DNA of 64,000 bases from Octopus sinensis (lineage: Eukaryota). The notes below the pieces were generated by a model that had not been told where the DNA came from, made no database searches, and saw only the letters and a list, made by a program, of their open reading frames with translations. The DNA is taken from positions 128,526,001 to 128,590,000 of the forward strand of contig NC_042999.1 of assembly GCF_006345805.1 (NCBI RefSeq), given 5' to 3'. Below are positions 1-64,000 of this stretch, in pieces (positions within the stretch are counted from its first letter, which is position 1; each line of letters begins with the position of its first letter). The translations under genes and the position numbers were made by a program.

Positions 1-711
1 CTAGAAAAAAGAAAATAATATCAGTCACTTATTAATATTAATGTTTCCCATTCAGTATATATTTCTATTTAGCTTTCATAGCAATGATCTATGCATTGTG
101 TTACACATTCATATCTATGTGTATACGTGTGTAGACCACATACCCACTTTTGGCACTATTTGTTAGTAAACAGTATGAGCTACGTCTAAGGCGGAGACGC
201 ACAATATGTATCAATCCGCTATATTTTGACAGTTCGTAAAACAGGTAAAGTAAATAAACACGTAAAACAATAAACAATGCCTTCATTGAGTTGTCTATCA
301 TCCCATCAAGAACGAAACAATGCATAACACATTGAATATCTCAGCATTAAGCTAACAGCATACAACTCTCTCAATGGATCGCAGTCCTCAATACGAATCA
401 AAAATTGCATGTCTGAACCCTAGTATCAATTAAATAGAGTTTCCCCTTTTTACAAAGGTCGATTTACATTCATTGTTTCTTATTTTGAAAAATCCAAAAC
501 ACAGTTATTTCATCTTTATTCGCTTTATTTATGCTGAAATTTTTTGAGAAACTGAATAGATGTTGTTACGCAAACAATATAATTGATACCGTTTCTCACT
601 TAATGAACGAAGTAACACAAAAAAGATAGAATGAACAGGAGTTGACCCTGTTCCTCTTAGTTTCCTCTATATATAAACTACTTCATGATGTTTAAGTGAA
701 CCTATCTGTCA

Positions 712-1098
712 TCTTTTACCTTTTATTTATTTCATTCGTTAGATTGCGGTCATGCTGTGGCATCACCTTCAGGAATTTTATTCGAACTAATCGACCCCAG
801 TACTTAATTTCTTTTTAAGCCTGATACTTATTTTATCGGTCATTTTGCTGAACCACTAATTTAAAGGAACGTAAACATACCAACACTGGTTGCCAAATGG
901 TGTTGGGGAGAAACACAGGCACAGTGACACACACACATACATACACATACGACGAGCTTCTTTCAGTTTCCGTCTACCAAATCCACTCACAAGATTTTGG
1001 TCGATCCGAGGCTATAGTAGAAGACACTTGCTCAAGATGTAATGCAGCGGGACTGAACCAGAACCATGTGGTTGGGGAGCAAACTTCTTAGCCACACC
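712..1098 (-). mobile_element. tRNA-derived SINE, family 2 (CORE-like block, internal CA/TG microsatellite)
   Basis: Reverse complement gives head GTGGCTAAGAAGTTTGCT...GGTTCAGTCCC, GCAAGTGTCTTCTACTATAGCC block and family tail; homologous to copies at 10795, 32212, 39420, 63700. Confidence 0.8.
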
Positions 1099-2889
1099 TA
1101 ATGTAATCAACCTAAACATCTGGACCTTGAAGCACATATGAGTTAATTCAGAGTGGGACAGAAAGGAAGAACTTCCGCCAACGCACATCGTAAAGGTGGT
1201 TGATATCTGACAACAAATTGTCGTCTATAAGATGAGATACGAATGGAGAACGTAAGTAAGTCGCTTAACCAGGAGATATTCATAACTAAAACATATGCAG
1301 AGGATAAATTTTCGTTTTGAATATATGTATTTCTTGTTTACACTTAAAAGAGTAACGGTTCTATCATTCATTTACTTAATATTTTCTTCACATTCACCAA
1401 ATCATTTAAATTTACTAAAACAACATGTCTCCGAACAGATTCTATTAATGTACTTGCATACATGTTTACTTGAAATGTGCATATGTTGTCATTCCCATTC
1501 ACAGCTATATACGGTAAACAATTATATGCAACATGTTGACAGTTCATCCAGTAGAATATGAAAAGTTTAATTAACTGAACTTTACTGCAAAAGTTCACTA
1601 TGAAAAGTTCACTAAAATTCTTCGTTAATTCCGATGTTCATTTTCACATTGACGCTTTTGAGTAATTCACCTTCCTTTCGACAGGTATTTCATTTTTTTT
1701 TTTTTTTTTACATTACAATATATTTTAAGGGAAAATTTCATAATCACATTACATTGGAGTATGCAGTGTTAGTTGGAACGAGGAATATGTTAAAATACTT
1801 TTTTCTTTACAGCAGTAACAAAGAACCTGATAAGGAATGTGCTGTCATCTTGTGAGAGCCATTTATACTACCTTTCAAACATACTGATATGAAGAGGATG
1901 CAGAAAATTTTCAAGATACAGGTTTCTGAATTTAGAAATTTTTAGTTTCGAAAGAAAACACTGGGCGAAATAGTCAGTGCGAAGCCTGGCAGTAGGGTGG
2001 ATACAACGTTCTTATAACAAAAATGGTTCCTGCTGAGAAAATTTGAAAATAATTATAGATTTTGAACTCACACAAATGCACGACTCATATTTTTTTTATA
2101 AATTTCAAGTTTCATTTTGTAGAAAACAACACTTTCAGTTGTAAAATGAAAAAAAAAATTGAACACTTTAAGATGAGAAGATTGATTAAATATTTCTTTC
2201 ATTATTTTATCGTATCTGTCCGCCTTTCATTATTTTTGCCCCCAACATAATAATATAATATACATAACCAAAGCTATATAATGAAAAGCTACACTATCTG
2301 AAGTATGTATGTAGAAAATTTTGCGAAGAAACAAAGCCGATATGGGAATTTTTCGAAACTCCTCTACCCATTATTCAGAAATTTTTTTTCCAAAAAGATT
2401 CCGATATAATCGGAATCTACACCGTATGAAGAATATATGTAGAAAATTTTTTTAAATATCCATTTCTCAGAAAGTTATGAGGAAACAAAGTCGAAGGGAT
2501 ACACTTCTGTAGGCATGCCTACAAAGTATGTAGAGTTTGTCGGAAATTTTGCTGTTATTTCTACCATGTGGAGAGATTGCTTGAAGGCCTGTTTAATGCG
2601 CGGTTTGGAAAACCCTTACACATGCGCAATGGCCGAAAGGGTTTTAAAGCATTGAGGGGTGAGGGAGATGTAATTTTTTCTTTTCTTTTTTGAACAATTG
2701 AAATTAAAATAAAATTTTGTGAATCATAATCTCTGTATTTTTCCTTGTGTTTCACCCAAAACAATTTCTAAAAAAAAGTGAAAAATGAAGAAATTGTAGG
2801 TGAGGTGGGGGGAAAATTGGAATTTTGAAATGCCAATTGTTTTTACAGATTCGGAGTCTCCGTAGCCGAAAACGTGGGTTTCTGTATAA

Positions 2890-3345
2890 AAGTCGTATGT
2901 TCCTGGTATTTGGATCATCTGCTATAGTACAAATTTTCCTGGCTGGACGGAATGTTGCGTATTGTGTGTTGGGTGGCATGATTTGAAATTTAGGTACTGG
3001 TGTGTATCTGTGCTTTTGTAATAAATATCAGTTGCTATTGTGGTGTTGTTTTTAATTACCATTATGTCAAAATATGGTAATTGTGTGTTGCTCATTTCTA
3101 CTGTGAATTTGAGACTAGGATGTAGATTGTTGAGGAGGGTGCTGAATTCTTCCAGATTTTCGAGGTATTTGGTCCAAATTAGGAAACAATCATCGTGGTA
3201 TCTTTTCCCTCTGTTCTTTAAATACCTTCTAAAGCTCATGCAGTAGTTTCCTTCAATTTTTTTTATATAGGTTTTGTTCCAAGTATCTCAATACTGAGTT
3301 CGCGAAAACTGGAGCGAATCGCGTCCCCATATCTCTGCCTCGAAT
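2890..3345 (-). pseudogene. Penelope-like element reverse transcriptase fragment
   Basis: Translations QIRGRDMGTRFAP, RYHDDCFLIW (YxDD-like), LNNLHPSLKFTVE, TDIYYKSTDTHQYLNFKSCHP, ARKICTIADDPNTRNIRL are typical PLE RT core/thumb; frameshifted. Confidence 0.85.
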
Positions 3346-3922
3346 TTGGAGGTAGTTTTTTTTCTGTTGAAAAGGAATGTATTGCTTGCGAGGATGAGAC
3401 TGACCGCGCCTAGTATGAAGGTTACAGTAAATCTACTGGGGACCACTTCTCTATGTTTCTCAACCCAATATTTTATGGCAGCAATTTCTAAATCATGTGG
3501 TATGTTGTTACATCAAAACTGCGCCCCACAAACCGTAACGTTTAAGCTGCATGTTGATTGGTCAAAACCTTATTCGAAAAATTCAACTTGTTGGAGCCTT
3601 CTCAAAGGAAGAAGTCAGTCATTTTACTACAGTTGTCAAGAACTCGACTCAACTGTCAGTCAATATATTTTGAAATCTGATGATTACCACGAACGTATGA
3701 AAGAGCTAACTGAACTTTATAAACATTACTAAAAAATTTTTTTTTTAATATTTAACACACTTCAACATTGTAAAAAAATACAATAAAGAAAAACGTGAAA
3801 ACCAGACCATGAAACTTTATTCCACACACACAATATGGGAGTTTAGTTCATAGATGATCTAAACGACTAGGTACGCTAGGTAAGCGCTGTAACGGATTAC
3901 TAGGGCTCCAAGGTTATAACCG

Positions 3923-3961
<39 letters not shown>

Positions 3962-3966
<5 letters not shown>

Positions 3967-4582
3967 ACATAGTGGATAACTCTCTAATAATTTATGTATA
4001 AATTTGTATTTCCTCCGTAGTTTTTTGTGCTAAGCCACTTGGTGTTAAATTGACGGTATTATTAAATTAATATCGATTTTTCACCCTCATTTATAATTTT
4101 ATAAATTTAACTACGCGGCAGTCAATATTTTATTTGATGCGGCATACGTTTCCAATGGAGTCTAGGCATGCTTTTGGCGCGGAATTTGGGACATAACTAA
4201 AAATGTAATTGGTTGGACCGCTCGTGTTTTGACGCCCGAATCGATCTAATTAATTGCATTTCTGACAACTCTACCGAAGATTTATAGATGCAAGTGTAAG
4301 TAAAACTACATATTGCATTAGTAATGAAACAATTGTATAGAGTCAATCTATTTTATTCGTTGTATTTCACTTTCCTTCAGTTAAATGTGTGTTGATTCTA
4401 GTTGGAAACGGATCTTCTGTGGTTGCTTCGGAGCTATTTTTAGCACTAGAGTTATCCACATAGTGGATAACTCTCTAATAATTTATGTATAAATTTGTAT
4501 TTCCTCCGTAGTTTTTTGTGCTAAGCCACTTGGTGTTAAATTGACGGTATTATTAAATTAATATCGATTTTTCACCCTCATT

Positions 4583-4594
<12 letters not shown>
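3962..4594. repeat. Element bounded by identical 142-bp direct repeats (3962-4103 and 4453-4594), embedded in (TA)n
   Basis: Base-by-base identity by eye, period 491 bp; (TA)n on both sides. Confidence 0.85.
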
Positions 4595-4634
<40 letters not shown>

Positions 4635-4703
4635 CATAAATACACGCCAGTGCACACACACACACACACACACACACCACACACACACACACATACAAAT
4701 ACA

Positions 4704-4843
4704 CGTGACAGGCTTCTTTCTCTCTATCAAATCGACCCACAAGGCTTTGGTCGGCCCCGGTTATAGTTGAAGAAAGCTGTCCAAGGTGCAACACTGTGGG
4801 ACTGAACCTGGGACTATATAGTTGGGAACCACAGTTGTACACC
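4704..4843 (-). mobile_element. SINE family 2, partial (head region)
   Basis: CACAAGGCTTTGGTCGGCCCCGG...GGGACTGAACCTGGG similar to other family-2 copies. Confidence 0.65.
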
Positions 4844-6059
4844 TAAACATTGAAAGTTAAAGAGACATAGAAACGGGTGTTTGTCTGATAAGCTGCACAA
4901 GTATGACTTGAATCTGCAAGAGAAATGGAATGAGGATGAAATAAATATATCATTACTTCGTTTAGACAGAATAACTTTGGGTTTTCTGTGATTTAAAGAT
5001 AACATTAGTATACAAGAGTAAACCATGTTCTAACTAGCTAGATAGCTGCTCCTGAGCATAGTTGAAAATAATTATGGTTGTAACTTCAGTTAATCTAATA
5101 GACTTTATTTATCTATGTCACTGAACTGAAACGAAAAAATCGTCTTAATATCATTTTTAAATCATTTTAAAATCACTTTAAAATAATTTTATTTTACTGT
5201 TTATGATACGTTATCAACAGACATATTGTCCTAAAGGATTTTATAACGGCATTTCCTGATCCGCAAAGTTCGAAAAGTTATCAAAAGTCGTTATATTTTA
5301 ACTTTATATACTTGATGTAATCTATCTCTATTTAAATTCTTCATTTCATTGCTTCTTTATCAACACAAGGCTCTAAAGTGATAATATATGACCCCCGCCC
5401 CCTACATTGATATATCTGTTTATATGTGTGTCTATGTTATTTAGTTTTATTTCTGAATTTCTTGTCGATGGAGAAAGAGTCGGTTTCTAACCTAGATTTA
5501 GGGCTCTTTCATTGGAATTTCAGTAACAGGGTGGAGCAAAAAAAGTACTTTTACACAGATTTTGGAAATATGCTTTTAAGAATATATTTTCTATTGTGAA
5601 ATCCATTAGAAACAACTGTGCTAAAATCTGAAGTTCTTAAATTTACATCTTCAGGCTACGCATCCCACTTGAAATTTTGAATAATGAGCGAAAATCAATT
5701 TATAACACGTTTGCCATTCCTCATTTTATTTTTACACTCATTGTTACGAATTGATTTTCTTTTGCAATTTGTGTTAAAAACAAGAGTGATAAACTCTTAA
5801 GCTCTAAAATTTAAATCTTTAAGCTCCGCTTTGCACTTGAAATTTCAAAATTATGTGAAATAAATATACTTTTCAACTTTGTTTCTTTATTACTTTTAAT
5901 ACTAGGTTACCGAATATATGTGTTACATGAGGTCCAGATTACACACACAAAATGAAATTACGTGTAAACCAATTTTTTGACTCTTGACGCATTTTGGTGA
6001 TAAAAATAATTAACAATTCAGAATCCTATGCTGATGTAGAAGGGCGACTGTGATGTGAC

Positions 6060-6607
6060 CGATTCTTTCTAATCAACTTCTGAACGTTCTATTTAGATAC
6101 TGCTTGATCTATTCCGCCAATGATCATTTTTCGATTTGTCCGTTGAGCCTGTAAAAAAATCTTTTTCCCTCTGTGGTACTTCTTTGTCTCAACTACAATT
6201 GCAGTTTTAAAGGAGTTGCACTTGCAATAGGAAATGTCAAATAAATCTTTTGTTGCATTGTTTTTAAACACATTACACATTGTTTAAAACGATGGCACAT
6301 TATTTTTCACATATTTTAGCAATGCTTGGTACTTTAGATAAAAATTTAAGATTTTGGGTTTAACTGACTTAGTTGTAACACAAGGGATGGATGCCTTTTG
6401 CCAAAGAAGAATTATCTTTTCTGCTACAATCTTCACAATTTGTTTACTTGAAGGATCTTTCTTAAATACATTCTTTTCTTTTTCTCATTCAAATAAAACA
6501 CATTTTAGTACATCCTTGTAAGTTGGCAAAACTCGCTCGTTAAGATCACATGGAGTACCAAATATTGGGTATTCAGTATCATTACATGTTATTGGCTTAT
6601 GAGTCAT
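6060..6607 (-). pseudogene. DNA transposase N-terminal remnant, possibly hAT/hATm-like
   Basis: Read-through translation PIFGTPCDLNERVLPTYKDVLK...IILLWQKASIPCV...LFDISYCKC..(shift)CNC..VP..E...QRTNRKMIIGGID with two stops and a frameshift; family assignment from recalled motifs only. Confidence 0.45.
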
Positions 6608-6854
6608 CACTAAATGTAAACAACACTAAACTCAACGCGACCATTAATTTTACTAGAATGGCCTAAAGTCAAGATACAAAACAGAAAACTGCACGCACAT
6701 ACAAATCCAATCCATCACTGGAACTATAAAAATCTATAAAAACTTTCCAGAAGTTTATTATTTAAGTATATAAGAGCATGTCTAGATATGAAAGTATATG
6801 CATGAGAAGACATTCATAAAAGAAAACATCCAATTCTGCACGTATACATACATA

Positions 6855-6896
<42 letters not shown>

Positions 6897-6897
6897 T

Positions 6898-6948
<51 letters not shown>

Positions 6949-7071
6949 TACATACATACATACCCTGTTGTTGATGTTGAAATTCCAGTTAGCAAACTAT
7001 TACTACAATATGTCCAGGAAAGACTGCATGAAAGAACTATAGTGTATAGGATCTGTCCTTTTTATCTCAAA

Positions 7072-7455
7072 CTAGCAGTATCACCCGGCGTTGCTCGGGT
7101 TTGTAAGGGAAATAACTATAAAGCATTTTTAGAGAGTTATAGCCAAAAAATAGCAAAAAAATGGGAAAAAAATGACGGTAAATTTTTTTTGAGAGTGAAA
7201 AAGGTCGAGTTGCGTCCCCTAGACAGTCTGTGGTTTGTGTTTCTGATTCTCGACCCCATGTCGAATTTATCGATTTTTTTCAGAACTGGGGGAACTTTTC
7301 AAAATATTCGCTGCGTTAGTTTTGAATTATGACATTGGGCTATGTGTGTATCAAGTTTCATCAGAATCGGTTGAAAGCCGTGGTCAGGGTGAGGGTACAA
7401 CCTGACAGACACACAGACACACACACAGACAAACTGCCGTTTATATAGAGAGAGA
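7072..7455 (-). mobile_element. Non-autonomous Helitron
   Basis: Minus strand: 5' TC(TCTC)TATATAAAC, 3' hairpin CCCGAGCAACGCCGGG then CTAG; inserted between A and T, no TSD. Confidence 0.85.
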
Positions 7456-7509
7456 TGATGCGGTGGCAGTTTATATTATTAGAAAATAATTGCTCATACC
7501 AAACTCAAA

Positions 7510-7513
7510 AAAT

Positions 7514-7582
<69 letters not shown>

Positions 7583-7700
7583 ACCACCACTTGACAACCG
7601 GTGTAGGTATGTTCAGCGGTTTGGCAAAAATGACTGATAGAATAAGGAGCTGGCTTTAAAGAATAATGCCAAGTATTGCGATACTGTATATAGAAATATG
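7510..7700 (+). mobile_element. SINE family 2, 3' part with long (TG)n
   Basis: (TG)n followed by CACCACTTGACAACCGGTG...AGCGGTTTGGCAAAA...GATAGAATAAG. Confidence 0.6.
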
Positions 7701-8020
7701 GATATATACAAAGTCGCAATACTTTCCATAATTTTCAATCCAAATTATGGACCGAAATTTGAGTTGAAATGATAATGTCTTCTAATTTAGACATATAGCT
7801 AACGAGTTTGAAAGGAAGAAGGCTAGTCAATACCAGTGTCCTCGGTATTTGACTGGTACTATATTTTATTGATTCCTAAAAAGTGAACGGCGGCGTTGAG
7901 CTCAGCGGGATTTGAAACCAAATGAATGGCAAAGAAGCTTAGAAATAATTTTACACAAGCTATGTTTGTGTATAACGCAGCATCTATTAGATTAGCTGCA
8001 CCCGGTCTCTTTCTTAGAAA

Positions 8021-8421
8021 TCTCTCTATATATAAACGGCAGTTTGTCTGTCTGTGTGTCTGTCAGGTTGTACCCTCACCCTGACCACGGCTTTCAACCG
8101 ATTCTGATGAAACTTGACACACACATAGCCCAATGTCATAATTCAAAACTAACGCAGCGAAAATTTTGAAAAGTTCCCCCAGTTTTGAAAAAGAATCGAT
8201 AAATTCGACATGGGGTCGAGAATCTAAGCTTTTTATATGCAACACATTTTCTGTCGGGAGCCAGCTAGGAACACCATATACATAGAAGTGTTCGAGTGAA
8301 GAGAAGACGTTGCAACCTACACATGCGCCTTCGTTCCCTAGAGGGAAAGAACTAGATTGGGATTAGTCGTTGCCTACTAGGGGCTCTTACATACCCGGGC
8401 AACGCCGGGCTATGCTGCTAG
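8021..8421 (+). mobile_element. Non-autonomous Helitron
   Basis: A|TCTCTCTATATATAAAC start; CCCGGGCAACGCCGGG hairpin then CTAG|T end; first ~205 bp shared with 7246-7455. Confidence 0.85.
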
Positions 8422-8958
8422 TAGTAAATAAATAAAGACTTTCGTTGTTTCTGTCTTGCCAACGGTGATTGAGAAGAAGATCTTGTGAATCCTTCTACAA
8501 CAGAACTGGAATTTAGTGCTCAGAATCACGATAAATTTTTAAGTGATATATATGACTAAGAAATTCTACAGACAAGATTTCTATATTCCGTTTCTCATAA
8601 CTTCTCTCTGTAGTTTAGTTGAAAATTATCTGAAGCTGGTCGAATTAGGCCAGTGTTTAACTCATTAACATGAAAGTGTTGAAACAATCTTCGTCTGTCT
8701 TTTAACTGTGTAAACAGAAATAGACAGTGAAATTTGTCAGAAGCTCAAATTCAGATAAAATCACCAGCGAGCAGAATAAACTATCTGTAATTAGTGAAAA
8801 TTAAAGAAAATATTTTAAAATATTTATATTTTTAGAACACCGATCAGACGGAGATTGAAGGGGCTATATCATAGAAGGGTACTGGTTCTTTATACACAAA
8901 CATCTCGAATAGATTCATATGCAAATTACATTTGACCAAAATACATTCACAATGAATG

Positions 8959-9037
8959 ACACACACATAGATACATACATGCATACATACATACATACAT
9001 ACATACATACATACATACATACATACATACATACATA

Positions 9038-9079
<42 letters not shown>

Positions 9080-9092
9080 TACATACATACAT

Positions 9093-9157
<65 letters not shown>

Positions 9158-9164
9158 TACATAC

Positions 9165-9200
<36 letters not shown>

Positions 9201-9259
9201 CATACATACATACATACACACATACATACATACACACATACATACATACACACACACAT

Positions 9260-9322
<63 letters not shown>

Positions 9323-9392
9323 TACAACATACATACATACATACATACATACATACATACATACATACATTCATACATACATACATACATAC
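8959..9392. repeat. Compound (CATA)n/(CA)n microsatellite
   Basis: Direct reading; source of the HT/YI/CV ORFs. Confidence 0.95.
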
Positions 9393-9829
9393 AACGAACA
9401 CACGCATGCTCATTCTCTATAGCCTTTTCTTTGTAAACGTGTGCGCGTGTGTGAAAGGGTGTATATATGAATTTACATAGCTTGTGACAAGTTAGCGTGA
9501 ATCAAAAGTTATGGCAAAGATGGTAAATTATTATATAATGGTGTGGCAATAGTGGACATACGCGCGCACGTGTGTGTGTGTATACATCCATACATGTGTG
9601 TGCATGTGTGTGTGAGCGCGTGTTTGTATACATCCATACATGTGGGTGTGTGTGTGTGTGTGTATTGCGTAAGAATCGGCTATAAAACAAGCGTTATCCG
9701 TAGGAAGATTAAGAAAGAAGAACAACAGCAGCAACAGAAGCGACAGCAGCAGCAACAACAACAATAACAGCTGCAATAGGAGCATTAGAAACTGAATAAA
9801 AGGAACTTTATTCTTCAAGCTGGAAAGAT

Positions 9830-9880
<51 letters not shown>

Positions 9881-10267
9881 ATATATATATATGTATGTAT
9901 ACATACATACATGCGCACACATACATATACATGTATACATATATCCTTCTGTTGAGATATATCTATTGACCAGGAGCTATAGTTACAAAGAAAGAATCTA
10001 GTTAATATACCCTTTGTTTTCAGGCTTGGCATCACTGAAAGATCCAGTTTGTTATAAGCATTCAGACAAGACCAAGTAGCTGCCCTACATCACCCTCGTT
10101 CCCTCTTCGCCCACGTTTTCCCTGCAGATATTGACTTATAAATGTTCAGGCTGAGCATCAGCCGTCATATTCCCACTCTCTGAGATAATTTGTAAATGTC
10201 ATAAGCATTGAGCCCTGTTCCCTGAGTAACAAATAATATATAATATAATATAGTATGATATTACATA

Positions 10268-10300
<33 letters not shown>

Positions 10301-10337
10301 TGTATGTATGTATGTATGTGTGTGTATTATATATTTA

Positions 10338-10758
10338 GGATCTTTTCGGTTTGAACGGCAGTTTTTTCTCGCGGTGTCATATGAAATTGTCACCCATAAT
10401 TATGACCCTAGTATCGATCTATTGCATTTCAATCTGTTTTAGGGTTAGGGTTAGGGTTAGGGTGGGGGAAGGGTATCTTTTTTTCTTCAGAAATGTAAAT
10501 AAACCCAATCTGTTTCTTAAACGAGGGACATATTCATACGGCACAGAATGTTTTCACCTCAATAGACGTCATTGATTGGTTGAAATTGCAGAAATTGAAG
10601 AAAAAAAACAACAAATATCTTACAAACTATAGAATTTTCTCAATAAAGCCAATAGGAAAAGATGTTTTATAAACACATTCTACCAGTATACAAAGTTTAA
10701 AAGTGTTTAGTTACGTGGAAATTATTTAAAAAAACTGCCGTTCAAACCGAAAAGGTCC
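10338..10758. mobile_element. MITE with ~30-bp TIRs, TA TSD and internal (TTAGGG)4
   Basis: TA|GGATCTTTTCGGTTTGAACGGCAGTTTTTT ... AAAAAACTGCCGTTCAAACCGAAAAGGTCC|TA; TTAGGG x4 at 10439-10462. Confidence 0.85.
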
Positions 10759-10794
10759 TATATTTATTTATATATACAATTACTCTTTGCTCCT

Positions 10795-11207
10795 TTACTC
10801 TCTTTTACTTGTTTCAGTCATTTGACTGTGGCCATGCTGGAGTACCGCCTTTAGTCGAGCATATCGACCCCAGAACTTATTCTTTGTAAGCCTAGTACTT
10901 ATTCTATCGGTCTCTTTTGCCGAACCGCTACGTTACAGGGACGTAAACACACCAAGCATCGGTTGTCAAGCGATGTTGGCGGGGGACAAACACAGACACA
11001 CAAACACACACACACACATGTATATATATATATACATACATACATACATACGACGGCGTCTTTCAGTTTCCGTCTACCAAATCCACTCACAAGGTTGGCT
11101 CGAGGCTATAGTAGAAGACAGTTGCCTAGGTACCACGCAGTAGGATTGAACCCGGAACCATGTAGTTCGTAAGCAAGCTACTTACCACACAGTCACTCCT
11201 ACGCCTA
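10795..11207 (-). mobile_element. SINE family 2, full length
   Basis: Tail TCTTTTACTTGTTTCAGTCA through head CTTACCACACAGTCACTCCTACGCCTA, homologous to other copies. Confidence 0.85.
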
Positions 11208-11252
11208 TTATTATTATTATTATTATTATTATTATCATCATCATCATCATTG

Positions 11253-11566
11253 AAGCGGCGAACTGGCAGAATCGTTAGGATACCGGGGGGCGAAATGCTT
11301 AGCGGTATTTCGTCTGCCACTATGTTCCGAGTTCAAATTTCGCCGAGGTCGACTTTACCTTTCATTCTTTTGGGGTCGATAAATTAAGTACCAATTGAGC
11401 GCTGGAATCGATGTAATCGACTTATCCCCTCCCCCAAAATGGCTGCCCTTGTGGTAAAATTTGAAATAATCATTGTTATTACTATTATTGAGGCGGCGAG
11501 CTGACAGAATCGTTAGCACACCAAGCAAAATGCTTAGCGGCATTTCGGTTCGTCGTTAGGTTCTGA
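11253..11566 (+). mobile_element. SINE family 1 (tRNA-derived): full copy plus second truncated head (11491-11566), after (ATT/ATC)n
   Basis: GCGGCGAACTGGCAGAATCGTTAG head (A box), GAGTTCAAATT (B box), TTTCATTCTTTTGGGGTCGATAAATTAAGTACC core. Confidence 0.85.
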
Positions 11567-11579
11567 GAGAAAAGGGGAG

Positions 11580-11612
<33 letters not shown>

Positions 11613-11976
11613 CGCACACACATGTGCCCCCACCCTCAGCCTAACCCACGCCCCATCCTTGCGTTCCCCAGTCCCGTCTCCCCCACCTCCCAACGCCATC
11701 GTACCACACCACACACCACTACACCTTACACCACCATACCACACAACACATCACATCACAACACACCACCACGCACACATCAGCACTGACCACTTCCCAG
11801 ACCCACATTTTCACACCTACACATACACACACGCACACGTCAAGATCACCAGCCCTCTTGCATACGCGCATACAAACTCTCATACACACGCACGCGCACC
11901 TTCGTTTTGAGATCACCACCACTTTGTTATCTCCCCTTCTCTCTAGCTCTCCTGTGTGACCCTTCTGTTCGGCCTT

Positions 11977-12150
11977 CGCCATGATAGATCGCTAGCCACT
12001 ACAAATTCTTTATTTTCTCTCCTTGTTTCTTTCTGTGTTCCTATCTGTGGAAGAGCGTAGGCTCGAAACGTTAAAAATTTTTTCACTTCCCGAGCGTTAT
12101 AGTAATACATCTGTTTGTTGTCTACACCACCTGTCTTCGTCTTTTTTTTG
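11977..12150 (+). mobile_element. ~190-bp Penelope-terminus-like repeat with hammerhead-like motif (copy 1)
   Basis: Starts CGCCATGATAGATCG; contains CTGTGGAAGAGCGTAGGCTCGAAACGTT; homologues at 37905 and 51200. Confidence 0.65.
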
Positions 12151-12614
12151 GGGGGGGGGGGTGAATTCTCCCTATGTATGTATGCAAGCATGCATGCATA
12201 CATGTCTAGGAAAACCATACCTGGAAGAAAGAGCTACAGAACAATCTATTGATTATTATGAGGAATGATATGGGGTGATTATTAAAAAAATCGAACCAAG
12301 AAAATGACTTATGAGAGCTAATATCATGAAATTACCTGAATGAAGTACGAAATGACATATTGTTAAAAACTCTAAAGTAGGGATAATTTGAAGATATGAA
12401 TGAGAATCACAGAAAGTTTGATAATATCTTGAAGAAACTACACATATGTAAAAAATATATGAACGATCTTCTTGTCCTTACCACATAAGTATAATTGATT
12501 AGATTCTTCTCTCTCTACCAATAACTTATACCGTTATACAGTGTCTGACTCCATCTTTATTCTCACTCATATCAGTACGCCTTGTATTAATTTAAATAGT
12601 TGTTGTTGTTTGTT

Positions 12615-12815
12615 CTTTCTCAAGCCAGGTGAGCGGCTAGATGCAGGAGGAAAGAGTGAGAGAAATTTGTGGCGAAAAAGTCAACAGAAGTTCGCCATTC
12701 TGTCGGAACCGCGTGGAGCCTAGGTGTTCCGCTCATAAACACACACATCGCCCAGTCTGAGATTCGAACCCGCGATCCTTAGACCGCGGGTCGGCTACTC
12801 TAACCACTAGGCCAC
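12615..12815 (-). mobile_element. tRNA-derived SINE, family 3
   Basis: Reverse complement GGCCTAGTGGTTAGAGTAGCCGACCCGCGGTC...GGTTCGAATCTC; homologous to 30963. Confidence 0.7.
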
Positions 12816-12880
12816 CATGTGACTCTATATTAATTTAAATTGGTCTTGTAAATATTCGTTACTATTGCGGCAGAAATAAA

Positions 12881-13095
12881 TATTGGCTTCAAATTTTGGC
12901 ACAAGGCCAGCAATTTCGGAGTGGGGTGTAAGTCGGTTACATCGACCCCAATGCTCAACTGGTACTCATTTTATCGACCTCGAAATGATGAAAGGCAAAG
13001 TCAGCAGTGTGGAATTTAAACTCAGAACGTAAAGACGAACGAAATGCCGTTTAGCGTTTTGCCTAGCGTGCTAACCATTCCGCCAGTTCGCCACC
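12881..13095 (-). mobile_element. SINE family 1
   Basis: Full head, core and CCTTGTGCCAAAATTTGAAG-type tail on the minus strand. Confidence 0.85.
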
Positions 13096-14542
13096 TTATG
13101 TAACAAGATAAATATTAAAAACTCATTTTTTAGGAGGTATATTTCTGAGATGTGTCCCACGTTGTTTGTAGAATATAGAATTGTTTTATACGAAATTTAC
13201 TTTGTTGAGAGCTCTGTTTTACGACTTGCGGTGTTACTTTAGCGTTTTATCTATTGTGCAGAATATGTACAATGTGTTTTGTGTCAATTTGTTTGGTAGT
13301 GATTGAGATTCAAACGTTGTGAATGAGTTTGTATCATGTGCCTTAGTGTTGGGTGTTGACTGAGTAGAGTATGGTTGAGAATGTTGCACTATACAAGGTG
13401 GTGATACTGTCGGTAGAGTATGTGTTATGCAAGTTGCGTAGGGCCTGATTAAATTCATGTAATGTCTTGGGCATACATTATATAGAGGCCTTGAATAAAA
13501 GCTATTTTATCAAATTATAAATATGTCTTTATGTATCCGACAATATATTTGAAGGACCAATATATATAGAAGTAGGGGTGAAACCGAAATGAATACAAGG
13601 TTTCCACTATTTACTATATTACCCAAAGCAAAATATTTACTTCTTTGCCGATGTGACTGAGACACCTATAAGGTTAATACTGAAAGACGACGGCTTAGAT
13701 GTAACGAATTATGTGGCAGATTTGAATAAAGATCCTGATTTCGTTTTATAATAAATGAAACCTGAAGACACAAAATCTAAATGGTACAGTATTATACGAA
13801 TTCACTAAGATATTCCAGTTAAATATTCTTTCCTGATATACAAACGCAATATAATGTGAATATGCTTCTATTGTCTAAAGTTGAAAATGTAAAAGGATTA
13901 ATTCAAAATTTTATTCGTGTTGGATTTTACTTAAGAGCATAAGGTTAAATTACTATGCCACAAGGTTAATGGCTTGGAAACTGTTCTCAATAAAATACTT
14001 CCTATCTGTTTAAAGCTTTGGATTGATTTAGTGGAAATTGCTGACATTACAGTGTGTATGATATATTGGTAATAATCTAATTTGTACAACCGACTAAAAA
14101 TAATAATTAAGATCAATTATTCTATAATGATTTAAATGCATCGAAATAGAGAAATAGAATAAGACTTAATTTTTTATGCTAGTTAATACACTAGCAGTTG
14201 TCATTAATTAAGCCTTCTTATTTACTATAGCTATCAAATTCGATTATTGTATTATATCAGATGCTTTATTCTGCGTATTGATTAGAACAATTTAAAACAC
14301 CCAAGTTATTCATAAATGTATAATACTATAATGCAATAGTAATTGAGGAAGTGCCGAATTACTGAACCAGGTAGAGTACAAGCATTTAATTTCAGGTGTG
14401 CTACGTTAAGCTGTTGACTGTTCCATGTAACTATTGAGTTCAAAGTATAGGATGGCGAGATATTGAAATGGCGGATTATGTAGAAAGAGAGAAATTATAA
14501 TTAGCACTTGATATTTTATTTTACAATATCTATAGTTGATAC

Positions 14543-14567
14543 GGGCTTTGTGCCTAGAGTAGAAAAG
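14543..14567 (+). mobile_element. 25-bp SINE-tail-only insertion with 18-bp TSD
   Basis: GGGCTTTGTGCCTAGAGTAGAAAAG flanked by AATATCTATAGTTGATAC at 14525-14542 and 14568-14585. Confidence 0.75.
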
Positions 14568-14589
14568 AATATCTATAGTTGATACTCTG

Positions 14590-14720
14590 CTGAGTTCGAG
14601 TTTGCTTTTATCCCTTCGGAGGTCCATAAAATAAGTACCAGTCGAGTACTGGGGTTTATATAATCGACTTATCCCCTCTTTCGAAATTACTGGCCTTGTG
14701 CCAAGATTTGAAATCAATAT
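14590..14720 (+). mobile_element. SINE family 1, 5'-truncated
   Basis: CTGAGTTCGAG...GGAGGTCCATAAAATAAGTACCAG...TAATCGACTTATCCCC...CCTTGTGCCAAGATTTGAAA. Confidence 0.7.
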
Positions 14721-15184
14721 TTACAATTGATAAATACATGATATGTATAAATCAAGAAATAATTCTCAAAGAGAATATAATTGTTAGAAGAAACAGGAGT
14801 AATTTAAGTTGAAGCAAGAAAATTGTCTTATCAACCGTGAGACTGAAAACACACGTAGCTTCTAGCTGTAAAAAGTCAAATGTCCCCCAAAGAGCTGAAA
14901 TTCAGGTTCTGCATATATGCTTTCCCCAGAAAATTTTTGAATGGTCTGACGGCAAAATTAGACACGAATAATAAACTTTTCCTTTAGGCTAACACAGCAA
15001 CCAGAAATCAGAGATATTTTGCTAAATATTACTTTCTACTCTAAGCACAAGGCCCGATATTTTGGGGGAGGGGCCAGACGATTAGATCGTTCCCCAGCAC
15101 GCAACTGGTACTTAATTTGTTGACCCCGAAAGGATAAAAGTAAAAGTCGAATTTGAATTCAGGACGTAAAGACAGACGAAATAT

Positions 15185-15356
15185 CTATTTCTTTACTACC
15201 CACAAGGGGCTAAACATAGAGGGGACAAACAAGGATAGACAAACGGATTAAGTCGATTAGATCGATCCCAGTGCGTAACTGATACTTAATTTATCGACCC
15301 CGAAAGGATGAAAAGCAAAGTCGACCTCGGTGGAATTTGAACTCAGAACGTAACGG
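15185..15356 (-). mobile_element. SINE family 1 variant B (Tx1-like tail) nested in the host SINE
   Basis: B box and core plus tail TATGTTTAGCCCCTTGTGGGTAGTAAAGAAATAG; flanked by CAGACGAAATA(T/C) at 15173-15184 and 15357-15368. Confidence 0.9.
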
Positions 15357-15620
15357 CAGACGAAATACGAATTTCTTTATTGCCCACCGGGGGCCAAACA
15401 TAGATATGGACAGTACAACTGATGGGATCAGTGAATCGATATGATTTTACATAAATGTGACATCAAAAATAAAATACAATACATAAAAATCGAATGGAAT
15501 ACACAGTACAAAAACAATACAAATGAAGCGATGATCAAGTTACGCTCCGATCCCACAAGCCCCGATCTACCGCTGATACCTTTTTATTTTTCCTATTTTT
15601 TTTTTTTTTTCCTCGTCTAT

Positions 15621-18600
15621 TCACACGGTTCCTTGCACGCACAACACTCGTGCAACATACTTCCATCTCTTTTGGAACGTACACTCTGACAGACACCTCT
15701 TCTCCAGCCACAGTTTCCTTTTCAAATGAAAAGAAAAAAAGGATCGTAAATTGTCACCAGAGATAAAGTTGCCTGTCTTAATTCCTTTTATCCTAGTCTT
15801 CCATACAGCCTCTTTTGCTATTGCTACAACCGTGAGAAAACAATTCTTACCTTCGTTCGCTAGAACTCCCGGTGGGTCAATTTTTATAATTGACTCAGTC
15901 GACAGCCGTACTCTTCCTTCGCCGGACAACAGATGTTCAGCATAAGCCCACATTTCAGTTATCTCCGGACACTGAACAATAGCGTGAGGGACGGTTTCCC
16001 TGTCCCCCCCCCCCGCATCTTGGACAGGTCGGCGACTGACGTTTACCATGTCTTGCGAGCTTATCCCAAACGGGCAAGGCACCTCTGTAGCATTGCCAGG
16101 TTAAGGACTTTTGGAAGTTGTCCAACGTTCTCAACTCGAATGTACGATGAAACAAGCTGTCCAGTTGAATAAATCCGAGACCTAGAGTCGACCCCAGGTC
16201 ATCGTCACATTCAGACTCTACCAACCCACTATATAAAATCCGTGTGGAACCCCCACCGCTGGCGTTGCCCGAGCGCCGGAACAGCAAGAGGGCCTTACGG
16301 CACTCTTTATGCCACTCACTCGACCTCGGTCTACGAGAACACCAGGCTTCCTGTTCGCAAAAACTCTTGAACTCAGGGAACATTTGTCTGGCCAGCGGAG
16401 ACCACACCCGTTCACTATCCAGGAGAATCCAGAGGTGCCTCAACCTCAACGCATGTCTGCGCATCATTAACCAAGGCATCCCTAAACCTCCATTTAAAGG
16501 CTTTTGACAGCAGACAGAGCGTTTCACAAGTGGCGACCTGCCCTTCCACAAAAAGCGAAAGAGCTGTCTCTCCAACCTGATCAACCACGAATCCGGACAG
16601 GGCACGACGGTCAGGCGGTAGGTAATGACCGATGCGATAAACACATTGGCCACTTCCACCCTCCTTTTCAGGGATAGCCACCGCCAAGACCAGGTCTTGA
16701 CTACTGCAGCCACCCTGCTCAATACCTCCGTCCAGTTCTTCTCTATCTGGAGGCCTGGTCCAAACCAGACTCCCAGCAACTTAACCGGTCCCTCCGTCCA
16801 GCACCTAACAACACTGTCTGAAGGCATCGACTTGCCAACCCAGGTGCCGAGCTGCAAGCCGACCGACTTTTCCCGGTTAATCTTTGCTCCTGCTACCTTC
16901 TCGTAAGCCTCAATAGTCTTACCTACTTCACGTAGGCGTGCCACTGTGGTTACACTGGTAGTGATATCATCCGCGAAAGCCGTAACAAACTCCTCTAGTC
17001 CTGGTTCTCTCGGGATGCCACTCAACCTTTGCAGTAATGGCTCGAGAGCCATCACATACAAAAGTGGTGAAAGCGGACATCCTTGACGAACCGAGCGTCT
17101 GATGCAGAACGGCTTCGAAAGGAAACCGTTCACCCGAACTATCGAGTCAATGTTGTGGTACAAAGCGATAAACCACCTGAGGAAGCCAAGGCCCAGGCCA
17201 AACCGCGCAAGTACAGTCGCTAGGTATCGATGGTCAACCCTATCAAAAGCTTTAGACTGGTCCAAATGCACCAATGCCCCACCTTTGCCAGATTTATTAC
17301 CAAACTCTCTCTATGGTATAGCGAATAAGATGGAGGGTATCCTGAATGGTTCTGCCTGGGATGGCACATGTCTGTGCCTCCCCGACTATACCATTCGCGA
17401 CACGCGCCAACCTTTTTGCTAGAACCTTGGCCAAAATCTTCACTTCTGCGTTTAACAGAGTGATGGGCCTGAAATTCTCTAGAACGTCCCCCTTGTCCGG
17501 GTCCTTTCTGACCAACGTCACTACTCCCCGGCGCACAGATCTGGGGATAAACCCATTCTGTTTCCAGTTCGCGTACACGTCAGTCAGTAGTTGCCCGAAC
17601 AAGTCTGGCATACATTTATACAGCTCGTACGGAAGACCATCAAGTCCCGGTGACTTACCCGCTTTACAATCGGCCAAAGCCTCCATCACCTCCTCAGGTG
17701 TGATTGGCCCTTCGCAAGACTCCGCATCCGACCCCGAGAGGCACGGAAGCCCGGTAAGAAAGTCCTCGAGGGCTCTCCCACCACCAGGACCGCCGTCACC
17801 CCCGAACAGCTGGGCGAAGTACTCCCGAAAGACCTCACACATTTTCTCGGGTTCGTTTATCAAGACACCATTTTGATTCGTCAAAGACCGAATAGAAGAA
17901 CTATTTCCTTGCCGAGCTTCCACCACTCGAGCCCATCCAGCGGCTTTGATTCCTTCACTTCCCATTGCACGTAACTTAGCTCTGGTAATACTTCCCATGT
18001 GGTGGGCTTCAAGATGCTGGTTTAACTCCAGTCTTTTCACCCTCGCTTGGTCTGTATTACCAGTCCTCCAGGCTTCTTCTAGTTCCTTAACTAGACCATC
18101 TCCTATTTTACGTCCCTTCTTAGCTAAACTTATGCTAAACCTAATAGACTCATATTTGATGACTCTTTTTAGGGAGTACCACCATTTGTTATTAATGATG
18201 GTACCTGTTAATGCCCTCTGTATTAACATCTTGATCCGCTTTCTGTACTCCTCAATCGCCAAAAGGGACGTATTGAGTTTCCAGTAGCCAGATCCCTGTC
18301 TATGCAACTTATCTACCGTCAGTTTACAGGTAACCATCTTGTGGTCACTGTAGCTGACTAGAAAAAACTGTGGACACTCAACTATGGACTTATCTTTTTC
18401 TCTAATTAAAATCCTATCTAGATATGTTCTGGTAGACCCGTCACTATTTGACCACGTCCACTGTGGAGTGTTCGGGTGCTCCAACCTATATGGATCTGCT
18501 AGCTGAAATTGACTTAGCAGATCCCGAAAGCCTGGGTTACATTTTCTGTTCATGTTCGAGTTTGAGCCAACACAATCTGTGTGTGCTGCACATATTGTAT

Positions 18601-19029
18601 TAGAGTCTCCTAACTACTACTAGTGAATGCGACGTGGCTAGGAACTTTCCTAGGCCACGAAAATATTCAGTTTGCGGGCCAATAATGTTTGTGCGTAAAT
18701 AGCGACCAGCCTGATTGTCTTGCCACAACTGAATGTCAAGTCGAGAACGACCAGCCTGCCTTCTGGGTCAGAAAAAAACAACTTTTTCTCGGCTACCCGG
18801 TTTCTTTTTAGTAGGACCAACACCCCACCCCACCTCCCGCCCGACTCGGAGAAACGTATTTCTCGTAGCCGTTCAGGAGGGGGAGCAGATCTCTTGGCCC
18901 CTTCACCCGGGTTTCCGTTGCAACAATTACATCCAAATTTCTCGACCTGATGTCATTCAGAAAGCGTCCTTGCTTCCAGCTTGACAACAGGCCATGAACA
19001 TTTAAACAACCAATGTGAATAGCCATCAC
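15621..19029 (-). pseudogene. Tx1 ORF2 (APE endonuclease, reverse transcriptase, C-terminal CxxC..H..C), frameshifted
   Basis: IGCLNVHGL...DVIVATET (APE); SDHKMV; GYWKLN; KSPGLDGLP; NFRPITLLNAEVKILAK; LDQSKAFDRVDH; VRQGCPLSPLLY; AFADD; GGLGMP; CPRC...ETVPHAIVQC; about 4 frameshifts. Confidence 0.93.
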
Positions 19030-19037
19030 TTACCTGC

Positions 19038-20594
19038 TTAATTAGGATTGTCCGGTGGAGGGGGACCCTCCACCTTTTTTTGATCCAGGGTCGGAGGTGG
19101 ACGGTCTTGGGAAATAGATCTGTCAAAATCCCGTCTCACCACCGACACAGAATTATCAGGTGGAGGGGGAATCTCCACCTTTTCCTTTTCTCGCGGGATC
19201 GGGGCTGGTAATCCATGAAATATCGACTTGTTAAAATCTAATCTCAATGAAGATACAGTCTTTCTGTACTTATTTTGTAGAATTCTATAAGTCTTATTTG
19301 AGACTTCATATATGTCGTAATTGATAAATTCCTCTGAAAGGTTATCAATTTTTTTTACACAGTCTTTATGAGTTGAATGTCTCTCATGAGCTCAGTATCT
19401 TTAGTGTATACGGCTATTATGCCTTTTTCTTCTTTTTCTCTTCTGGCAGTCTTTTTTGGTCGTTGTTCTGTAGTAGTCGCCGCTCTCGGCTGGGTTGCTG
19501 GTTGTATTTTTCTTTTGTTTGTTGTTTTTTTCTCATCTGTTTCTTCTTTATCTTTCCTCTTTGTCTTTTTTCTCCTCTTCCTCCTCTTCTTCATTTTCCT
19601 TGCAGTTCCTTCGAATGTGGCCTAATTGACCACATAAAAAACATCGAGGTTTTCGGCCCTCAACAAACACCACGAGGTTCTCCTCCCCTACCTCAATTGT
19701 CTCAGGAATTGTTTTGAATTATTTTAGGGTCCGCTTGAATGAGAAGATTAATTGTTTGACCATCCCAGCGTGGGTTTTCCGTAGCGGTAGCCAGGAGGAG
19801 AGTAATTTTTTCTACCTCTTTGATTAGGACTGCCGCCAACAACCACATAGGTTCGACCTCTGGCGGGACCCTTGTAATTTTTATTCGCGACGTCCTCATC
19901 CCCATATAATAGGGGGTTAACTCCACGTCGTTCGTTTTCAATGTTTCAACTGAGTTCTTGTGTGCTATTTCTTTATTGGTGAACCTTACTTCCGCCGTTC
20001 CGAATTTTTTTCCTCTTCTCAGAAATACTACGTCGCCCAATATTGGCTTTAAGCACTTTTCTATTTTCTCTTCTGACATTCTTTCAATTTTTCTTTTTTG
20101 TAGACAATATGTTTTGAAAATTATTGTTTTTTGCTTTTCTTCCTGTAATAACTTTTGCGGAGGTTCAATTTTCACACGTTGTCAGTTATTTCCATCATTT
20201 TGCTGTATTTCATAATTTCGCTTTTATTCGTCGACAGTATCTGGGTTCCACCCCCAGCAGCCAACGCAAAACTTTTTTTTCCATTTTTTGGTTCTATCTG
20301 GATGCTAGGCACATCAATTATTCTCTTCGATACAATGCCTTTGTTCTCTGGCAGAGTCGGAAACTCTTCTGGTGAAAGTTCTGACGAGCTCTCAGACACA
20401 TCTCCAAAAATATCAAATATATTATCCTCTCTGCTATTCCTTCTTGTAGCGGGGGAAACCCCTATTTCCTTGTCTGTAGTTGGCTCCTCGCCGGACATGT
20501 ATTTCCTCCTCTCAACAAGAGAAACAAGTATTTCTGCTCCAACGGTAGGCTCCATGCTAGACGACATTCTTCCCCCCAAAGGGGGAATGAACAA
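19038..20594 (-). pseudogene. Tx1 ORF1 (gag-like, CX2CX4HX4C knuckle), frameshifted
   Basis: ORF pieces 20172-20594, 19702-20175, 19355-19594, 19038-19247; CFLCGQLGHIRRNC encoded at 19602-19643; ends 8 nt before ORF2 ATG. Confidence 0.8.
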
Positions 20595-21769
20595 CGCGTG
20601 CTACCACAAGCACTAAGTGTTTTCAATTGAAAACTCCAACAGTTAAGTTATTCAACAGTTTAACAAGAAACAACAGTTGTTAACAATATTAACACCACGA
20701 AACAGCAATTCTTACTTCACGAACACACGTGCGACAGACGAAATACGGCTACGCATTTCGCCCGGCGTGCTAACGTTTCTGCCAGCTCACCGCCTTGGTA
20801 TTTTGCTAAATATTACCATATACAGTATTGTTGTTTATCTACAACAAACATATTAAGTTTATATTGCCAAATATTGTAATAGCTATTTTAGTTTTAGGAC
20901 TTAAACATTCCGGTTCGAATCTCAAGAAAAGCTAACTGTCACAAAGGTTTGGATCACATCAATGTTGATTACTATGTATTAGTCCCTTTCACTGCGAAAT
21001 TAAGTTCCATGGTTATTCCAGTAATGATGTTAAATATTTACATAAAATAAAATAAAATAGATTTGGCATTTTCTACAAGTCATGAGACCTCAATAAACTT
21101 GGCATGCTTCAACAGAAAATAGATTCAGACATGACATTCCTTAACAAAAGATGGATTGCTATATAAAACCACTTTCCGTAGTTAAGGATAATGAAACTTT
21201 GAGTGGATATATCTTCTTTTCGCAGCAAAAGGGTCAAAGTAATAAGCGATTTAATCTTGATCTGTTGGAAATGAGGGAGCAGTAGAAAATGCTGCTCTTG
21301 CAACTAGATTAGTGAGGTAGTGGAGTTATTCTTGATGTCATTTAGCTCCAGGTTAGCTCCACCTGGGTAGATCTAAGAAGACCTAAATAGACCTAAGCAG
21401 ACCTAAGGTGTTCAACCACGATCATCATGTTTTCTCAAGCATATGATCACCTAGGACTACATTGATTAGTGGTTTCTTTCTTTTTTATGACACGGGTGCA
21501 TGGTTGCTGGAGATTCGATATTTCTTGCTATCCAAGTGATCACGTATTGGCTCCCACAAATGAATTGTGTTATGTATATATATACATATATATATACATA
21601 TATATATATATGTATATATATACATATATATATACATATATATATATATTGGTTGTATACATATCTCTATGAGATATTTAGAAATTTTATATTTTTGATA
21701 TATATATATTGTATGCATGTATGTATATATCATCATCGGGCTGTATCCACAAACCAATGCGGTCGGTTG

Positions 21770-21910
21770 GGAGAACCGTTAGAATGTTCGACGTAAGATT
21801 TGTGGTGTTTCGCTTCCTCGAGTTTTGAGTTCAAATCCCGCCGAAGTCAACATTATCTTTCCTACTTCCGAGCTCGATAAAAGAAAGAATAAATCAAGTA
21901 CTGATATCGA
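21770..21910 (+). mobile_element. Old, diverged SINE family-1-like copy
   Basis: GAGAACCGTTAG...GAGTTCAAATCCCGCCGAAGTCAAC...CTCGATAAAA. Confidence 0.5.
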
Positions 21911-22237
21911 TTGCGACTTTGCTACTTTCACTCTCTTTGAATCAGCTCCAGTGCATTGCGAGAAAGGGTAGTAGCTCTTTCTACCAGGACGGTCAACCCC
22001 ACCCTATCGTTGAGAAAGAATGCTATCGTTGATGCTCTAGTTTAGTTTGAACCACGATAATGATTTGCAGATGTTTCTACTTACAAAATAACTTATGTGA
22101 AGAGAATTCAAGGTACAACAAAGTAAATCAATAGTGTATTTTAAATGAATACACTTCACGGTTTGTTACACGGAATTTCATCTGGATCAAATAAAGGCAG
22201 ACACACACAAACGCGCGCACGCGCACGCACACCCACA

Positions 22238-22271
<34 letters not shown>

Positions 22272-23817
22272 TACACACACATACACAGCAGGATGTAATA
22301 TGTATGCATGTATGTATGTAACTTATATAATCAGATTATGCGATAGAACCAGCTCTAAAATATAAGCATTATCAATACCATATACTTAACGTACTTGCGT
22401 TATTGTAACGTCTGAAATTGTGGTTCTTCTTCAGTGAGAATTTCTTTTAGAGATGTATAGTGTTAAAAATAAACATACAGTTCAGAACTAGGCTAAACAA
22501 AATCGCCCCAGAAATGATCACGAGAGCGTTAGATACGTATTTCATTGTATTTGTAGCTTATCAATACTGCATACGCGACTCACTTCCAAAACGAAATCGA
22601 AACTTTTAACCTGAAGTATATACAGATAGTGTAAAAACTATTTGCTCCTTTGCAATGTTGCTGCACAAATAGAATAAGCAACACACGTGCGTTAAATATG
22701 CGGTCGTGGTAATGTTTCCATTATAGAACGTCTTCTATTGCATAATCTAAATTTATTTTAATTGTGCAGCACTATTGCAAATCAGCAAATACTTTTTTAC
22801 TCTATCTGTATACATTTCAGTTTGGAGATTTCAATTTCGTTTCAAAAGAGTCTCTAACATGCAGCATTGATAGGTTGCAAAAAAAGAGCGAAATAGGTAT
22901 CTACTCTTTCTCGAGTTCACTGTGGCGCGATTTTATTTCGCCTAGATCTGAAGTATACAGTGTTTTTTAATCTTTATATAATATCTCAACAAGAAGTTAT
23001 GTAATCCTAACAGTTAATTTAGAGAAACGCGTGTATGCTTTATAAACATAAAATATCATATATTTTTTCTGTATTTTATTAATACTATGTGTGTGCGCGT
23101 GAGCGAAACTATAAAGCTTAAACTATACAAATCTTGCAGCTATTTCAACTATTTTCCCCCTTAGTACATAAAATACGTCTCCTCTTTTCGCTTGTTCTTT
23201 TCTTTTTCTCTTTATAAATCGCTATCAGTAGATTCGCTTTATGGAACTTTGATGCAAACAACGTTCGGTTGTTCTACAAAATTAATTCTTATTTACGTCC
23301 TTTGTAAAGGTTTTGCCTTGTCTAAATTTAAACGTCGATAAGGAAAAAACAAAATGGAAAATGTTTATTTTTGTTGGCATATTGTTAGTCTTCTATTTAA
23401 AACACCCACACTGTGGTCTGAATAAGCATTATTTGATTAGTTCAGATATTTTTCCAATGACGTACTGTTTGCGAAGGTGCTGCAAGATAAAAGATTAGTA
23501 TATATTTGTTTTCATTTGTTAAAAACAAATGAGTCACTTTAGTATACAGAAATACTTCTCCCTTTGCAAAATCTTACTCCTATTGAGGAGCAGCATATAA
23601 TTTCAAATGCTAAGTATTTCGATTCAGGCTCAATACATAGTTATGAAACTTACACCTTTATTTCTCTGCTTTAATTCCTACACAATGGACAACAGCAAAA
23701 ATGGGACACTACATTGAAAAGCTTTAGATCAGTGGTTCTTGACCGGGTCCACATGGCTCTTAGGGGTCCTGCATGTCACTAACCCTAACCCTAACCCTAA
23801 ACCTAAACCTAAACTTA

Positions 23818-23913
23818 CTATAGCCTCGGACCTACCAAAGCCTTGTGAGTGGACTTGGTAGATGGAAATTGAAAGAAGCCCATTGTGTGGTGTGTGTGTG
23901 TGTGTGGTGTGTG

Positions 23914-23961
<48 letters not shown>

Positions 23962-24145
23962 CGCATGTTTGTGTTTGCCCCATCATCGCTTGACAACCGG
24001 TGTTGGTTCGACGAAAGAGACCAATAGAATAAGTACCCGGTTTTAAAGAAAGAATTACTATGGTCGATTTATTCGACTAAAATTCTTCAAGACAGTGCCC
24101 TCGTATTCCCGCAGTCTAATGACTGAAACAAGTAAAAGATAAAGG
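23818..24145 (+). mobile_element. SINE family 2, 5'-truncated, nested in the hAT element
   Basis: CTATAGCCTCGG...GCCTTGTGAGTGGACTTGGTAGATGGAAATTGAAAGAAGCC...GACTGAAACAAGTAAAAGATAAAG. Confidence 0.8.
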
Positions 24146-24170
24146 ATAATATACAAAATATTTTTTTATA

Positions 24171-24451
24171 AGTAATGTTCGTGGCCACTTCAACATGACT
24201 GTCCGTTCGAACGGACTTTACTGCGATTTTTTTAACCCAAAGAGGACATCTCCTCTAGCTGGTTAACGACCCACAGCTGCATCTGAAATACTGCAAGCAG
24301 GGGAGCGAATCCTACCACCTTCTAACGACGGGACAAGCAGACCAACCTGGTTTCGGGCTATTTTTGCCTCTCTTCCAGCTAGAGGAGGTGATGTCCTCTT
24401 CGGGTTAAAAAAATCGCAGAAAAGTCCGTTGAAGTGGCTACAAACATTACT
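24171..24451. mobile_element. Palindromic MITE (~110-bp imperfect arms) nested in the hAT element
   Basis: AGTAATGTTCGTGGCCACTTCAAC...TTTTTTAACCCAAAGAGGACATCTCCTCTAGCTGG versus CCAGCTAGAGGAGGTGATGTCCTCTTCGGGTTAAAAAAA...GTTGAAGTGGCTACAAACATTACT. Confidence 0.8.
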
Positions 24452-24656
24452 TGTTAGTACAACTACTGCGCTGATCTCTTAGAGATTTTAGAACTAGCAT
24501 TTTTTATACAGTTCCTAATAATATTTAATTATTAAAATATAGTAAGATTTTTCAAATATCGAAAGGCTAGGAGGGGTTAGAGTAAAATAGAAAACAAAGG
24601 GATCTATATGCAAAAAAAAATGGTTGAGAACCACTGCTTTAGATTATTGATAATAT

Positions 24657-25888
24657 TGACTGAGGATGGAGTATTTCCGAAGACTGAGGTTGATGTTGCA
24701 CTGAAAATTGACTGGATGGAATAAAATCCAAGCAGTTAATACGTGGACGATAACATTACTTCGGTATGTAGCGGGAATTATAAAATTGCAAAAGAGAGAA
24801 GTGAAGAAAATTGATACCAAGACTGGAAAATTGTTGACAATACATGGAACCTTCCACCCTAAGAGTGACACCAATAGGCTGTATTTATCCAGAAGAAAGG
24901 GTGGGAGATATTTGATGAGTTGCCAGGACTGTATCCAAGAAGAGGACAACAGCTTAGGGTTGTGTATAAAAAATGCCGCTATTGAAAAACACAAAGAGGG
25001 CCGAATTGAACAAGAAATGAGCAAAAAAAAGAAGAAATAGAAAAAGCATGGAAGGAAAAGAAAATGTACGGTCAGTTTGCAAAAGATACGAACGCCAAGA
25101 CAGATACAGAGAACCGGTAGCTATGGATGAGGAGTGACCTAAAGATAGAGACAGAAGCACTCATTTACGCAGCTTAGGATCAAGCGTTAAGGACTAACTA
25201 TATTAAATGCAGAATAGACAACACTACCGATAACGCCAAATGCAGAATGTGTGGTGAGAGGAGTGAAATGGTATGGCACATCGTTAGCGAATGCCCGAAA
25301 TTGGTACAACGCGAATACAAAAGACACTATGGCAATGTGGCAAGAATGATCCATTGGGAGCTCTGTGGAAATCACGACCTACAAAGAACAAAGACGTGGT
25401 ATGAGAAAACCCCGGAAGGAGTCACCGAAAATGAGAATTGCAAAGTCCTGTTGAATGCAATGATCCAGTGCGATCACCCGACCAGACATCGGAAACCGGA
25501 CATTGTTGTGGTGAATGAAAAAGAAAGAATATGTATGATAATCAACATAGCATGCTCCGGTGACAACAGGATCGATGTGAAAGAAGAAAAAAACAACTAT
25601 GACGATTTGAAGTGGGGAATGCGAAGGTTGTTATCAATGAAAACAGTAGACGGAATACCAATAGTAATTGGAGCACTTGGAAGTATCAGCACTCAACTAA
25701 TAATAAGATTGGTGCGAGTATGAAGGTAGAACATCTACAAAGATCAGCATTGCTTGGAACTGCAAGAATTTTTCGCAGTGTTCTTGAAGCATAACCAGTA
25801 AACAAGTATCACCTTAGTCTGCTGGCTGTAGACAGTTGATACTTTACATCATACATACCAACAAAAGCTGCGAGTTTTCATATAATAA
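24657..25888 (+). pseudogene. R4/Dong-like RLE non-LTR retrotransposon, 5'-truncated and decayed
   Basis: NKIQAVNTW..LLRY.AG; RLYLSRRKGGR; CRMCGERSE..WHIVSECPKL; HRKPDIVVV; IPIVIGALG; LQRSALLGTARI; (TAA)(CAA) tail. Confidence 0.88.
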
Positions 25889-25924
25889 TAACAACAACAA
25901 GATAAATCCTTTCTGCTATAGGCA

Positions 25925-26240
25925 CAAATCAAACTTCACCTGTGCCTCGGAAAATTTTATCTATGCCATTACATGCTTAGGGTGTTGTCATAATTATATT
26001 GGCCAAACAGGAATATCACTCCGTCGAAGAACCACTCTCCACAAAGAACAAATCCACCACCCACAATACAGACAGATACAGGTTAGTGAACACAGAAAGG
26101 TGTGCTAGGAATCTTAATCCTAATTTCCTAATTTTCCCCTTCTGTCAATATTCACAGAACACCTCAGTACAACAAAGAATGAATAAAGAGGCAACTTTCA
26201 TCAATAAATATCTTCCACGACTCAATATGAACACATAAGA
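25925..26240 (+). pseudogene. Penelope-like element GIY-YIG endonuclease fragment
   Basis: FTCASENFIYAITCLGC..YIGQTG.SLRRR..LH...VSEH...R..KE..FI.KY.P.LN. Confidence 0.85.
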
Positions 26241-26769
26241 TAATACAGAACACTAACCTTTCAATTAATACCACTAACCCCCATACATCCCATACACCAT
26301 TCACATTACAGATCTATATCTACCCTAATTGCACCAAATCCAGAACTACTTACCTCTCTTACACATAATCGTTTTACTCAGGGACTGTTCATCAATCGGT
26401 GTGCATTCAAAGCAATGATTAATAAATTCACGAAACCAGTATGCTTTTGAATCTCTTTAACAATTCACAATATTGACTTTTATTACTTTTATTCCTACCT
26501 CAGTTCATCTAATTGTATATATCTATCGTTACTTTTCATAAAAAGCCTTTTCTTTTTTTGATTTCCAGTGTACATTTTCGCTTATTTTTCTTCTTATTTC
26601 CCCTTACATTTCCACGTGTAGTTTCTATTTTTTCTAACATATTTCTATTATATGTGTGTGGGGTGGTGTATGCATGTCTCTTCTATTTTTTAATTATTAT
26701 AAATTTTCCACTGAAAGGAGGGATCCGGTTTCCAACAAAGATACATGGCTCTATCTCTGGGATGTAGTT

Positions 26770-27710
26770 AACGCAGTCAAATTCACATTTGGAACTTGAG
26801 AGAAGTTTTGCGTATCTTTACTGTTCCACTCACAGATTGCACTTGTGATGTACGAATTGGCCGGTCAATTTCTCTTTCTGAAAATCCCAGTTTATTCAGA
26901 TTCTCCTTTAAGCATTTACTAACAAAACATAGTGCTCCAATCATTATTGGTATGAATATGAATTCATAGTCTGGATATAGAAGCTAGAGGTTTCGAAGCA
27001 GTTGTTTATAGATATCCTCTTTTTCTTTGATTTTCAAAGAGATATTTATATCTGCAAGGCAGCTGATTTCTATGATGGTAATACCTTTGCTCCTCTGTCC
27101 CAAATAACAATATCAGGCTTTTGCTCCTCTGTCCCAAACAACAATATCAGGACTGTTATGTTTACTTTTGACAGAAGTTTTGATGGGAATATACCACCAG
27201 TATTCCTTGAATTGGTGTTTTTGAATGTATTCCATAACAGAGATTTTCTAAGTTTATTTCAGGACAGTCTTTTTTGCGGATGGCATTGTAAATTGCTTTA
27301 GCAAAAACATCATGCCGCATAGGAAAGTAGTATTATGATGACTTTCCATAACAGAAGAATTTTCTTAGCTTATTTCAGGACAGTCGTTTTTTGCGGGTGG
27401 CACAGTAAATTATTTTAGTAACAACATCGTGTCGCATAGGGAGGTAGTACCGTGACGACATTTTAGGACAGCTGCTAATCACATGCGTGATGCCTTCCAA
27501 AGAAACATGACATAGCCTACACATGCAGTTGCATCTTGGGATTACAAGAGCGTCACTGTCTCTCTTGTTCACCAGGTATTTTGTGGCAATCTCCTGTCCC
27601 GGGATTGCAAACACATAGCCCTCATAGTGTGATGTGATATAGTGGTCTTGTGGCCAAGAGAGGTTGCGCTTTTTGTCAATTCTACTGTTTTCTTCAAGCT
27701 TCCGTGCAAC
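26770..27710 (-). pseudogene. R4/Dong-like RLE retrotransposon 3' fragment (distinct subfamily), with ~115-bp internal tandem duplication at 27240-27470
   Basis: FAIPGQEIATKYL; CRLCHVSLEGITHVISSCP..RYYLPMRHD; KPDIVIWD; FIPIIIGAL; GTVKI. Confidence 0.75.
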
Positions 27711-28509
27711 ATACCATGTATGGTATGTATGTATGTATGTATGTATGTATGTATGTATGTATGTATGTATGTATGTATGTACGTATACGATAGAGACGAA
27801 GATGATGATCGAGGCTCAGTATTATATGAAAGTATCCACAATCAAGATTTTCGTAGATAATTCTCTAGATAACACCGCTTTCGGGAACCCTCGCGCTAAT
27901 ATCTTACAACAGAAATTTCCCATCCATAAATATCTAAATAGAAAAATATATTATTTTATCAATCATCTAGAGTTAATTTATTTCCTATTTTAAAGCATTC
28001 TGGTTGTAATTATGATCTACTGTAATCTGACACAGTCTCGGCGACGAAATTCCGAGAGAGAGAGCAAGCGAGAGAGTGGTGCTGGTGGTAGTGAGAGGAT
28101 CAGCTTTGATACATGGCTTTGTTTTTTGTCCTGGAAGGATAAAATGCAAAATTGAGCTCAGCAGGATTTGAACGCAGTACACAAAGAACCAGAATAAATG
28201 ACGATTCTGCATTGTAACTAGATGTACATATTAGTAATTCAATAGAGAGCTTCAGTCCTGTACGTGAATGATGTTGTTTCGTAATTATGTATCCATGTTG
28301 AATAACCTAACTAGGGAGTTATTGTGCTCTTACTTGTATTATCTCAACAAGAGACTGGAAAAGTCCAAGATAATCTTATCTTCACAGACAAATTGTCTGT
28401 TGAAGCCTGATACGCGGTCATATATTTACGAAGATAATAAAAGGATATAGTAAAGACAACACACAGTTCTTTTTAGTACAATGACTCATTCTGTTAAGAA
28501 GGTGATGAG

Positions 28510-28541
28510 GAGAGAGAGAGAGAGAGAGGGAGAGAGATAGA

Positions 28542-28588
<47 letters not shown>

Positions 28589-28775
28589 GAAGGAGAACAA
28601 GTAAAATAGATGGGTAAACAGAAAGGAATATATATATATACATATATACATATATATACATATATATACATATACATATATATATATATATATATATACA
28701 TATATATACTATATATACATATATATACATATTTATATATATATATAATATTTATATATATATATAATATATATA

Positions 28776-28822
<47 letters not shown>
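28510..28822. repeat. (GA)n then long (TA)n/(TACA)n microsatellites
   Basis: Direct reading. Confidence 0.9.
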
Positions 28823-28826
<4 letters not shown>

Positions 28827-29512
28827 CTCGATTAGTAATATTTTCTAGAAAATTTGAAATATGATTACGATGTGCAAGAGTTAAGAAGAACTATAAGTTA
28901 TTTATTAAATAGTGAATAATCAGTTATAGTCAATTTATCTCCCGCCATATCGGCTAATGTTTAATCTAGTTTGAGACACCTCCCAGTTTCGAGCCATTTC
29001 TTTTTTCTTTTTTCTTTTTTCTTTTTCAGATACCACTTTTGTGATTGGAATGAAGATTGGAAGTATGATGTAAATGTAGGTGGAGTAGTTACAATACAAC
29101 TGTTATTTCACGAAATATAAACTATATTATTTCTAGGCAAAGATCATAGAGACTCATCTACAATACAAGTAGAAATATTTGCTTTTTTTTACCATGCACC
29201 ATGCAAATTGTTACGAAGCAAGTGCTTTGAAAAGCTGAGAAATAAAGCCCTTTTCTGCATATGACGCTACCCCTTGTTGCGTGTCCAGACGGCTTTACAC
29301 TACGTAAAGCACATCCATACAGAAGTACGTAAGCTGTAACAGTTGTAACGGAATATAATACATTCACCAAATATAACAAATTTCTTCTTACGTACATCTA
29401 CTTATTCCATTATTGTAATCAATATATGTGTGGTGTTGTTGTATGTGTATGTATATGTATATGTAAAGATGATATGTATATGATATATCATTGCATTATA
29501 TATATATATATA

Positions 29513-29783
29513 CTACATATCGCCCGGCGTTGCTCGGGTTTGTAAGGGAAATAACTATATAAGCATTTTTAGAGAGTTATAGCCAAAAAATAGCAAAAAA
29601 ATGCATAAAAATGAAAAAAAATTAAGGTAAATTTTTCTTTAAATCGTTGACACATCGTAGATATTTTTAGAGATTACTTCCCTTATATAACGAAAAAAAT
29701 GCATTAAAATGGAAAAATATGATCGTAATTTTTTTTTAAATCGTAGACTCATCGTAGACGCGCGCTAATACCCTGAGGGCTCG
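29513..29783 (-). mobile_element. Non-autonomous Helitron, 3' part only
   Basis: CGCCCGGCGTTGCTCGGGTTTGTAAGGGAAATAACTATA identical block to 7080 and 53740. Confidence 0.8.
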
Positions 29784-30148
29784 TTTGTTATTCTTGGGTA
29801 CTTTCTGTAAAATTATTAAAATTTTGTTCAAACATCGCTATAGAAAATGGGTTTATTGCTAATATTCAATTGGGTATACAACAAAATTTTACGATAGAAT
29901 TTGTTATTCTGGGTAACTTCTGTAAAATTATTAAAATTTTGTTCAAACATCGCTATAGAAAATGGGTTATTAGCTAATTTCAATTGGGTATACAACAAAA
30001 TTTTACGATAGAATTTGTTATTTTCTGGTAACTTCTGTAAAATTATTAAATTTTGTTCAAACATCGCTATAGAAAATGGGTTTGCTAATATCAATTGGGT
30101 ATACACAAAATTTTACGATAGAATTTGTTATTCTGGGTAACTTTCTGA
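29784..30148. repeat. Minisatellite, ~110-116-bp unit x ~3.2
   Basis: Units start TTTGTTATTC at 29784, 29900, 30014, 30124. Confidence 0.9.
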
Positions 30149-30757
30149 TACCCATAATAATATTTATGGTAAAATAGGCCTTAATTTCATTTAAGTTGTG
30201 GGAAATAACAAACTATCGTTTCTTTCGTTTTGTTTACGTTTAGCGTAACAGTTCGTTTCTGCCGTAATGATTTCAAATGGGCTCATCGAAAAAGTAAATA
30301 GAAATAGTGTAAGGCTTTACTCTTCTGGGAAAGTCGGTGCTTGGTGCAGTTTCTTCAGAAAATCACCGAAAGAAACAGTTTTTAAATTTTCACTCCATTC
30401 AGGTGCTAATTCGTGTTCTTAATCGCTGTCGGATTCACTGTTTTCACTTTAATAGCTGCCAACTTGCAAAGACAAAGAGGAGAAAGGTGATAGCGTCAGT
30501 GAAACAATTCGCTCCCTTTGTGTGTGTGTACGTTTGCGTGTGGTGTAAACCAGACTAAGAAAAGCGTTGACACACACACCAGAATGTGAGTTTTCTGTAA
30601 ATTTTGCTTAATTGGAGTTTAATTTTAAAAACTGGACCTGGCATGACGCGATGCATTGTACTCTTAAAATTGCTAGGTAAATTGTAATTGAAGAAATCCT
30701 ATATTGTAGATTTCTATAACTCCAAAGGGAGGCAGATAAAATCTGCCTTTTATAATA

Positions 30758-30822
<65 letters not shown>

Positions 30823-30962
30823 ACACATATACATATATTATATATATATATATATATAATCTATATATATATTATATATATATATATATATATAGTATAT
30901 ATACACACATACATACATATATATAGTATATGTGTGTTGTGTGTGTGTGCGTGTGTGTGTGT

Positions 30963-31230
30963 GTAGGCCCAATGGCCCAGTGGTTAGGGCAGCGGACTCG
31001 CAGTTATAGGATCGCGGTTTCGATTCCCAGGCCGGGCATTGTGAGTGTTTATTGAGCGAAAACACCTAAAGCTCCACTAGGCTCCGGCAGTTGGGGTGGC
31101 GATCCCTGCTGTACTCTTTCGCCACAACTTTCTCTCACTCTTTCTTCTGTTGGCCTGCTTGCTTAGCCAGCGGGGAGGCGTCATTTGAAGGCTAAAACAA
31201 TGCGAAGCGCATTGTGACCAGCGACGTTCC
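30963..31230 (+). mobile_element. tRNA-derived SINE, family 3
   Basis: GGCCCAATGGCCCAGTGGTTAGGGCAGCGGACTCG...GGTTTCGATTCCC head, then non-tRNA body shared with 12615. Confidence 0.75.
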
Positions 31231-31392
31231 TCGTCATGTCTGCAAATATACATAACAGAAACGTGCACGAACACACATACATATCCATACATGCATATAA
31301 ACAGACATAAAAGTGTATACACTGCATGCACACACAAGCGCACGCGCATACACACACATGTTCGTCTGTCGATGCAACGAAGACCATCTAGT

Positions 31393-31460
31393 CCAGTGTT
31401 TCTCAACAATTTTTCACCTATGGACTCTTTTGATACCCATTTTATTCGGATTGACCCCCT
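31393..31460 (+). mobile_element. hAT/Charlie-like MITE end fragment
   Basis: CAGTGTTTCTCAAC start; no matching right TIR found. Confidence 0.35.
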
Positions 31461-31800
31461 AGCCATTCGATGCTTAAAATTCATATATTCTTATAATTAA
31501 ATATCATTAGGAATAGTTTTTAGAAAATAGTACAAATATTTTGTGAATTATAGAAATATAACCAAGGAAATACAAGAGGATCAGTAAATGATGACCTTAA
31601 CTAATATCAAACACATTGCAGTGGTCCTTCAGTTTTTCTAAGTCTTGTAAAAGAACTTGGGAAGTTGGGCCTCCAACCAGGCGTTTAGCGACACCCTTAA
31701 AGCCAGGAACCTTCCAGCACTCCATCGTATATTAGAAGTAGTTATGGTATATCTTGGCTGTTTCTTCTTGAAGTACATCTACTTATTCCATTATTGTAAT

Positions 31801-31840
<40 letters not shown>

Positions 31841-31847
31841 GGGCGGG

Positions 31848-31891
<44 letters not shown>

Positions 31892-32211
31892 TATATATAT
31901 AATATATATATATAATACATATACATACATATTCACTGTTATATGTAAATTGAGACACAAATTAAAATTGAGAATTGTGGAAATATTATTTGCAAAGTTG
32001 TTGAATAACAGAACATGGGAATGGAAATATTTTGGTATTATTTTTTCTCCATTACACGTTTTTCATTCGTTAATAGGAATTACAAAGGTTTACATATTTC
32101 TTTTACATGTACACCCTTGTATTTCCTATTAACAAATGAAACACTTGTGATGGCGTAAAATAATACCAAAATAAATCCATTTTTCTGGTTTGTTATATAT
32201 GTATATATAAG

Positions 32212-32412
32212 TGAAGGAGTGGCTGTGCGTAAAGAATCTTGCTTTCCAACCACATGGTTCCAGATTCAGTCCCGTTGCGTGGCACCTAAGGCAAATGTCT
32301 TCTACTATGGCTTCGGGTCGATCAAGGCTTTGTGAGAGGATTTAGTAGATGGAAACTGAAAAGAAGCCCGTCGTATGTGTGTGTGTGTGTTTGGTGGGTG
32401 GGTATGTGTATG

Positions 32413-32447
<35 letters not shown>

Positions 32448-32696
32448 GATATATATATATATATATATTTATGTGTGTGTGTCCTTGTATCCGTATTTGT
32501 CCCCGAATCACCGCTTGACAACCGGTGCTGTTGTGTTTACGTGTCCATAGTCTAGCGGTTCGGCAAAAGTGACTGATCGAATAAGTACTAGGCTTAAAAA
32601 ATAAGTCCTATGGTCGATTTGTTCGACTAAAAGCCCTCAAGGCGGTGCTCCAGTATGATCGCAGTCAGATGACTGAAACAAGTAAAAGAATAAAAG
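32212..32696 (+). mobile_element. SINE family 2, full length
   Basis: GGAGTGGCTGTG...CCAACCACATGGTTCCAGATTCAGTCCC...GACTGAAACAAGTAAAAGAATAAAAG. Confidence 0.85.
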
Positions 32697-32709
32697 ACTA
32701 TATATGTAT

Positions 32710-32760
<51 letters not shown>

Positions 32761-32860
32761 TAAGATTTTGTCCGTTTGTTTGTTTGTCCATCAAAATGAA
32801 ACTAAATGGTTCAGGTGAAGCTATTAAGCTTTCTCTCTCTCTCTCTCTCTCTATCTATAT

Positions 32861-32911
<51 letters not shown>

Positions 32912-32991
32912 TCCCGGGTTGAGTCGGGGTTAACCACAGTAAATAAGGTACTCAATACATTGCAGAGTAAATTAATTTATTTTATAGAAGG

Positions 32992-33042
32992 AGCTTCTAC
33001 AGGACTAGTACTGTTTCATTCAAATGAAATCATCAGGAAGCT
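32992..33042 (-). ncRNA. Type I hammerhead ribozyme-like motif (left arm)
   Basis: Reverse complement of the motif at 33826-33876. Confidence 0.6.
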
Positions 33043-33825
33043 GGCTGTCAAAATAAGGTTTGGTATTTATACATTTAGGCAGATTTAATGGGGTGGTCGT
33101 GGGGGGCGTTTTTTGGGTAAGCAGGGCACATACTGTCGTTCTTATGGGAGTGGTCAAAAGAATCAGTGATAAAGTAAATAAATGAATAAATAAATAGAAT
33201 AATTGAATAGATAATTGAATAGGTAAATTAGAAGACTATTGCTTTTAGTCAGTTTGTTGTTGTTGTTATTAAGTTGAGGGAAGAAGTAGATAAATAAAAA
33301 AAACATATAAAATAAATATACGTACAAACCCTCATACATACACATGCGAATATCCATATATATACATATACATATGCTCATGTATATACATACAAACACA
33401 CACATACTTACATACACATAAATACACAAGCACATACATATACATATATATATATGGGTTTGTGTATGTGTATGTATGTAGATATGTATATGTATGTACG
33501 TGTACGTATATGTATGTATGTGCATGTATGTATATGTGTGTATGTATGTATATTTATTTTATATGTTTTTTCATTTATCTACTTCTTCCCTCAACTTAAT
33601 AACAACAACAACAAACTGACTAAAAGCAATAGTCTTCTAATTTACCTATTCAATTATCTATTCAATTATTCTATTTATTTATTCATTTATTTACTTTATC
33701 ACTGATTCTTTTGACCACTCCCATAAGAACGACAGTATGTGCCCTGCTTACCCAAAAAACGTCCCCCACGACCACCCCATTAAATCTGCCTAAATGTATA
33801 AATACCAAACCTTATTTTGACAGCC

Positions 33826-33876
33826 AGCTTCCTGATGATTTCATTTGAATGAAACAGTACTAGTCCTGTAGAAGCT
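33826..33876 (+). ncRNA. Type I hammerhead ribozyme-like motif (right arm)
   Basis: Stem I AGCTTC/GAAGCT, core CTGATGA, weak stem II (T-TTC ATTT GAA-T), GAAA, stem III ACAG/CTGT with loop TACTAGTC, GUA triplet (cut after 33870). Confidence 0.6.
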
Positions 33877-33891
33877 CCTTCTATAAAATAA

Positions 33892-33954
<63 letters not shown>

Positions 33955-33979
33955 AAATCAAAGTTCTGTCTTTATTTTT

Positions 33980-34410
33980 CTCTAGCAAAATGAAATTACC
34001 TTCTTCAAGGGAAGCTATTATGCTATTGCCTAATTTATTACACTCAATCCAATATGTAATTCAACTGATTCCGTCGATGATTTGGTAGATGAAGTCTTTC
34101 TTAATCTTCTTCATAATTGCAACAATACAGATTGGATCTGTGAGCGAGCTATCCTGGCTCCAAAAAATGTTGCTGTACATAGCATTTATAAATTGCTATT
34201 GAATAAACTTCCAGGAGAAGTATTCAGTTATAACTCAATTGACAGTGTTATTGATGATCAGGATATTCTTAACTACCCTATCAAATTTTTGAACTCACTA
34301 GAACCACCAGATACAGCTCCTCATTGTCTTTACCTGACAAAAAGGTACTCCTTTTATGCTATTGCGTAATTTGTCTCAATCAAAATTATGCAATGGTACG
34401 ATTTCTAGAC
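33980..34410 (+). pseudogene. Helitron RepHel Pif1 helicase fragment
   Basis: W.CERAILAPKN..V...LL..LPGE...Y.SIDSV...[14 protein letters not shown] then (shift) [15 protein letters not shown]. Confidence 0.88.
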
Positions 34411-34620
34411 TGGACGTATCCTATCTCTTTCTTCTACCTTTTCTCTTGTCAAAGACAACTGATAAAGCCGACAACTGATAAAGCGTTGTTCTTTATGTTA
34501 CTTGTCCTGTTTTCCATTTGTTTCTCTCGTTGTTTGCGTATTGAACTCATTTGTTTTCGTTTTCATATTGTTTTCTCTGTTGGTGACGTCCTGTACCCAC
34601 ATATGCCTATGTTTATATAT

Positions 34621-34736
<116 letters not shown>

Positions 34737-34939
34737 GATACATACATACATACATACATATATGCATGCATATATATATATATATATATATTTGTTATTC
34801 TTTCATTCGTTTCGGCATGCAGCTATTGTGATACTGGAGCACCACCATGCATACATTTAGATAAATGCAGATACAGACACACACATACACATACGTGTGG
34901 ATATGTATATATATATATATATATGTGTGTGTGTATGTG

Positions 34940-34979
<40 letters not shown>

Positions 34980-34980
<1 letters not shown>

Positions 34981-35795
34981 GAGGTCTGATCAATAAGTAT
35001 CCAGACTGTTGCCATAGTAACGAAGCGAAAACACGCAAAGTAAAGCCGCTTGGCACAGATTGATCTTAAACTCCGCTGTACTTGCGCACTAATTTTTAAC
35101 GTTTTCCCTCACTTCCGCTGTTTACAGTAGTGCTTGGAAGGAAGGTGTGTAGCGTGTGATCGTCGCATTGACCATAAGAGAGAAAGTTGTCACAGTGGCA
35201 TCTGCTCAGTGACCTACAAAAAGTTGCAGAAAGTGTATGGAGAGGAGTGTATGAGCCACATACAAGTGTACGAGTGTTCCAGACGTTTACAAGATGGCCG
35301 AAATAATGTCGATATAGATGAACGTTCTGGGAGACCGGTAACCAGCAGAACTGAGAAAACATAGCAGATGCGCGTGCAGTCGTGAAGGGAAATTGTCGAA
35401 TCATCATTCGTGATTTATCAGAGGATGTACAGATTAGTTGCTGTTCAGTTCAGTCCAGTATCACTAAAGATTTGGGTATGAGTCGCGTGTCTTTCAAGTT
35501 AGTACCAAAACTGCTTTCAACGGACCAAAAGGACACTCGAGTTTCAGTTGCACAAGATCTCCTTGATTGTGTTGAGAACTAAGAAAACTGTTTGAATACT
35601 TTTCGTAGGCTCATGAGCAGGTATCACCGAGCTTTTGGAAAAATCTGATGCAGATTCTCTGCTCAACTTTCTCTATTATGATCAATGCGACGATCACACG
35701 CTACACACCTTCCTTCTAAGCATTGCTGTAAACAGCAGAAGTGAGCTAGAATGTTAAAACTTAGTGCGCATGCACAGCAGAGTTTGAGGTCAATC

Positions 35796-35799
<4 letters not shown>
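34980..35799 (+). mobile_element. Mariner remnant: left TIR, transposase N-terminus and inverted copy of its own 5' region
   Basis: TA|CGAGGTCTGATCAATAAG; KKLQKVYGEECMSHIQVYE...DERSGRPVTS; LGMSRVS.KLVPKLL; 35664-35799 is the reverse complement of 35054-35189. Confidence 0.85.
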
Positions 35800-35829
<30 letters not shown>

Positions 35830-36189
35830 TACGTGTGTATAAATGCTTGCTTGCCAGTATCTTTCGTACTTTATTTCTTTAAACTACTAATGCTATGTTG
35901 GAATATTAAATTCATGCGGTATATAAGTTTACATGTTTAAAGGTATGTACCTCGGTGGTTAGTCTCTATCACCAGACTAGCTTCGATTCCTTGATAAAGT
36001 GTCATGTATTGTCTTTCAGCAAAGTACTTCATTTGAAGCTGCCTCAGTTCACTCAAAGGAAATAAGTACCAGATTATCACTGGTGCTCTGTCTCTGCTTG
36101 TCTGTCTCTCTGTCTGCCTGCCTGTCTGTTTCTCTCTCTCCTTTCCCTCCGACACTGGACTGATAGCGGAGTGTCGATGTGGTGTCTGC

Positions 36190-36440
36190 TCACAAATACA
36201 TAGACTCTTAAAACAATTAGCAACCCTCGGTTTGTACCGATCACCGTTGAGACTTCAGGTGTTCTCGATTCGATTTTCGTCGCCAAATCGAGATAACGGC
36301 GGTCCTTCCGGAAATGAGCTCGCAAGGTGGAGTGGCTGCTATAGCGAGTTGGCCATTCTCCGCGGCAAAGCCATCGTTGTCATGACGGCGGGGTGTGGCT
36401 GAGCCAGCTATTTGTTCTGGAAGAGGGGGATGTCCCATTG
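36190..36440 (+). pseudogene. CRE-clade-like RLE non-LTR retrotransposon 3' fragment
   Basis: With frameshifts: HKYID...RFVPITVETSGVL..DF.RQIG...EWLL*R..LAILRGKA, matching the recalled CRE end motif KY..L..F.P.AVET.G...WL.QRLS.AI.RGNA. Confidence 0.55.
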
Positions 36441-36981
36441 ATCCTCTTCCTCACTCCTGTCTTCAGTTGCTTAATCCTCCCTCCTTTTATCTCACTTTTC
36501 TGTTTCTTTTCTAGTAATTAAAGTGTGGTTCAATGAAAAAAATATTAGCAAATGCATGGTTTGTATGTTCACTTCTGTTTTTAATTATTTCAATTCTTCT
36601 TCTGAGGAAGGGTTGGTTTGCAACAGACACAAAGCTCCATCGTTGGAATGTTGATAACAAAAAAAAATGTCACATTTTAAAATTGTGGGAAGTTTTGCAT
36701 ATTTTTACATTATGTACGTATGCATCGATATATGTAAATATGAATGTGTGTGTGCACATGTATATGTACCTATACATGTATACACATGCGTATATAGATA
36801 TGTGTGTGTCTGTGTCTGTGTTTGTATGTGTGTGTGTGCGTATGTATGCATGTGTGTCTATATCTATGCACGCATATATGTAAGTATATTATGTGTATAT
36901 ATATATGTATGTATGTATATATGTATGTATGTATGTATGCATGTATGTATATATGTATGTAAGTGTGATGTGTGTATGTAT

Positions 36982-37018
<37 letters not shown>

Positions 37019-37463
37019 GTTAATTTATCACTACGTATGCATGTATAAATAAGTTTGTATGCCTGAATGTTTATATTTGTATGATTGTGTATACATGCAT
37101 GCATATACACTTGTATGTGAATGATATCAAATAAATCTCCATCGCTGCCTAAATACACTCACTAGAACCAGTACGAAAGAAGTAACATTCGCCAATGTAT
37201 ATGATTAAAAAGTTTGAAAACATAACGTTTTCTACAAGAATGTTTGATCTGTCTAAAAGGATAATGGAGAACGTTTGTTTAAAAGTGCTAATGATCGCTT
37301 TTCCAGAAATGTCTTCTTGTGGAAACTTAGGAATTAGGAATTTTTTTCATCATTTTTGTACAACAGAATAAATATTTTGGTGCCATCTGGACAGTAATTT
37401 TTTACACTGATTACCATTACTGATTATATATGTACTGATATATGTCAGTGCGTATGTATGACC

Positions 37464-37465
<2 letters not shown>

Positions 37466-37495
<30 letters not shown>

Positions 37496-37557
37496 TGTAT
37501 GTATGTATGTATGTATGTATGTATGTATGTATGTATGTATGTATGCATGCATGTATG

Positions 37558-37591
<34 letters not shown>

Positions 37592-37712
37592 TGTATGTAT
37601 GTATGTATGTATGTATGTATGTATGCATGCACGTACGTATGTATGTATGTATGTATGTATGTATGTATGTATGTATGTATCTATGTATCTATGTATCTAT
37701 GTATGTATGTAT
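37466..37712. repeat. (TATG)n microsatellite
   Basis: Direct reading. Confidence 0.95.
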
Positions 37713-37821
37713 GCTTGTATGTGCATATGAGTGTAAGTATATTTCTAAATATTTGATTTCTCCTTACAATGTTGGTGGTACCTATATATATATACACATA
37801 TATTATATATTATATATATAT

Positions 37822-37882
<61 letters not shown>

Positions 37883-37904
37883 ATATATATATATATATAC
37901 ATAT

Positions 37905-38090
37905 AGCGAGAATTTACAAAAAAAAAGAAGATAAGTGTGTAAGCAACAAACAGATGTATTAGTTTAACACTTGAGAAGTGAGAAAGCCTTTTACGTTTCG
38001 AGTCTACGCTCTTCGACAGAAAGGGACTCAGAAATATACTGGGAGAGAAAATAGTAAAAGGTTTAGTGGCTAACGATCTATCATGGCGAA
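37905..38090 (-). mobile_element. ~190-bp Penelope-terminus-like repeat with hammerhead-like motif (copy 2)
   Basis: Minus strand CGCCATGATAGATCG start; CCTTT-CTGTCGA-A-GAGCGTAGACTC-GAAACGTA-AAAGG at 37987-38024. Confidence 0.65.
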
Positions 38091-38289
38091 TACATATTAC
38101 ATAATGCATACACACCTACATACATACATACATACATACATACACTCATATATGTTTGTTTTTACATTCAGTAACAGTAAAACACAATTTTGCATTAATC
38201 TGATGGTTACTTTTGTAGAGTTCTAATTTCTTATTCTTAGACAAGAATGATCATATATATATATATATATATATATATCGAATTCAGAA

Positions 38290-38490
38290 AACACGGAGAA
38301 AAAGAAAAACAAACGTAGAGACGTAGCACAACAATGTATAGTATGACGCTCAGAGAGAGAAGAGAGTAGTTGGTTTACGTTTCGAGCATACTCTTTTTGG
38401 AAACAGGAAGAACAGGACAGTCCAAAGGGAAAGAAGGAAGGAGTCAAGAAATTGCCAACAGTCCACGTGAGGTTACATTTCTGAAGTGAC
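38290..38490 (-). mobile_element. Decayed Penelope-terminus-like repeat
   Basis: AAGAGTATGCTCGAAACGTA remnant of a hammerhead-like terminal motif, adjacent to (TA)n. Confidence 0.4.
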
Positions 38491-39419
38491 CGGAAGTAGA
38501 AGGAATGAAAAGAAAGTGCTTTCTAGGACAGGAGAGTATGAAGATGGTCGGTATGTGTGTGTGTGTGTGGTGTGTGTGTGTGAATGTGTGGTATGTGTGG
38601 TATGTGTGTGTGTGTCTGTGTGTGTGGTGTGTGCGTGATGCGTGTATGTGGTACTGTGTGTGTGTTTGCGATAACTGTGTGCATATGTTTGTGTGAGTAT
38701 TGTGTGTGTGTGTGTGTGATAGAATCTGTGTGCGTGCGTGTTAATATCACTCTGAGAGGTCAGCAGCTATAATGACTGGCGTGATATATCTTTTTTGTCT
38801 ACTTTGTCGTTCATATATTTTACAGGGATTTTGACTGAAATATTTCACTGGCATTCTTTCATATCACAAGAATACACGCCATACTAGTGTAACTTCTTGC
38901 TTCGATATTCAGATATCCTCTCAATGAATTACATTGTATAACGTTTTGACCACAACATCATGTCTCATTTTCGGTCGGATGCTTATGATGTTGATCACAT
39001 CTTCAGAGTTAATTTCATAGAACCAGCAACGACTGGTACAACTAGGCGAAGAAGAGGCTTTACTTGTATCCCTGCCCTATGTTTTTCATGTAGGTGGTGT
39101 GCCTAACTAATATTTTTCGTTTTTTTTTTTTACCCATGGATTAATTGAAAGAATGTCTTTTAGCTATAACATCTGCATTTATTTGAAGTTCAGATGATAC
39201 AGATAAGTGGTTAGTAGAACACTACCAGTTAAGGCTTCCTTGCTTAGAAAACGCTTGACTAGAGGGTATACCTTAAACAAAAGATATGGTTTAAGAACAT
39301 ATGACGAGGGGAAAATTAAAGGTTTAAAGAGCGAGTTGAAAATGAAGTAGGTACCCCAAATACTGAAATAGGGAGGGAACAATTTTCCTGTGGGTTGAAG
39401 CTGTTTGTTATTCGATATA

Positions 39420-39960
<541 letters not shown>

Positions 39961-40188
39961 GCACAATGTTGTCTCTTCGAAGCATCATAATTCAGATTTT
40001 CTGCTATGTGTTATTGAACGTGATCTTACAACTCTTTCTAGAAGATCCACGTACATGTTAGGTTTCATTTTGGAATAAAGGTCAGTCAAACCGGATAATT
40101 TTATTTTTAGTAATTTTTAGTAAAGTCGGTGGTTTTACGCATATATATATATTTCCAAAAGTTACAAACTGAGGAGAGTTCTTTTGTG

Positions 40189-40249
<61 letters not shown>

Positions 40250-41379
40250 TTATATGTATGTTTGTATATATATATGCATGTATGTGTGTATGTATGTGTG
40301 TATATGTATATATATTTATATACGTGTTATGTGAATACGTACTCCTTTATTTTACTTGTATCTTCCCTCACACTTGCACCCCTGTATGTGTATGTGCGAG
40401 TGTATGTATATATATATATGTGTGTATGACTGTATATACTTGTGTGTTAAGTGTCACTTGTAAATTTATAATTTCTCCTTCATATATTCCTTTTTGTTTC
40501 TATTTTTTCTGATTGTTTCCCCTACCCTAGGCTAGTGTTTGAGTAAGGTAACTCTCTTGAATACACCGCTGGTCTTGTCTGTGATTGATGTTTTCTCCAT
40601 GTTACGTTCTCTTTGGGGTTTTTTCTCTGCCCGTATGTATATTTTTTTAGTGTTGCCTATCACTTTTAGCCTCGTGTAATGTATATATTTTTTCGTTTTT
40701 CAATATTAATATGTATATGTATAACTCTCTATGGCTTTTTTCTGCTAGTGCACTTGCTGCATTATATTCTACTATACACACGTGGCACTTGCTGCGTTAT
40801 ATTCTACTATACACACGTGACCCTGTTTACATTATACTTTGTCTCGACCTGTTACTATTTCTTAAAACATATCCGTGAGATTTTTATTTTTATTTTATGT
40901 TATAATTTACTGCACATATAGACTTGCATATACATTGATATGTCTGTCTTTTTTTTCTCTTTCGTCTCTCTCACTGTTATTATTACTGTTATTTTTCCCT
41001 TTTGCAACTTTTTTTGTAAATATCCGATTTTCCCCAATTATCCCATTTGTATTCTCCCTTATTGCATCTTATTTTAATTTATTTTATGTCATTAAACCTT
41101 TCTTGATGTCCTTCCAAAACTTCCTCACACTAATGAGAATGACAATGCATAAATCTAATTATAATTACTATGATTATAATTTTTCTTACATATTTGTATT
41201 GCCCTTTGAAACATGCGTATGTATTGAATCCAATTTTCTCCACCATTTTTTTAATACTTGTTTATGGTATATTTATACCTATAACGATATTTTTCAACTA
41301 CGTATGTATATATGTATGTGTGTATGTATTCATGCATGTACATATATATGTGAATGCATGTACGTATACGTGTATGGAC

Positions 41380-41422
<43 letters not shown>

Positions 41423-42585
41423 CCCCACCACACACACATATATAAATATATACAGATATATATGTATTTATGAATCTATATATGAATGCATGTTTGTGAG
41501 AGAGAGAGAGAGAGAGAGAGAGTAAAACTTAGAACAAATTCAATAGCTAAATAAAAATATGACAATTAATAACAAAAAAAAACGAATCTATTTTAAAGTC
41601 AACAGCATTAAAAACAGTGTTTTCTTTGAAGGGCAAATATATTTCGTTCAGAAATTCACGTATAACTGTTATTTTCTTCATTCCTTGCCTCCCACTCATT
41701 GACTTTTTCATTACCCGTCTACTCACACTAATACTTCCAATTTGATTCAATTTTTCTTTAACTTATTCATTCACAACTACCCACAATGAACACATTGAGC
41801 AGACGAAAGGTGGGGTTGAAACACAGAATTCATTGGTACCTTTTACTAAAATACGTCCTGCAAAAGAACGAAAAGAAAAAAAGAAAAGAAAGAGTCTCAC
41901 TTTTCTGACAAGGGCTTATTTTTTTTCCATAATTTTCAATTGATAGTCTGTGAATATAATTCTGCTTTCATATATGTTAATGAATTCGTAGCAGTCGGCT
42001 GCAACATTCATCCATATATCAATGGGTTTAGTTTGTCTCTTGGTTAATACAAAACGACGTTGTTCTCAAACTGAATCTTAGAATCTTAACATAAAAGTTG
42101 GTTGTCTAATTTAAAATGCCACTTAGAACGAAATTTGTCTGCATTAACAATAATAGTGAAAACAATATAAATAACTAATATAAGCAACAGAACTTCTAGA
42201 ATAGTGACATAAAAAAAATAACTGCGATAATAACCATGATGAGAAAATTAAGTTGTCAACATTTCAACATGTCAATAAAACAAAGAGAAAGATAAATCAA
42301 TTAAAGCAAATATTGGGAAATTATGTATTTGTGACACAAATTTTAGTGTCCATTCGTTCATTCCCCTTCGCTAGGTGCTCTCTACGTAGTTAGAGAGTGA
42401 CTTGCTAAAAATAGTGACTATATCTCTCTCAAATCACACTCTATTTTCTTAAAAATAATAGACGAGGGATTATGAATACCTTTGAATATTGGTCTGTTAT
42501 ACAACAACATATCAAGCTACCTTGAGACATTAAATTGGATTCATCGTTGTTGTTGTTGCTGTTGTTGCTGCTGCTGCTGCTGCTT

Positions 42586-42619
<34 letters not shown>

Positions 42620-42624
42620 CGGTG

Positions 42625-45600
42625 TCGTTGTTGTATAGATCAAACAGATTAGACTGTTTGAAAAGAAAAAATCCTAACATCGGATTACAAGTAATCTTGG
42701 ATGCCAAGATCCCTCCTATCAGGCTACAACAACTACCCTTAGACGCCAAGAACCTCCCAAATTATCTTAGCTGTCCCTAATAACACTGTTTTCTGCAGCT
42801 GTATTAAACTGGGTTTTATGCCTGTTTCCTCTATCCATCTGTTCAGATGTTTAGGGATAGGTCCTAATGCACCTTTAACCAGTGGAATACATTTTACCGC
42901 ACTTTCCATACTCTCTGTAATTTAATTTAATAGCTAGGTCCTGGTACTTTGCTATTTTTTCTATACTTCTAATATTATTTTTTTCATCATTCGCGTCAGT
43001 AAAGTCAATTATCTGGCACTTTCTACTCTCTTTATCTACTACTATCAAATCAGCCATTCTAGCTTCTACTACTCTGTCAGTCTGAACGTTCATACTATGT
43101 TCATACCATTTAGCAGTGTGTTCAAATCCTAGCTTTCTATATAGCTCCCTCTAGACTACTCTACCTAGTTTGTCATATCTTGTAGTCTTTCTGTTCCAGC
43201 ATACTACATTCATTTACTATGTGAATAACGCTTTCCTCTTTTGATTTGCATAATTTACATTGGGAATCTATTTGGTTTTTGTCTATCTTGGCTTTTATCC
43301 AATTAATCCTTAAAGCTTGATCGTAAGCAGCTACTAATAAACTTTCTGTCTCTCTCTCTCCAGCTTTCCTTTCTGCAGCCATAACTATGTCTCACTACTA
43401 CTATTTACTGCAACTATATTTGGGAATCTACTATGCAACGCCTTCTACCAGTCAGGTAATTTCTGGTTTTTAACTTCTACAAAAGCTGCCCAAGTATTTA
43501 CAGCCTTCACCAGATTCGGAATATTTAGCTTTGATTTCATTAGCTTCCTTAGCATTCTGATGTACTCCTCAATGTTCGTTTTCATTTCGGTAGTTAGTCA
43601 TCTGTTAGATTGTAATGCTCCTAGATGCTCTCTCCTCTTTTCAGTGATTTTAGTATTTGGCAATCTGGTAACTGGATGCCTTTGCTGTTGACTACCTGTC
43701 CCCTTCTCATGACTAATATTGCACACTTATCTATGCCAAATTCCATGCTTATATCTTTGGTGAAGAGTCTTACAGTCTGTATTAAGGAATCTACCTCTTT
43801 TTCACTTCTATTAAAAAGCTTCAGATCCATATAGAGCAAATGGTTCATTTTCCCCTTATTATTTCTAGACTGATACCCTGCCTTTGACTTTCTTAATACT
43901 AAACTAGGGGGAAACAAGCATAAGAAAATATTAAAGAGAACAACGAGTCTCTCTGGAAAATTCCTCTTTTGATATTAACTTTCCCTAACACAGTGTCACC
44001 TGAGTAGAGATCTACTTTCCATTTTTTCATGGTACGCTAAGTAATTCTCTTATGTTGTCTGCTATACTGAATATACTCAAACATTCACTTATCCATAAGT
44101 GTGAGATCATGACATAGGCTTTCCTATAATCATTCTATGCTATTTTAGATTTTTATTTCTAGCTTTTATTTCATTTAGAACTGCTAATTGATCATACGTT
44201 CCTCTAGACTTCTTCCTGTAACTTTTCTGTTCTAGCAATAAATTCTGATGTCAAGGTGCTCGTAAATGCTTTCTGAAAGCATTCCTATTAACAGCTTCCA
44301 CACTAATGGTAAGCAAGTGATTGGTCTATAATTGCTAGCTGTATTACCCTTGCTCTTATCTTTCATGATGAGTATTGTCCTCCCTCTAGTCATCCAATCT
44401 GGTATTATTCCTCCATTAAGGCAATCTTAAAGTTGCTCCCGCAGCCTTCAATGTAAACTACTAAATTCCTTTAGCCAGTACCCTTGAACTAAATCTGGTC
44501 CTGGGATCTTCTAATTCGGCATTTGTCCTAACACTTTACTTAGTAATGCCTTAGTTAATCTTCGATCTGGCTGCTTCTTGCTCACTACTTCTTCCATCAC
44601 TTTCTTTAACCATGTTGCCTCTCCATTATGATTGACTGGCTTATCCCAAATATTACTCCAGAACTTTCTAACTTCCGTATTAGGTTTCCCATCTTCAGAA
44701 CGTCGTTCTCCACTAATTATTTGGTTATAAAATCTCCTCTGGTCTGCCTCAAATAATCTATTCTGTTGATACTGATCTATTCTTTTCTGGTATCTGAAGA
44801 GCTTGCCTGCTACTGCTACGATATGCTGTTTCAACTCTTCTATTGCTGTCTCAAATCGTTTCTCTTTGACTAAGTATCTTTTCTCAAGGGAAGATTTGTA
44901 CCTTGTGCTTCTTAACTTGTTCAGTTTCCAGGCTTCTATTCTACTCACATCTTGTCTTAAAGTCTTCTCTTTATTTTGTAGTCTCCTTTTCCATATTTGC
45001 TCTTTTTTAATCTTTCCCTGCCTAGACCAGTAAATCAATGTCTCCTATATTTTTAGTATTTATCCTACTGATAACAGAATCTGCTTTCCTACTCATTTCT
45101 TGCAGCTTCTTTCTGTTGGTGCAGTTTAATGCTGGCAATCTTTTTCTCATTTCTTTATTCATTACTTCCAGCAACTCATTTAAATTTTCTGATCTTCCTC
45201 ACATAAATCACTTAAGTCTCTGGTGCCAGTTGTCCCTTCCTTATTGGTAGCGTTATTATCATTTTTTTTCCTTTAGATTCTTCTTTGGTTTGATTTGTAT
45301 CTCTTATGTTGTTGTTTGTCTTTCCTACTACTTGGTCTTTCTTTTCCAGTTCTCTTGTAACTCCTTCTACCTCCAATTTTGTCATGTGCATTCTTCTAGT
45401 AGCATTAGCATGATCAACTAATTTCTACTCAGTCACTTTAAATACACCTTTCTCTGCCCAAAGTATTAACATCCGTTTTCTATAGCCCCTGCTTCTAAGA
45501 AGCACTGCATCACTATTCTGTTTTCTTCACTGGTCCACTTCCTCCTCCTTGCTCAATTATCTGCTGGTGTTGTGTTAGGATAACAGCTGTGGTCAGTCTG

Positions 45601-45750
45601 CATCTTTACTGAATCACTGCCGATCGAGAGGCCTTCCCTTAATGGTCCAGCATCATTTTCGCTGTTACAACCAGAGTTTCTTCGGGAACTCCTGTCTCTC
45701 ATTAAGTAACGTTCGTCACCATTGTCATCACCACTATTTTTTTTTCTTTT
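42625..45750 (-). pseudogene. R4/Dong-like RLE non-LTR retrotransposon, near full length, decayed
   Basis: N-term KWTSEENRIVMQCF...GYRKRML; RYQKRIDQYQQNRLF; RT NHLLYMD, MEFGIDKCA; ETESLLVAAYDQALR; CKLCKSKEESVIHIVNEC; KIAKYQDLA; ends at (CAA/CAG)n. Confidence 0.9.
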
Positions 45751-46310
45751 CGACAATTGGAAGTTTCAAGCAACTTTCTATTGCATCATTTGTTGCACCT
45801 TTGTGCTGGTGGGGTGGTACGTGCTGCTCTTTTTTAGGTGGGGGTGGATATTGTATTTTTATCTGTATGTTTTGTCATGGGATTTGGTTTGAGTCTTCTG
45901 TTGTATTAGTTTTTCTATTGTGTGTTGTTTGTATAGCGTACGTTATGTTCTTCTGTCGGGTATCAGCCTTCTATGGCACATATGAGTTTTGTTCATAGTG
46001 TTGGGTACTTACAGAATGGATGGGTGTTCTTGTGGAGGTATTGCATAGTAGTGTATGTAAATCATAGATCAACTATTTCATAGTATTTACGATTAATTAC
46101 CCTCCCTTCTTTCTCTTTTTGGTTGGCCTTGTCATGGGTCTCGCTTTTACAGCGTTAACACCGCCGATGGACATATGTTGATGTTTCTTTCGTAATTATA
46201 ATTATAATTACTATTCATGTATCAGCGAGAGACCGAGAAGAAATAGTAATGTGCATATATATATAGAGGTCTTGTATAGATATGGATATATATGTAATTA
46301 AAATATATTA

Positions 46311-46341
46311 TTATTATTACTATTATTACTACTATTACTAC

Positions 46342-46384
<43 letters not shown>
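46311..46384. repeat. (ATT)n microsatellite
   Basis: Direct reading. Confidence 0.95.
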
Positions 46385-46386
<2 letters not shown>

Positions 46387-46822
46387 GGCGGCGAATTGAC
46401 AGAATCGTTAGCACGCCGGGCGAAATGCTTAGCGGCATTTCGTCTGTCTTTGCGTTCTGAGTTCAAATTCCGCCAAGGTCGACTTTACTTTTCATCCTTT
46501 CGGGGTTGATAAATTAAGTACCAGTGAAACACTAGGGTCGATGTAATCGACTAGTACCCTCCCCAAAAATTTCAGGCCTTGTGCCTCTTGTAGAAAGGAT
46601 TACTATTAAGTTGGTCAACTGGCAGAATCGTTAGCACGCTGGTCGAAATGCTTAGCGGTATTTCGCCCGTCGCTACATTCTGAGTTCAAATTCCGCCGTG
46701 GCCAGCTTTACCTTTCATCTTTTCGGGGTCGATAAAATAAGTACCAGTTGAACACTGGGCTCGATATAATCGACTATCCCCCTCCCCTAAAATGGTTGCC
46801 CTTGTGGAAAAATTTGAAACCA
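46385..46822 (+). mobile_element. Two complete family-1 SINEs in tandem (46385-46590, 46608-46822) within (ATT)n
   Basis: Each has its own head, core and tail; neither is interrupted at the GTATTTCGTC site. Confidence 0.85.
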
Positions 46823-46856
46823 TTCTTCTTATTATTATCATTATTATTACTACTAC

Positions 46857-46893
<37 letters not shown>

Positions 46894-46911
46894 TATTATT
46901 ATTATTATTAT

Positions 46912-47030
46912 TGAGTGAGAGAGCAGTGCATGCCATCAAAATGACACTGGGGTAAAATATACCAATCATGACTACCCGTCTGATAAAATTACACCAGGCA
47001 CATGCATCACAACCATATGTTGTGACATTA
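46912..47030 (-). mobile_element. 3' end of an unclassified retroposon with (AAT)n tail
   Basis: ...GGCATGCACTGCTCTCTCACTC(AAT)n on the minus strand. Confidence 0.4.
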
Positions 47031-47143
47031 TTTACACTATTTACATTTGACAGATATTTGTCCTCATCTTGTTTGTTGTTAACACAACGTTTCAGCTGAT
47101 ATACCGTCCAGCTTTCATCAGGGTTTTAGATTCCAGGCAGTGA

Positions 47144-47145
<2 letters not shown>
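47030..47145 (-). mobile_element. Penelope-terminus-like repeat with hammerhead-like core
   Basis: CTGATGA-A-AGCTG GACGGTATAT CAGCT-GAAAC GTT on minus; inverted homologue at 48505-48670. Confidence 0.55.
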
Positions 47146-47229
<84 letters not shown>

Positions 47230-47239
47230 AGCGCATGAA

Positions 47240-48293
47240 ATAATAATATTATTATTAAGCGCATGAAAACCCGTGCTAAATCTGCGGCCTTAGATATTCT
47301 GAATAATAAATGGCAAGAAAAACCTCTCTATGGCAAATACCCAAAGAGAGCAAATAATGCAGATGTTGACAAAGCCCTGACCCATCAATGGCTAATGGCC
47401 TCTGGTTTAAAATCTGAAACAGAGGGGTTTATCATAGAAGCTCAAGATCAATGCCTACCAACAAGAAACTACCAGGCCAACATATTAAAGATCAGAAGCA
47501 GTCCAACGTGTCGTGTATGCAAGCAACAAAATGAAACCATTGACCATGTGGTCTCCAAGTGCAGTCTTCTAGCGCCTACAGAGTATCTCAACAGGCACGA
47601 TAGAGCTGCACAATATATTTACTGGGTAATCTGCAAAAACCTAGATTTGCCCCATGAAAAAAACTGGTGGGAACACAAACCACCCCCAGTGCTTGAAAAT
47701 GACCACATCTCACTCCTCTGGAACTTCACCATTCAAACTGACAGAAAGATAGATGCAAATAGGCCAGACATCATATTGAAAGACTTCAAACAAAGAACAT
47801 GCCTCCTCATTGATATGACTGTCCCAATCGATATAAACGTATCTGTCAAGACCTACCAAAAACTGAGCAAATATAAAGATCTTGAAATAGAAATCAGCAA
47901 AATGTGGAACCTGAAGACTAAAACAATACCTGTTGTCATAGGTGCCCTGGGAATGATAGCAAAAGGGACTGATAGCTACCTAACTCAGATACCAGGAAAC
48001 CCAAAAATGGCAGAAATTCAAAAGATAGTGCTCATGGGAACTGCTCATATCCTACGCAAAATACTTTCTATGTAATCTCAAGGTTTAAAACAAACATAAT
48101 TTTCGGTTTAAAAAAAACAAAAAAAAAACAAAAAAAAGACAACTTTTTTTAGACATTCATTAGTACAAACCCCCAAATATATGGCACACTAGGCATAACA
48201 ACAACATGAACTTCCAACCCTGTTGTCTCTTGAGGTCTCTGGGTGAGACTTGGAGCCAACTTGTACAAATATAAAGCAAAAGTCAAACATAGA
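47240..48293 (+). mobile_element. Young 5'-truncated R4/Dong-like element in (TAA)n
   Basis: Uninterrupted 270-aa ORF 47263-48075; (AAT)n at 47149-47210 and 48294-48483. Confidence 0.92.
47263..48075 (+). CDS. C-terminal part of R4/Dong ORF (CCHC finger and restriction-like endonuclease)
   Basis: GLKSETEGFII.AQDQ; CRVCKQQNETIDHVVSKC; EYLNRHD; RPDIILKD; LIDMTVP; KLSKYKDL; IPVVIGALG; open but 5'-truncated, so not a complete gene. Confidence 0.8.
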   Translation: MKTRAKSAALDILNNKWQEKPLYGKYPKRANNADVDKALTHQWLMASGLKSETEGFIIEAQDQCLPTRNYQANILKIRSSPTCRVCKQQNETIDHVVSKCSLLAPTEYLNRHDRAAQYIYWVICKNLDLPHEKNWWEHKPPPVLENDHISLLWNFTIQTDRKIDANRPDIILKDFKQRTCLLIDMTVPIDINVSVKTYQKLSKYKDLEIEISKMWNLKTKTIPVVIGALGMIAKGTDSYLTQIPGNPKMAEIQKIVLMGTAHILRKILSM

Positions 48294-48338
48294 ATAATAA
48301 TAATAATAATGATGATAATAATGATAATAATGATGATG

Positions 48339-48373
<35 letters not shown>

Positions 48374-48416
48374 CATAATCATGATAATAATAATAATAAT
48401 GATAATAATAATAATG

Positions 48417-48482
<66 letters not shown>

Positions 48483-48504
48483 TAACAAAAACAAAAACAA
48501 AAAC

Positions 48505-48670
48505 AACATCGAAAAATACCTTAGGAATGAGAACCCACGTTCGAAGTTTCCCCAAGACACTTGATCAAGGCTGGAGGGTATATCAGCTGAAACGTTGTGT
48601 TAACAACAAACAATATCCGTCAAAGGTTAATAATGTACATAATTCCTCATCCCTTATATATAAAACTGTA
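48505..48670 (+). mobile_element. Penelope-terminus-like repeat, hammerhead core mutated
   Basis: GACAC-TTGATCA-A-GGCTG...CAGCT-GAAAC GTT-GTGTT. Confidence 0.55.
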
Positions 48671-48869
48671 TTACTAAAGAACATGTTTAACTGGTTTAGG
48701 TCAAGCAACTATCAAATCTGCGGTATTGAGCAGAATATTTGCTGTAGCCCATCTTTTACGCGAAGACAAAACATATACAAGTTAACACTTCCATTCAGTA
48801 AAGATCAGAAGCTATGAAAGTCACTGCCTGGTACTACTGTAGGGCGTCTTGCTGTTGTTGCTGTTGCTG

Positions 48870-50760
48870 CTGCTGCCGCTACTGTTTTATCTAGAGGTTT
48901 GCTGACAAGTCTCCCCCAATCTCAAGAATCTTTTTAAGGATTCTTGCAGATTATAGAATGGTACATTTCTGCAGATCTGCAATGCGAGTTTCATTTCCAA
49001 TTTCCGTCAGTCTTTTAGGTAGCATTTTGGGTGTTGTACCAAGTGCACCAATTACAAAGGAATAACTATCGTCTTAGTCTTCCGCAGTCTCTTCAGCTCT
49101 CTAGCTAGATTCTGATATTCCTCGATTTTTTCAATTTCTTTGGAATCGAATCTGTTATCATAGATAATTTCAAAATCTATGATCTTACACTGGTCTTTTT
49201 GCTTCAACAGTCTAGCCAGTCATTATGGAGAAGTTCCACAAGATTTTGTATTTTTCACTTTATATCACAGCCTCTGGTTCGTGTTCATATCACTTTTCTG
49301 CCATTTTGAAGCCACGCACTTGGCTAACATCCCAATACACTCTTTTGACTATACTGTCATGTCTGCACTTATACTCCTTTCCTGCTAGTATACTGCACTC
49401 ACTCAAAACGTGATTTACTTTCGTCTCATTTCCTGTTGATTCTGCGTTTGCTGTCTGACTGAGTTTTGTCGACGTTTGCTGTTATCATATTTGTTCTAAT
49501 AGCTTGTTTGTGAGTAGCTATATTTAGTGTTTTGGTCTCTCATTTCAAGTTCCCGTTCGTCCACCGTAGCAGTGATCTTTATTTCCAGCATTCTGTTGCA
49601 TGAATTGGCCACATCGTTCCATCTCTTTTCATTTGCATGTTCTATTGTTTTCCTTCTCTCTTTGAATTCGGCTACTGTTTCAGTCACTTTTTTCCGATAG
49701 TATTCTTTCTATACGCTGCACAACATAATTTTTCAAACCCAGTATCGCAGTGTTGTCAATGTCTTCTTTGTTTAGCAGTCCTCTGTCATCTTCCTTTCTG
49801 CGTAGTTGGAGTAGATTGGTATTACTTTTAGGATGAAGTGTATTGTGCATTGTGAGCGGATTTCTCGTTTATCTATCCATGTTCTGTAGCTCGACCTTTG
49901 TTCATTTCAGAAAAGGAGCGGAGCATCTCATTACAGACATAGACCGTGTATCTACGGCTTTAATGATGTTTTTGCAATTTAATTTTGCTTCGAGCATCAT
50001 CCTAATTCTTCTCTTGTATACTTTGGTGACTTTCTCATTTTTCTTTCCAGTATCTTATCGTTTTACAGCACTCTTAGGTATTTTTATTCCTCATTACTCC
50101 ACTGCGATCAAATGATATTGTCTTGTGGTAATTTTATGCCATCAGAGTTTTATCCTCCGGTCCTTTTTTCATAATTAGCACAGCGCACTCATTTACCCCA
50201 AACTTTATTCCAGTATCTTTACTGAATACTATCACTGTTTGGAGTAAAGAATCTAGATCTTTCTCATTTTTTTGCATATAGCTTGAGGTTATTCATATTA
50301 AATAAGCGATTTATCTTCATCTTGGTTCTGGTAAACTTATAGGCAGGCTTGGTTTTTCTCAGTATATTTGTCGGAGGAATTAACGCAACGGCAAAATGTA
50401 TCGGAAAGAGTAAGACTTACTGGAAAATGCCCCCAGCGTATTTTTACGTTCCTAGCGATTCATTTGCATTAGTTTTGCTTCTCTCATTTTCATTGCTTTT
50501 TCTAAAAAGTTGTCTATCTTCTCATTGACTCCGAACGTCTTCAGACACTCGAAGATCCAGCTGTGTGTGACATTGACGTAAGCCTTCTTGAAGTCCACCC
50601 AACAACTAAATTTCTCATCCTTACACGTCCCTATTTTAATATTCTGCTGGACATTCCATTCCAGTCTCCTTTATTCATTTGTCTATCTCATCATAGTCCC
50701 TAATGTGCCAATTATCACAGGTTCAATCTTTACAGATTTCATATTCCAAATCCTTGCAAT
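48870..50760 (-). pseudogene. R4/Dong-like RLE retrotransposon, 5'-truncated, heavily decayed
   Basis: KQAIRTN; NHVLSECSILAGKEYKCRHD; IEEYQNLARELKRL; IPFVIGALG; SARILKKILEI; ends at (CAG/CAA)n. Confidence 0.85.
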
Positions 50761-50904
50761 CTCAAATTCTAAAAGGTTGTATTTTTTCAACTTTCAATCG
50801 TTTTTTTTTTCACAATCGTAATACTAAATTTACATGAGGGATCAATCAGTAAGCAAATTCGAATCTCCTTGTCTAATACTGCTATATCTGATTCGTTATT
50901 TTCT

Positions 50905-51080
50905 GGTGAGCTAGCAGAATCGTTAGCACGCTGGACAAAATGCTTAGCGGCATTTCGTCCGCCTTAACCTTCTAAGTCGATTTCATCGACCTCAGTGATT
51001 AGCTGGTATTTATTTCATCAACCCCGAAAGAATGAAAGGCAAAGTCGACCTCAGCGGAACTTGAACTCAAAGTGTAAAGA
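50905..51080. mobile_element. Broken family-1 SINE: head on plus (50905-50965), core on minus (50975-51080)
   Basis: GAGCTAGCAGAATCGTTAGCACG...; CCCCGAAAGAATGAAAGGCAAAGTCGACCTC. Confidence 0.65.
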
Positions 51081-51199
51081 TGAGAAAACAAAGAGGAAAG
51101 GAGACAAATGAAATTGAACCACGGCAGGACGGGAGGACATGCACACGAATACTAAAAAGCACACTAACTCAAGCATATATATATATATATATATATATA

Positions 51200-51388
51200 T
51201 CGGGAGAGTTCACGAAAAAAACAAAAGACGAAGACAGGTGGTGTACAAAACAAACAGATGTATTAGTATAACGCTCAGGGATTGAAAAAGTCTTTTACGT
51301 TTCGAGCCTACGCTCTTCTACAGAAAAGGACACAGAAAAAAACAAGGAGAGAAAAAATGTGTGTAGTGGCTACCGATCTATCATGGCG
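51200..51388 (-). mobile_element. ~190-bp Penelope-terminus-like repeat with hammerhead-like motif (copy 3), between (TA)n and (GA)n
   Basis: Minus CGCCATGATAGATCG start; CTGTAGA-A-GAGCGTAGGCTC-GAAACGTA-AAAGA at 51291-51329. Confidence 0.65.
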
Positions 51389-51390
51389 AT

Positions 51391-51459
<69 letters not shown>

Positions 51460-51559
51460 GAGAGAGAGATACATACATACATACACAATTACCTCACAAA
51501 TGATGCAGCAATAGATTTTCCACTTCCCTTTTGGCGTCATCGATATTTAGTCTGCAACA

Positions 51560-52133
51560 GCAGCGAGCTGGCAGAAACGTTAGCATGCCAGGCGAAATGC
51601 TATGTTGTATTTCGTCCGCCGCTGCGTTCTGAATTCAAATTCCGCCGAGGTCGACTACCTTTCATCCTTTCGGGGGTCGATAAATTAAGTACCAGTTACG
51701 CACTGGGGTTGATGTAATCGACTTAATTCGTTTATCTGTCCTTGTTTGTCCCCTCTATGTTTAGCCCCTTGTGGGTAGTAAAGAAATAGGTATTTCGTCT
51801 GCCGCTACGTTCTGAGTTCAAATTCCGCCGAGGCCGACTTTGCCTTTCCTCCTTTCGGGGTCGGTTAAATAAGTACCAGTTATGCACTGGGGTCGATATA
51901 ATCAACTTAATCCGTTTGTCCTTGTTTGTCCCCTCTACGTATAGCCCCTTGTGGACAGTAAAGAAATAGGTATTTCGTCTGTCTTTACGTTCTGAGTTCA
52001 AATTCCGCCGAGATAGACTCTGCTTTTCATCCTTTCGGAGTCGATAAATTAAGTACTAATTGCGTACAGGGGTCGATCTAATCGACAGGCCCCCACCCCC
52101 AAAATTTCGTTGCTTGTGTCTAGAGTAGAAAAG
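51560..52133 (+). mobile_element. Family-1 SINE array: one head, two Tx1-tailed (B) units, then host body with tail A
   Basis: GTATTTCGTC at 51607, 51790, 51970; units end AAAGAAATAG; degenerate 16-bp TSD GATATTTA(GT/CG)CTGCAA at 51542-51557 and 52134-52149. Confidence 0.9.
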
Positions 52134-52456
52134 GATATTTACGCTGCAAAGAAAATCTATTTTCAGTCAAATACGCACAACGACACACATACACACAAAG
52201 GCACACCGACACATACTAACACACAGATATGTACACATACGCACACAAGCGCTCACACAGGCACACAAATATGTTCATTCATATTCTACACATACACACT
52301 CATATTTGCACATAAGCACACACCGACTGAAAGCAGAAATATCGACATTCAACGGAACATATCATGCCAAAAGAGTTTTACCTTTTTCATTTTTTCATTT
52401 CTTCTGTCTCTCACAGAAATTATACATACATGCATACATACATGCATACATACATG

Positions 52457-52498
<42 letters not shown>

Positions 52499-52687
52499 TA
52501 CATGCATACATACGTACATACATACATACATACATACATACATACATACATACATACATACATACATGCACTCAGCACGTACAAACACACGCACACACAC
52601 ACTAACACACACACAATCACACACGCACACGCACAAACGCACACACACACATGAATTTCTGTCTTACTAAATTATTGTCAGGATATA

Positions 52688-53688
52688 TCTATCTCTATAT
52701 ATATAAAACTGAGAATGTGTGTCTGTCTGTCTGTGTGTTTCCCTAAAACTTGAGAACTACACCACCAATTTCATTCAAATTTTACACATGCCTTACTTAG
52801 CGTCCGGGGAGTGTCATCGGCAAAAAAAGATTAACGTTTTGCCTAGGGCGAGCCCACAGAAATATCATATCTTCTCCACTACGATTCCCTAACACTTGAG
52901 AACTACACAACCAATTTCATTCATATTTTACACATGCCTTACTTAGGGTCCATGTAGGTTCATGGGCAAAAAAAATGTTCAACTTATTGCCTAGAGCGAG
53001 CCCATAGCAATATCATATCTTCTCCACTATTTCAGTATTACGTGTTAAAAGTGAAACAAAAATATTTCTCTATTTTATGTCAGATACTTTCACTTTAACA
53101 ATAAAAATTAGAGATAATAATAGCAATTGAATTATATGTAGTAAGTAATAATTAAAATCAAACTAAAGTATAATATAATTGTAACAAAACAAAAGTAAAA
53201 ATAGCAATTGGTATAAAATTGCATCAATGACTTGAACTTGAATAAGTGGTTTCACATGAATGGGAATAAATTAAAAATAAAATTAGTGTGCAGAAATGGA
53301 ATAGTCCAGATGGAGCTGTGCACATACCGTTTACCACGGCTTTTAAATTAGATTATCTGCTAATTAGCTAGCATTAAGTATCTATATGAACTTTGGCTGT
53401 ATGTAATGTCTGTTTTCTCGAACAGCCGCTTCTACTGAGTACTGCTGTTGGTTTATTTCTTATACATAACGGACTATAGCTTCAACTGCGTACAGCTTTT
53501 TAATTCACCGTAAGGTTTGTTGTTAGTACTGTTTAACTATTGTTATCACGTTTGTTGGTTCCTCGTAAGAGAAACATTGTTGTGTTTCTTTTGTTTAATA
53601 ATTGTAAACTGTAACCACCACCCCCTTTGGGAGAAGAAGCTTTGGTTATTGTTTAAAAATTGAATTGTGTCCCTGTTTGGGGAAATTG

Positions 53689-53731
<43 letters not shown>

Positions 53732-54416
53732 TAGCAGTATCGCCCGGCGTTGCTCGGGTTTGTAAGGGAAATAACTATATAAGCATTTTTAGAGATGTAA
53801 AGTATAATAGCCATCTCAATATGGCTAACCACAAAGGGGGGTGTTACTGTAGCTTTTTACGTTCTGAGATATAATAATAAATTTTTAGAGAGTTACTTCC
53901 CTTATATATGCCAAAAATGCATTAAAAATGGGGAAAATTGATGGTAATTTTTTTTTAAATCGTAGACTCATCGTAGACGCGCGCTAATACCCAGAAGGGC
54001 TCGATATGAATCACGACTATAAGATATCCGGTTTTGGTTAAACTGCACCGCAAAATGTGGGAGTAGTTAGGAATCTAAATCGTAGGAGACAGACAGCACA
54101 CAACCTCTCTTTTATATATAAAGATATATATATAGATATATACATATATATAGAGAGAGAGATATATACATATATATATATATAGATATATACATATATA
54201 TAGATAGATATATACATATATACATATATATATAGAAATAGATAGATACATATATACATATATATATACATATAGATATATACATATATATATACATATA
54301 TATATATATAGATAAATATATACATATATACATATTCCAGTTCATTCAGAAATTATAACAGAAAAGTCTAATTCTTCAATTGAATATAACCGGGCAACGC
54401 CGGGTATCTCTGCTAG
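52688..54416 (+). mobile_element. Non-autonomous Helitron (copy 1 of tandem), with internal ~146-bp duplication and a nested Helitron
   Basis: A|TCTATCTCTATATATATAAAACTGAG start; CCGGGCAACGCCGGG then CTAG at 54413-54416; duplicated block 52742-52881 / 52888-53030. Confidence 0.7.
53731..54124 (-). mobile_element. Non-autonomous Helitron nested in (TA)n
   Basis: 3' CCCGAGCAACGCCGGG..CTAG; 5' TCTTTATATATAAAAG. Confidence 0.85.
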
Positions 54417-55620
54417 TCTATATATAAAACTGAGGGTGTGTGTTTGTGTGTGTGGGGGCGTATGTGTGTGTGTGTGTATGTGTGTGTAAATACGCAGAAC
54501 TTCTGAAGTTCGCAACTGATTTTCTACAATCTGGGAACATACATTACTTATGTTCCAGAGATGGATTTAGACTATTAAAATTTCTCACATAATGAGTAAC
54601 GGGGTCCCTGAGAGCAGAAAACCTCCTTTCCTGGGCGTATGTACGACTCCACGCAAGATCCACGCATTGCTTCTGTTCAAACAGGAAAAAACAGCTACTG
54701 AAATGATATAAGTAGTTTGTGTTAAATGGATGAACCGATATATACTTCAAACTGCATTGTCTAAGCGGTAGCAATAATAGCATGTTCCCATAGTACCATA
54801 ATTAATAATTTGTTGGAATAAAAACCGTTTGGAGCACCCTATATTTATTATGAAAAATATGCTAAAACATGTTAAATACTGAGCAACTATTCAACTATTT
54901 TCTTTTAGGTTCAGCATCAATGTCTTCCTTCTAAGCATAGACGAAGCGCATACAAATATTCTTCAGCTATTGATTACAAACTGAAATATCGTATGTACAT
55001 TAACTTATTAATTTATTGTGTCTAAGATCCAACCACGTTAGTTAGAGACCATGTCCTTAATGTGACCTTGCGTTCCCAGACGCTGCATGCAGAATTGTTT
55101 TCGTTTGGAAGCAGAGTTGTCTTCATAGTGGTTGCACGCTGTTTACGCGAAGGAGTACACGGTTGAGCCACGACTATTGATCCCCAACTATGTCAGCAAC
55201 CGAACGTCACATGACCCAACCACATTTGTTAGTGACTATGTCATTGATTTCAATCCCACTTCTTTACCCCGCCATTTCTTTCATGTAGATTTTTCTAATG
55301 TGGTGTTGTTGAGCACGTCCACCGGCTCAATTTATCACATAGATGTAATTCCTATGTCTTGTGATTGTTCAGCTTGGTAGCGACCGTGCCGACAGCTGCA
55401 AATTCACATACGCCCCCAACTCCACTTTTCCATGACAGGTTAGGGACTGGAATCCTCCAAACGGACACATGACATGTTGCTTAGTCGAATTAGCCCTTCA
55501 TTTACTCCACAAATGTTTTGTCGTCAATGCTGCACTTCCCCGTATCACATGTTTCAACTTAACTGTACTATGTATACAAACTGTGCCATTTTAATCCTGA
55601 ACTCCGGGTATCTCTGCTAG
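54417..55620 (+). mobile_element. Non-autonomous Helitron (copy 2), fused head-to-tail to copy 1
   Basis: TCTATATATAAAACTGAG starts immediately after CTAG; ends CCGGGTATCTCTGCTAG at 55620. Confidence 0.7.
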
Positions 55621-55633
55621 TATATATAAAACG

Positions 55634-55850
55634 TAAAGCGGCGAGCTGGCAGAATCGTTAGCCCAGTAAAATATTTGGTGGCGTTTCGTCCGACTTTACG
55701 TTTTGAGTTCAAATTCCGCCGTGTTCGACTATGCCTTTCATTCTTTTGGAGGTCGATAAAATAAATACCAGTTGCACACTGGAGTTGATGTAATTGACTT
55801 AGCCTCTCTCCCGAAATTGCTGGTCTTATGTCAAAATTTGAAATCAAATT
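55634..55850 (+). mobile_element. SINE family 1
   Basis: GCGGCGAGCTGGCAGAATCGTTAG...GAGTTCAAATTCCGCC...AAAATTTGAAATC. Confidence 0.85.
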
Positions 55851-56505
55851 ATCTATAAAACGCTACGTGTATTTATATATATAGTTTATTTTGTTTTGTT
55901 GTTTTTAGTAACATTTAACCGTTTGAAGCTGTTGAATTTATCCCTCTTTATATTCCTAACTCATTCGATACGAGCTCTAAATTATACGACACAAACTAGA
56001 GTCATTCTGTTTATTTATTTATTTGTCTATTTATTTATTGTATTCGAAAGTTCATTCAACTGGTTTCTTCGTCTCTGAATGCTCAACTGATTATTTTATG
56101 TTCATAAATTTCTGATGATCAGATAAATTTTCTCGTTTATTTCTAATCTATATATGGAGTGCACAATGTGTAATGAATACATATTCAATACGCTATATAT
56201 ATATATTTGCATTCCGCTGTTTACTCCTTACAATGCACGCATGTATTTCTTGCGATAAGCAGAACGAAAAACACAAATAGTTTGAAATTGCAAATTGAAA
56301 GTTCATCAGGCCAAGGTATGTTTGAGCTGCTAATATGTACATTTGTAGCTTCCGTACGGAATGTATCAAATATGTTGTAAATGCACCCTTTTTTGCATAA
56401 ACTAAACCTGCTGTCGCTTGAAAATCTTTCGAAGATGTACATAACCTGTTTGTGAGATCACGTACCTTAGTTTCAATATGTATATATTTTGGCAGTTTTT
56501 AAATA

Positions 56506-57684
56506 TGAGGATGGGCTGAAAAGTTCATAGGATGACTATGGAAGAGTGATGTTAGAACTGTGGAATTTTGCATACATTAATTTCAATTTTTCTTATTAAT
56601 AACTGCATTGTTTCTTTCCAGGCAAACTTATATCTGACTGTTCAAAGAACACTCCAAAAATAACTAGTCTCTTGAAAATGGACAGAATTTGGCATGGTGA
56701 TGTTATCAAGTGCCTACAGAAAAAGGATTAAGCTCCCAAGGATATTCATGCTGACATGGTTACATTAGAAGACGCCCCAGCTTATCAACAGTGGGCAGCT
56801 GAATTTTGGAGGGGAAGGCAGAGTCTTGAAGATGACTCGAGCTCTGAACGTCCTGCAACTGCCACCACCGAGGAAAATATTGTGTTTGCCACATGGTGAT
56901 GGATGACAAGCAATTGACTATAAATCGAAGAGCCAATGCTATTAGCACACTATGTGAGAGAGTGAGAATATTCTGCACAATGAACTTGGTATGACGAAAG
57001 TTTCTGCTCCATGTGTGTCACATCTTCTGACACATAATCAAAAGCGCACCAGGCTGATCACATCATGGAAAAATCTGGCATTGTTTCAGGTTGATCCTGC
57101 TGCTTTTCGTGAACGTTTCCTAATACAGGATGAGCGCTGGCTTCATCACTGTGAGTCATAGACAAAGAGACAATCCATGCAATGCAAACACCCCGCATCA
57201 CCTACTCCAAAGAAGGCCAAAGCCGTTTCATCTGCAGAGAAGGTGATGGCTTCATTCTGGGTGATGCAAATGGCATTTCCCTTCAATGGAGAGTTCTATG
57301 TCGACAACATGCTGAGGCAGTTACGAAAGGTTATCAAAACCAAACACCAAAGAAAACTGACGAAAAGGATCTTGTTTTATTAGGACAATGCTCCAGCACA
57401 GAAGTCCTTGCTTTCAATGGCTGCTGTGCGTGACTGTGGCTTTGAATTAGTTGATCATCCTCCTTATTCTCTTGATTTGGCCCCAACACGAAAAAACACT
57501 TGGCTGGGAACTAGTGTCGCAGTGATGATGATGCCATACCTGCTGTTGATTACTTTTTTTACCTATAGAATGAAAGCTTTTCACAAATGGGATTCAAGCA
57601 CTGCAACACCGATGGAAGAAGTCATCTTGGTCAGACTATGCGAGGTCATCTTGGTCAGACTATGAACGTTTCAGCCGACACTCG
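56506..57684 (+). mobile_element. Mariner (Tc1/mariner) element, both TIRs, decayed transposase
   Basis: TA|TGAGGATGGGCTGAAAAGTTCATAG ... CTATGAACGTTTCAGCCGACACTCG|TA; GRQSLEDD, QDERWLHH, ELVDHPPYSLDLAP. Confidence 0.88.
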
Positions 57685-59496
57685 TACTTGCACAACTGTG
57701 AAATTATGTAGTGCATTTATTGTAGAAAATAAGATAGATTACAATAACTAGTGAATCATTGACTACAAGATATTGTATACATTAAAAGTCATTAAATCTG
57801 TATATTTGTGGAGTGATAAATATAATTTTTTATTTTCCTGTTATTTTGGCATTTTTCTGTTATTTACATCTTACACTTATTAGCAACTTTCATCATGCAC
57901 ATTTTTCAGCAACAACTCCGTCATATCTCTAAAACCTCTAAAATTTCACTCTATCCTCATAAAAAAAGGAAGCCGGCTATGGCGAATGTAATATTAAATA
58001 TACTCTACCTTTAAAAAGCGTGATGATCGTAACCTTCGATCATAAGTCTATTATGCTGATATAGGGTTAAACGTGAACTTTCAACAATCTGTTCTGTATC
58101 TTAATATTTCATTTGAATTGAAAACTGTAACATTGCTTTGAAATTCTCCACTCAAAAACCAGAAAGACAACATTTGCGTAGCCTAAAAAGTTTTTCCATT
58201 TTTTAAATACGTATTTATGATGTTTATTTTGTAAAATATTAGCCAAACTAAACTACAAATCAGATTTTGATTTTCTTAGTTTTAGTCTAGACGTGAATTA
58301 ATTACAACTAGCCTACCGATAATTCAACCATTTGGCTTTTGCGGTGATGGAAGTATTTTATGTTTGAATTTTATGCTTAGATGTTTGAATTCCAAATAAA
58401 ATTTTATAAAATTATATTAATGGCAATCATACATGTATCATGCCATGCGCTCAAGCATTAAGAGTGGAATCGACATAACTTCTTTCAGCTGTAAGGTATT
58501 TCGTCCCAAGAATAAAGCTTTCTTAGTGAAAGTGTATTTAAGTATACAACCATATCCTGAGTAGATAGTAAACGAGTGAAAAGTGGTGTCATTCTATAAA
58601 TTAGCGATAACATTTTCAGGAGCAACCATTCGGAAATATTCGTCTGCTACAGACAACAGCATCTGTTTTAAAGATAGATTTTAGAATAGTCTAGCAAGTA
58701 TGAGCAGAATAATAGTAGTAACTGTGGTGGCTAACAGATGTACTCTTTCTCACTATCTGGCAAGTTCTTAATTCAAATCATCACATTACAAATTAACCTA
58801 CATTAACTTAGTCGCAAATTGAGCTAATTTTTGTTCACCGATTCACTACGACGCCATTCCCATATAAAGGCTACATTAATACATTAATTTTTATCATTAT
58901 TTTATTCTTGCTTTTATTAATCATAGACGCTTTTTTTTACAAATACAAGAATGTGTACTACACATTTATCTAATCACTTCTCTAGGAAGATAATATATAA
59001 ATTAGTTTACAAATCTTTCATCAGTTTCACTGAAAAAAAAAGAACAAGGAAATTTTATTTGAGTTCATTTTAATTTTTATATAACTTGTTGATTTTTTAA
59101 TATAATTTCACCCTGAATATCTAGAAAGTGTTGTCTTAAATTAGTAAAAAGAATAAAACAATAATAATATTCAGAGCAATAATTTTTTTTCTACTATATT
59201 TTTCTTGGCGTAAAAAATTTCACATAAAATTTTGAGAAGTTTTTTTTTTTAAATCTATGGAGGGAAATAATATTATTTTGAAAGTCGTTAAAAAATTACC
59301 GCCCCCAGGCCTATGAGATATTTCTCCGAGCCCATCAGAAAAAAGACGTTTGCTAGAGGTAACTTTTCGAATAGTGCCATCTGGATGATGCAAGAAACAG
59401 GTGCAAGAATTAAGCTTTCAGTGTGCCTGATTTTAAACATTTAACTATTTAAACAACAAATTGTTTTCTCTCTCGATAGCAACCATACGCCCCCCT

Positions 59497-59533
<37 letters not shown>

Positions 59534-59715
59534 TCTTAACTAAGCTTTGCTTTGCCCTGACAGAACAGACTAGGCTACTTCAAATTACAAGAAGTGTTGG
59601 AATCAGATACCATTTAGTGTTAATCTCCAAATCTGTCATTGGCCCATTTGAGCTATTTCCTTTTGTACCTTTCTTAATTATGCAAATTATACTGGCTAAT
59701 ATTATTCGTTACCCT

Positions 59716-59935
59716 AAGACGGCGAGCTGGCAGAATCGCTAGCACACCACGCAAAATGCTTAGCAGCATTTCATCCGTCTTTAGGTTCTGAGTTCAAATT
59801 ACGACGAGGTTGACTTACCTTTTCATCCTTTCGGAGGGGTCGATAAAATAAATATCAGTTGAGCATTGGGGTCGATGTAATCGACTTACCCCATCCCCCA
59901 ACTTGCTGACTTGTGCCAAAGTTTGAAACCAATAT
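59716..59935 (+). mobile_element. SINE family 1
   Basis: GACGGCGAGCTGGCAGAATCGCTAG...GAGTTCAAATT...TTGTGCCAAAGTTTGAAACC. Confidence 0.85.
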
Positions 59936-60665
59936 TATTCGTTGCCATTTTTCAGTATGTAAAAGACTTAGTCAATTGATCTGACAGGCTTAAGTATATT
60001 ATTCAATGCTAGTGCGGCTTAGAAGATCGAAATATGTTCATAGTTGTCTGCTACCTAGAAACATGCATAGATTCTCTTGGGAAGTAAATAAACTTCAAAA
60101 GATTAATTTTTAATTTATTTAAGATATCTCTCTATCTTTGAGAGTTACTAACACTTACCGCTAGATTTGCTTTCTATTTCCAGATAAGAGGGCAAGTTCA
60201 ATTAGTTAAGAATTTTATGCGTGCTGCATTCAATGCATCACTTAACTATCTAATTTCGTACCATTTCTCTAAACTCGTTTTTTAAACACAATATTTCTGA
60301 AGAAAAGACTGGAATGTTTGCAAACCATCAGACGGAGAAACGGATATAGGAAGAGTTATAGAAATAGGAATGATAGTGAATGAGATACAGAAAGAAGTAA
60401 AGAAAGAGATAAAAAGAAATCGGGGGAAAGAACAGTGAATGAGATACTGTCTGCTTGTGTTTAAACAAGAAAGAAAAAACATGAAATAGGAAAGAATCAA
60501 AGGAAAATGCCAGAACGAAAAATGAAAACAAAATGAATGACAATGTATATTGTGCAATGTTTAATTAAGAAAGAAGGGGCAGCAGCAGTTTACTATCAAG
60601 ATGAAAATCTATGATTAAAATACCATAAATTGTAATGAAGATATTTATAGATTGGTTCGGGAAAT

Positions 60666-60856
60666 AATTTCAATATTTTTTAAATAACTTCAACAAAGCG
60701 ATCACCGAGGAAACTAATATTATTACTATTACCGAACCATTCAAAAGATATTCTTCTCGACCTCTTTACTTTCGTTAGGAATAGTTCGGTAATAGTAACA
60801 ATATTAGTTTCCTCGGTGATCGCCTTGTTGAAGTTATTTTAAAAAATGTTGAAATT
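60666..60856. mobile_element. Palindromic MITE, ~78-bp inverted arms
   Basis: AACTTCAACAAAGCGATCACCGAGGAAACTAATATT..TACTATTACCGAAC versus GTTCGGTAATAGTA..AATATTAGTTTCCTCGGTGATCGCCTTGTTGAAGTT. Confidence 0.8.
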
Positions 60857-63204
60857 TATGGGCTTGCAGAATGGTCTGCAGACATACATTAACGTGCGGC
60901 TTCTGCAGAACTTCCAGGACCGTGAGCTTGTGTAGCCACCGTTTGTCAGATACATCTTCCCACAGTTTGTGTTTTTGACGGCACTGAAATCTTAGATTAA
61001 GTGAAGATCAATACTGGGCGCAAGGCATCAGAAATACCTTCAGTGGTAGGAAAGAACGAAGACGTTTTCAAGGAATCTCCGGATATCGAAGCGAATTATC
61101 TAGTTGGGCTCCCTCGGAGTATTTTCCAGCCGGGAACTATACACAACTACTAGTTAATCATGGCTTGGCAGTGCCTCAAAGATGCACTGACTTGTCCAGA
61201 TAAAGTCGATCGTCATAAATATGTTACTAACTGGGTCTGCTCGAGACGCACGCAAAGTAACGAAACTACTCTGTATGCACATTACTGATTTGTGAATATT
61301 TGATGAACAGATGTTGTCGCTTGCTAGACAGACCTGGCTATCAGCCCAGTTCATCTTGAAGATCGACTCACTGTCACATTCCTTTGACCGGGAAGATAAC
61401 GAAGGTTTACTCTATTTCGTTTCTATGACGAAAAATTTTGTGTAGTAGATGCTACTGTGTAATCTTGAGCATCTACTGATGCGTTTTTATATATAAATTG
61501 AGGTGTCTGTAGCGTATCATAATGTGTTATAGGATATAATTGTGTTATACTTTATTATTGAAGAATTTTCTCTTATAAGCAATTAAACTGAACACAAAAA
61601 TCAATTAAATGTAAAAGAAGTAACTTCCGCTTTAATATCCGATAATAATTCAAGTCATGTATATTTAACCAAATTAATATTGATCATTTATGATCATAAA
61701 TGATCGATATTGATTTGTTTTACGTAAAAAGCTCTTGTTTTATAAAGAGAATAAGTAGGGTTTCATGATATTCATAATTTAGCCAAGGCATTAGTAACCA
61801 AAATAAAGAAGAATAGTTTCAACCACTAATCGAAACTGGGTCGCGTCTTGACTTGTTATGAACTTACTCTTAGTCTATAGTGCTCATCATAAATCCTGAT
61901 TATCGTTTCATTTAGTTAATTGTTTCAAAATATGACCCATCTGGTTTTCAGTCCTGTATTTGTGCACTGCATGAGAGGATAAATTATTGTCTAATACACT
62001 GACATCTCATAAAATCTTTCGAGTATTGCGTAACAAAGGAAGAAAGAAGCATCTATTTCATCCGATTATTCGACGTTAATATAGACCAATAGAAAGTCTG
62101 ACTGAAATGCTGAGAATTTCATCTAGATAAAATTATAATATTAATAAATACATATTTTCCATTTAATGCGAACGGCTAAATATACATTTATGATCAGATT
62201 CATAATCGTTCAATCATTTGTAAATAGTTGGATCATTTCCAACGTGGTGTCTTTCGGCTATTGTTTGGTAACTTGGTAGCCATCATAATGTCGTGGTAGG
62301 TGGGGGTAGATATATCATCCTTAGATGATACCGAATCTTATATCTGTAAACTCAAATTTGTTACCATAATTACATCGGTGTAACTGTAATTCCTATCGAC
62401 AAATATAGATTCTAATGATCGCCTGTAAGAGACTGGTTATACATAAGTTATACTCTGTATAATTCGGTTATACAGAGTTAAGAGAGGTGCTTTCAGTGAC
62501 GTTAGCATTCATAACTTTATGTTTACATCAAAAACAAAATTATCCTGTTTTAAACCCCTTCCAGTTACAGGATAATTTGAATAAAACTTACTGAAATTTA
62601 TAAGGTTCTTTGTCATTATGATACAGAGCAAAAATCAATCTGTCGATTTCAAAACTGTTTCAACGGTTTACTTTTGGTGAAAAGGCAGAGTCGATATATT
62701 GTTCAAGGTGTCTCATATTGGTAGATAATCGATATTAATTTCTGTGGGTTGGTGTCTTATGAAGTTCCAAAGGGTACAGTTCCGGCGAGAAAGTTTCAAC
62801 GAATTTTTTTGGGGGTTTGTTTTTTGCGTGGTTTTGGAAATGAAAGACAGTAGAGATTGTGAAGAGAACAAAGACAGATGAATTGAGTGGAATGTAGACT
62901 GCTAGTTCAGTAGAATAGGATCTGATGTTGTTACAGCAGAAGATAAAGTGGAATGGAAAGAGTATGCAACTTGTTATATTTACCATGGTCATGGAGTAAT
63001 GCCTATTACTTATGTCAGGTTTTTCAGCACAGGAAGATGAGAAGAATGAAACTGGCGGGATTTAATGTAAAACTTGAAGAGCTTGAAATTAAAAGCGCAG
63101 ATGTGCTTGAAAGTGTAGGAATTATAAGTGAACTTTGAACACAAGAAACAATGTCAAATATTTTAATAGATTTAGTTTGCTACTGCCTTATGACTGCAAT
63201 TCAC

Positions 63205-63370
63205 GAATTTCAAATTTTGGCACAAGGCCAACAATTTTAATGAAAGGGGGTAATTCGATTGCATCGACTCCAGTACTTGACTGGCACTTATTTTACCAAC
63301 CCCGTGTTTGAACTCGGAATTTAAAGAACTGAATGCCGCTAACCATCTTGCTCGATTGTCACCTTGCCAT
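63205..63370 (-). mobile_element. Decayed SINE family 1
   Basis: CAAATTTTGGCACAAGGCCAACAATTT...ATCGACTCCAGTAC...GAACTCGGAATT. Confidence 0.6.
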
Positions 63371-63699
63371 CAAGAAATGATAGGACTACATAATGGCGAG
63401 TAATTTCAGTAAAAGCTATTAATTTTCAATATATGAAATCAGAAATATCACAAAAAAACATCAATATAAAAGATGAAATACAGAAATATACGAATATTTC
63501 TGTCAAATTATTCAATATTTTCACGAAGCAAATTATAGCAAAAACGAACTTTAAATTCAAAATTAATGCAAATTAAGTGAAACATACAAATGAGCGATTG
63601 GCAAATATATGAAGTCACTTCAAAAGCGGTGTAAGAAAGAAATTTGTGATTATTTTAAATATTATGTAATAATAAGGTAATGAAGGTGAGTATCATTTC

Positions 63700-64000
63700 T
63701 GTGGCTGTATGATTAAGAGGATCACATTACAATCAAATGGTTTTGAGTTCAGTCCCACTGTGCGACACCTTGGGAAAGTATCATCTGCTACAGCCCAGGG
63801 GCTAGTTAATGCCGTGTGAGTAAATTTGGTAGCAGAAACCCATCATGTGTGTATTTGTTCCTCATAACTCATTGACAATCGGTGTTGGTTTGTTATCGTC
63901 ACCGTCAACTAGCGGTTCGGTAAAAATGACCGATAGAATAAGAACCCTACAAAAAAAAAAGAACTGGATTCGATTCGTTCGACTTCCAAGGCGGTGCTCC
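63700..64000 (+). mobile_element. SINE family 2, cut by window end
   Basis: GTGGCTGTATGATTAAG...GAGTTCAGTCCCACTG...AGCGGTTCGGTAAAAATGACCGATAGAATAAG. Confidence 0.75.

What the first reader, a model, noticed from the sequence alone, without database searches (positions are those of the whole stretch)
51542..52149. Self-targeting SINE array at a second, independent locus
Seen: one SINE head, then two ~180-bp Tx1-tailed units, then the host body with tail A. Each unit junction is AAAGAAATAG|GTATTTCGTCTG (51790, 51970), the same site and geometry as at 15173-15368. A degenerate 16-bp TSD (14/16) encloses the whole array. The two units differ at many positions, which fits separate insertions better than a recent slippage duplication. 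Inference: each insertion duplicates the target, so the SINE can keep inserting into itself and build satellite-like arrays by retrotransposition.
Basis: partly seen in the sequence, partly recalled or inferred. Interest (0 to 1): 0.8.

Follow-up and report, generated by a model that had tools for sequence, protein, structure and literature searches.

The report
SINE array built by site-targeted insertion
In an octopus-type genome, a short mobile element and the L1/Tx1-like LINE whose tail it carries have inserted four times at one spot inside older copies of the same SINE family, leaving a 180-bp periodic array, so tandem repeats here can grow by retrotransposition as well as by recombination.

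Summary
Window 51542-52149 holds a SINE head, two ~180-bp units ending in a LINE-derived tail ("tail B"), then an older SINE body with another tail ("tail A"). A 14/16 direct repeat encloses it all. Both unit junctions read AAAGAAATAG|GTATTTCGTCTG.

The best evidence is at the second locus, read on the minus strand (20815 to 15015). One A-type SINE with a perfect 17-bp target-site duplication (TSD) has been split at exactly this spot. The insert is a 5.4-kb LINE (ORF1 zinc knuckle, endonuclease, reverse transcriptase) with its own 12-14-bp duplication of GTATTTCGTCTG, followed by one B unit. The LINE's last 34 nt match tail B 29/34. That makes four junctions at one nucleotide position, so repeated site-preferential insertion is the best explanation (confidence about 0.65).

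Limits:
- Only two loci were available.
- Arrays reach only two units.
- 76 kb of Octopus bimaculoides holds a solitary full-length B-tailed SINE at a non-SINE site, and seven unoccupied sites.
- Tx1 clade membership was not tested by phylogeny.
- One insertion plus a local duplication cannot be excluded for the second unit.

The closest precedent is SINEU-3/Tx1-Mar in crocodilians. I rate this a new variant of a known kind, of moderate interest.

The parts
51542..51557 (+). Left copy of the outer target-site duplication (GATATTTAGTCTGCAA) of the original A-type SINE
   Evidence: Matches 52134-52149 at 14/16
51558..51606 (+). SINE head: the A-box-like region and the 5' arm of the anticodon-like hairpin. 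It is present once only.
   Evidence: Aligns with the heads of other SINE copies. Not recognised as a tRNA by ARAGORN or Rfam.
51607..51789 (+). B unit 1: site GTATTTCGTCCG, SINE body with a B-box-like motif, and LINE-derived tail B (51723-51789)
51790..51969 (+). B unit 2: site GTATTTCGTCTG, body and tail B. It has a 4-bp deletion, giving 180 bp.
   Evidence: It shares the subfamily motif TTAAATAAG with the solitary O. bimaculoides copy.
51970..52133 (+). Body and tail A of the older A-type SINE (the target), starting at the site GTATTTCGTCTG
   Evidence: It is more diverged from its family consensus (JC 0.10) than the B units are from theirs (0.07-0.08).
52134..52149 (+). Right copy of the outer target-site duplication (GATATTTACGCTGCAA)
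20799..20815 (-). Second locus: upstream copy of a perfect 17-bp TSD, TAATATTTAGCAAAATA
   Evidence: The identical 17-mer lies at 15015-15031
20747..20798 (-). Second locus: SINE head, separated from its body by 5.5 kb
20735..20746 (-). Copy of the site GTATTTCGTCTG upstream of the LINE. This is the LINE's own target-site duplication. The next 2 nt (TC) also match the A-type context.
15369..20734 (-). L1/Tx1-like LINE, 5.4 kb, with several frameshifts. It has an ORF1 with a CCHC knuckle, an AP-endonuclease domain, a reverse transcriptase domain and a C-terminal cysteine motif. Its 3' end is ...CTATGTTTGGCCCCCGGTGGGCAATAAAGAAATTC.
   Evidence: Pfam PF00098, PF03372 and PF00078. ORF layout. Best solved-structure match is human L1 ORF2p at 2.6e-56. 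Homologues in Argonauta hians and an unnamed NCBI assembly at 59-60% identity. 3' end versus tail B 29/34 and 38/42.
15185..15368 (-). B unit (site, body and tail B) directly following the LINE's 3' end
15032..15184 (-). Body and tail A of the split A-type SINE, starting at ATATTTCGTCTG
15015..15031 (-). Downstream copy of the perfect 17-bp TSD, TAATATTTAGCAAAATA

Best explanation
An older A-type tRNA-like SINE inserted at 51542-52149 and made the 16-bp outer duplication. Later, B-tailed SINE RNAs were reverse-transcribed into that SINE at one preferred spot. Their last ~35-40 nt copy the 3' end of an L1/Tx1-like LINE, whose endonuclease and reverse transcriptase would have done the work. The spot is the boundary between the loop and the 3' arm (GTATTTCGTCTG) of the SINE's anticodon-like hairpin.

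Proposed steps (inferred):
1. The bottom strand is nicked just left of GTATTTCGTCTG.
2. The top strand is nicked 12-14 nt further on, so this 12-mer is duplicated.
3. The B RNA itself contains the same 12-mer, so the new cDNA can pair with the single-stranded target overhang.
4. The 5' junction therefore forms there, and each event adds exactly one 'site + body + tail B' unit of about 180 bp, without a second head.
5. An intact site is recreated on both sides, so the locus stays a target and can grow.

Shown directly:
- the geometry of both loci
- four junctions at one nucleotide position
- the LINE's own TSD
- the outer TSDs
- the similarity between tail B and the LINE's 3' end

Inferred:
- the nick positions
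- the pairing that resolves the 5' end
- the number of separate events at this locus (two)
- the LINE clade
For: 1. Four B-type or LINE 3' ends abut the same base of a SINE. The junction 22-mer occurs 4 times against 0 expected.

2. At 20815 to 15015(-), a perfect 17-bp TSD frames one SINE whose head and body are separated by the LINE plus one B unit. The LINE is flanked by GTATTTCGTCTG on both sides. A 5.4-kb LINE cannot plausibly be part of a SINE transcript, so insertion happened in place at this site.

3. The LINE's 3' end matches tail B at 29/34, and matches the solitary O. bimaculoides B copy at 38/42.

4. If the enzyme needed only TATTT, the window would offer 542 such sites, of which about 9 lie in SINEs. 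Four of four hits, or two of two loci, would then be very unlikely: about 1e-7, or 3e-4 by locus. This is my rough inference.

5. Intact A-type SINEs without B units exist (L003 12921-13133 and 66206-65987). A full-length solitary B SINE with head and TSD also exists. A and B are therefore separate elements, not one composite family.

6. Neighbouring units are 89-90% identical, no closer than units at different loci. Unit 2 shares three diagnostic positions with the O. bimaculoides copy rather than with its neighbour.

7. Unit 2 is B-type from its 13th base onwards. An unequal exchange between a B body and the A body would usually leave an A/B hybrid unit.

8. The target A bodies are more diverged from their consensus (JC 0.10-0.115) than the B units are from theirs (0.06-0.08).

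9. Precedent: tandem SINEU-3 copies sandwiching a TSD at a Tx1-Mar target were ascribed to sequential insertion (PMC4494074, read).
Against: - Only two loci and one LINE copy were available, and no array has more than two B units.
- One B-tailed SINE in 76 kb of O. bimaculoides is solitary at a non-SINE site. A second possible one runs into an assembly gap. Seven intact sites there are unoccupied. The preference is therefore not absolute and may differ between species.
- The Argonauta relative of the LINE sits in an AT-rich non-SINE site with a 17-19-bp TSD starting TATTT. Part of the apparent specificity may be a short motif preference.
- Two informative positions group the two neighbouring units together, against three that do not.
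- The age difference between the A and B parts is not statistically solid.
- Both complete A-type SINEs in the window carry B units, which a composite-master model would also predict.
Confidence: 0.65

Rival explanations
1. One site-targeted insertion, then local duplication. A single B unit inserted into the A-type SINE. The second unit arose in place by replication slippage or unequal exchange between the 12-bp site copies or the homologous bodies, as in 'target-site triplication' of Alu.
For: - The structure site-B-site-B-site-A is what exchange between TSD copies produces. This mechanism is invoked for SINE arrays in PMC11481361 and PMC10702118.
- Two informative positions (alignment columns 17 and 105) group the two neighbouring units.
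- Only two units are present.
Against: - The units are 10% diverged, and overall each is at least as close to the unit at the other locus.
- Three positions link unit 2 to an O. bimaculoides copy rather than to its neighbour.
- There is no A/B hybrid unit, so any exchange would have to fall within the first 12 of about 115 homologous bases.
- The other locus proves that two different elements (the LINE and B) each reached this site on their own.
Confidence: 0.17
2. Composite master. A head-B-(B)-A element already existed as a source gene. It was retrotransposed as a whole by the partner LINE of tail A, so the outer TSD reflects one event and nothing was built at this locus.
For: - A single outer TSD encloses each composite.
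- Both complete A-type SINEs in the window carry B units, while none of the roughly 7 standard-tail copies does.
Against: - Intact A-type SINEs without B units occur in O. bimaculoides.
- The number of units differs between the two loci.
- The array-borne A bodies are not closer to each other (81%) than to solitary A copies (84-87%).
- The A parts look older than the B parts.
- The LINE inside the same outer TSD shows that in-place insertion happens at this site.
Confidence: 0.1
3. Chimeric cDNA from template switching in a single event. Reverse transcriptase copying an A-type RNA stalled at the strong hairpin, or at an RNA end created by cleavage in the anticodon-like loop. It then jumped to the 3' end of a B RNA, repeatedly.
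For: - The breakpoint lies at the loop/3'-arm boundary of a 13-bp hairpin (-16.3 kcal/mol, z = -4.4).
- One outer TSD encloses everything.
Against: - It does not explain the duplicated GTATTTCGTCTG upstream of the LINE's 5' end.
- A stall would be expected at the base of the stem, not after the 3' arm has been copied.
- It would require a jump from the LINE's 5' end to an internal SINE position.
Confidence: 0.05

Closest known systems
SINEU-3 / Tx1-Mar in crocodilians (Kojima 2015, Genome Biol Evol, PMC4494074)
   Same: A SINE and Tx1-type LINEs share one preferred insertion site inside another transposon, with a TSD of about 16 bp. Tandem SINE copies sandwiching a TSD are explained by sequential insertion. 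Target preference is partial for some families (13-90%).
   Different: There the target is a Mariner DNA transposon and whole SINE copies lie in tandem. Here the target lies inside the tRNA-like head of the SINE family itself. The inserted SINE therefore carries its own target, the added units lack a head, and a strict ~180-bp period results.
Tx1L in Tx1D of Xenopus laevis, and other target-specific Tx1-group LINEs (Keno, Kibi, Koshi), as summarised in PMC4494074 and PMC3747384
   Same: An AP-endonuclease LINE of the L1/Tx1 group inserts at a defined sequence in another repeat.
   Different: The target here is a SINE. A non-autonomous partner exploits the same site. Clade membership of the octopus LINE was not tested, and off-target copies exist.
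SINE-derived satellites and tandem-like SINE structures (squamates, PMC10702118; bivalves, PMC11481361)
   Same: Tandem arrays whose unit is part of a SINE.
   Different: Those arrays are attributed mainly to unequal homologous recombination and can be long. Here the unit boundary coincides with a LINE insertion site, units are not sisters, and arrays are short.
Microsatellite-targeting LINE/SINE pairs
   Same: A regenerated target gives head-to-tail SINE runs. In this window, standard-tail SINEs sit in (ATT)n tracts in tandem (11254-11560 and 46306-46912).
   Different: The target there is a simple repeat outside the element, and whole copies are added.

Membership tests
Tx1 group of L1-superfamily LINEs | AP-endonuclease plus reverse transcriptase ORF2 | tested here: met
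   PF03372 (2.8e-08) and PF00078 (2.6e-19) on the stitched frames. Best match among solved structures is human L1 ORF2p at 2.6e-56, against R2 at about 1e-20.
Tx1 group of L1-superfamily LINEs | ORF1 with a CCHC zinc knuckle | tested here: met
   PF00098 at 5.6e-05 in the ORF1 region, 20600-19551(-).
Tx1 group of L1-superfamily LINEs | RT phylogeny places the element inside the Tx1 clade rather than L1 proper | not tested
   No reference Tx1 sequences could be brought in, and the database hits carried no clade names. The only support is indirect: published octopus repeat annotations list no L1-superfamily LINE class other than L1-Tx1.
Tx1 group of L1-superfamily LINEs | Target preference: the same sequence flanks more than 20% of copies (criterion used in PMC4494074) | tested here: inconclusive
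   The one LINE copy is at the SINE site with a TSD. For B-tailed SINEs, 3 of 4 tails (2 of 3 loci) are at the site. The Argonauta relative is at a non-SINE TATTT site. The sample is too small.
LINE-dependent tRNA-derived SINE (shared 3' tail type) | 3' tail homologous to the partner LINE's 3' end | tested here: met
   29/34 and 38/42 identity to the LINE's terminal bases.
LINE-dependent tRNA-derived SINE (shared 3' tail type) | tRNA-related head with internal Pol III A and B boxes | tested here: inconclusive
   A-box-like and B-box-like motifs and an anticodon-like hairpin are visible. ARAGORN and Rfam give no tRNA call.
LINE-dependent tRNA-derived SINE (shared 3' tail type) | Dispersed full-length copies with target-site duplications | tested here: met
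   L003 40900-40600(-) has head, body and tail B, flanked by ATA[C/A]TATAAGGCCT.
Satellite or tandem repeat grown by unequal exchange | Adjacent units are each other's closest relatives; junctions are hybrid or variable | tested here: not met
   Neighbouring units are 0.89-0.90 identical, against 0.90-0.92 between loci. Junctions are invariant and there is no A/B hybrid unit. This rests on only 3-4 units.
Satellite or tandem repeat grown by unequal exchange | Long homogenised arrays | tested here: not met
   The maximum is 2 B units, in 140 kb examined.

The most novel reading that the evidence does not exclude
The anticodon-like hairpin of an abundant octopus SINE family is the homing site of an L1/Tx1-like LINE and of a SINE that carries both that LINE's tail and the homing site. 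Arrays would then grow one precise 180-bp unit per retrotransposition event. Growth may be helped by read-through transcripts whose 3' ends pair with the target. This would be a retrotransposition route from interspersed SINE to satellite-like DNA, operating genome-wide in octopuses.
Probability: 0.35. Interest if true: 0.75.

Novelty: new variant of a known kind. Interest (0 to 1): 0.55.

Why it matters
SINE-derived tandem arrays in molluscs, reptiles and plants are usually put down to unequal recombination. This window shows a case where the unit boundary is an endonuclease target that each insertion regenerates, so arrays can be written by retrotransposition itself.

If general, this would:
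- explain part of the unusual SINE landscape of octopus genomes;
- add a SINE to the list of targets of Tx1-like LINEs;
- provide a natural example of a non-autonomous element that carries its own landing pad;
- warn annotators that such arrays are nested insertions, not new SINE subfamilies or satellites.

Tried and rejected
1. Exact-pattern scans of JGI metagenome contigs for tail B and for the SINE core both gave 0 hits. No octopus DNA is held there.

2. A protein search with the antisense ORF that spans the junctions found only one O. bimaculoides 'protein' made of SINE sequence, P0121. That protein gave the 76-kb locus L003.

4. The ENA relatives of the LINE (P0008, P0078) come from one non-octopus sample, ERZ21867824. 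It contains no octopus SINEs, so it cannot test the SINE target.

5. The closest LINE homologue, P0001, lies on a 3-kb contig that stops before its 3' end.

6. Cluster names gave no clade label.

7. Rfam and ARAGORN found nothing in the array, in L001 or in L004.

8. Searching papers for the literal sequences gave no hit.

9. Rejected: simple adjacency of whole SINEs. The heads are missing between units.

10. Rejected: chance recurrence of the junction.

Full report
**What is there**

The window is AT-rich (36% GC) and full of copies of one tRNA-like SINE superfamily. BLAST of the reported region against the window finds about a dozen copies. The LINE's closest protein homologues include an Argonauta hians protein. 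The SINE copies are 72-95% identical to copies in a 76-kb stretch of Octopus bimaculoides, L003. The source is therefore an octopod, but the species was not determined.

The SINEs share a head and body and differ in their tails:
- A standard tail ends in ...GGCCTTGTGCCAAAATTTGAAACC.
- Tail A ends in ...CTTGTGCCTAGAGTAGAAAAG.
- Tail B is 67 nt and ends in ...TAGCCCCTTGTGGGTAGTAAAGAAATAG.

The layout of 51542-52149 is as follows:

| Coordinates | Feature |
|---|---|
| 51542-51557 | Left outer repeat |
| 51558-51606 | One SINE head |
| 51607-51789 | B-tailed unit 1 |
| 51790-51969 | B-tailed unit 2 |
| 51970-52133 | Body with tail A |
| 52134-52149 | Right outer repeat, 14/16 match to the left copy |

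- TRF reports period 180, 2.6 copies and score 673.
- The junction 22-mer occurs four times in the window against none expected: twice here, and twice at 15173-15194 and 15357-15378 on the minus strand.
- Tail B occurs nowhere else in the window.

**The second locus decides the nature of the junction**

Read on the minus strand, the second locus is laid out as follows:

| Coordinates (minus strand) | Feature |
|---|---|
| 20815-20799 | TAATATTTAGCAAAATA |
| 20798-20747 | SINE head |
| 20746-20735 | GTATTTCGTCTG |
| 20734-15369 | 5.4-kb LINE |
| 15368-15185 | GTATTTCGTCTG starting one B unit |
| 15184-15032 | ATATTTCGTCTG starting an A-type body and tail |
| 15031-15015 | The same 17-mer, TAATATTTAGCAAAATA |

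A perfect 17-bp duplication thus frames one A-type SINE whose head and body now lie 5.5 kb apart. The LINE carries:
- an ORF1 with a CCHC knuckle;
- an AP-endonuclease domain;
- a reverse transcriptase domain;
- a C-terminal cysteine motif;
- several frameshifts.

Its best match among solved structures is human L1 ORF2p at 2.6e-56, far ahead of R2. Its last 34 nt match tail B at 29/34, and match the O. bimaculoides B copy at 38/42.

The autonomous element that donated tail B therefore sits at exactly the base where the B units sit. It has its own 12-bp duplication of the target, or 14 bp if the next two bases, which match the A-type context, are counted. This is an insertion signature, not a recombination signature.

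**How specific is the site?**

- The site 12-mer occurs 8 times in the window (0.22 expected), always in SINEs.
- TATTT alone occurs 542 times. A short-motif preference cannot explain four of four events landing in SINEs.
- The preference is nevertheless not absolute. L003 contains a full-length B-tailed SINE (head, body and tail B) with its own ~14-bp TSD at a non-SINE site.
- A possible second such copy runs into an assembly gap.
- Seven SINEs in L003 have an intact, unoccupied site.
- In Argonauta, the 60%-identical LINE relative lies in an AT-rich non-SINE site with a 17-19-bp TSD, TATTTTTAAAATTTGTA.
- TSDs of A-type SINEs also begin with (A/G)ATAT or TATTT.

My reading is that there is a family-wide core preference near TATTT, plus an additional strong preference of this LINE/SINE pair for the SINE hairpin site. 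The sample is 140 kb, which is too small to give a frequency.

**The site itself**

GGTATTTCGTCTG is the 3' arm of a 13-bp hairpin between the A-box-like and B-box-like motifs of the head (-16.3 kcal/mol, z = -4.4). The insertion point is the loop/3'-arm boundary, and the duplicated segment is the arm. Inserted units therefore carry a B box but no A box.

**Independent insertions or local duplication?**

- Pairwise identities are 0.89-0.90 for the two neighbouring units. Each is 0.90-0.92 identical to the unit at the other locus.
- With the O. bimaculoides copy added, three informative positions join unit 2 to that copy, including the TTAAATAAG/AAATTAAG motif. Two positions join the neighbours. 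This weakly favours different source lineages.
- Unit 2 is B-type from base 13 onwards. An exchange between the B and A bodies would normally leave a hybrid unit.
- The target A bodies are more diverged from their consensus (JC 0.10-0.115) than the B units are from theirs (0.06-0.08). This fits 'target first, inserts later', but it is not statistically strong.
- A-type SINEs without B units, and B SINEs without A, both exist. This argues against a single composite master element.

**Mechanism (inferred)**

1. Target-primed reverse transcription starts from a bottom-strand nick at the left edge of GTATTTCGTCTG.
2. A top-strand nick follows 12-14 nt downstream.
3. The B RNA contains the same 12-mer, so its cDNA can pair with the exposed overhang.
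4. The 5' junction forms there, which explains why no head is duplicated and why every event adds one exact unit.
5. At the second locus, the 14-nt match of the upstream copy to the A-type context suggests that the LINE came first and the B unit second. In that case pairing over the TSD alone was enough.

Read-through transcripts that carry downstream target sequence could add to the homing, as discussed for other target-specific elements in PMC4494074. That idea is speculation here.

**Comparison with what is known**

- Tx1-group LINEs are known for target preference, including preference for other transposons (PMC4494074, PMC3747384).
- In crocodilians, SINEU-3 and Tx1-Mar share a site in a Mariner element, and tandem SINEU-3 copies sandwiching a TSD were ascribed to sequential insertion. 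That is the closest precedent.
- What differs here is that the target lies within the SINE family itself. The parasite of the LINE carries its own landing site, and the product is a strictly periodic, head-less array.
- Work on SINE-derived satellites and tandem-like SINEs invokes mainly unequal recombination.
- Octopus repeat surveys list L1-Tx1 families but say nothing about targets.
- I found no description of this pair. Repbase could not be consulted.

**Verdict**

Site-preferential, target-regenerating insertion is well supported by the LINE locus. The following claims are not established:
- strict 'self-targeting';
- satellite-scale growth;
- the Tx1 label;
- two separate events at this particular locus.

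I rate it a new variant of a known kind, of moderate interest.

Noticed in passing
window 11200-11560 and 46306-46912: Standard-tail SINEs lie head-to-tail inside (ATT)n/(TAT)n microsatellites: two copies at 46388-46830, flanked by TAT and TTA tracts, and one copy at 11254 followed at once by another head. This looks like microsatellite-targeted insertion by another LINE partner.
   Followed up: partly
window 47263-48290: A 5'-truncated LINE fragment (270-aa ORF with a weak zf-RVT hit, 7e-06) is flanked on both sides by (AAT)n tracts (47148-47211 and 48293-48485). It is a candidate microsatellite-specific LINE. It was not classified.
   Followed up: partly
window 50908-51080: A SINE head stops 2-3 nt after the same site (…GGCATTTCGTCCGCC|) and is followed by an inverted, head-less SINE body. 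This could be another event at this site, or a rearrangement. It is unexplained.
   Followed up: no
window 51590-51625 (and all SINE heads): The insertion site is the 3' arm of a strong 13-bp hairpin in the SINE head (z = -4.4). The duplicated 12-mer equals that arm. Whether the structure matters for cleavage is unknown.
   Followed up: partly
L003 66640-65990 (minus): Three full-length A-type SINEs lie directly head-to-tail in O. bimaculoides. A-type TSDs generally start with (A/G)ATAT, which suggests that this family also re-uses a regenerated target.
   Followed up: partly
L001 6867-12667 (Argonauta hians): The LINE relative is flanked by a 17-19-bp TSD. Internally it carries a second, 5'-truncated copy of its own 3' UTR, 135 bp after the first 3' end. 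The spacer contains a B-box-like motif.
   Followed up: partly
L004/L005 (ENA sample ERZ21867824, unknown eukaryote): A 41%-identical LINE relative forms head-to-tail tandem copies with a 6.6-kb period at 99.5% identity. Its 3' region contains GGCCTTGTGCCAAATTTG, the same motif as the octopus standard SINE tail.
   Followed up: partly
window 10439-10463 and 23779-23812: Short interstitial telomere-type repeats: (TTAGGG)4 and (CTAACC)5-6.
   Followed up: no
window 14548-14575: A 5'-truncated tail-A fragment of about 27 nt is flanked by a 16-bp TSD, TATCTATAGTTGATAC. It sits next to another SINE fragment.
   Followed up: no
window 27230-27449 and 29784-30143: Two unrelated tandem repeats, with periods of 117 bp (1.9 copies) and 114 bp (3.2 copies, 92% matches). 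They were not examined.
   Followed up: no
L003 40790-40800 and 68500-68935: Assembly gaps in O. bimaculoides begin inside B-type SINE copies. One is an unclosed overlap with identical 57-bp flanks. The other is at least 430 N. Repeat structure at such loci may be under-assembled.
   Followed up: no
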